NCBI GenBank assembly: GCA_045837725.1
Contig: JBEWZL010000211.1
Coordinates: 62,001-113,619 of the forward strand
Reading direction: 5' to 3'
Source: Vermamoeba vermiformis
Lineage: Eukaryota
DNA length: 51,619 nt
Made by a program: the position numbers and the translations under genes
Shown: one piece after another, positions 1 to 51,619 of the stretch
Layout: every line of letters starts with the position of its first letter
Numbering within the stretch: position 1 is the stretch's first letter
The notes under the pieces: model-generated
The model's database searches: none
What the model was told of the DNA's origin: nothing
Seen by the model: only the letters and a program-made list of their open reading frames with translations

Positions 1-47
1 TTAAAAAGCCCGAATAAGCGCGATCTCGTTGGCCCGTGAAAAATTAG

Positions 48-78
48 TGACTGACACTTTGACACTTTTGACACTTTG
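48..78 (+). repeat. Short TGACAC(TTT) tandem motif in the kinase intron, also at about 2377-2427 and 6082-6141
   Basis: tgactgacactttgacacttttgacactttg; related runs occur in the equivalent intron of all three kinase copies. Confidence 0.7.
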
Positions 79-113
79 TTTCGTTATGTATCGTACTGAC
101 ATCCTTTGTGTAG

Positions 114-265
114 ATGTATGGTCGTTTGGTATTCTGATGTACGAAGTGATCGCACAACAAGAGCCTCATACCAACGAAGATCCGATCACGATTGGAAGGT
201 TGATCCGTGATGAAGGAAAAACACCAGAAATACCTTCAACATGTCCACCAGCACTTGCGACACTG
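114..265 (+). pseudogene. Truncated last exon of receptor kinase copy 1 (gene begins left of the window)
   Basis: Acceptor tgtag|AT at 111-114, then DVWSFGILMYEVIAQQEP...TCPPALATL. Nearly identical to 2474-2625 and 6180 onward, but similarity stops abruptly after ...gcgacactg (265), losing MQHCW...RP. Confidence 0.8.
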
Positions 266-2703
266 TCATTAATTACTTGTTGAATATCTTCACTGTTGGG
301 CAGTACTTTAGTTATTACAACAACAACGCCCTTCACGTGTACAATGGAACTTTTGTGGCCTCTATTCTATTCTCCTTCAATTCGAAGAATATTTTGGCCC
401 TTGGATCCGCGTTAAGCACCGCAGACTACGTGTTTGCAGATGACAATGTAGTTTATTGGTTCTCAGCACAAAACAGAAATGTCACGTGGTTATTTAACGC
501 GACTACCTCAGTTTTTCAGATCTTTGCACTTGACAGCAACCGAGCGGCTATTTTTGGCTCAGACGTGACAATGTACATTTATGACATATCACTACGAACA
601 CTTTCAACGTCCTCGCCGGAGTATCTTCCTCTATATCTAGTTGGCGATCAATTCTTGTCGTGGTCAATGTCATTTTTGGCGTCAACTCCGTCCAGCATTT
701 CAATGTTCACGAAGGATTTTTCCGCGAAACATTTAGTATCTCAATCGGGAGATTCACTGGTCGTCATGGCTCAATCGTCGAATCCAAAATATTACTCAGG
801 CATGGATATATACAACTATAGGACCAATCAGTGGACCTTCAATGCGACAGACATGTCAATATTACTCGGTTCATCGTTTGGAACAAATCCAATATTTTTG
901 CAATTTTTTGCTGCAGCGCTAATCAACGACGAAGTATACTTATGGAATCAAGCCAAATTTGCCATATTTAACTTGACCAGTACCCAATTTGTTTCGGTAG
1001 AAACCACATCCACGAACATTGACCCGTTATTCGGCGAAGGATCGATTTTTGCATTAGAACCAGTCATTGACAAGTCAATCTATCTCCACAGTGGCGGAAA
1101 TGATTTTTTCTATCAAATTGACAGTCAAACTTTGAACCAAACGACCACGGTCCCAATAGCTGCAAATGACGGAACTGGCCAATCACAATCACTCTTGCAA
1201 CAACGACTAACGTACAACAACAAGATTTACGCACTAAGATACAGTACATCAACGTTGCTGTACGATGCAATATTTTATTACGATCCAGCTGCTAGTCGTT
1301 GGACTCGACTTTGTTGCCATTTGCAGTTACGCATGCAGCAATGACAATCGCTGAAGATCTGATTGTAGTGTTCACATCCAACTCGTCGCTGTATTATTAT
1401 TACATACCCACCGGCGACTGGAACAAAATCGACTTCCTGTACAATTTTATTCCTTCTGTGGCGAGCGTCAGTGCCTCGAAGATCGTCATCGGCGGAGGTC
1501 TGGATCCGCTCACGAACACTTTCAACGATCAAGTCGTAGTGCTGAACATCACTCAATTGAGCTCTATGATGCAGACGAATACTCCATCGGTCAATCAAAC
1601 TACACCCTCCGCTGGTGGACTGGCCAGCGATAGTCCTATCATTGCAGCTATTGTCGTGCCAATCGTCGTAGTTGTAGCTGCTGGCGTGGCTGTGCTAGTA
1701 GTACTCATTCGCAAGCGTGACAAGAAGAAGAAGAACGACGTCACTACAGTTGGATTAGAAGCAAAGTACGGACAGTGGTTCACTCCATTCAGCGACATTC
1801 AGTTCGGTGATCAGCTCGGTCAAGGTGCAAATGGTCAAGTGTTCAAAGGTCGTTGGAACAACACTGAAGTTGCATTGAAAGTGAGTATGACACAAGCAAA
1901 CACGAGTGTAATTTCAGAACTGTCACTGATGATCAACATGCGACCACATCCAAACATTGTTCAACTTCTTGGTTTCAGTGTTCATCCCGAGACCGATTCA
2001 ATAATTCTTATTATCGAATATTGCAACGAACAGTCTCTCAGTTCCGTTTTGTTCGATGACGAGAAAGAGATCGAACAGGAAAAGAAGATCTCGTGGATCA
2101 AGGGTGTTGCTCGTGGCATCAGTCACTTGCACTCGAACAATATCGTACACAGAGATATTGCCGCGAGAAACATTCTATTGCACAATGGAGAGGCGAAAGT
2201 GACAGACTTTGGCATGAGTCGATTGGTCGATGAAAATCAACAACGAGGAACAACCAAATCCGAACTTGGACCAATCAGATGGATGGCTCCTGAAGCGCTA
2301 AGAAGCAAAGAATACTCTACAAAGTCTGGTAAGTTAACTTAATATCGTCACATACTCGCTGTGAAAAAATAGAACGTGACACTTTGACACTTTGACACGT
2401 TATTGAAAAATGACACTTTTTGACACTTGCGCACTCATTGTTGTTCGATCGCGTTCTAAGATCTTTCACGCAGATGTATGGTCGTTTGGTATTCTGATGT
2501 ACGAGGTGATCGCACAACAAGAGCCTCATCTCAATGAAGATCCGATCGCGATTGGAAGGTTGATCCGAGATGAAGGCAAAACACCAGAAATACCTTCAAC
2601 ATGTCCACCAGCACTTGCGACACTGATGCAACACTGTTGGAAGATGAATCCTGAAGATCGACCTTCGTTCGACAAGATCTTGCAACTTATGGATGTGATC
2701 TAA
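266..2703 (+). pseudogene. Receptor tyrosine-kinase-like gene copy 2, 5'-truncated, with a frameshift near 1300
   Basis: ORFs 241-1344 and 1299-2342 align with the copy-3 protein from about residue 285. TM segment IIAAIVVPIVVVVAAGVAVLVVLI, then kinase motifs GQGANG/VALK/HRDIAARN/DFG/PIRWMAPE. Intron 2329-2473; last exon 2474-2703. No signal peptide or N-terminal kelch repeats. Confidence 0.8.
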
Positions 2704-3125
2704 AGTTTCGAACATCACAATTCACATAATTGTTCCACGACGTCGAATAAACCAAAATTACCCGAATATTATTTTATCAATATTTATTTTTTCGATGCCA
2801 AACTAGGCACACAAGGCGCATTAAAACTGTTTCCTGCAACTCTTCTGCCGGATCCCACGCCACCAAGTGTCAGTCCTATTAGTTATTTATTTTTAGCTAG
2901 TGCCAAACGCCACAAAGTTTACTTCTTACACCAAAGTTGGCAAGGTAAGCGTCACTGTACTGTAGTTATCCGATCCCAGAATAGTGAGAAAAAGATGATA
3001 ATATTATTAATTTTAAATGATACGCAAGGTTAAGTAAACCAAGCGATGGTACTAATATCGCGTTATTTATAGCAGCTTTCAGCGAAAATTGAGATCGATT
3101 CCAGATCCAAATTACCAACGACAAA

Positions 3126-6100
3126 ATGACAAGCTTCAACGCTCAATTAATCTTGATTGCAGTATTTATCACATGCTCGCTTGGTCAGCTTATAATTCAG
3201 AACTCAACGCTCACTGCACCACGAAAAAGTATCGCATCTGTCGTTTTGGATGACTCCGTTTATTTTATCGGAGGCTTTGACACTGAATACATCGCAACAT
3301 CAATGATAGAAGTGTATAATATATCCAATGGCAATTGGAGCACAACGACGATGTCATCTCCTCGCGGATTTATAACTCCGATCGTGCTCGACCCAAATCT
3401 TTACCTCATCGGTGGCTATGACATGATCAGTCTACCCTACATCTACTCGACTACTGCAAGCGATTTCATCCTGCTAACGAACTCGTCTGGACCAACCGTC
3501 CGCAATGTCGATCAGATCGCAATTTTTAATTCAACGCTGGTGATCGTTGGAGACGGCTCTATAGACTTTTTGGATATTAATACGAAGCTATGGTCACATA
3601 ATGAAAGCTTGGTGCAATTAATGAATCAATATCCCGATACAACTGTCATTGTGGCCGAAAACGTCATCATTTTTTTGGCGCCAAATCAGACTACTTCAGC
3701 ATGGACCTATAACGTTCTTACGACTCAACTAACTCAATATAACAACGTACTCAACGGTACAGTTGGAGCAAACGTTAGATCCGACCATTCAAACGGCGTT
3801 GCGTTCGTCACATTTAGCGATAGATCCGTGGCCTACAATGTAGCACAAAACACGTGGTTCACTTTCTACGACATGCAAATTGACGCTGTGGCCCATGCTG
3901 GCAACTACTCTTTTGTTCACGGCCCAGGCTTTGGACTTCAATTTTACGGCTGGAAAGACGGAACGTGGGGCTACAACATGGGAGCGAGCACAATTACGCT
4001 CTATTTCACTGTAGGCCATTACTTTTGCTTTGCTAAAGGCGATTACCTTTTTGTGAAAACCGCCAACATGCAGTCATTCTTGGCGTCATTTACAACGAAA
4101 TCCCCGTTGACCAGACAACCAGTTGGAGCAGCACTAAGTGACCTAGAATATATTTTTGCAGATCAAAGACCTACGGACAATCTTATAGTAGTCTATCTAC
4201 TCTCGATTCCAAATCAGAGCCTCACAGAGATATACAGCTCAAGTTCAGATGTTAGCAAGATCTTCGCACTGGATAGCAACAGAGTCGCAATTTTTATTGG
4301 CCAATCAATGCTCATTTACGACAATTCACTACAAACGATTTCTAACAGCTCAATCGACTTCATTCCAACGTACTTAATCAGCGATCAATTCGTGTCATTG
4401 ACGAGTTCATTCTCGATTGCAGATCCGTCAAGCGTTGCAACTTTCATGAACGGTTTTTCGGCTGATCAAATGGTTGCATATCAATCGGGAGATTCACTAG
4501 TCGTCATGTCAAAGTCAGCGAAACCGCGTTATTATACTTCCGTGGATATGTACAACTATAGAACTCATCAATGGACCTTCAATGTTACAGACGTTCCTAG
4601 TTTGTTTGGCCGGTCGGTTGGAAGCGCAGATCCAGCCTATTTCCAATTTTTTGCCGCAGCAGTAGTCGAAGACATAGTACTCTTATGGAATCAAAATCCA
4701 TTAGCAACGTACAATTTGACAAGTCACCAGCTAATAACGTCACTTTCAGCATCGACGCTGCATCCAGCTTTCGGCGACGGATCAATTTTCACTTTGGAAC
4801 CGGTTATTGATCGATCAATTTATTTCTATAATACTGGTGACGACTATTTTAATACAGTTGATAGTCAGACACTAGCGCAATCAACAACGATAACAATTTT
4901 TGCGGACGGAGGAGAGACGCAATCCATTTTACAGCAACGAGTCAAATACAACAACAAGATCTACGCACTAAGATACAACAATGCAACGTCACTATTCGAT
5001 GCTATATATTTTTTTGATCCATCTATCAATCGTTGGGACTCAACTATTTTGCCATTTGCTGTTCCTCACGCAGCAATGACGCTCGCTGAAGATCTGATAC
5101 TGGTTTTCACCTCCAACTCATCACTGTTTTATCTTTATATGCCCACCGGCTATTGGAATCAGATCGACTTCCCATATAATTTTATGCCATCTGTGGCGAG
5201 TGTCATCGACTCGAAGGTCATCGTCGGCGGAGGTCTGGATCCGGTCACAAACAAATTCAACGATCAAGTCCTCGTGCTCAATATCTCTTACATAACTGTG
5301 CTAGCCCAATATTTTTCTCCCTATGCCAATTCTACAGCACCAACGAGTGACGGGCTTCTGACCACGGACAGTCCCTTGATCGCAGCTATTGTTGTGCCAA
5401 TTGTTGTCGTCGTAGCGGCTGGCGTGGCCTTATTGATAGTTCTGATACGCAAGCGTGACAAGAAGAACAAGAGCAGCGTATCGATGGTTGGATTGGAAGC
5501 AAAGTACGGACAGTGGTTCACGCCATTCAGCGACATTCAGTTTGGTGATCAGCTCGGTCAAGGAGCGAATGGTCAAGTGTTCAAAGGTCGTTGGAACAAC
5601 ACTGAAGTTGCATTGAAAGTGAGTATGACACAAGCAAACACGAGTGTCATTTCAGAACTGTCACTGATGATCAACATGCGACCACATCCAAACATTGTTC
5701 AACTTCTTGGTTTCAGCGTTCATCCCGAGACCAATTCAATCATTCTCATCTTAGAGTTTTGTAACGGAGGATCATTAGACAATACGTTATTCAGGGAAAA
5801 GAGCCAAGCCGCGTTGACACTTGAACGAAAGATCTCATGGATCAAAGGCGTTGCCCGTGGCATTAGTCATTTGCACTCGAATAATGTGGTTCATAGAGAT
5901 ATAGCAGCACGCAATATCTTGCTTCATAACGACGAAGCGAAAGTGACGGACTTTGGCATGAGTCGATTGGTTGATGAACAGCAACAACGAGGAACAACCA
6001 AATCCGAACTTGGACCAATCAGATGGATGGCGCCCGAAGCACTGAAAGATAGGCAGTACTCGTCTAAATCAGGTAAGTCTTTGACACGTGTCACTTCTCT

Positions 6101-6409
6101 TTTTTACGAACGCAAAATTTTTATAATGACACTTTTTGACATGGACTCTATTGCAATCAAGTTCTAATATAGAAAATAGATGCATGGTCGTTTGGTATTC
6201 TGATGTACGAAGTGATCGCACAACAAGAGCCTCACATCAATGAAGATCCGATCACGATTGGAAGGTTGATCCGAGATGAAGGTAAAACACCAGAAATACC
6301 TTCAACATGTCCACCAGCACTTGCGACACTGATGCAACACTGTTGGAAGATGAATCCTGAAGATCGGCCTTCATACGAAAGCTTGTTGGAAGAACTAGAA
6401 CGGTTGTAA
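3126..6409 (+). CDS. Single-pass receptor kinase: signal peptide, kelch/beta-propeller ectodomain, TM, tyrosine-kinase-type catalytic domain (exons 3126-6072, 6180-6409)
   Basis: Hydrophobic N-terminus; kelch-like VYFIGG..VYN..W and LYLIGGYD; TM followed by RKRDKK; kinase motifs LGQGANGQV, VALK, HRDIAARN, DFG, GPIRWMAPE, DAWSFG; GT-AG intron 6073-6179. Confidence 0.92.
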
Positions 6410-6646
6410 CCTATAGTTTGAAGACCACTCTAATAAATTGCGCTTCGCTGTTATCACATATATCAAAATTAATACACCATGCGAGCGAGTAGTGAACATT
6501 TTTGTCGCCTTTGGGAAATTTCACACGAGCAGAACAAACACAGAATCGTAAATCTTTAAACGTTTTTATTAACGCTGCTTATCTATCTAAGCAACACTTC
6601 GAGATAAAAGCATCATAACTACAATTGATCTACTGCGTAAATAAGA

Positions 6647-8882
6647 ATGGAAGAGATTTCTGCGCTGGTTATCGATCTTGGGTCAAGTAAGTTGCTCAAC
6701 GATTAACTAATACGGCACCCTGCAATTAAATTGATATAAATTAATACAATGTGAATTATTGTTGTAAACGGAGAGAAATGTCTTTCAATCCGTTAACGAA
6801 AAATTTAGAATTCTAAAATTAAATTCTAATATTTGTAAAATTATAGTCATGCTTATTAAGCAATTATATATCATGCCAAACGTGCAATACTGATAATTTT
6901 AATTTTAAAGGCATGGTAAAAGCCGGATTTGCTGGCGACGATGCTCCTCGTGCTGTATTCCCAACTGTAATGGGCGCCCCTCGAAATCCGTCAGTAATGG
7001 TAGGCATGGGTCAGCCTAATAATTGTAAGTGTTTAAATCCGATGGACTTAAAGTTTTGGATCACATCTGATTTTGTTTGGCATTCAGATGTTGGCGATAT
7101 AGCTCAATCTTTGAGAGGCATGCTTTCGCTAAAGTACCCTATTGAACATGGTAAGAAAAAATATTAAAGGCTCTCAAACAATTAATTTTCGGATGTAGTT
7201 ACTTTCGGAACTATTTAAGGCTTTAATATCGATTTTAAGCGACATAATTAATATCACATATTATTTTCACTTATAAAATGTCGAAATCTATCGTTTATTC
7301 GGCTTAGCCTAAAAGATCTAATCCTGTTTTAGGCATTATAACGGAATGGGATTGCATCGAACGAATTCTTCACCATACATTTTACAATGAATTACGCGTA
7401 GCACCGGAGGAACATCCGATACTGATGAGCGAACACCCACTCAGTCCTAAACGGAATCGCGAGAAACTTTGTCAAGTCATATTTGAAACTTTTAGTGCGC
7501 CTGCTTACTATTCTTCTATGGCTCCTATTCTCGCTGTATATGCTTCAGGCAGAAATACAGCCATGTGCGTGGATATTGGTACGTCTATTCTAAAATTAAT
7601 AGTTTTTACTATCGTACTGGACCACAGATCTAGTGCTACAAAATCGATTGGCGGTTAATATAGATATTACATGTATAAAAATATTATTTTTATTATGAAA
7701 AATTAATTACCACAGAATAGGTTGAATTTCTTTTGATGTTTTTATTGTTTTTTTTGTCGGTGGATCCACACTTGATCCGACGACTTCCCTTACTTTACCT
7801 TAATACTCTTAATATTGCCATTATTATTTCCTATTGTAGCCGGTATCCTTTAGTGTTATCAGTACTTATTTTGGTATTAGGTGACGGAGTGATGACAGTA
7901 ATGCCCGTCGCAAATGGGTACACGATCAAACCCACAATTAGACGCGTAGATCTCTCAGGACGAAATTTAACCGACCATATGACAAGAATGCTCGCTGAAA
8001 GGGGGTAAGATGAATGATAAAATAATCTATAACGACAATAAGATAAATTTCGGTCGATCCCGAAAAAATATTCCGGATCAGATCTAATACTTTTTGCTGC
8101 TTTTTTTTGCGTTGAAGCTTGAAACGATCATCAGAATAGTTATTAATGAATATATTATGCAGGTACTATCTGAATCGATCCTCAGATTTTGAAGCAGTGC
8201 GAGATATGAAAGAAAAGTTGTGTTACGTGGCACTCGATTATGAGGCTGAGCTGTACAAGTCAACGCAATCGTGTGAACTTGAGAAGAAATATGAATTGGC
8301 TGACGGTCAGGTCGTTACACTAGGTGAGATATGAATTATGATTTTGATTCGATCTGTTTTCATTGGCAGCAGTGCTTACGATGACGAAAATATTTCCTTT
8401 TCCTCTGATCAAACAATTTTAATTAATTCTGCGAATTTCTAAATAATAATAATTAAGCTGCAATAAGCGCTGGATTAACCTTTTTTTTTGTCATAGGGTA
8501 CGAAAGATTTGCATGCCCCGAAGCACTATTTAGACCCTGGATGATTGGTCGAGAAGGCACTGGCGTTCATGAACTAGTATTTGATGCAATCACATCCGCT
8601 TCACGCGACGACCAGAAGAATTTATTAGGAAATATATTGTTATCCGGTGGATCTACAATGTTCGACGGCTTTGCTGATCGCATGCACAAAGAAATGGTTG
8701 CTTTGGCTCCAGCGTCCGCTGCAATCAGAATTGTAGCGCCACCTGAACGAAAGTATTCGACTTGGATCGGCGGTTCTATCTTAGCGTCTTTGTCTACCTT
8801 CCAACAAATGTGGATATCAAAGGAAGAATATGACGAATCTGGTCCTCAAATCGTCAATAGAAAATGTTACGACGGCTATTAA
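6647..8882 (+). CDS. act: Divergent actin / actin-like protein, about 7 exons
   Basis: [98 protein letters not shown] introns between these blocks. Confidence 0.95.
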
Positions 8883-9132
8883 TTTTATCAATTTTATTTT
8901 TTGCGCTCGCGCAGTTTTTGTACAATAAAACAGATGGTTTGGCTTTTGTGGTTACATATAGCGATTATGTCCTATCTATCCATAAGATAACTATAAATGG
9001 AAACAATTAAAAGCTGGTCGCGAAATTTCTTCGGCATTAGCTGAATGACCGAAAAAAATCTTTGATTCAATCAACCATTTAAAGTACTTGAGCAAGGCAA
9101 CAATATTATTAAATAGTACGAAGTTTATTTAA

Positions 9133-10980
9133 ATGTTACCTAGTTTAACTCCAGCGCAGATCAAGGAAAAAGTAATTCAAGATGTGAATACTGTTGGTCA
9201 AAAACCCTTCGCAAAGTAAAATATAATATGAATAATATAGACCGATATTATATAGGCTAATTTTCCTATTAGACTGCCTATAGCGAAGGATCTGCCTCGA
9301 TTAGGAACATCATTTACAATTAAAACGGCTCAAAAAATTATTGGTAATATTTATATGCGCGTAAACAATCATAATCTTATTAATGATGCGTTTTAGACAC
9401 CTCGAAAATTGCACAGACGGCAGATAAAGTTAGAACAATTTTAACTACCTTAATTGAAACTCTGGATTCTCCAAACGACTTGGAAAAATTGAAGAAATAC
9501 TTGCCGTCCTTAGATGGTCAAAATATTCAAGGTTCCTTGATTGAACTTTTCAAAGTAAGCATTAACCTAATTTTCGTTCGTCGGATGTCGCTTTCCGGAG
9601 TACCTTTCGCTAGATCGTCATAATTATACTTATTAAAAAAATAATTATAATATAATTAGGGCCTTGATGACGTTGAAGGGCCTCGCGTAAATTTGAACAC
9701 GTTGCGCGTGCTCAAGTACTGCAACCAAAGTATCGTTGCGCCAGCGATTGTTGAATTAAAATTATTACTAAGAGACTTTGGATATATTGATGGTGGTTGG
9801 ACTGTCGCAGTTGATATTCAAACTGATTGGATCGTGGTCACTCATACTCGATCGGAGTTGTTCACCGCAGGTGTAAGTCTATACACTTTATTTCATAGTA
9901 ACTTATTATTATACGAATTACACTATAATTATACCATGTATTTGCGTGCATAATGAAATTTGGCTCCAGATTCAGGATCGAGAGTTTTTACATATTATTT
10001 TGTAGGGCAATATGACTTGGAGTATAAAATTTTTTCTCCAAAAGCACGAAGAATTGAGATTGGCAAAAGTTGATTTGGCAGTATTAGACCTCAGCATTCA
10101 TAACGAAGACGATCAAAGCAAAATCATGAAAAAAATTGACACTTTGTATTGTCCGGCGATATTATCCGCGTGTCAAAGTGTCTTCGCTAAGACATGGACG
10201 AAGTTGCCTATATCAAAGGTATGCAAACGATCAAACTGAAGCTCGATCTAACTGTTCAATTTCAGGATCTGGGTCGATTTGCAAGTGTTTTGGAGATTGA
10301 AAACACGAATGACAATTCTAAATTAAGTACTGGCGATTCAGAGATGGCACAAACAAAGAAAGTATTACTATATTTGGCAAAATATTTCGAACCTGAACTA
10401 GTGTCAAAAATCGACTCTACATATGATGACCAAGTCTTAAAACACGTCAATTCGGATAAGAACATATTATTAAGGAGCTATTTGACCGATACTTTGCAAC
10501 TGAAAGATAACGTAAGTGTCAAAAATAATCGCTTCGAGAGCACCAGATCTGACCTATGTTTAGGAGCCTCTTACTTGCGCTTTGAAGCTATTAACTCATG
10601 TTATAATATCTCCCGTGGCCATAAGACTAGCGGTCGACTTAGCGAAAGATTATCAGATTAAGGACGGCAAGGCTTGGACGATCAAGATGGTCATTGAAAA
10701 GGATCGTAAGTACCTGAAATTTCCTTCAAAAAATCTTCCTAATTAATATTAATATGATTATTTAGGCGTTATTGTTACTCACTATAAGAGCGAGGTTACT
10801 ATTGCGCAAGTTCCTACAAAGGCGTTTGATTTCGATTGGAAGTGCAGTTTCATCATGAACAGAGAATGCACGCAATTGCTCGATGTTAATGTACACATAG
10901 AAAAGGTCTCGTTTCATCAAGGATGTCCTCAGAGCACTCGACTTGATATTCTGCAAACGTTAGATCTTGCGCTCATGTAA
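9133..10980 (+). CDS. Multi-exon hypothetical protein with two copies of one domain (possibly GlfB C-terminal-like, as in amoebozoan proteins)
   Basis: Spliced ORF from MLPSLTPAQIKEK to ...LDLALM*. Internal repeats: LRVLKYCNQSIVAPA..GWTVAVDI..IVVTHTRSE..WSIKF and ALKLLTHVIISPV..AWTIKMVI..VIVTHYKSE..WKCSF. Family name is from memory only. Confidence 0.65.
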
Positions 10981-11029
10981 TACTAGATGTCATTAAATTT
11001 CGTCTTCGGATTGAGAAGTAGCTTCCTAT

Positions 11030-11497
11030 TTATTTCTTTAAATCGACTGCCATTAGCGCAGTAATTAGTAAGAAAATCATACGTGGATTAAGCTCTACGA
11101 TATCTTCAGGGCTGATAAAAATACTCGCGCCGATCTTCCGACCTAACGAGATTGTATATTTAGCGTTCGCCAATAGTTCTTTTGCGCTTGTATCTTCTGG
11201 TTTAAGACTATCATAATTTACACTGTAAAATCAAATTAGGAACTGCCATCTGAATTCTCGATCGTCACATCTCCACAATGGCTCGTGCAAACACGAAATT
11301 TTCCAAATATGTATTTCAAATGAATATTTTGCTAATTATTTAAAATATTTTTACCTTTCTGGCCTAATGGCATCAATCAAATCCAACAGTGGGAAGCTGT
11401 TTTTCAACGCAGGATCGTCAAAACTGTTTATCTTCGTTGATTTCTTTGCTGACTTGAGTTTGTTATTTGCCCACTTTAATATGTCCTCTTCATTCAT
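11030..11497 (-). CDS. Small stand-alone calponin-homology domain protein resembling fimbrin/plastin CH4 (exons 11497-11355, 11222-11030)
   Basis: MNEEDILKWANNKL..INSFDDPALKNSFPLLDLIDAIRPE|SVNY..NAKYTISLGRKIGASIFISPEDIVELNPRMIFLLITALMAVD; one GT-AG intron. Confidence 0.85.
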
Positions 11498-11938
11498 CGT
11501 GTTTAATAAAATTAAGATCTTATTGTCCGAGTCCAAACTTCAACGAAACCATTCACGAGCACAACACAGCTTATGTTTGTAGCTCACGGGCCCTATGTCA
11601 TAGATTTCAGCTTACTGCGCAGGTTTACGTCGGCTATAGCCTAGAGCACAATAGCTTCGTGATCAGTCGGTTCACTTTGGCCATCCTTTTTGCAGTATTC
11701 GTAAGCCAATAATTTAGAAATAATGCCAGTAATGTCAATAGTCACTGTTAACGACTACCACCAACCTATTACAATTTTAGGTGATTTTTGAAGATATCTT
11801 CTGATAATTTTACAACGGCTACTTATTTTTTGATCAAACTGCCGCTCGTTCTTTAATTCCATTTTATTTTTACGGGATGAAGCCATATTTTTTTTACATA
11901 TGTAATCCTATTTTTCGAGTCTCATAGCACTAACACGA

Positions 11939-12218
11939 TGTCAAACCAAAGCGTGGATGGATGCAACATCGGCAGATTACTGAGCCACCATTGCTTCACG
12001 GGCTATAGTTCGCTAGTAGTATCATTAACATGCTTGGTGAGAGTCTTGTCGAGTGCCTAACGTCTAACAGGATAAACGCTCAGATCCAGGCATGCGGAGA
12101 CTCCCTTTCTCCATGGACCTTAGCAACAAAAGACGTAGCCACAGGATAAGCGCACACTGCCTTACTCGAATGCACGTAAGTAGAGCCTTATTAGAAGCAT
12201 TGGCTTGTCTTTTTGACG
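11939..12218 (+). ncRNA. Candidate structured non-coding RNA of unknown family
   Basis: GC-richer non-coding island with at least eight nested complementary blocks and a T5 run near its 3' end; lies just upstream of the tRNA. Confidence 0.3.
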
Positions 12219-12253
12219 ACCTCGTATGATCCGAGTCCGTTGTTTCAACTCAA

Positions 12254-12324
12254 GGCGCTATAGCTTAGTGGTAGAGCACCGGTCTCATAAGTCGGTTGTC
12301 TTGGTTCGATTCCAAGTAGCGCCT
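12254..12324 (+). tRNA. trnM-CAT: tRNA with CAT anticodon (elongator Met type, atypical)
   Basis: Cloverleaf: GGCGCTA/TAGCGCC acceptor, GCTT-AGTGGTA-GAGC D arm, CCGGT-CTCATAA-GTCGG anticodon arm, CTTGG-TTCGATT-CCAAG T arm; downstream T-run at about 12337-12342. Confidence 0.88.
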
Positions 12325-12556
12325 AATTTCAATTTCTTTTTTTGCTTTTTGGTTTTCGTTTCACACAAACAAGCTGAGAAAACTTTCTGCTATTTTTCGC
12401 AGATTCGAAGCTCAACATTTTTCGCTCGTGATACTAACCTTTCAGTTTTAAACAACAAACAGAGTGACCACTTGTCTGCTCTACTATCTCACAAAATCTT
12501 ATTGCCCCGCATGAATATTGTCTCAACATCGAATTTTAAAGTTACAGATTACGAAA

Positions 12557-13827
12557 ATGACAGACATTCAAAGCACAATCAACACTACCCCGTCCTCAGT
12601 CGACGACGCATCAACATTTTTTCAGGAAGAAACTAAATCCCGATTTTATGAACGTAAATTACCAGAGGTAAGTCGCTCGATCGGTTTCAGATCCGGATTT
12701 GGTTTTAATTCGTTTGTTAGGTTGACGAGCTTGTTATGGTTGAAGTAAAGACCATGAACGACATCTTCAGCTTTGTTAAGTTACTGGAGTATAATGATGT
12801 AGAAGGATTTATCGCACATTCTGAGCTCTCAAGAAAGAACAGAATTAAAGGATCTATCAACCGCGTAAGTTTATTTCTTCTCGCGCAATTCAAGTATTAG
12901 GTAGCTAACGATACTTGTAGCTTATCAAGGTCAATCAAAAGTACGTTTTGCAAGTTATCCGAGTGGATAAGGCCCAAGGATACGTAGATCTGTCCAAGAG
13001 ATTGTTGACCGAAGCAGATCAGGTCAACGGAAGCAAGAAATTCAACGATGCTAAGAACGTAAGCAAAATTTTGTAAATTAAACTCGATCCAGCTAGAGCT
13101 AACATTTTTGAATAGATCCAAGGTGTCTTCAAGAGATTCGCAAAGGATTTCGGCCAAGATTTCTTAGCCCTTCAACAAGATGTTATTTGGCCGCTGTACG
13201 AGAAATACGAAGAATTATTCGACGTTCTCGTTGGAATAACTACTAAGGAAGTCTCTGACAGGTACGTGCATACGCAGGCAATGCGACCATTTTTCGAGTT
13301 TGAGACTTACGTTATAATATATTTAGCATGGAGATCTTTGAGGACTTGCCCTTAACTACTGAGCTTAAAGAAGGGTTGATCAAAACTATCAAGAACAAGT
13401 TGACAGCACATCCTGCAAAGGTACGTTGAACAATCGTGTAGATCCGGTACTCGCACGAGCTAATTCTTTGTAACAGATCCTCGCTGAGTTCGAACTCACC
13501 TGCTACGAGGCAGAGGGTGTCGAGGCCATCAAGAGATCATTGCAACGAGGTCTTAGCATGAGTACTAAGGAGATGCCAATTACCGTAAGTAACCAGATCC
13601 GTTGCTCGAGTCTTTTGTCTAACTTTCTGATTTAGATTCAATTGAAGTCCTCTCCTACCTTCGACTTGTTCACGAACTCCAATCAACATTCGATTGCTCA
13701 AAAGTTCCTCTCCAAGGTTCTCGCTGAGATTACCGACGAGATCCAGAAAGCCAAAGGATCGTTGAAGGTTATCAAAGAACCGTCCGTTGTCGCCGCTGAA
13801 GGCGAGAACAAAGAAGATGACGATTAA
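12557..13827 (+). CDS. EIF2S1: Translation initiation factor eIF2-alpha, divergent, 7 coding exons
   Basis: RFYERKLPE|VDELVMV..VKLLEYNDVEGFIAHSELSR..VIRVDKAQGYVDLSKR..WPLY..LTAHPAK|ILAEFELTCYEAEGVEAIK; S1 domain plus helical and C-terminal domains. Confidence 0.93.
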
Positions 13828-13981
13828 TATTGCTTCTATTAAGTTACATGCTATTTGCTTTTCATGGTTTTGTCCCACGAAAATTTTATTCAATAAATTC
13901 ACTCGCTATTCATTTTAAACTTGCTATATTTTTTTCAATAGACGCCAACAAGAGCCAAATTAATACCAAGTACTATTTTCA

Positions 13982-15702
13982 ATGTTGGTGCTGTATGTTG
14001 CGCTCTTGCTTGCTTTTGGTTATGGCTTGATCCAGCTCGAAAAGATATTGCCTAAATTATTTAAAAAGGCTAAAATAAATATATCCTATAATAGTCCACC
14101 AAAAGCGATCGATTACCATTTACCGGAGGTAAGATTGTTACGGGATCTAGATCTTGGCGCCAGAAAATCTGGAGTTATTTTTAAAAATTCAGTACTACAA
14201 TATTCGAACTATATTAACTTAATACTATTTTTTCTTGCAGGATGTTTTGCGAAATATATTTTTAATGCTGGATCCCGCCTCCGTCGCACGTTGCGAAACG
14301 GCCAGTAAATACTGGCACGTGACAATTTCCACGCATAAAATATGGAATCAGCTATATAACAAGTACGCAGTATTATTTTACATAATTAAGCTAATAATAT
14401 CAAATTAGATTTTTGCGTCAAGTAGATCTGAACCCTGAAGTGCACCAAAAGCATCAACAAGTTAATAGACTTATCGTTACGAAAGAATTAGCGTTAGAGT
14501 ACGAGGTAAGAATAGCATAATATGTATTTTTCGAATACTAACTCTTCGTTCACTGAACAGAACGATTACGAGTGGAAACATCGAGTGATCGACGCGTATC
14601 TTGCGTGGAAAGACAACAAATCATTGTTCGAATTTAAATTCGATAATTGCTCGATGTTGTACGAGCACATGACCGAGGGAAGGTAAAGGAGTCTCGATCT
14701 TGAGTTTGTACGCTAAATTTAATTTGATTAGGTCCGTTATTAAGACTAGAGTTGTATATTGGTATGGAAAAGACGACTGCCATTACTTTACCAACAGCAG
14801 CGCGAATGAATTCGACTTCTTATCGGTCCCGAAACAAGCCTTGGACAAATTCAACTTGAAGCTCGACAAAAAAGACTTAGTTGAGCTTGTGTTCGACTTC
14901 AGTAACAATTTTGACGTGCTTCATTTTATTCCTGACGTCAAGCAAGCTCGGTTAATCAAAAAGGCTCCGAAAGCTCTTGGCGGTACGTGTTTTTTCCAAA
15001 TAAGGAAAGTCCTCATATTTTGTTGTAGGTCTTGTTGTATACGCGCCAATCGCTATCTATCAGCTGATACTTGTATTGGCACCTGCGTTGGTCTATGATG
15101 CATCGCGAGTGGCTCTTTTGGCTCAAGCTATCAGATTGATACTGTCCGTTGCATTCTACGTTGGATCTGTCTTAGGATTACTCAATTTGCTGGTACGATC
15201 GATCATCAAAACGAAAACTCAAAGTTCTACGTTGGTCCCTGTGTCGCTACTCTACGTCATCTCGGTTGCTGGCTATATCGCGGCTGTATTCTTTCCAACT
15301 CAGGCGATGTCTTGGGTCATCTTTGGCGTCGCGCTCATCTTATTTGCACTCTACGAAACGTTGTTTGGATTGCTTCTGTTGGACGAAAGCGAGGCCGCGT
15401 GGAAGTCTTTGATCGTTTTAGTGCCTCTATGGACTTACATGATCAGCTGGACACGTGTCTTTTCGATGGTGCACGATGGCTCTCTCATTCATTTACTCTT
15501 ACGTAGCTTTGGATTGTTCGCTGTAACCTTCGTATTCTTTGCGTGGGTTTTAACAGTGAGATTTATTCTACGAGAGTCCAATCACACTTTACAAAAATGG
15601 AAAGGCGGCGTGCTTGAGCCGCTTCGCTATTGGTTCAAAATTTGCTTTTTTGGCGTGTTCATTTTAACGCTATTGAATGGTAGTCGTATCATTCAATATT
15701 AA
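13982..15702 (+). CDS. F-box protein with an N-terminal hydrophobic anchor and a C-terminal multi-pass membrane domain
   Basis: Spliced F-box HLPE|DVLRNIFLMLDPASVARCETASKYWHVTISTHKIW; the last exon (about 15029-15702) has around 6-7 hydrophobic segments. Confidence 0.75.
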
Positions 15703-18682
15703 AATGGAGCTTCAAACTTCGTGTTGGCGTCATATTGCGTACGAAGAACAATGGCGCAAGGACCGTGGAAGAAGATCTGGCGGACTGGACCTTCGATCTC
15801 GATCTCGGGTGACTTTAGTGAAGCATCTGTGCGGAACGGCTCATCTTCTGACGTAAACAAGAGCTCAAGGGTGCCCTTAAGGTATGGAGCTAATTCAGGT
15901 ACCTATTTTAGAACGTTAGATCTTGTGCTGAAAAGTTGCAGGATCGACAAACTTTACTTTTTCCAAATTGACGCCACCAGCATTTTCCATATTTAGAATA
16001 GCAATGACTGCACGATTGTTATCTTTGTTCTTTCGTACTACGCAAATAGTATGATTTTGAATAACGAAGATCTCGAATCCTTTGCGGTGATGGTTTTTCA
16101 TGCACGAGTCCGTGTTTCTAAGCTCTAACAACTTCTTGTATAGACTAAGGACTTGAGAGTGCGGCTTCTCCAAAGACTCGTCCCACTTCAATCGGCTGTT
16201 CGCGAACGTTGAATGGGCCTGGGGATCTGGAATTGACTCGCGGATCTTGGGGTCTGAAAATGCAGAGAAGTTTGCAAACTCCTTTCTGCGACCTAGATTG
16301 TACGTACAATTAATACAAGCTCTATTAAATACAACCAGATATAACTTACCTTCGGTAACTAATTTGCCTAGTTCAGGGTTGTGATCGGTGAAGAAACAGA
16401 ACGGCGTACTGGCAGCCCATTCTTGGCCCATGAACAACATGGGAGTCTGCGGGAGCAACAATAACAACGAGCTATATCGATATTGATTAATATCTAAGCG
16501 ATAATTCGGGTTGCAAAGTAAGTACCTCGCAGCTTTGTATGCAGCTGGGCTAATTTCAGCATTAATTCGTCCACCGAGAGCTCTATTGCCGACTTGATCG
16601 TGATTTTGAATGCAATACTATAATATATTATGCATAATATGTTAGTTAACGTGATTCAAATTACAGGCGATAATTTTCCGTACGACAAACTGAGCCATAT
16701 CATCAATAGCTTTCGGATCTGTACCGCGTTTCTTGTCGCTCGTAACAAGCTTTTGGCCAGCATAGAACCAACCTAGCGCAGTATAGGTAAGCGTATGTGT
16801 ATATATATATTTATATATCCTCTGAGAACGTACCTTGTTTTACGGTTTGCACGAGGTCCTTTGGACTGCCAGTAAATTCGCGGAAATAGCTCTCGTTATC
16901 TTTTGCAAGCATAACTAAACGTGGCAATCAATACATGATTTCGTATACTAATTTTGCTCTGCTAAACTTACCTCGAACTTGATGGTGATAATCATCAGTC
17001 CAGAGACCGTCAAGGCCGATTCCGTCGGGAATAGGTGCAACGAGCTTAGCTTCGTTGCGGTCGTCTTCAGCATAGAACAAAATCTTTTTGTGCATCGAGT
17101 TGCTGTTGCCTAGTTTAGAAAAAAATAAGTTAATTCTGGATCCAGCGTTCTCGAGATTATGATTTCTCTTACATGTTTCGATAATCTCTCGCAACAAGTG
17201 CGGAGTAGAATAATCGACTATAGCATGCGTTGCGTCAAATCTAATTCCATCAAAGTGGAACTCTTCGATCCAGTACAACGCGTTCTCGATGAAAAATCGT
17301 CGCACTTGTTTAGCATGTTTAATCAAATCTTCCGATGATTCCTTCAAATTATGCTCTGAATATAATAATTAATAATTATTCAATAACAGGCAGAATTACC
17401 GGGACTAGATTCGATCCGAAACAGATCTGATCTTACCTTTACGTTCTTCTTCAGTGACTGGCTTCAAGTCTACGTTAGGAGCTTTGCCCCAAGGAGTCGT
17501 ATGACGTGCAGAGAGTAATAAGGACTATAACATTCCAAGTAATTGCCATCAGGACCCAAATGGTTGTACACGATGTCGATCAACACAGCCAAGCCTAGGA
17601 TACAACGGTAAGATTAATATTCATATGAATATATGCTACTCGGCAATGTGACTAACCTTCATTATGAGCAGCATTGATTAAATGTCTCAGTTGTTCAGGA
17701 GTACCGTAGCATCTAGCAGGTGCGTACAAACAAACTCCGTCGTAGCCCCAGTTACATTGACCCGGGAAATCAGCCAAAGGTAAGATTTCAAGCGTATTTA
17801 CGCCTATTTATAATTAGGTTAATATACGAGAGTTTAAGTTTGACAGATCCGTTACCTAATTCTTTGTAATATTTCAATTTATGTTCGAGACCTTCGTACG
17901 AGCCTTCCGGAGTGGCAGTTCCTATTCAAATCAAACGTTTAATATTATATCATTATTGCCATATTATATTTTCTTTACCTAAATGCAATTCATAAATGAC
18001 AACATCATCGCGTGGGATATTGGTCCATTTTTGATCGGTCCACGCGAACTTTGAATCAACCACTTGCGATACTTCGTGTACGCCTTCTGGTTGGAATCTA
18101 TAATAACTCAAGTTAATTATTCTGGAATTAGATCCTGCAATGTTTTTTGTAACGGACGAAAAAATTGTATTGCAAAGCTTGATATCATATCATTAGCTAT
18201 TATTTTTAATTTTTAAAAGAATTATAGCGTATAATAATATTTTAAGTAGGTAGAGGGCTCGTCTAAGACGTACCTTGAAGCTGGATCTGGGAAGGGACCT
18301 TTGCCGTCGACTACGTATTTGTAGAATGTGCCCACTTTGGCTTCCTTAAGTTCTATACTGAAAATACCAGTAGTTTCGTCTTTTTTAAGTTGGTGCTTCG
18401 ACGCTGGATCAGATGCGGTGCTCTTTGGAAACAAAAAGTAAGTACATCGATATAATACAAAGATTTTAGTTAAATTTAAATGTACAATAATTATTTAAGC
18501 GATCGATTAGTATTTAGAAAGTTTTAGAGCAAAATATCTCGATCTGAAAGTTTTTTTACCTTGTCATACAAAACAAGTTCAACTTTTTGACTGTTAGGAC
18601 TCCAAACGGAGAATCTAACACCTCCATTATCGAGAGGAATTGCTCCAAAAGTTTTACCGTATTTTCCTTGTCCGCTAAACAT
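15699..18682 (-). CDS. treZ: Malto-oligosyltrehalose trehalohydrolase (GH13, TreZ), about 13 spliceosomal introns
   Basis: Spliced motifs: [134 protein letters not shown]. Confidence 0.95.
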
Positions 18683-18998
18683 TTGATCAGATGTGTTTTT
18701 TTGGTTTCTATATAGAAAAAAATTGTAAAGAAAACCTCGGTACGATTTTTACTGCGCAAAAACGACTTTGAGACTCGCGTTGTTGGATCTGTGTAGTAAC
18801 AAATGACAACAAAAAGATTATTTGACGAGATCTCAGATCTGTCGAGTTTTCCCAGCGAATCCGGTGAAATTTGGTCGTGTTCGTCGTTTCGAGAGTGTGA
18901 CGCGTCTGAAAATTGACACGAAGCACACATTGCAACATGTTTTGGTTCTAAAAATCTTTTTATTTTATTTTCAACTACGTAAAAGCTACATCCACAAA
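18683..18998. promoter_or_regulatory. Probable bidirectional promoter for treZ and treY
   Basis: Only 316 bp separate the divergent start codons (treZ ATG at 18682, treY ATG at 18999). Confidence 0.6.
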
Positions 18999-21900
18999 AT
19001 GTATCAAATCCCGACTTCTACTTACAGACTTCAATTCCATAAGGACTTTACGCTGAAGAAAGCAATCAAAATCGTCGATTATATTCAAGAGCTTGGTATT
19101 TCAACAGTTTATTCGTCTCCTTTGCTGAAGGCCAGAGCCGGATCCACTCACGGCTATGATTGCGTCGACCATAATCAATTAAACCCTGAAATTGGTACCA
19201 ATGATGACTTCGATGCTTTTGTAGCACGATTGCATCAAAGAGGTAAATAATCAGGGCTCTCTTATGTAGCTTTATTTTTTCTAATTTTTATGCAGATCTG
19301 GATCTTCTTTTGGATATTGTTCCGAACCATATGGGTGTCAATGATGTTAATAACAAGTGGTGGGTTGATGTATTGGAGCACGGCGAGTCCTCTATCTACG
19401 CTCATTACTTCGACATTAATTGGCATCCGCGTTGGCAGCATCTGGCGGGTATGTACAAAGAAATTTCATAAAAATCTGCCACTCTTATAACATATTTAAT
19501 GATATTGTAATATATCGGCACCGATATGAAACGAAATGGCGTCAATTTAGCATTCTAATTTTGGATCTTTAGGAAAGGTTATTTTGCCGGTACTTGGTGC
19601 GCCTTTGTCCCAATGCATTGAAAAGAATGAGCTACAATTAATTTTAAACGAAGGTATGTATTTAGAATTGAATAATCAAAGCGCAAAAACTAAATCCGAT
19701 CCTGACCCTAACATCTTTTTCGTACAGAAAACCTTTTCAAGCTGAAATATTACGGCCTCGTATTGCCTATTAGCTTGTGCACTATCGAGCCTTTATTCCG
19801 CGAAGTTATCTCGCAATGCCAATCTCGCAACATGGATTGCAATGAGATCCAACAAATCGAGCAAGAGTTGAAGAAGATTATGAGCCACGACGACCCTCGT
19901 GTCTGCGAAGATAAGGAAAAACGACTCCATAGAATGGATTTGGTTCATGACGTCAAGTCTCGATTGCAGCATTTATTGCGAACTAACCAATCCGCTAAAG
20001 AAATTTTGGAAAGCAGCTTGATCGCATTCTGCCAGCAAAAAGAAAAGTTCTGGGCCTTTATAAGACAACAACCGTATTATTTATGCTTCTGGAAGGCCGC
20101 TACTGATGAAATCAACTACAGGTAAGTCACATCCGCATTCAACTCCGAAAAAGTTATTCTAATTATTCATTTAGACGATTCTTTGATATCAACGAGTTAA
20201 TGTCGTTACGTATTGAAGATGAGGACGTTTATAATGACTCGCACAAGTTGATTTTTGAGTGGATAAAGCAAGGCAAAATTGCGGGCTTGAGACTCGATCA
20301 TCCTGACGGCCTTAAAGACCCTCAACAATACTTCACTCGCTTGCAAAACTCCATTTCAGAGCTATTGCAAGATACTTATGGCGCATATACGGGTATGTAA
20401 TAGCAATTCAGTCCGTTACAAAAAATACTGAACAAATTTCCTTTTTAGGCAAGTCATTCTACGTTCTCGTTGAGAAAATCCTTGAAAAAGGCGAAGAATT
20501 ACCTGGTGATTGGGCTGTTGACGGAACAACTGGCTACGATTTCATGAACATTTTGAACGGAGTTTTCGTCGCGACTAAACACTTTGAGGTAAGTCTTTGC
20601 AAAAATTTACTGGGTATTTTTGCAATATTAACTATTTTCTATATTAGGTCATGAAGCTAATTTATCAAAAGTTCATTGCAAACCAAAAAACCGACGCGAT
20701 CTCGCTCGACTTCCCGCATCTGCTTTACAACTGCAAAAAACTTATATTGACCATGTCGCTCGAAAGTGAACTTACGACATTAACCGACGCACTTTACAAC
20801 ATTTGCAAGAAGACTATGCAGTTCTCTGACATCACTTTCAGACAATGCAAATTGGCGCTGGAAGAGTACATCGCCTTCTTCCCGGTCTATAGGACCTATT
20901 TGTCGCCTAGCCACGAGTTGCCAAATGACACGGAATTGCACCAGATCGAGAGCACAATCTCCGCTGCTCGGCAAAAGAACCCAGCACTCGATCCTATCTT
21001 GTTTGATATGCTTGAAAGTATCCTCCTGCACAAAGTTTATATTGACAGAGGTACCGTTTTTTTTCTTCGTGGCACTAACTTTGCAACAATTTTTAACGGT
21101 TCTTAATTAGACGAACGATTGTTCTTCGTTGCCAGATTGCAACAGCTGTTGGGTCCTTTGATGGCGAAGGGTCTCGAAGACACTGCCTTTTATAGATATT
21201 TCATTTTGTGTTCACTGAACGAGGTCGGCGGTGATCCCAATAACTTTGGATTAACTCTCAATGACTTCCATAAGGAAATGATTCTCAGGTAAGCATTCAA
21301 CAATGAGTACTTATCACGTGATCACGTGCCTAATGATTTTTTTTGACAGATCCAAGACTTTCCCTCTTTCCATGAGCAGCACTAGCACGCACGATACTAA
21401 GCGCAGTGAAGATGTTCGTGCACGCATCAACGTCTTGTCTGAAATTCCGTTGTCTTGGAGCTCATTCGTGACACGTTTGTCGGAGATCACGAAAGATTTC
21501 AAGAAGCACGTGCCTGGCATTGGCATGTGCCCGCAGCCCAACGACGAGTACATGCTTTATCAGACTTTGATTGGCACGTGGCCGTTTGAAATTTCAACTC
21601 CCGAATGGAACGAGTACATCAAGCGAATTCAGGCTTACATGACCAAAGCCATCAAAGAGAGCAAAGTCTATACGTCATGGACGGTGCCTAATCAAAGCTA
21701 CGAACAATCGATCAATAATTTCGTGGAAAGAATTTTGTCGGACGGATCGTTTTTGAGCCTGTTCAACGAGTACCAAAAGTACATTGCACAAGTCGGAAAA
21801 TTGAACTCGCTTTCGCAGCTAGTCTTGAAGATGACTCTACCTGGTGTGCCTGATACATATCAAGGCACTGAATTGTGGGACTTAAGTTTGGTGGATCCGG

Positions 21901-22527
21901 ACAACAGACGACCCGTGGACTACACTGCTCGATCCAAAATGTTGAGTTCAATCAAGACCCATGCAAACGATCCGAATATCATTGACGAGCTTTGGAAGAG
22001 GTACGTATAAGTCATATTATATTATAGTAATATTTTGAGGCTGATCCAAGATCTTTTTTAGTTCGAACGACGGTCGCATCAAAATGTACACTTTGTACAA
22101 AATGTTGGCCTTAAGAAACAAACACAGCGAGGTGTTATTGCGAGGTCAATATATTCCTGTTGAAGTCACTGGTCCTAAGCACCATCACTTGATTGTAAGT
22201 TGGATTCGTACTGGATGTTGATCCACAAAATCTAATTTAATTTTTTTATAGTCTTATATTCGTGAGCATAACGGCTCTCGTATTTTGGTTGTTGCTAGCA
22301 GATTTTTCACGCATTTGTACGAAGAAAATTTGTCGAGCAAGTACTGGGCTGAAACTTTCTTGCATTTGCCAACAACGGTCATGTCTAATCAACGATTGCA
22401 CGATGTATTAGCAAACAGAATGATCGATATTGCGCAAGAACATATTAATTTTGATCAACTTGAAGTACCCAAAGTTTTGGATCGATTCCCGATTGCGGTT
22501 TTCGAGTTTGAAGCTATCCACGCTTAA
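18999..22527 (+). CDS. treY: Malto-oligosyltrehalose synthase (GH13, TreY), about 10 spliceosomal introns
   Basis: [139 protein letters not shown]. Confidence 0.96.
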
Positions 22528-22591
22528 TTAAATGTCATTTATTCTATCATAAAAAATTGTTATATTTGAGTGCGAAGTACGTGTAGCATTT

Positions 22592-25500
22592 CTATTTTGG
22601 AATTTTTAAGGCCACATAGGTAGCTGCAAGGCCATCCAAACTCAGGCCAATGATGGCACAAGCTGCGTGGTGTTTAACCTTTCTTCCGTCAAGTTCATCT
22701 TTCGTCAGAATGCCAGAGTTTTCAGGAATGAATTCATTTGGCACAGGGATTACTCTGTATGCATTTTGTCGGTCTTTGTCTTTGAGCCAAGCACCATCAA
22801 TGAATTCCAGCTTCAGAAAAGCTGGTGGCTTGTTCCAAGTATTTTCACAAGTCTTCCAAACAGGAAAATAGTTGTTATGATGCCAAACAGGTCTTAAACC
22901 ATTTTGAACTTTGTTAATATCATTTTTGTTCACAAACTGCCACAATCCTGATTTTGAACCTGTTTGAATGTTAGCAATAGAGTAATAATGACAAATACTT
23001 ACCATTCAACAACCACTCTTCAACTCTGAATTGCCCATTAACCTCATATAATTGTACTTGATAGTCATTGATGTTGTGAACAGAGCTGCCATACTGGAGA
23101 AGATTGTAGTAGAAGTTTGGCCAGGGTGAATAGTCTGCACGATTGTGCACCCACTGAGAAAGAAGAGCTCGTATTTCTTCTCTATCTTCCTCAGTTCCAT
23201 GAAAGCGAACCAACTTTAAACGTATTAGAAAATGCCTTATATTAAAAGAGTAGGCTTACACGGAACCAATAGCGCATGAATGAGTCGTACAGCTCATCTT
23301 TGCTAAGCTTTTGGAAGGACTTGTGTTTTTTGGCCTGAGAAAGGGCTTTGTAGCATTCAAAGCGCAGATTTTTTAACATGGCACTGAATGATGATTGGGA
23401 TAAATTCAATGAGAAGTGCACAAACATGTAGCGGTTGATTATATAATTCTTCTCTTCTTTAAAGTTACTTCTATATTGGTCAACCAATTGTGCAGCTTGC
23501 TCCATCATTGATGCCAAGCGCGTCTTTCGAACAGAATATTTTTCCCATGCTTTGCTGCTTTCTTCACCTGCAGCAACTACAAATGCAACCATTAAATAGA
23601 TGAAACTAGTTAAAATGACTTACAAATATCTTTGTAACCCTCCAATATACAATCTGCATCTTCCAAAGCACTGCAGATTATAGTGTCTGACAAGTTCATG
23701 TCTTTCATTGCTGCTTTCCACGGCTGGCATTCTGGTATATTACTAATTTCCAATACCATGTCCACAAAGCTCAAGTATGAGTGTGGGTTGAAAGCATAGG
23801 TACTTCTTGCTTTCTTAAAATTTTCAGCAGCTTGTTCAAAATGCTCTGCAAGCAATGCATTCAAAGGTACTTTCTGAGTCATTGTTAGTTTTGCATTCCA
23901 TTGCATTTGTAGTGATTACTTACTTCACGGTCTGTTTTAATTTGAGCACGATGTGTACCACCCAACATTGTCAACAGATGTGACTTTGCATAAGTTGAAT
24001 GACCGTGGATTTCTAAGCATTTCCTAATCTGAGCACGACCTTCATTATGCAACTGTTTGGCTAAGCTTAAGTAACGACCATAGTGACCTTGAACATGTGT
24101 TTCTTGTGCATAATATTTGGTAAGTTCTGTATAGATGTACATCGCTGAATCCATGCCATTAGAATCATTGTCATCCATAACATAATTAATAACTGCTGGA
24201 AATTTCTGGACAAAATTATTAAAAGTTGTTGTATTAAAATGAATTAACATACGCTTGCAGTTTGTTCTGACTTCTTCAAAAAATATGGCACGACTACTTC
24301 TGCTATAACTGACTTGTCTGGCACATAGACTGAAGTTGTGTATGCCATAACCAGCCGAGCAACTTCCCTGTAATTTTGTTAGTTTGTATTACAGTAATGC
24401 GCTTGTCTACTGACCTTTTGTTTTTCATCAACTCTAAAATTTGCTCTGCAAATGTGATATGCCGTATTTTCCAATATCCAGACTCAGATTCTTGCAACAA
24501 ATCCAAGCAAGGATATGAAACACAGGAATTGATATCAAATGATCCTTGACGAATCAATTCAACTGCTTTAGCAGCTTTTGCCACATCTGTTCCACAATTA
24601 AGGAAGAAGTCTCCAATTGCCATTAGGTTGAATAATGTTCGAAGCTTGATAGCTATGTCTGTACTGTCTTTCAGCTGTTCCAATTTGTCTCTTACATACG
24701 TCTCAACTCCTTGGAAGTCTTTTTCAAAGGCATAAAGAGCCATATAAAAGGGACTGAATGTAATCAAGGCTGATTTGTATCGTGGTTGGCGTACTTTTTC
24801 AAGTTTTTTCTCTTGGATGAACTGTGCTTCACATTTTTTTGGTGATGGTCCATAGTGTTCAACAAAGTTTTGTTTGTTCTTAGGCAAGAGTTTGTGCACA
24901 AAGAAGTCGTAGAATTGTGTGGCTTCCAGAGCATTGTGAAAGATATCGTCAAGAATGTATTGTGGAGATCGAGCAACACTAGAACTGCAAAAGATTAGCT
25001 TAACACTGATTCTACCTAGATGCTTACAATTTCGGTAGCACTTGGGTTCGTCGCACCACTAAAATTGCTCCCTTAATTTTTTTAGATTTCAGCTCAGCAT
25101 GCAGAGCATCTAATTTGATGTCATCAACATCCTAAACTAAATTAGTACAGCTAACACAAAGTAACTTAAACTGCTTACTTTGAGAACAATTAGCACTCCC
25201 ACAGATGATTCAGCAGGTTGTAAGACATGTATTGCTTTAGCTGTTTCAAATCTGTCAAATGATCCTGTAATGACTTCAGCTACATTAGCAGACTTAATGA
25301 AGTGCCACATAACACTTCGAACTAATGTTGTTCCACCAGCTCCAGGACGGTAATAAAAATAGAAAGGGGTAATCTCTTTTGCACTAGCAAAATGAAGTTC
25401 CAAATCCTTAGTGATTGCATCCTGATTGTATGATTAGTTTGAACCTAAAGGATGTTAGGACATACTCCAACTGCACGTTTAACATAGCAATGTTCATCAA

Positions 25501-27840
25501 CTTCTTTCCAACTTATCTTACGAGCACCTCTGTAAAACTTTTCAGGTTCCTGTACAATATTAGTATCCAGCTATCAGAATGCAATTCGTACATAATCAGA
25601 AGCATCTAAGCAATGATTGACAACCCGCAAGTACTTCTTCACTTGAAGCAATTGGGGATCAGGAAGAGCTTTCCGTCCTAGTGGGCTATCTCCATCTTTA
25701 AACAGAAATTCATTGTTTTGAGCTTTTGGTTGAAGAAAGTAGTGCATAGTTTGTATAAATTCTGCTATATGTGAGTAAAAGTGATAATTAGGGCTCTTTT
25801 TAGAGTGACACTAACCTGGTAGGTCGAAAGATTGCACATATGGAGGGTTATGAGAGGTGGCAGACTTAAGATGTGACTCCAAGAGGCTTTTGCAGTGCAA
25901 GCTTGCTACAGCAGCAACTTGAGCAAGTTGGTGGTCTGCAAAATTGGCAACAAAGAGACTTAAAATTCTCTTCAAAATTTCGAGCTGCAATGGGCTGTCA
26001 GTATCCCATATCACCAGGAGCTTGACTGTTTTCTACACAATATTGTTAGTTTACACAAAAAAAATCAATTGGTCTCTAAATACCTTTCGCTCTGCCAGCT
26101 TTTCAACAAACTTTTCACTGAAGTTTTTCTCATGTTGTTGAATAAACAAGTTGATATCATGAATTTCTTTTGATGGGAAGATCCAGGGCATGATTTCTGT
26201 TGAAGGATCCCAGTTGTCCTATGATGCGATTAGACAAATGACAAATGAGCAGAATCATAGCTAACTTACTGTATCAGCTGTGTGGTGAATTGTGATGTGT
26301 TTGTTAATATATAATGCATGCTTAAGCAATCCATCATACTGAGAATTGTGATCCAGATCAATAATTCCATCAATTGGTAGATTAATCAGACCAGCCACTT
26401 TGTGTTGATTTGCCTCAGAAATAGAACTAGTAATGACATACAGGGACTGAAGTGCAGGTGATTTGTCAAGACCAGCGCACAGAATAAACCCATGAATGCC
26501 AGCAGCTTCAGTCTTGTCAAGAGTGAAATTTTTCCAAAATTCTTTGCTCTCTTGAGAATTATCTTTGACATGAATTGACCGAGCTGTGGACCCATATTCT
26601 TTATGGCGATAGTAGATGGTATCTATAGAAGGTAGTTAGATAAATTTTGATGGATACAATGTACCTTTTTTTAATTTGCCTCCAATATCTTGTTTTGGGA
26701 ATATAGCCCTTCTCTGGTGGCGGGCTTCCATTGGTATTGCAGGAATTTCAATAATATAGAACAATTTTGGTTCAGAGCCCTTTTGGAATATATGCTTGAA
26801 TGGTGATGGCTGTGGAAGTGCGTATGTCAATACATGCAAAGTGAAGCTAAGTGAAGAATCAGCATTCTCAAAGAATTTGGATGAGAATATTCGCAACACA
26901 TTCTCATCTGGCTCTAAATTCATAAAGTTAGAAACGTGAAAGCATTCAGGCCAATTGACTTACTTGCTGACTGATTGCATCCAATCAATTCAAAGTTAAC
27001 TCCAGCATTTGGCACTGTATGTTCCTTTACACCACAGATAATGTAACCTGGCCTGCACACACGGTGAGGTGAGTTATAGATGCTCACTGCACTGCGAATC
27101 CAATGAGTGAGGCCATCAGACCAATTTTGTACACTTTCCCATCGTTCAGGTGCAGGAAAGTACTCTTTGTAATCAAGAAAACACATTTCACCATGCTGAA
27201 GAAGGTTTTCAAACTCTTCAGTTGTGAATTTGGGTTCAGGAACCGTTACTTCTGGTCTCTGGACTGATGGCAGAAGAGAAGGAACTTGTTGAAGGACTTG
27301 CTGCCTCTGTGCCTCGTTTAGGTTGGAAAACATGGCTATCATTGCTGCAACTTGTGGGTCTTGTGACCGAGGCGTGTTATTTTCGGGACCTTGGAGTTGC
27401 TGTTGGGGGCCAAAGTTTCTTGGTGGAGGCATCATTTCATTAATAGGAAGTATCTGCTGCAATTGTTGGATCATAGCGAGGGATCCCTGGGGCTGAGGAC
27501 TGCCGGGATATTGCGGACCCATGGAATGTTGAGGACTGATGGGATATTGAGGAACATTGTATAGTTGACGGTGAGAAGGCAAGCCAGGCGGATATTGGGT
27601 CGGGTAATTAAACTGAGGCGGGTAAGGGGACCAGTACGGAGACGTGTTGGGGAAAGACGACGGAACGGGGTTGTAAACGTTGAAATTAGGTGTCGGCGGC
27701 AGTGTGTGGTTATAGTTGGCCCGCGACTGATTTTCAGGACGATATTTGTAATTTTGTTCGTCATCTGCAACGTTATTTAATACTACACAACTTTCCATTA
27801 ATCTCTTACCTTTGTCCTCTACAGGATCATTTTTCTCCAT
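22592..27840 (-). CDS. SAMD9: SAMD9/SAMD9L-like protein: P/Q-rich N-terminus, AlbA_2 (Schlafen-like) nuclease, SIR2-like region, STAND P-loop NTPase, TPR, OB-fold; multi-exon
   Basis: AlbA_2: GEMCFLDYKE..AVSIYNS..GYIICGVKE. Then IIDLDHNSQYDGL and PWIF; EKFYRGARKISW..YVKR; YYRPGAGGTTLVRSVMW; VLIVLK|DVDD; TPR-like HVQGHYGRYL; C-terminal AIIGLSLDGLAA. The order matches remembered SAMD9 motifs. Confidence 0.82.
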
Positions 27841-29256
27841 TATTTGTGTTTGTTTTGTGGTGGTGCATGAAGGAATAAATAAATATTTAGATCGAAAATC
27901 TCCAGCTTTTGGTGCGGAAAAATGCTTCTTTACAACTTTGGCGGCAGACTAGTAATTAATTAGTGTTTATATCGAAGGGACAAGGAGTTAAACTTCAAAT
28001 TAATAGCTTGCCACCGCAGATGCGGCTACTTACTAGCAGGGAGAAGAGGTCGGAGTTTCGCCGCCGTGGTATCGGAATAACTCTGAACCAGCTTGATAAA
28101 TTTTATCATGCACGATTTGCCCTGATGCATTCACTACAATTTGTTAATACGAATTTTTCGTTTTCCAAAACTGCGTATCTAACCCGAAGCACCCAATTGA
28201 TATTTTATTCAATGAAATGCGGGCATCCCGTTCTCGTGGGTGCATTTTAAAATATTAAGATAACGATATTCAATTTAAATCCGATTAATTATCAATTTAC
28301 CTATGTTCGCGAAGGTCATCTGCGCCATATCTGGATTGCTTTCAATTGCTATCTGTTTACGCATGTTGCTTATAGAAGGGCTTTTGTTAACAAAGCGAGC
28401 ATTGAATGACGATTGATTTGTTTTTGCTTATTATTGTGCGAACACAAGCACAAAGGGTGGCGAGTTGGTAGGATCATCCAAGAACAATTAAGTTTGATCA
28501 ACCTTAAGGCCTAATATTTGGCTCTAACCGATCGTGGTTTCACATCCAAAAGTAATATTTATGATTCTTTATGATAAATTTTACTAAAAAATATAATTTA
28601 TATATTTAATAAAGGCACGTCCATACTGGCTTAAATTGTACGAATTTCGCAGTTGAAAAAAAAATAATGGATTACGATCTGCCCCGAAATCCGTTCTACC
28701 AGATCTCGCAACAAATTCCGTATTGGCTTACAAGCTCCTGCGACCCTACTGGTGGCGCTCTTCTATGGACAAATAGATTGTTACAAGTATTTTGGAGCTA
28801 ATTACCTTCTCACTGGAGTTAGTCGGCACACGCGCCGAAGATCAGCAAGATCAAGCAACAGAAAATGCTACTCGTGAAGACGACTTGAACTAGGTGCGTG
28901 TCGCAGCACTTCGTGACCCGCTCATTTCAATTGCGTCGTATTCAATACAATGCATTTACCACTTGACAGTATTGGTTCGAAGCGGGAACGAAGTAGTACA
29001 GCTCTGGGGTAGTCAACTTAGTACCAGTAGAGATTTGGTGAGTCTTGGCAGAAGAGTATGTATTGCATAAGCGTTACTTACGCAGATCGTGGGACTAAGC
29101 CACATACTTCGTACGGAAGCGCTATTAACTTCTTCTTGCTAGCAAACGCGTCCCTGACAATACTTCGGCGAAGGAACTGAATTTCAAATTTAGTGTTAAT
29201 AAATAATTTTATATGCCAGTATCGCTTAAATAATATTTATTCGACGCTCTAGAACT

Positions 29257-29733
29257 TCAATGTTTCAGATTCGGCCAGTACGTGGCGTGTAACGGCGCGC
29301 CCTCCTCTTCCAAGATAGGTCCTTCGACTTTAACCACTCTCGCCTTGCCTTTTGCGAATATTTCTCTGCACGGAGTTAAAAAATCATCGCCGGCGTACTT
29401 AGCCAGCGTAGTTTCAGAACAGCAGTACACGACGTGCGAGATCCCGCCCCAGTACATTCCGCCAGAGCACATCATGCATGGTTCAGTACTAGTGTATAGT
29501 ATAGACTCGCGGAGTACTTCAGGAGCGATGGTTTTGCCGGCTAAGCGGACCAGATTCGTTTCTGCGTGACCGGTCGGATCTTTATCCGAATTAACTGTGT
29601 TTTCAGCTTCGAGTATAATCTTGCCATTATGTACTAATAATGCTCCAAAAGGATGATTTCCATGCTCTACTGCGAGTTCAGCTAACTTAATAGCTCGTCG
29701 AATAAATTCGTGGTGGTGTTGTGAATCCGTCAT
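29257..29733 (-). CDS. Zn-dependent nucleoside/nucleobase deaminase (CDA superfamily, TadA/guanine-deaminase-like), intronless
   Basis: GNHPFGALLV, DPTGHAE, LYTSTEPCMMCSG; uninterrupted 158-aa ORF. Confidence 0.92.
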   Translation of the reverse strand: MTDSQHHHEFIRRAIKLAELAVEHGNHPFGALLVHNGKIILEAENTVNSDKDPTGHAETNLVRLAGKTIAPEVLRESILYTSTEPCMMCSGGMYWGGISHVVYCCSETTLAKYAGDDFLTPCREIFAKGKARVVKVEGPILEEEGAPLHATYWPNLKH

Positions 29734-30359
29734 TTCTATTTAATTGTTATTGTTAGTACATGAACGATGCGATAATAACTACGGTAATATATAAATATTT
29801 GTTAACAATAGGGAGTTCTGAATTCGTTTCGCGTTGAACGCGATAAAAGATTTTATTAACAGTGCTGGTGATTAATTTATTGTAATAATTCCATAATTTT
29901 AAAATTATCTCTGATATCACCGATAATCGTTATATATAACCTCGATCAAAATAGTCGAAAGGAATTTTTATTTTTTAGTTACTATAATATATATTTTTCT
30001 TAATTTCTCTGTTGTTTGCAGAAATTACGAGTATTCGTTTCGTAATATTTGAATAAATATTAGTATAATATATTTATAATATTCTCATGCCGGTAGATGT
30101 TTCGTTGTGGATGTGATAAATAATTTGACTTACTTCAATTGAATTAATGATACAACTGATATGTGGTGTTTTGTAATATTTGCACTATTGTTTTATATAA
30201 CAAATAATAAAGAACAATTAGGAGGTGACTTGATGTCACATCAAATTAGGCGGTTCACAATCAAGGGGAAATTTCTTAGCTTAGAAACACGTGAACAACG
30301 TTTCCCGACAGAAAATCTTGTTTAATTTACATGCGATAACTAAGTGACCACAATACGTA

Positions 30360-31406
30360 ATGACGCATATTCATCTATTATTCTACTTTATCATTGGGCT
30401 TTTTGTAATTGGATCCAGAGCCTCTGGCGAGAATGAAAATAATTTCTACGTTTGGACGACTTACAGCGATTCAAAATGCACAAATCCTATTGGTCAAATG
30501 CATTATTATGATTGGTCCTATAATGTAAGGATATAATTATCAACAGACTTTTGAAAAATTATTTATTTTTTAGTGCGATCCGCTCAGTTCGTGCACCCAG
30601 TACTGGACTAGCGGGCAGTACTATAAGCTCGATTGCAATCAAACATTGAGTAGGTCCGTACCTAATGGATGGACAGCTGTCTATAGTGATAACCAATACC
30701 CTGGAGACCTTGGATCGCAAGTGCCGTGCCAGTATCCAGATCAAGTTTACGCAGGTAAATTTACATTGTAATTACTAGAGCGGAGGTTTTAATATTAATT
30801 AGGCATACCTAATACATGTATTGTTTTTACTACGATAATGAATGACTCCCACTCGATGATTCTGAGCGAATGCGTTGGGGATAAAAAATCCTTAAATTCT
30901 ACAATTCTGTCAATTGCTCCTCTGACAATTATGACGATTTTATTATTATTTTTAACGAGACATGCCCATTGCACGAGAGCTACTTGGCCTACGTTCAAAA
31001 CAGTTGCGGATCCTCTGCGGAGCCCTTGTCGTCTCCAACGGCTGAACCAACTACTGCAAATAATCCAGTAGGATCACCAACAAGCAGTCCTATACCTTCC
31101 GACACTCCAAATCAAAATCCTGTTGCTGCGCCGAAAGATCCAGATCCTCCTGTCGGAGTTCCCTCCGCTACCCCTCAGAGCGGACCAGTAGCGTCAAATG
31201 AACCCATAACTTCTGTGCCTAATAGTAGCCCACAGTTTCTGTCTCCGACAGTGGCTGAAGGTCCAATAACTCCTACTAACGAAGCTCCAACTGATTCGCG
31301 AAACCCAGTTGCGGCTGGATCCACGCCTCGGTCGTTAACTTCAGCCGCGAAAACTGCAGCGATTTCATTGTTAGCGATAGCTTACGCCACAATATCATTT
31401 ATGTAG
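30360..31406 (+). CDS. Secreted Cys-containing surface protein with a P/S/T-rich stalk and probable GPI signal; apparent frameshift at about 30885
   Basis: Signal peptide MTHIHLLFYFIIGLFVIGSRA; two introns; Cys-rich N-domain; mucin-like stalk; hydrophobic tail AAISLLAIAYATISFM*. Confidence 0.75.
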
Positions 31407-31655
31407 CTTATTATAAACAGCTATGAAGATAGAAATTGACACGTGTCACCGTATCAAACTTTCTCGTGTTTAATGTCACCGAGCGCTTAAGATTAACTTC
31501 AATCCTACGTTTCCAAATAAGGTTTATTGCGTTAAGATTACGAAGCCAAATTTAAACTTCAAGCGCTTGTATGACGGTCAATCGTACGAGAAAGTTTGAT
31601 ACTAGTTTTTGTTTTATTGGTAAAAATTACACTGATCTATGATTCGTGCGCAGGT

Positions 31656-34420
31656 TTATTCTTCTTTTTCAGGCTTGTTTCCGTCTTCAATAGCCAACTT
31701 TGATACGAGGTCGCTCAATGCAGTCAAGGCGTTAGTGCCCTTTTTGTCGTTCGGATGAGGCGGGTATTTGTGCGGCTCTTTTTTGCCTTTGCGAGTTCCA
31801 ATGATTGCAAAAACGAACGTAAAAATTACCGTTGTCGCGCCGTAAACCGCCAAAAACACCCAATCCAGAATATTTGCAGCATCTTGACTGACATGCGTGG
31901 CAATAATTGATGCAATGACATTTTCAACAATGCTCAGCATGATGCACAGATAAGTCACGAAGAAATATCGCGAAATGTACGTGCTGTGTGAAACTTTGGG
32001 AATTTCTGCGGCGATAACGAAATTGAACGCTACCTAAAATAAAATATTTGTATTCTATTAATAGGTGTACTAATCCAGAAGATTTGGCCGAAAATACAAC
32101 TTGGATCCGATCCGTGAAATAATTGAAATTTCACTAATCCCGGATCTCGAAGAAATATTCATATATATTATCAAGATCAGTAAGTATGATATAAATAATA
32201 ATCATAAGCAATGATTTTAAAATTGTTGAGAAATCTTGTATACTTACTGCGGCTAAAAATAGCGTGACACCGATGGCAAGTCGTGCATCTAGTGCGGTAG
32301 TGTCGACAAAAAACACACCCCACTCCATAATACTGATCATGAATACGAGTGCAATAATATTCTTCAAATAATAGCCTGTCTTGCGCTTCAATTGCACCGG
32401 GAGACATAACTGCGAATAATCGCGCATGTCTTCAGCGCCCCATTGGTGTTCCTACGAGCAAAAAAAATTATCAAATTTAGTTTTTTCACTGAACGGCGAA
32501 AAATTATTGCAAAGCTTCAATGGGAATATAAAAAACGTACCTCAACAACTTCGAGAGGCATTAAAATCTCAAACTCTTGCATGTCCATATTTGGTATCAT
32601 CGATTCCAATTGATCGCTAAATAATAATATTATTAATAATTAGTATTTTTTTTTTTGTAACGGTGCGTCGGATCTTGGATGCAACTTACGCAGTCGTAAA
32701 ATTGACCAATTTCAACATGTCTTCAGCCCACGAATCCGATTTAATACGCAAGCTAATATAAAAGTTAATAATGATAATACTTGATTAATAATGTAAATTA
32801 ATTGCTTACGAAATGGTTTGCTGATCGAACGGAAAATTTTGCAGTTCAAGTGGCACGTGGACTGACGCGCGGAATTTCTAAATTAAACAATCAATTAGAA
32901 TATCAATGTAATTACTATTATATAATGTTATAACCGAATTAATTATACCTTGTAGTGATTGACAATTCCGTACGGAGAAAACGCATCCAAGATCCACCAC
33001 TAAAAAATCGTTAGAATAAAATAATAAGTGATGTTTAATATACAAATAATACGTACTGAGCCTTCAGAGCCTTCAGGCACTGGTTTGATCTTGAACGTGC
33101 TTTGCAAATGCAGATCTGGGTTCCAAACACTTTTCTTGTCGAAGTCATCGCCAGTTTTGCCTAAAAAGGAAATCGTTAATCTCCTCGCTTAACTGACTTT
33201 GCAATTATACATAATCACTAAATTTCTTAAGAAAAATATTATCGATCGATTAAAATGGATCCAAAATTATTTTTACTAGGATACTAAATAGATGAATAAT
33301 TAGATTAATTAAATCATTTTTTTCTCAGAAAATGTTGCATAAATTAATTGCGCAGTAAAATTACTATGTATTTTTTCGGTGATGACAAAAAAACGTACCG
33401 ATGAGACTTTTATCGCGCCACCACATGTTCAATCCAAATTCCACGAAACAGCTTTCATTTGCAGAATCAAAGCTTTCCATTTTATTCACGAAAATCGTCA
33501 CGAGCACGTGATGGTAATCGAGTTCCTCTGGTGGTTCGGGATCCAACGTCGTTAAAGTTTTGATACTATGGACAATAACGGTTAGATACGCGCTATTAGA
33601 TATACTTATATGTAGATGAGTCATAAATGATAATATTTTTGCGGTAGTAAAAGCAGCGGAACGGATCCGATCTGCTTTTTTTTAAGGCGCAAAAAAATCT
33701 TCGTTTAAATTGCTATCTTAGGCCGTCAAACTTGAATATTATACTTGCATAATATTCATATTAAAGGTAGTATAAAATAGGAGATAAATCCGTAAAGTTT
33801 AATTAGTAAAAAACAGAATTCTAAAATGTGACCTACGGATGATAAATTGTGAATTCGTATCGATCAATCGATTAAACTTACACTTTTTCAGCGAGCATTT
33901 CAAAGTATGTATCTGCTATATTATTAAGAGCTGATGACGCGCCTTCTGGACCTTGGATCGAGTTTTTGGATGCTTTCGATCGTTGCGAAACTTTGCTTTG
34001 CTTTGAGCCTTTCGAGGCTGAAGATGATACAGATGACCTCGAGCTACGCTTCACTATAAATTATAATCATTTTGAGTATATTTCTGAATTTTTTATTGAA
34101 TTTTTAATTGTTTAATTTTCGGTTGACCGGTCAAAATTCGTGATTAAGGTATATTATAGCAAGTAAACTACTTACTAAGCTCGGTTGATTTTCGGGCGTT
34201 ATTTTCATCTAATTGGAAAGCATTAGTATCGATTTAGTGATGTTGGATGTCGCACAAATTAAATTAAATTAATGATTTTATGAGTCATTTTACGGGCATT
34301 TGGATATAAATAATGTAACGTAGTAATTATTCGCTAAATATTACTTTTTTTCTGCGCTGGCTGTTGTTCGGATGAGGACGAGTCGTCTGAAGAATAAACA
34401 CGAGGCTCGTTAGTCGCCAT
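31656..34420 (-). CDS. Cys-less (Pro-loop) pentameric ligand-gated ion channel subunit, multi-exon
   Basis: VEFGLNMWWRD, VWNPDL, LELQNFPFDQQ (no loop cysteines), LKRKTGYYLKNII (pre-M1/M1), ARLAIGVTLFLAA|VAF (M2), IPKVSHSTYI (M2-M3), M4 LDWVF; Ser-rich N-terminal exons. Confidence 0.9.
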
Positions 34421-35008
34421 AACGTCTAATTACAATATATATAGGATCTGTTGTGTTGTATATTATAATATCAAATAAAATGGCTGCCTTATTCGTCGGT
34501 TGAATATTTAAACGAAAAAAAAAATTATTTCCGTTCGTTGAACCCAATAACAGCTTAAAAGTGGAAAATATCTTACGTACTCTATAATATACATGAATGG
34601 CGTAATAATTAAGTACAATCTTCGCAATATTCGTTCAAAATTAATTCAGGAAAAACGATTCAAATTCGGATCTGTTCCGTAGATCGCTCTAGGGTTGTTT
34701 TCTCTCTCTTCGTTATTCTTAAGCTTCGCTTTATCGTGACCTTTTTGCCTATTTAATAATATTCAAGCTAATGACTGACTTAGCTGGGAAGTTCTGCCAC
34801 ATCTGCCGTTCACGGATGAAATTCCTTCGAGCAAACTGCGGTAAATTTACACGTGCATGGTCGTCAATTAGGAAGGACTATGTTACAACGTGCCAAAGGA
34901 TTATTTCTCCAATGCAAACCTTTTCCAAATAAGGTAATGTGGAAAAAACAAAAAGCTGTTTTTTTAACGGAGTCCCTTAGAAAACTGATCTGAAGAACAC
35001 ATAACAAC

Positions 35009-38000
35009 ATGATACGTAGAATAGCATTATTTGTTATTCTAGCACTATTTTGCGCGTATTCATTGCCACAAGCAAAAGGTTCGTACAGCAAATCCGTTAC
35101 GGAGTTATCAATTTGCTACAAAATTTAAATTATTGCTACGCTAAGAAATTATATTAATATAATTTATATAGCTCACGATATCCAAGTCGCGTTCTTGTAC
35201 CAACACAATGTCTCTGATTTCGGATGGACCTTCGCTCATGATAGTGGCCGTTTGAAGATGCACGAAAACTTGGACGCTAAATACAACATTTACTCTGAAT
35301 ACTATGAAGTCGCTCCTACTGATGCTAAGATCAACGCTTGTCTTGCGTTGGTCGATGGCTACGCATCTCGCGGATTCAATTTAATCGTTTACACCAGCTC
35401 GACTTACAACAAATGTTCCCTTCAAGCTTCGGCTAAATACCCGAGTATTAAGCACTTATCGGTAAGTAATCTATATTAAAGTCTCGAAGCAGAATCACAA
35501 AATTTCTTTTTTGAATTTGCCTGATATATTCTTCTCGTTTCTAACATAAATTTATCGTTTTAGATTGGAGGCAGTAACACTACGGATAACCTCGCCTGGG
35601 CGTTCGCTAAAATCTATCAAGTTCGCTACATTAGCGGCTTGATTGCTGGCGCTATGACCGAGACTAACAGCATTGGATATATGGCCGCCGTTAAAAACGC
35701 TCAAGGTACGTTAGTTCGAGCGAATAATATCTTATTACTACGGCTATGTTGCTATGGATTAATTAGCTGCAGCATAGAAAAACCTTGTTGCCTATTTTGG
35801 GAAATTTCTAAATTTGGCTAATTTTAATCTCGTTAGTGAGATACAATCTGAACGCCTTTTACTTGGGCTTGAAACGAACCAATCCGGACGCTAAGATGAA
35901 TATGTACTGGGCTGGCACCTTCTTGAACGTAACTATCGAAGACTACGGCTTAAACTCGTTGTTGAATGATTACAACATAGATGTGGTCAGGTAAATTTCA
36001 GCAATGTAATTAACGGAGCAATATAACTTACGGAATAATTATCATAGCTATCAAACGTCTATTTATGCGGCTAAGTTCGCCCGCGAGCATGAGATTATGA
36101 GTATTGGTTACTCAACGGATGCACGCATCTTCTATGGCGAACAAGTGCTTACTTCGTTGCTCTTTGATTGGGGTGCTATTTATACGAGACACGTCGAATC
36201 AATCTTAAATGGCACATGGTCCAACCAAAGTCTATTTTTGTAAGTACAAATCCCACGTCCGCATCCAGCCGAACCCAAGTTCTGTTTTTTATCTTGCGCG
36301 TGCATTCTAGCTTATTTAAACGATAGAAAATTATTATATGACGCAAATAGCTCTATTTTCCAACTTTTGCCAAAACGGCTTTAGCGATCGCGCAAGAATT
36401 AATTAACAATTTTTAGGGGTATGGATCAAGGCGCAGTCAAATTAGCTGCAGTGAGTCAAGCCGTAAGATCTAATAGAAACCTCTTTGCCCTCATCAACGA
36501 CGTTGCTGCTCAATTTGCCGCTGGAAACGATACAGTTTACTGCGGACCGGATGTGGCTTCTTATTCTCCTGGTAAGCACGCAAGCATCTTAAAAATAACC
36601 ATAAATATCATATTATATCTCCGAGAAGTGATTCAATCTAAATTTGCCAAGTTTTCAGTTGTGGATCATCGATTAATTAAAGCTTCTAATTTTAGCTCTG
36701 GCCAATGGATGTCTCTCCGAAGGTCAAATACTTTCAATGAGCTTCGTATTGCCTGGCATTAACGATCTCGGTGTTATTACCGTGCCGGACATTGTTTACG
36801 AAGGTAAGCCAAGCTTAATAACAATTTCAATCTTTTTACAATTATGGCAAATTTCAAAGGCTCACCTCATGCGACAATATATTATGTATAATAGCCATAT
36901 TTAGCATATACAAATTGAACGAGACGTTGTTGATTAAAATCAACGAAATTTTTGTAGCGAAAAACGCAACATTTTTGCCGCTAGTTTTAATTAATTCATG
37001 CAACGTCGAGAATCCACAATATAACATATATTATGCTATAACTATTATTTTGTTATTTTAATTATGACTTACGTCGTACGAATTAGAACTGTACGTGGAC
37101 TACGGTGAACCACTTGGCATTGCGTTCATGGTGATCGCTGCTGTCTGCATTGCTGGCACTGTGGTAGGTGTTAATATTAATATGATACGTTGTAATTATA
37201 CACGTAATATTGATTCATTTGAATAGCAAGAGAATTTTTAAAAGTCAAATCTAAAATTATTTTTGGTTTTAATTGCTTTAATTGACATTTTGTAGCGAAT
37301 CTTTATCGTAAAATAATCCAATATATTATTTAATATTTTTGGGACGTATTCATTAAATATTCTGATGCTTACCGGTTGTCATCTAGGTTATCATGATCTT
37401 GACTGGCATTAAGAGAACAACGAAGGTCTTTATCTCTGCATCACCTTTATTCTGCTTCTTGATTCAAGGCGCTGGTATGTACTTTTGTTCAATTAGTTAA
37501 ACAAACAAAAAATTGCTCCTCCTCCGGATCCTGCAATGAATTTGCGCGGTTAGATCGCCAAATCCAATCAAGTTTTTCATATGATACGGCCACGAGACTA
37601 TACAAATTATTAATATAGCTCTTATTCAGCTATTGTCGGCTATTCCGCTGTGTTCACTTGGACCGGCAAACCCTCGCAAGGCAACTGCATTGCTCGTGCT
37701 TGGCTCGTGAACATTGGCTTCATTCTCTTGTACTCGTAAGTAGCTACTATAGGAATAACTATATAAGGCAAAGATAGCTCTATAAACGAAACTCTAGCAA
37801 AATTTTGTTCGTGTAAAGTATCTGATCTGCTCCGATCCAAAATTGCAAAATTTTTGTTATGAAGCTAAATTAATTACAACACGTATCAATCGATAGGTAG
37901 ATATTAATTATTTCCTTATATAGAGCGTTGTTCGCGAAGAGTTGGAGAATTTGGGTCATTTTCCGCAGCGCCAAAACACTTCGTGCACGAGTCATCAAAG

Positions 38001-38641
38001 ACAAACATTTGCTGCTGATCGGCGGTATCTTCTTGGTGCCCGAGATTGTCATATTATTGGTGTGGTCCGGCATGGAGCCCATGACCGTCACGATGATGGA
38101 GTCACCGCTCTTGACCTCGTTGCAGCGCAATTTGTTCTGTTACTCGCCCAACGCACTCACCTTCCAGTTGGTGCTCATTAGTAGTTATTTTTTTTTGACC
38201 GGATCCAGATTTCATCGCAAAGAACTTTTTTTCTAATTTTGGTAATATTTGCAGATTTACAACATTTTCTTCGTGTGCGTGGTCATCTTGCCGTTGTTGT
38301 ACTTCTTGCCGATGGGCTATCAAGTCTCGTACGCCCTCGCGAACATTTTGATCATTTGGATCCCGTCCACGACGTTGCTGCTGTTGTTCATTCCGAAGCT
38401 CAAGATCGCTATTAATAATCCCAATCAAAGTGCTAGCTCTTCGTACACCTCGACAAACGGATCCAACATTGAAAATTTGCGGGTGTCGCAGCGACCTCCT
38501 CAAGCTGAAAAGAGCTCAGCCAAGTATTCAACCAATTCAGGCAGTTATTCTAATACTACGCCGAATAATAACAATAGTGCCATGAAAAATAGTTCCGCGG
38601 GCAATGATGAGAGCAGCGCGAGTTCATCAAGCGATGACTAA
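35009..38641 (+). CDS. Class C (GABA-B/Grl-like) GPCR with a BMP/PnrA-type ligand-binding ectodomain; the TM5-ICL3 segment appears to be missing
   Basis: Signal peptide; DFGWTFAHDSGR, YQVRYISGLIAGAMTETNSIGY, LNAFYLG, SIGYSTD, FDWGAIY (BMP family); 7TM motifs SASPLFC, CIARAWL..IGF, FAKSWRIWVIF, IYNI, LFIPK. Confidence 0.88.
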
Positions 38642-38882
38642 ATTTGGTAATGGCAAATTTGGTGCCGCGAAATAATTTGCGTTGTTTTATTATTTATATT
38701 ATGTTGTTCATGGTTCATTGTATAATAGAACTTTTAATCTCGTTGTGTAATAAATGATAATTTTACGAAGCGAGATCCAGCTGCAATGCATCCACTACAC
38801 GTGCGACGCTTTTATTAAGGCCTCATTAGTATAATATCATTTAAGCTCTATAATTACTAGTGTTTTTAATATGTACAATAGT

Positions 38883-40576
38883 TTATTGATTGATCGACAA
38901 TTGAAACAACGCCAGCAAAAGAATTAGAGGCGAGAATTTGAGAAATGACGACGCTCCTGTCAATGCTGAACGATATCTCTCGGCAATATTTTTACTGGAG
39001 GAAGGATAGACCATTTCTATAATAAAGTAGTGCAGTACTAAGGTAAGATAATCCAAAACCAATCGCCAGATCCGGCTGAAAAATTCTCCTTTTTGATAAA
39101 CTGCGATAATGCTCCTCCAATCTAATGACATCATAGCGATTGATACTATTATTAGAATTGTTTTGATTCGTCGATTTGGCGACATTGATTTTCTTTGGAG
39201 AAAGTTGTGGATCGGTCTTACTGCTATAAATAGCAACCAAAAGTGACCTGAATTCGCGTGAAAACGTTGAAAATATTCGTGGAAATATTGATGTGGTATA
39301 ATAAACGTGCCTATCATCCATACTAACGTTGCTAAAGTTCTACTCAGATCCCTGGATCTAACGCCAGACATAAACACTGCGTATAATGCTGTCGCATATA
39401 AAAACTCTAAGAAACGGACTATAAGCCATGCTGGTATTATCTGCAGTACGATTTGAAATGCGAATGGTGTCAAAAGTGTCAAAAACGTCGTCGCCAGTGC
39501 TGCCTTGCGATTTGGAAAAATGTCATCTGCAAACGAAAAGTTGTCAATAAATTTGATAAAAATATTTCCTAATAAGGTAATTGAACCACTTACACGTCCA
39601 TTCAAGTGGCTTAAAAACTCGAAAAAAAATTACGTTGATTTTTTCCGTGGGTCCACGGTTCAGAACGTCAGATAAATTTACGATCACGTGACATTTGCCG
39701 CTGTTATTATGCGGGTGCTTCCATTGCAAGAATTCGTGCTGGTGGCACTCAAGAATTATTGAATCGATTTTGAAGTTCCATTCCTGTTCCGAAAATATTG
39801 TCGCTGTAGTCTTAACCTAGAATCTGTTAAAATATAATTAATAATTAGAAGAAAAATTCTTATAAATCTGTTCATGAAGAGCGGATCGAATCCAGATCTC
39901 AAAAGAAAATAAAATTTATACGCACCTATCCCATTCTTTATCTATATTTGGCGATCGTAAACGCTGTATTAGAGTAGGCAATCCTTTAGGCTTCATTTCA
40001 AGCAGATATTTCCCGCGCTTTTGAGTTTCCGCTGCATCTATTGTCTGGAGCCTCTTTTGCTCGATTGTTGCTTTTTTCTGCCAAAATGTTGGTTAAATTA
40101 TACAAAAGATTTATCATATTTATTAGCTACCGTATTGTACGCCCAAAAAGAATCGAAGAAGAACCCAGGCGATGATTTTTTGAGCTGATCCAAAAATTGA
40201 CGTCTAAAAAAATATTAATTAAAACTGAAATAATACAATATTAAATTAATGATCGCATTACCTTGAAATATTAGTGAAATCGCGAGCCGTAGCATTGTCG
40301 AATTTATTATTAGAAAAAAAACACCTCCAGTATTTGCTAACGGAGCGACACTGAATATTGGATGATAAATCCAGAAAGGAGGATATATATTCTATTATTT
40401 CCTGGCATAATATTAGTAATCTCTCTTTTTAATAAAAAAATCCGGATCTTATTTCGGTTGAATTGAATCGAATTTTATTTTTAAATTAATTTAGATATAC
40501 TTACTGGAGGTAAAATTTGATCAAAGTCCGACGTGCTTGGTTCAACTCGTTGTAGATCCGGATTCAGAGTTGACAT
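38883..40576 (-). CDS. F-box protein with a C-terminal multi-pass membrane domain; apparent frameshift at about 39625
   Basis: Spliced F-box ILPP|EIIEYISSFLDLSSNIQCRSVSKYWR; the last 240 aa contain around 6-7 hydrophobic segments. Confidence 0.72.
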
Positions 40577-40998
40577 TTTGTAATCGTGCTTCTTGCGCTG
40601 CTGATGCAGGACTAAAAAGAATATAAAAATTACAAATATAATTACTATCATTTTAAGATGGCATGGTGTTCATCAGAAGTGTCAAATAAATAGATAAATA
40701 AACATTTCTAAGTTTGACACGTGTCAATAAGATCTTGCCAGGGTCCCTTGCCAGCTCCATTACAGCGATCATTATTACAATCAAATTCAATATATACAAA
40801 TAGATATTTGAGCACGTATTGACACAAAACAGCGCGGATCTGCCTGGTGATCCTTCCCCAAAAAGTCAAGCGTTAGTTTTCTTTTGGACTTGAGGGGAAA
40901 TAGCAGATAGGAGCCAAACCAAAGAGTTACATAAAGATATGTGCTAATACTTGTAGCTATGCGAATTTTTGAACCTTTTTATTGCCACCACGCCCTAA

Positions 40999-42479
40999 CT
41001 AACTAGGATTGGTTTCAGAAATATTATTTTGCTGAACTTCGTTATTTTGATCGTTATTATTATTGCTATTATTATTGTTATTGCTATTATAGTTATTTAC
41101 GCTTAATCTCCGCTCGATCTCGTTCAATCTATTCTCCACGAGTGTTTGTAACTTTGCAAATTTTTCATCCATTCGTTTCTCAGCGTCACTTAATAATTGC
41201 ATTAATTTCTGTTCTTGCCGTTCAATTAACCGTGAAATTTCATGGCTCGGTTCATGAACGGACTTGCTTTGCGTTAACTCTTTGCTGGCACTATTGGCCG
41301 TACTTTCCGTACTTTGTTTCATAATTATATTATTGCTATTGTTCTTTTCAATATGTTCTTTATCAATATTAATGGTAGTATTAAATATAGTATTATGCGC
41401 CGTTGAGGCCGTTGGTGGCATGCTTGGCAGATTCGCTTTCATTCCCATTTTCGAGAACAAAAGCTGTGCTAATAGCTGCGATTGCATCTATAATAACAAA
41501 ATGTTAATAAGTGCCTAAAAAATCAAGTCGGATCCAGTTCTGTTTCCATAAAAGGAAATCGGATCGTGAAAAGTGACTTACGCCTGTTAATGCCGGAGTC
41601 TTAGTAGTATGTGGCTATAATGATGTGTTATTATAATAATCGTTGTTTGTAATGAATAAGAAGCTATTTGAAATCAAGTACCAGTGGGTAAGTTCTGTTC
41701 AATCAGATTCGGAACGTACAAGTGATTTTTCCATGCCGATGAGCTTAATCACTTTCAATAGTAGTTGCGACTTTTCTAATAGTGATATGAACTATTAAAA
41801 ATATTGTTAGTTGAGTAGCTATGCATAGAGCAATATTTTTGAAATCTGAATCCGGATGTAGCGAACTAAACCAAAACAGCTTCCTTATCAAATACTATTT
41901 CGATATTATAGTAATATTATAGTAATATAACTTACTTTAAATCGTAAGGCGCGAATCATTTCAGGTGATTTAGCGTCCCAAGTAAATTTGAAGAATTGTT
42001 GCGAATCTACTTCAACAGGCGAGCCCCTTAATGTCGCTAAATATCCTCCGCAGTCTTCATCTCGATAAATTTCGAGATTTTTGTTGGCGCTGATCACTTC
42101 AAAGCGCTGCAATTCGAATTGGGTTTCGCTCGTGAACGCAATCTCGATCTCGCAAGGTGAAGCTGCTTCGTTTTCAGGTTCTAAGGTCAAAGGTATAGGA
42201 TCAAAGCCACCAATGTCTATTAATTCACTAATTAGCGACAATCGTGCGGATCTGCTGTCACAAAATTTTTCATGATCGAAAGAAAAAATTTCTGAAATGT
42301 AAAATCGAGTAATTTAATAATGCCTTAGCAATCATATTATTATTTGGCTATTATAGATAACAAGAAATAATTTTTTGAAAATTACCTGAGCCATCTGGGC
42401 TAAGAAAAACTACGGGAAGTTCTGAAGTCTCTACTGTAAGCCAATTACACGTAATTTTGAATGTCGATGCTGGTTCCAT
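40999..42479 (-). CDS. PAAT/C10orf88-like protein (tentative)
   Basis: Spliced: TCNW, PCEIEI, VISANKNLEIY..YLATLRG, LRFK|FISL; C-terminal coiled coil and poly-Asn. Family assignment is from remembered motif layout. Confidence 0.6.
41044..41098 (-). repeat. Imperfect AAT/AAC microsatellite encoding poly-Asn
   Basis: Encodes NNYNSNNNNNSNNNNDQNN. Confidence 0.8.
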
Positions 42480-42642
42480 ATTAATAGGGAAGTGGGTACA
42501 CTAATTGTTGGCTGTTTTATATGAAATTTGTTGTGTTTCTCTAGATTTGGTGATTGAAATAAAAATCAAGGCTCCTTTCATTTGCATGAACAAAATTTAT
42601 TCCCAAAACGCTTCTGTCGAGCGCATTATATACATCATTAAT

Positions 42643-42843
42643 TTAGGACTCCTCGTGTCTGGGGTCAGGAATAGAGGAAGGAGGATCTGACGAAGGGAAC
42701 GAATCTTCGTTCGTTTTGTCGAAATTGATCTCTCTAATCTCATCTTCAGTCAGTGCGTGTATCTCTTGAGGGTCTTGCTTGGTATTCTTTGCTTGTTGAG
42801 CTTGCGCTTCTTTGTAGCCAAATGAGTTCGTTTGAGGATTCAT
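42643..42843 (-). CDS. Small hydrophilic protein (66 aa) with a DSFPSSDPPS motif
   Basis: MNPQTNSFGY...DKTNEDSFPSSDPPSSIP. The start at 42843 is preferred over the 43095 ORF extension but is uncertain. Confidence 0.6.
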   Translation of the reverse strand: MNPQTNSFGYKEAQAQQAKNTKQDPQEIHALTEDEIREINFDKTNEDSFPSSDPPSSIPDPRHEES

Positions 42844-43361
42844 CGTGGATGCGCTTCGTTTAATCAATAAGAAGGTGAAAAGGTTGTACGATTGAGTTTT
42901 AGCAGGCTTAGAAGCGGTCGTGAGTCTGTTGCTTGTTCTGCCTATGAGTTTAAGTACGTTCATGGAGGTTTGTTCAGATGTGCTTGAGGTTTTAGAAAAG
43001 AGTGATAATGAGGCCTTTTTATCTCTTCTTCGTAGTGTGATAAACTCACGATATTGACTGCCAAGTTTCATGAAAATATCCAAGAAATTTGGCATCTATT
43101 GTCGATCCTCGCAAGGTTTCAAAAATCCGCCCCGCATTTCCATTCTTATACTTACTTTTTGTACATAAATTGACGCATAATATAATCCAGTAATATGTGC
43201 CACATCAAATCGACATTTCACAAAAGCTAAATGAGATCCCGTTCCAAAGGGACCAGAGATGCACCGCCCGTCCACAATTTGGTTTTTTATTTATTTTTTT
43301 ATTGTTATTTTACGTAATATAGTTAATTACCGAACACAGAAGCCAAAAGAACGCGAAAAGA

Positions 43362-46300
43362 ATGGACAACCAGATTTACAATTTTGCGCAACTATGGAGC
43401 CAAGTGCTCGTTACTTGGTATAATAGTATTACAACCACAGGCGTGACGAAGAAGCGATTAGCAGCACTGCTACAGGGGTTTTATGCATTGAAAGCCACAT
43501 CCAAGTTTTTTTTCTATCAACTCGACGACAATTTTTTTAATGAAGTCATTTTTGGGCATTCACTTAGTAAGTAATAATAGTAAATTCAGGTGATAGAGCA
43601 GAATTTTTGCAAAGAAATTTTTTATAATAATTTTGATTATTTTTATTTTCTTACCGTTATATTTAGAGCACCTGAAAGCTGCGCACACGCGCCATGTAAT
43701 TCAAAGTATTATAAAAACTGGAATATACCAGGATTTGGTTGCTTGTAAGTGCCACATCTCGTGTATTCAACTTTGATTATCAATCACTAATTAATATCGT
43801 ATCTTTAGTTCTGAAACTTGGTGAAAAATGGAATTCTGCTTCATTATTCATGGATATATACGAAAAATCGCTTCCAATAGTAGCGCAATACTCGGATGCG
43901 GATTTCATGTCTTTCTTCATCGACGCTTCTTACTTCAAAAAGCTTAAATTTTCAAAACGAACAATTGTTACGGCAATGAGACGCGCTAATGAACGAGAAG
44001 ATCGCAATGAAATGCTTTTTACTATATTACCAAAACTTTTAATTTTTTGCCATTTGGATGCGACACTAGAAAAGCTTAAAGTAAGTATTCAAACGCTGTA
44101 ATAATAATGTATAGTTTATAACGTATTTATAGAGAGTATCTGATGCACTTCGAGCCGGAAAAAAGCTTCATTTTGACAACGTAATTGGCTTCGATGAAAA
44201 ATTTGACAGACAACCTTCAAGCGATTTGATTTTAGAGCTGCTAGGTACTAAATATTAATTAGAAATACTCCAGCTATCAAATTGACTTTTAATTAGATGA
44301 AAAACCCGCTATGAAGCAACTCCTTATTCCTGAAGGTTTGAATCGCATCCGGATCTGCTCTAAGCGTTTATTCATTTATTTATTTTATTATATAGGAGAT
44401 CTATGGCGTGCGAATAAGTTAGGATCTCGGCTTGAATTCAAGAAATATTTCAGCAATTTTAGCCTCAAGAACAGATCTGACAGTTGTACCATCAAATTTC
44501 GTCATAGAAACTCAACGCAACACCACGAAATTTCAATAACTAAGAATATCAATGACGGAGTATCAGGTACTTATAAATACGAAGACGTTGAGACGGATAA
44601 TTTATACCAGCTGATCACCAAGACGAGTTTGTTCAACACTATTTTTGGTAGTTATTTGCACCCATTTGTGGCCGTTACATATGATGCTATCAAATTGCCG
44701 TTAGAAGAGCAGCCGTGGTTCTTAGGAAATATCTCCGATTCGGAGAAATTCGCATTAGTCTCTGGTACGTAAATTGAATCCGGATGCAACACTTTATTCT
44801 CTCAAAATTTTAAATCTTAATGTCTTTACAATTACTCCGATATTTATTTATTCGGGTATTAGCTTTTTCAAAGTTAAATTTAGACAAAATTCGTATTAAA
44901 CGATGGATCGTGTTTAATGATTTTTTTTTTGTGATTACTACAGAAGCGCCAAATACGTCCGTATTCTTTACATATAGTCGTGATGGTAATATCTACCTTG
45001 TTTGGACCAACACACCAGTGTCACATAAGAACTCCGGACTCAACCAAACACACGTTACACGCAGTATTGAGCAACACCTGCCACGTGACAAATTTATCCT
45101 GGGAGTTTTTAATAACTGGTGTCCTGTTGGCCTTGCCGAGCAGCTCGCAGCCAGATATGTCTTGCGGGGAGATTTCAAAAAGGCGAAGAAAATCATACTC
45201 GACAACAGTAAGCTCAACGTTTGTCAAAAAAAAAATTCATCTAATTTTTGTTTAATTCATAGAAATCGATTTGGCTAAGGCGTTTAATCCAAATATTGTT
45301 TTGTGGTATTTGACACGTCATCCGAAAGAAAAAATTAACAACAAAATGATCATTTGGCTAATGGAAAACCATGCACCCTCAGACAAGTAAGAAAACTTCA
45401 TTTCTTATAATTATATATTTTTATGCGATATTACAAGTCTTTATTCAATTTAATTATCGTTAAGTAAACTCGAATCCCTTTCGAAATTTTGAGATCTGTC
45501 AAAAAATTTGCCATAATGATCGTGTATTCATATATACGCATTGCTAATATGATCTCATTTAAGGCCAACATTTGCTTCCGAGTCCAGCAACACAGTAATT
45601 GCCGCAATTGAAAAATGCAGCGAAGAAGCATTGATAGCTGTTATTCAAAACTCTGAATGCCCCGAAGACACACTCCTTAAAATATTCAAAAGAGGCGGAT
45701 CATATGACCTGCTTAAAGAGGTATATTTAAGATACAAGGCTTCTTCTTGGACCCACAGAAGTCCCAAGCTGGTGCAATTTTTGTCTACGATCCAAAAAGA
45801 TCCCACAAAATTCAAAGTATACACTTATACGAAGAGAATATTAATCACATTGGCTTGGCAGTTTGGAAACAACGATAATTATTTCAAATTTTTGCCGAGA
45901 GAATTATTGGATCAGATCCTCGAAGATGTAGATGAGCCAGCGTACTTTCAATTTATAGAATTTTTGATGGAACATTGGGTACTTGACGAAATATTGAAAA
46001 ACTTCGCGAGTACTACAGAACGAGAAGCAGCGCTGGCCCTATTTTTGCCATTTTTTTGGAAGAATTGGGATCGGCCACCATTTTCTGGTTCGCCAGCTGC
46101 CCTTCAATTCGTACAGCATATATGTTTTACGGGCGGTATCAATATAGAGCCATTTGGACCAGTACTCAGACATTGGTTGAGGAAGATCTTGAATTCGGAG
46201 AAATTTACCGACAAATTTGAAATTAACGCGAGCCCCCTGGCACCAATAACATACTATTGCTTAACAACGCCAACAAGTGAGGCACTATCAATGCTGAAGA

Positions 46301-46569
46301 TATTATTAGAACGCCAATTAACGACCAAATCGAAACTCTTGCAGCTGATTCGATCGCGTGTGAGGAACGGAACCGACCTTTGTTACCCTGCAACTTGGCT
46401 TGCCGTGGATACTGGCTATTTACCGACCATTAAGTTCCTTCTGGAAGCAGATTTGTTGCCTGAAACAGTGGCCGTTGAAACGAATCCCAAAAAATTGTCG
46501 GATTTGTACGCACGTCGGCAACGCGTAAAAGAATTTATCGAGAAGTATCGCAAGGAGAATAAAAAGTGA
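43362..46569 (+). CDS. Large multi-exon hypothetical protein, possibly with degenerate SH2-like and ankyrin-like segments
   Basis: Chain of ORFs joined by GT-AG introns; EQPWFLGNISDSE is SH2-like, FKFLPRELLDQIL is F-box-like, WLAVDTGYLPTIKFLLE is ankyrin-like. Confidence 0.6.
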
Positions 46570-47005
46570 ACTACTTACGAATTAGTTCGTAGTATAACCA
46601 AATAAAGCATTCCTTTCCGTTTTGGGCGTTAGAGGAGCAAGTCCGGCTTAATTATTGGCCGCAATAAACCTAATTTGTTAATTAAAAGACTTGTAGACTA
46701 GTCTGATACTAATTGGACCGGAATTAATGACAAGAGGATGATCGCTGGTAGCAGCGGATGGCGTTAACTTTGGTGCAGACGTAAACTTGGCCTTAGCGCA
46801 ATAAAAACCGCAGCTATCTCTTGATAAATAATTGTAAGTCGATTTAAAGGCGGATTAACGCGTAAATTACGCGTTGTGTTGCGGATCTCATCACCAGGAG
46901 TTTTCGATCTTTCGTTTTTTTTGAATTGTTACCGTTTTTCCTGAATTTTTAGTTCCTTTATCCACGAACCGTCGATTGCAATCGACCACATATCAATCAT
47001 ACCAA

Positions 47006-48298
47006 ATGGATCCTAACCAACCTTCTCCTTACCCCGTTCAAGGCGGATACGTTGTTCAAGGCGGTGCTCCTGCTGAAGGCGGATACGTCGTTCAAGGTGG
47101 CTACGCTCCTCCTCCTCAACAACCACAGTACTATGCTCCTCCCCCTCAACAACAAGTGTACACTCACGTTGTGCAGCCTTCTCAAAGCTACGCCCCACCA
47201 CCTCCTCAAACAGTGAGCTACGTGCAAACTACTCAAACTCATGGTCAGCCCGTAGAACCTCAACAGACTCAAGTGGTCGTAGTGTAAGTAGCATTAGTAT
47301 ATTATTTGGAATTATCAGAAGATTTTCGGCATTATTAATGGTTAAATTATTATTTTCGGTTGGAAAACTTAAATATTATTTAAATCCACGTAAAATAGCA
47401 TTTAAGGTCTGATTTTACGTGCGTCATAATTACTCGATGGTAATTAATTCGAAGTGGAGCATACATTCATTAACGAATTGCTGATCGTGTCATCTCGAGC
47501 TCAACATTTTAATACTTTAATTCGCTCATTTACGCTTAAATCTCGTACAATTATTTTTATAATTGATCGTACGCATATAATACAATAGATTGAATGTTAG
47601 GGGATTGGTTCCATCGAATCAGACGAAAGTACTGGATTTGTGAACTGTTTCGTTGAAATAACTCACAAACAATCCCAATTTTACTATTGCGCGATAAATA
47701 TCACGATAATTATAGCAATCTATCGATAATCATTTTAATAATTATTACTACGCGATTACGTTGTTAATTCAACTTTGGAGCAGGCATTACTTGCTTTGCT
47801 TAACCAAAACGATACTAATCGTCTTTTATAGGCACCACCACGATCGTAGAGGCGATGATGGTAGCAAGTTGGCTGCTGCTTGGATTTTGTAAGTACATCC
47901 GCTTGAATTCCAAAAGAAGGATATGCGACAGCAGAAAATTCGTTACGCTATTCGTTTGCAAGATATTAATACTTAAATGTGTAATATCAACTTGGCAACC
48001 AATAGACAGCAAATGGCTAACATTTTTTTTGATCAGATTCGGTTTGGGATTTATCTTCCCAATTCTGTGGTGCGTTGGCGCTATGTTCATTAGATCTAAG
48101 CACGATGCTACTAGGTAAGTAACACTTCTATATATACGATACATTCCGTCGAAGTTGTCGTCGCGAAGACTTTTCTAACGTAAAGTTTCAAAATCCAGAG
48201 TTGCCGGTATTTTGAACTTGGTTTTCGGTTTGCTCGCTGTTGTTGCTATCGTAGTCATTCCTGTCGTGGTAGTTACTGTTGTCTGGAGTAGAATCTAG
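47006..48298 (+). CDS. Small membrane protein with a P/Q/Y-rich N-terminus and 2-3 C-terminal TM helices
   Basis: MDPNQPSPYPVQGGYVVQGG..YAPPPQQ; spliced WIL|FGLGFIFPILWCVGAMFIRSK..|VAGILNLVFGLLAVVAIVVIPVVVV. Confidence 0.75.
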
Positions 48299-48478
48299 AT
48301 TCGTTGACTCGATTGATCCAACCAATTTAAATTTTCTTTTTGTAAGATTGATAGGTTTATCTGCTTGTAAAATACATAAAACCGAACAAACAACTTATTT
48401 ATAGCTTAACAAACGGACTTGAGCCTGAAAAGCAGATTTAGAAATCCGGATTTCCTGCAACGAAAACTCGTTTACGTA

Positions 48479-51111
48479 TTAGTTTACATTAGCGACGCTT
48501 ATAAGGAATGGATAACCGTCTAGAGGTAATTCTCCGACATAAGTATAGCCTTCATCAGGTGCTGGGTAATAGCGGTCATGTCGATCTGTTACGCTGCCCA
48601 ACAAGAAACTAACGATCTTTCTGCTATTATAATCAGTGACCGTCAACACATTTCCGCGGTCAGCAACAGCCGCATTGACTGGATCATGCAGCCTTATATC
48701 TTGGAATCGTTTGTACACAGCGCCTTGGCCGTCTTGTGTAACGCATCCAGCGACTTCACGAGATCCTCGGCAAACGACGTAGAAATGGTTATTGACGGGG
48801 TCTGACGCTCTTGAAGCGTTATTGGTGCCTGGAGGGATCAACGGCAAGCTTCTTGAGGCAAATCGGGCTGGAACGATGGATGTAGGCCCATCGCAGACTG
48901 GGAACGAGCCCATGATTTTAAGATCTTCGTTAATATGGTAGCTATATCTTGCCATTAACGAGGATGTGTCCATAATAACAACGGTGCCGTTCGCAAGGGC
49001 CACGTGGGCTTTGTACCGATCCGCAGTCCACCGATCAATATTTTTGCCAGCCAATACTGCAACAGGTCGTTCCATTTCAAATGTTTCGACGATCTGAGGC
49101 TTAACGGATTGCTTAACTGATCGTTTATGCGTTGCTTTGACGGGTTCTTCATTGTAGTTATCGCCGCTCCGAGCAACTTTGATGGATTGTAGCAGATCGC
49201 TCCAAGTATGACGAGAGGCAGGTGACGCGATTGAATTGGAAGTAGGTGCAGTATATCCAGTACCACTAGCAGCAGGAACTTCAATGGCGTCGGATTCAAA
49301 AGTAGGAGGCCAAGTACCAGCAGCTCGTGCATCGCGAGTATCGTTGAAATTCATCAGCCAAGCCTCGCGGAACTCTAACAAGAGGTGACAAGTCGACGAT
49401 GCAGACTTTGTTCTCGAATTTACTGGCAATGATCGCGTAGCCTTTAGTAGCGACAACTGAATTCCAAGATCCGTTGTAAAGTGCTTGACGAACTCCAGCA
49501 CTTTCAAAGTCCAACTGACCCAAAGTCATACCGTTAGTATCACTCGGACCGGTCCACCTATATTTAAGAGCGATTAGAAGAAAGTTTCAGTTTTGCCAAA
49601 AAAGGAAATAATTTGTAACGAGCTTGTGAACGTACTTATGATTACTAGCAGCATCGACGGAGGTAGGAGCTACCATAGGGAGGTTGACATAGCCCAATAA
49701 GACCAAGTCCGAGAATGAACCTTGGTTAACTAAGCCCAAGTACTTGGTAGTATGGAACGGCAGGTACTTTCCTTCAATAGCAATCACTGCAAGTTTAGCA
49801 ATGTGTGTTTGAGTGTCCCAGAGCGTTACCACGACCAGTTCATTGCCACTCGTAACTGCGAGATCCGTCGGGATCAGATGCGGAGGAAATTTGATGCCAG
49901 GAAAAGGACGATCACCGCCAGCACGTGAAGTTTGAAGACCATTGACCCCGAGCAAGCCAGATCTATAAATAGTCAACGCTTCGTTTTGTAATTGCGCGTA
50001 GTTTCGTTTCGATGCTACGGGGAATTGAGCGCTTCCATTGTACTCTGGCGCTCTAGTTTGTGGATCCGGATGAGGAGTTCCGCTCGGCAAGTCCCAACGA
50101 GGTGATAAGGCAAAGACATTGTCGTAGTAGGCCAAAGTTTGAATGCGATCCATTCCCGGATCGTCTTTGTTTACCGGGATGTAGCCGACTTGACCAGCAG
50201 TTGACCAATAATCATTGTCTGTAGCGCAACCTTGTCGTCCTAATTCATAGGGAGAGTATTTGTTGAGGTAAGAAGTTGGGCAAGTCCAGGTACCAGGTTG
50301 CGGAATCGTTGGTCGATCTTCGGGTGCATCCGGATGCAGGTCAGCAAAAGAAGGACCAAGACGCTTCGACATTGCTTTCGGAGACCAATTAGCCCAATAC
50401 TTTTCGAATTCCGCACGATTAACAGTTCCATCGGGATAAAGAATAGTATCGGGGACGTAATCATCCATCGCCGGATCTTCGCCAAGAATAATTACGCGGA
50501 TAGAGTTGCTGCCGTAGACAGTAGTACTTTCAGCATGCGTAGCTCTAGCTTTGAAGTTATAAACGCCTAAATGACGCAACATTAGTCGGTTTGGATTGCA
50601 TCTCCTCGCAGAAATTTCATCGAAAGATTTTCTGGATTAATTTCGCAGTTTATCGTTAAAATGAAGCAATTAGAAGCAATATAAGACTACGTTAAAATAA
50701 ATTAATCGGATGCGATCAGATTTTGGTGGATTAAAAGCTTTTGAACGGATGAAAAAATTAAATTTGCGACTTACCAACATCAGTCACGGTCACTTTAGCT
50801 GTTTTAACCGACAAAGAGCTATTGCCTATAATACCCCATTGCCATTCAGGACTCGTAAGCCATCCATTGTAACTCATTGTTCCGTTCGGGTGCCGTACTT
50901 CGATGGTGTGGTTGGTCAGATCTCCACCCGCATCCGTGACGACTGCACGGAAAGTGATCTCAGTTCCAGTCTTGACTATAGTGTCGTAGTATATTCCGTT
51001 CACTGTGATGGTGTGCACCGGCTTGGTATGCAGCATCTGCGAATCCACTTCGGAAACGAAGACCAACACTGCGATAGCAACAAATAAATACAGAGGTCTG
51101 TTCGTGTGCAT
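48479..51111 (-). CDS. Secreted uncharacterised beta-rich protein (Ig-like N-domain plus possible propeller); two introns and an apparent frameshift at about 49380
   Basis: Signal peptide MHTNRPLYLFVAIAVLVFVSEVDSQ; long coding ORFs 50758-51111, 49587-50582, 49296-49529 and 48479-49507. Confidence 0.75.
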
Positions 51112-51619
51112 AGTGATGTGTTATTATATAACGATTTAAAAGCAAAATGTGCAAAAAAACTTGATTTTTATGCTTGGATCCGCTGTCAATTTGTCAACAA
51201 AAGTTGTTTTATGTCCCATTGCAAGTGTAGCACGTGAAATTTTAATAATTGACAGTTTAGATGAAGAGTTATAGTAACAGCATTTCTACTATGGAATAAT
51301 TTGTTTACATCTTGCTTTTCGTGGATCTGGCAAGCAAATCGAAATCGACTATAAATCACATATGAATCACCAGAATCTACTTTGAGACGGAATTCGTTTG
51401 GTTTTGGGCTATTTTTAGTCACATTTGACGACCTTGACATTTCACCACAGAAAAAGGTGATTTGAAGGTGATTTAAATCGCTAAAATGACAGGACGTAAC
51501 GTATTCGAGCGAACAATTGCAATAAATTATCGCACTGTAATCTTTTAGATATTTTTGGTTTGGACCAATCGCTCTTCACTCAAATCTTTTGCTTCGCGAT
51601 CCACGTAAATAACAAAAAG

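Follow-up and report, generated by a model that had tools for sequence, protein, structure and literature searches.

An intron-rich, head-to-head treZ/treY gene pair of probable bacterial descent in a likely amoebozoan nuclear genome

Results

A divergent gene pair among eukaryotic neighbors

The window, by which we mean the whole 51,619-nucleotide stretch of DNA analyzed here, holds two divergent genes that encode putative enzymes of the TreY/TreZ trehalose route. The treZ gene occupies positions 15699 to 18682 of the minus strand, running from a start ATG at 18682 to a stop codon at 15699 to 15701, and was modeled by spliced alignment to five TreZ proteins. The treY gene occupies positions 18999 to 22527 of the plus strand and was modeled by spliced alignment to P0001 (residues 1 to 955). 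Together, the two gene models place a 316-bp spacer (18683 to 18998) between the start codons, which bears out the head-to-head arrangement that had been read from the sequence; the spacer is presumably a shared, bidirectional promoter region. At 18707, 10 nt of the spacer are absent from a contig of X2, one of the related sequencing runs described below. Because the genes lie on opposite strands, they do not make up a co-directional operon of one unit.

The pair sits on a single contig with eukaryotic genes on both flanks (Kelch/TKL kinases, actin, and cytidine deaminase), in keeping with the ordinary eukaryotic neighborhood claimed for it. GC content is 0.43 to 0.45 in exons, 0.29 to 0.30 in introns, and 0.39 across the whole window, without a compositional break. 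Look-ups in a protein atlas returned only bacterial TreY clusters and generic eukaryotic kinase clusters, neither of which points to a lineage. A scan of 83 window ORFs found no treX/glgX gene next to the pair, and a single tRNA-Met was all that Rfam and tRNA searches detected in the window.

The treY gene and its product

The spliced treY model consists of 11 exons separated by 10 GT-AG introns of 53 to 124 nt each, matching the predicted count of about 10. On the plus strand, the introns lie at 19243-19295, 19449-19572, 19654-19727, 20122-20174, 20393-20448, 20589-20647, 21051-21110, 21289-21349, 22001-22061, and 22195-22251. Spliced in this way, treY encodes 956 amino acids without an internal stop and is full length, as had been proposed. 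An intronless metatranscriptome protein of 955 amino acids, P0001, matches it from end to end at 91% identity, and a second protein, P0248, is likewise 91% identical.

The treY exon pieces match TIGR02401, the NCBIfam model for TreY. Scored as five separate ORF pieces (108, 19.7, 98, 58.4, and 263 bits), they reach a rough sum of about 547 bits, set against an equivalog cut-off of 498.65 bits that applies to a whole-protein score. P0001 scores 940.2 bits over model positions 1 to 835 of 838. Given the summed score and the score of this protein, which is 91% identical over residues 1 to 956, we assign the gene product to TreY. The GH13 catalytic motifs expected of TreY are also retained: stretches of 23 and 12 residues align with the solved TreY 5zcr, in alignments made both through exon 9 of the window's treY and through P0001. 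We take the Asp/Glu/Asp triad to be the catalytic residues of the GH13 regions in TreY. The original prediction placed TreY in CAZy family GH13_26 and TreZ in GH13_10.

The treZ gene and its product

In the treZ model, 14 exons alternate with 13 GT-AG introns of 52 to 176 nt each, again agreeing with the number foreseen (about 13). On the minus strand, the introns lie at 18559-18423, 18273-18098, 17978-17922, 17855-17804, 17656-17595, 17436-17356, 17172-17110, 16971-16915, 16833-16773, 16683-16618, 16525-16472, 16349-16293, and 15957-15903. The encoded protein reaches 668 amino acids when a frame break at 17513/17514, discussed below, is read through. With the break entered as X, residues 8 to 655 are about 48% identical to bacterial TreZ. 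Homology-only models had bridged the frame break with false introns, such as 17505-17354; these were rejected, as transcripts show an intron at 17436-17356.

The treZ exon pieces match TIGR02402, the model for TreZ, which ranks first wherever a piece matches a TreZ-type model. Six ORF pieces (130, 83.1, 74.7, 43.1, 40.1, and 24.5 bits) sum to about 395 bits, a figure in which several exons are unscored and some pieces carry in-frame intron sequence, and the equivalog cut-off of 538.8 bits is for a whole-protein score. Two proteins of the same TreZ clade, P0130 (613 bits) and P0121 (631 bits), are both above this cut-off. Exons 1 and 2 match the Pfam domain CBM_48 (E values of 8e-7 and 0.0024), and exon pieces also match the Pfam Alpha-amylase domain, giving the domain order of TreZ: an N-terminal CBM48 followed by a GH13 catalytic domain. 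As was claimed for both genes, the GH13 motifs are kept, with an 11-residue stretch and YAEDDRNE aligning with regions II and III of the solved TreZ 1eh9; VYNH and QNHDQVGNR are readable in the spliced model. Over the two enzymes, the alignments to solved TreY and TreZ cover GH13 regions II, III, and IV.

Transcription and splicing in close relatives

Contigs from three runs (X1, X2, and X6) and nine raw RNA reads from X17 skip predicted introns, which answers the question of splicing raised with the original prediction and points to transcription and splicing of both genes in close relatives. The transcript runs come from relatives of the window strain that are 95 to 99% or 90 to 95% alike, the contigs of X1, X2, and X6 being in the 95 to 99% range; X6 is RNA on record, and X1 and X2 are RNA by our guess. 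Among the joints listed, at least 9 of the 13 treZ introns and at least 8 of the 10 treY introns are seen as joints in contigs or reads, with treZ introns 1, 3, 4, and 9 placed by homology. Transcripts of both genes are present in X1, X2, and X6, runs that were selected with this very stretch. Sixteen runs hold part of the window, none of them with half of its sequence words.

A one-base gap in treZ

While treY is intact, the claim that both genes are full length does not hold for treZ as assembled, whose frame is interrupted. Comparison with the relatives' transcripts shows that the window's treZ is short of one base at 17513/17514 on the minus strand, within exon 6 (17594 to 17437), so that the frame runs into a stop at about codon 242 of 668. 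The base is present behind 17513 in the single X2 contig and the single X6 contig (1/1 each), and the X1 contig breaks off there in a loose end that would fit the same added base.

The deletion could be real, in which case treZ would be a fresh pseudogene and the route would be broken here, with TreY alone being made and no trehalose arising by this route. The X2 and X6 contigs do carry a base that the window is without, the gap site is a two-base run and no long homopolymer, and the stop precedes catalytic regions II to IV. However, the roughly 426 codons past the break stay open in the corrected frame with their conserved motifs intact, GT-AG ends are intact at all 13 treZ introns, and across about 4.9 kb of coding sequence no other difference from the relatives breaks the frame (two other indels are a 3-nt difference in frame and the 10 nt in the spacer). 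An assembly error is an equally good fit to these observations. We regard a fresh pseudogene as possible but doubtful, and an assembly error as somewhat likelier than a true and very recent inactivation.

Eukaryotic clades amid bacterial sequences

Phylogenies of the GH13 proteins, proposed with the original prediction and built here as quick, unrooted searches without bootstraps, place the eukaryotic sequences of each enzyme in one clade amid bacterial sequences. In the TreY tree (88 rows), the window protein groups with P0001, P0006, and the proteins of Physarum polycephalum and Planoprotostelium fungivorum (SH-aLRT 100); the other 83 rows are mostly named bacteria. In the TreZ tree (75 rows), the window protein groups with P0130 and Phalansterium solitarium (support 98) inside a clade of 26 rows (support 99). 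Branches are fairly long, at 0.34 plus 0.67 for the window TreY lineage and 0.64 for the TreZ end branch. Outside the small eukaryotic clades, the nearest relatives from named genomes are all bacterial, with identities of 35 to 43% for TreY and 33 to 46% for TreZ.

Bacterial contamination or a chimeric assembly would account for this ring of bacterial relatives. In contrast to the window, treY is uninterrupted in 80 of 80 metagenome loci and 80 of 80 genome loci that we fetched. The pair has 23 GT-AG introns, its relatives have spliced transcripts, eukaryotic genes lie on both sides, and composition does not break across the locus. The introns and spliced transcripts are enough to refute this explanation, to which we give next to no weight.

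The placement of the eukaryotic clades among bacteria instead fits the predicted course of events, an old horizontal acquisition that was later intronized, and the sequences support an old transfer from a bacterium to Amoebozoa, probably followed by intron gain. Bacterial genes would have been taken up ahead of the split between the lineages of Physarum, Planoprotostelium, and the organism of the window, and would afterward have gained 10 (treY) and 13 (treZ) spliceosomal introns along with the base composition of the host. Altogether, at a probability of roughly 80%, the locus appears to be a real nuclear gene pair of a soil eukaryote, most likely an amoebozoan, that codes for both enzymes of the TreY/TreZ route and descends from bacteria. 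The amoebozoan placement is based on the named eukaryotes that fall into the two clades.

Other eukaryotic homologs

The treY and treZ genes are not unique to this genome, and the rarity in eukaryotes implied by the original prediction is weakened by TreY in P. polycephalum and P. fungivorum and by TreZ in the P. solitarium transcriptome. The Physarum record (BDX96135.1) is named maltooligosyltrehalose synthase, the Planoprotostelium protein is named just "Alpha amylase, catalytic subdomain," and the Phalansterium protein is EukProt transcript EP01116_P003463. These proteins share a clade with the window proteins and pass the same NCBIfam equivalog models. The amoebozoan TreY proteins differ in being only 42 to 44% identical to the window TreY, which makes the window TreY a separate, deep lineage. 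A metagenome scan found no intron-bearing treY among 80 loci, whose proteins are 36 to 44% identical to the whole window protein. Exon-sized members of the P0001 cluster sit on contigs of up to 445 kb.

Since the genes are already in public databases, one of them correctly named, novelty is limited. Our literature search, which lay outside subscription journals and supplementary files, found no paper on TreY/TreZ in Amoebozoa or other eukaryotes; a paper behind BDX96135.1 may exist.

Gene order in bacteria

We counted gene orders at 80 bacterial loci using homology-based gene boundaries, as stop-to-stop ORFs overstate adjacency. Both treY and treZ are present at 43 of the 80, and in the remaining 37 treZ is absent from the fetched flanks. 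Where both genes occur, they are mostly on the same strand (37/43, with 23 of these pairs within 300 nt of each other), and none of the 43 loci has divergent treY and treZ within 300 nt. That an operon was rearranged into the bidirectional pair, as proposed, is no more than plausible. At three Gemmatimonadota-like loci (L095, L108, and L124) the two genes diverge, and no named TreZ is more similar than theirs (45 to 46% identity). Inheritance of the divergent order from such a donor was rejected: the genes of these loci are 2.4 to 2.8 kb apart, and neither tree joins them to the eukaryotic clade.

Discussion

Reviews assign eukaryotic trehalose synthesis to TPS/TPP and describe TreY/TreZ from bacteria and archaea (excerpts of PMC1769515 and PMC11046441), and the excerpted text of a metazoan survey reports that TreY and TreZ homologs were not found (PMC8277472). 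The two routes have the same end product but use unrelated enzymes: TPS/TPP (OtsA/OtsB), the usual eukaryotic route, draws on UDP-glucose plus glucose-6-phosphate, whereas TreY/TreZ draws on maltooligosaccharides derived from glycogen.

The window proteins resemble bacterial and archaeal TreY and TreZ, including the solved Sulfolobales enzymes (5zcr and 1iv8 for TreY; 1eh9 for TreZ), in being two GH13 enzymes with conserved catalytic regions and the TreZ domain order. Judging from this likeness, the two-step chemistry described for TreY/TreZ (excerpts of PMC11046441 and PMC1769515) would be expected here as well. In contrast to bacterial pairs, which are mostly co-directional, the window pair is nuclear, divergent, and interrupted by 10 plus 13 spliceosomal introns.

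How might such a route work in an amoeba? Neither protein has an N-terminal extension ahead of its first conserved domain, so the cytosol is the expected site of action of both TreY and TreZ. Phosphorylase and debranching enzyme of the cell itself would free the substrate from cytosolic glycogen. TreY would then turn the alpha-1,4 bond at the reducing end of maltooligosaccharides into an alpha,alpha-1,1 bond, and TreZ would next cut off free trehalose. We infer enzyme activity and a cytosolic glycogen substrate, and trehalose from this route may serve in stress or in cysts. It is also conceivable that the enzymes have changed function, for example to the breakdown or remodeling of glycogen or of cyst-wall glucan, with no net trehalose synthesis. 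The fairly long eukaryotic branches would allow for this, but the catalytic and substrate-binding regions can be aligned with those of the solved TreY and TreZ, the relatives score above the NCBI equivalog cut-offs, and both partners of a two-step route have been retained together. We consider a change of function improbable.

The head-to-head linkage could be incidental. The pair could be neighbors by descent or by chance, with separate promoters, no co-regulation, and no functional cluster; the 37 of 80 bacterial loci without a flanking treZ indicate that the two genes can work unlinked. Against this, the genes encode consecutive steps, are 316 bp apart, and both have transcripts in X1, X2, and X6, though this joint presence is weak evidence because the runs were found using this stretch. 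We hold incidental linkage to be a minority possibility, and the 316-bp spacer may provide shared regulation. It is tempting to go further and see the pair as an ancient bacterial gift: a second, glycogen-fed trehalose route in Amoebozoa, preserved over hundreds of millions of years in the form of a tightly linked, divergent two-gene unit with one 316-bp promoter, a eukaryotic metabolic cluster of prokaryotic derivation that would be switched on when glycogen becomes cyst or spore trehalose. As a whole, this larger picture is speculative, and we think it rather unlikely to hold in full.

The gene structure and the spliced transcripts of relatives indicate that the genes of a glycogen-to-trehalose route are present and expressed in a eukaryotic lineage, and the trees indicate that TreY/TreZ genes are common to several Amoebozoa. 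If the route is active, it would be a clear example of two successive genes of a bacterial pathway that were domesticated, gained introns, and are still together. An active route would also tie the glycogen store of a soil amoeba directly to a desiccation protectant, with a bearing on the survival of cysts and spores.

A divergent, intron-rich treZ/treY pair

The window is eukaryotic DNA with a GC content of ∼39%, and in translation its stop-to-stop ORFs from 15.7 to 22.5 kb give fragments of two GH13 enzymes, one encoded on each strand. These pieces match CBM_48 and Alpha-amylase in Pfam; in NCBIfam, the minus-strand pieces match the TreZ equivalog TIGR02402, and the plus-strand pieces match the TreY equivalog TIGR02401 as well as PRK14511 relatives. 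The largest treY exon also matches solved maltooligosyltrehalose synthases (e.g., 5zcr and 1iv8). We built gene models by protein-to-genome spliced alignment with a purpose-written aligner. The treY coding sequence (18999-22527, plus strand) was aligned to residues 1-955 of P0001, a 955-aa JGI protein encoded on an intronless 3486-nt contig; it has 10 GT-AG introns and yields a product of 956 aa with no internal stops. The treZ model, aligned to five TreZ proteins and then corrected from transcripts, runs on the minus strand from an ATG at 18682 to a stop at 15699-15701, with 13 GT-AG introns. The start codons are separated by 316 bp, and the spliced models thus bear out the original prediction of about 13 and about 10 introns and a spacer of this length. 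Median intron lengths of the two genes are 61 and 59.5 nt, and GC is 0.29-0.30 in introns versus 0.43-0.45 in exons.

P0001, a close proxy for the window TreY (91% identity to both P0001 and P0248), reaches 940 bits on TIGR02401, where the cut-off is 498.65, and five window TreY pieces alone give a rough sum of ∼547 bits. Six window TreZ pieces reach a rough sum of ∼395 bits on TIGR02402, with several exons unscored and a cut-off of 538.8, which its clade-mates P0130 and P0121 (from Phalansterium) exceed with 613 and 631 bits. In the spliced proteins, we found two catalytic regions of TreY (stretches of 23 and 10 residues) and two of TreZ (a stretch of 23 residues and QNHDQVGNR), and these align with the matching stretches of solved 5zcr and 1eh9, in agreement with the earlier claim that both proteins keep the GH13 catalytic motifs. 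Which residues of these regions are catalytic we take from the general GH13 literature. Because both proteins begin right at the first conserved domain, they are predicted to be cytosolic.

Splicing in close relatives

A search of public sequencing runs returned 19, none of which shares half of the stretch's words, so the isolate's own strain is absent from them. We compared four of these runs, X1, X2, X6, and X17. The label of the X1 and X2 contigs, "RNA?", is a guess, while X6 is recorded as RNA from a root metagenome. Contigs of X1, X2, and X6 are mostly 95-99% alike to the window and have the predicted introns spliced out, and in X17, which is less closely related (90-95% alike), nine raw RNA reads cross the last treZ intron. 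Among the joints listed, these cover at least 9 of 13 treZ introns and at least 8 of 10 treY introns; 11 more joints fall outside that list. Three joints are without GT-AG ends at the mapping tool's own cut. At 17105/17169, the relatives have a synonymous TGC>TGT change; with this change, removal of a canonical intron, 17172-17110, produces the same joined letters. At 20587/20648 and 21285/21348, one or two additional letters stand at the joint in the contigs, and we likewise take them to be changes adjoining the splice junction. The intron-skipping contigs and reads therefore establish that both genes are transcribed and spliced in close relatives, the evidence coming from the relatives' runs rather than the isolate's own.

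A one-base break in treZ

The expectation that both genes are full-length holds for treY and fails for treZ as assembled, where the spliced frame meets a stop at codon 242, upstream of catalytic regions II-IV. Behind 17513, the window has one base fewer than the X2 and X6 contigs; the X1 contig terminates there, with a loose end compatible with the same extra base. The window reads TAC-TCT-CTG on the minus strand at the break, and the relatives' extra base restores a conserved TreZ stretch of 18 residues. When an X is put at the break, the ∼426 codons that follow are open, and the protein has ∼48% identity to bacterial TreZ over residues 8-655. No other difference from the relatives breaks the frame in either gene; the remaining indels are an in-frame 3-nt deletion in X1 at 19903 (treY exon 4) and a 10-nt deletion in X2 at 18707 in the intergenic spacer. 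The missing base could be a very recent mutation, and this we favor less; we lean toward an assembly error.

Genomic surroundings

The pair sits among ordinary eukaryotic genes, as originally described. On the plus strand are two or three tandem Tyr/Ser-Thr (TKL-like) kinase genes (3093-6164, 1296-2339, and also 5-280), the largest a single ORF of 1024 codons with N-terminal Kelch repeats; actin-family exons at 7308-7655 and 8457-8879 (Pfam Actin, E 1e-26 and 8e-46), among four ORF pieces in the window that match Actin; and a tRNA-Met (CAT) at 12253-12325, the only hit of Rfam and ARAGORN scans of the window. A cytidine/deoxycytidylate (dCMP) deaminase ORF with a zinc-binding domain lies at 29260-29739 on the minus strand (E 5e-22). 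Among 83 window ORFs scanned, single pieces match 7tm_3 (family C GPCR), Bmp/PnrA-like, GlfB_C, and PAAT-like domains. No compositional step was seen in the window at the treZ/treY pair. The introns, spliced transcripts, and flanking genes rule out contamination or a chimeric assembly.

A hydrophobic plus-strand ORF of 232 codons (15004-15702), rich in transmembrane-like stretches and without a Pfam match, converges on treZ, and the two stop codons overlap. Provided that this ORF is a real gene, its 3′ UTR and that of treZ would have to overlap fully. Transcripts of treZ in the relatives reach at least 15646.

Gene order and origin

We found treZ within the fetched flanks of treY at 43 of 80 named loci. 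The two genes share a strand at 37 of these 43 (23 of the 37 within 300 nt) and lie on opposite strands at 6, of which 2 are convergent and 4 divergent, each of the 4 with more than 300 nt between the genes. Sampled bacteria are thus mostly codirectional, whereas the window has a tight head-to-head pair, an arrangement unlike theirs because none of the 43 loci is divergent within 300 nt. Its origin by rearrangement of an operon, as first proposed, is a hypothesis. All 80 of the 80 metagenome loci fetched have uninterrupted genes. In three Gemmatimonadota loci (L095, L108, and L124), treZ and treY are divergent and 2.4-2.8 kb apart, as opposed to the codirectional order at 37 of 43. Their TreZ are the closest named bacterial TreZ to that of the window (45-46%).

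Single-exon searches return thousands of bacterial homologs and few eukaryotic ones. The eukaryotic TreY relatives are from Planoprotostelium fungivorum (P0002, 43.6% identity) and Physarum polycephalum (P0255, 41.7%; also the EukProt transcript P0066, which shares a cluster with GenBank BDX96135.1, a record named maltooligosyltrehalose synthase); for TreZ, there is the Phalansterium solitarium transcript P0121, with which no more eukaryotes were found among the best 120 matches. Trees drew on TreY and TreZ from 80 named bacterial and archaeal loci and were quick searches, unrooted and without bootstraps (TreY, 88 rows, LG+G4; TreZ, 75 rows, PMSF). The window TreY forms a clade with P0001, Physarum, Planoprotostelium, and P0006 (SH-aLRT 100), nested in an otherwise bacterial clade of 71 rows (support 97). 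The window TreZ groups with P0130 and Phalansterium (support 98) in a clade of 26 rows (support 99) that also contains sequences labelled Planctomycetota, Acidobacteriota, and Nitrospinaceae. This nesting, in unrooted trees, supports the horizontal acquisition first proposed. Given small eukaryotic clades that have bacteria on several sides, the economical reading is that an early amoebozoan lineage acquired the genes from bacteria.

Implications

The pair is real: a eukaryotic, intron-bearing TreY/TreZ of bacterial ancestry, expressed as read from close relatives' transcripts. Published work describes the pathway, citing Sulfolobus (PMC1769515), and its chemistry and dependence on linear glucans supplied by GlgP and TreX/GlgX (PMC11046441); one study reports finding no TreY or TreZ homologs in metazoans (PMC8277472). 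A full-text search, with supplements and subscription journals outside its scope, found no paper that treats TreY/TreZ in eukaryotes, Amoebozoa included. Coregulation of the two genes and a role in encystment, both raised in the original description, are hypotheses. TreY/TreZ genes of this kind occur in at least three other amoebozoan lineages already in public databases; the pair is therefore a deep-branching newcomer to a known enzyme pair, not a unique acquisition. What is new is a deep-branching TreY/TreZ in an under-described host group.
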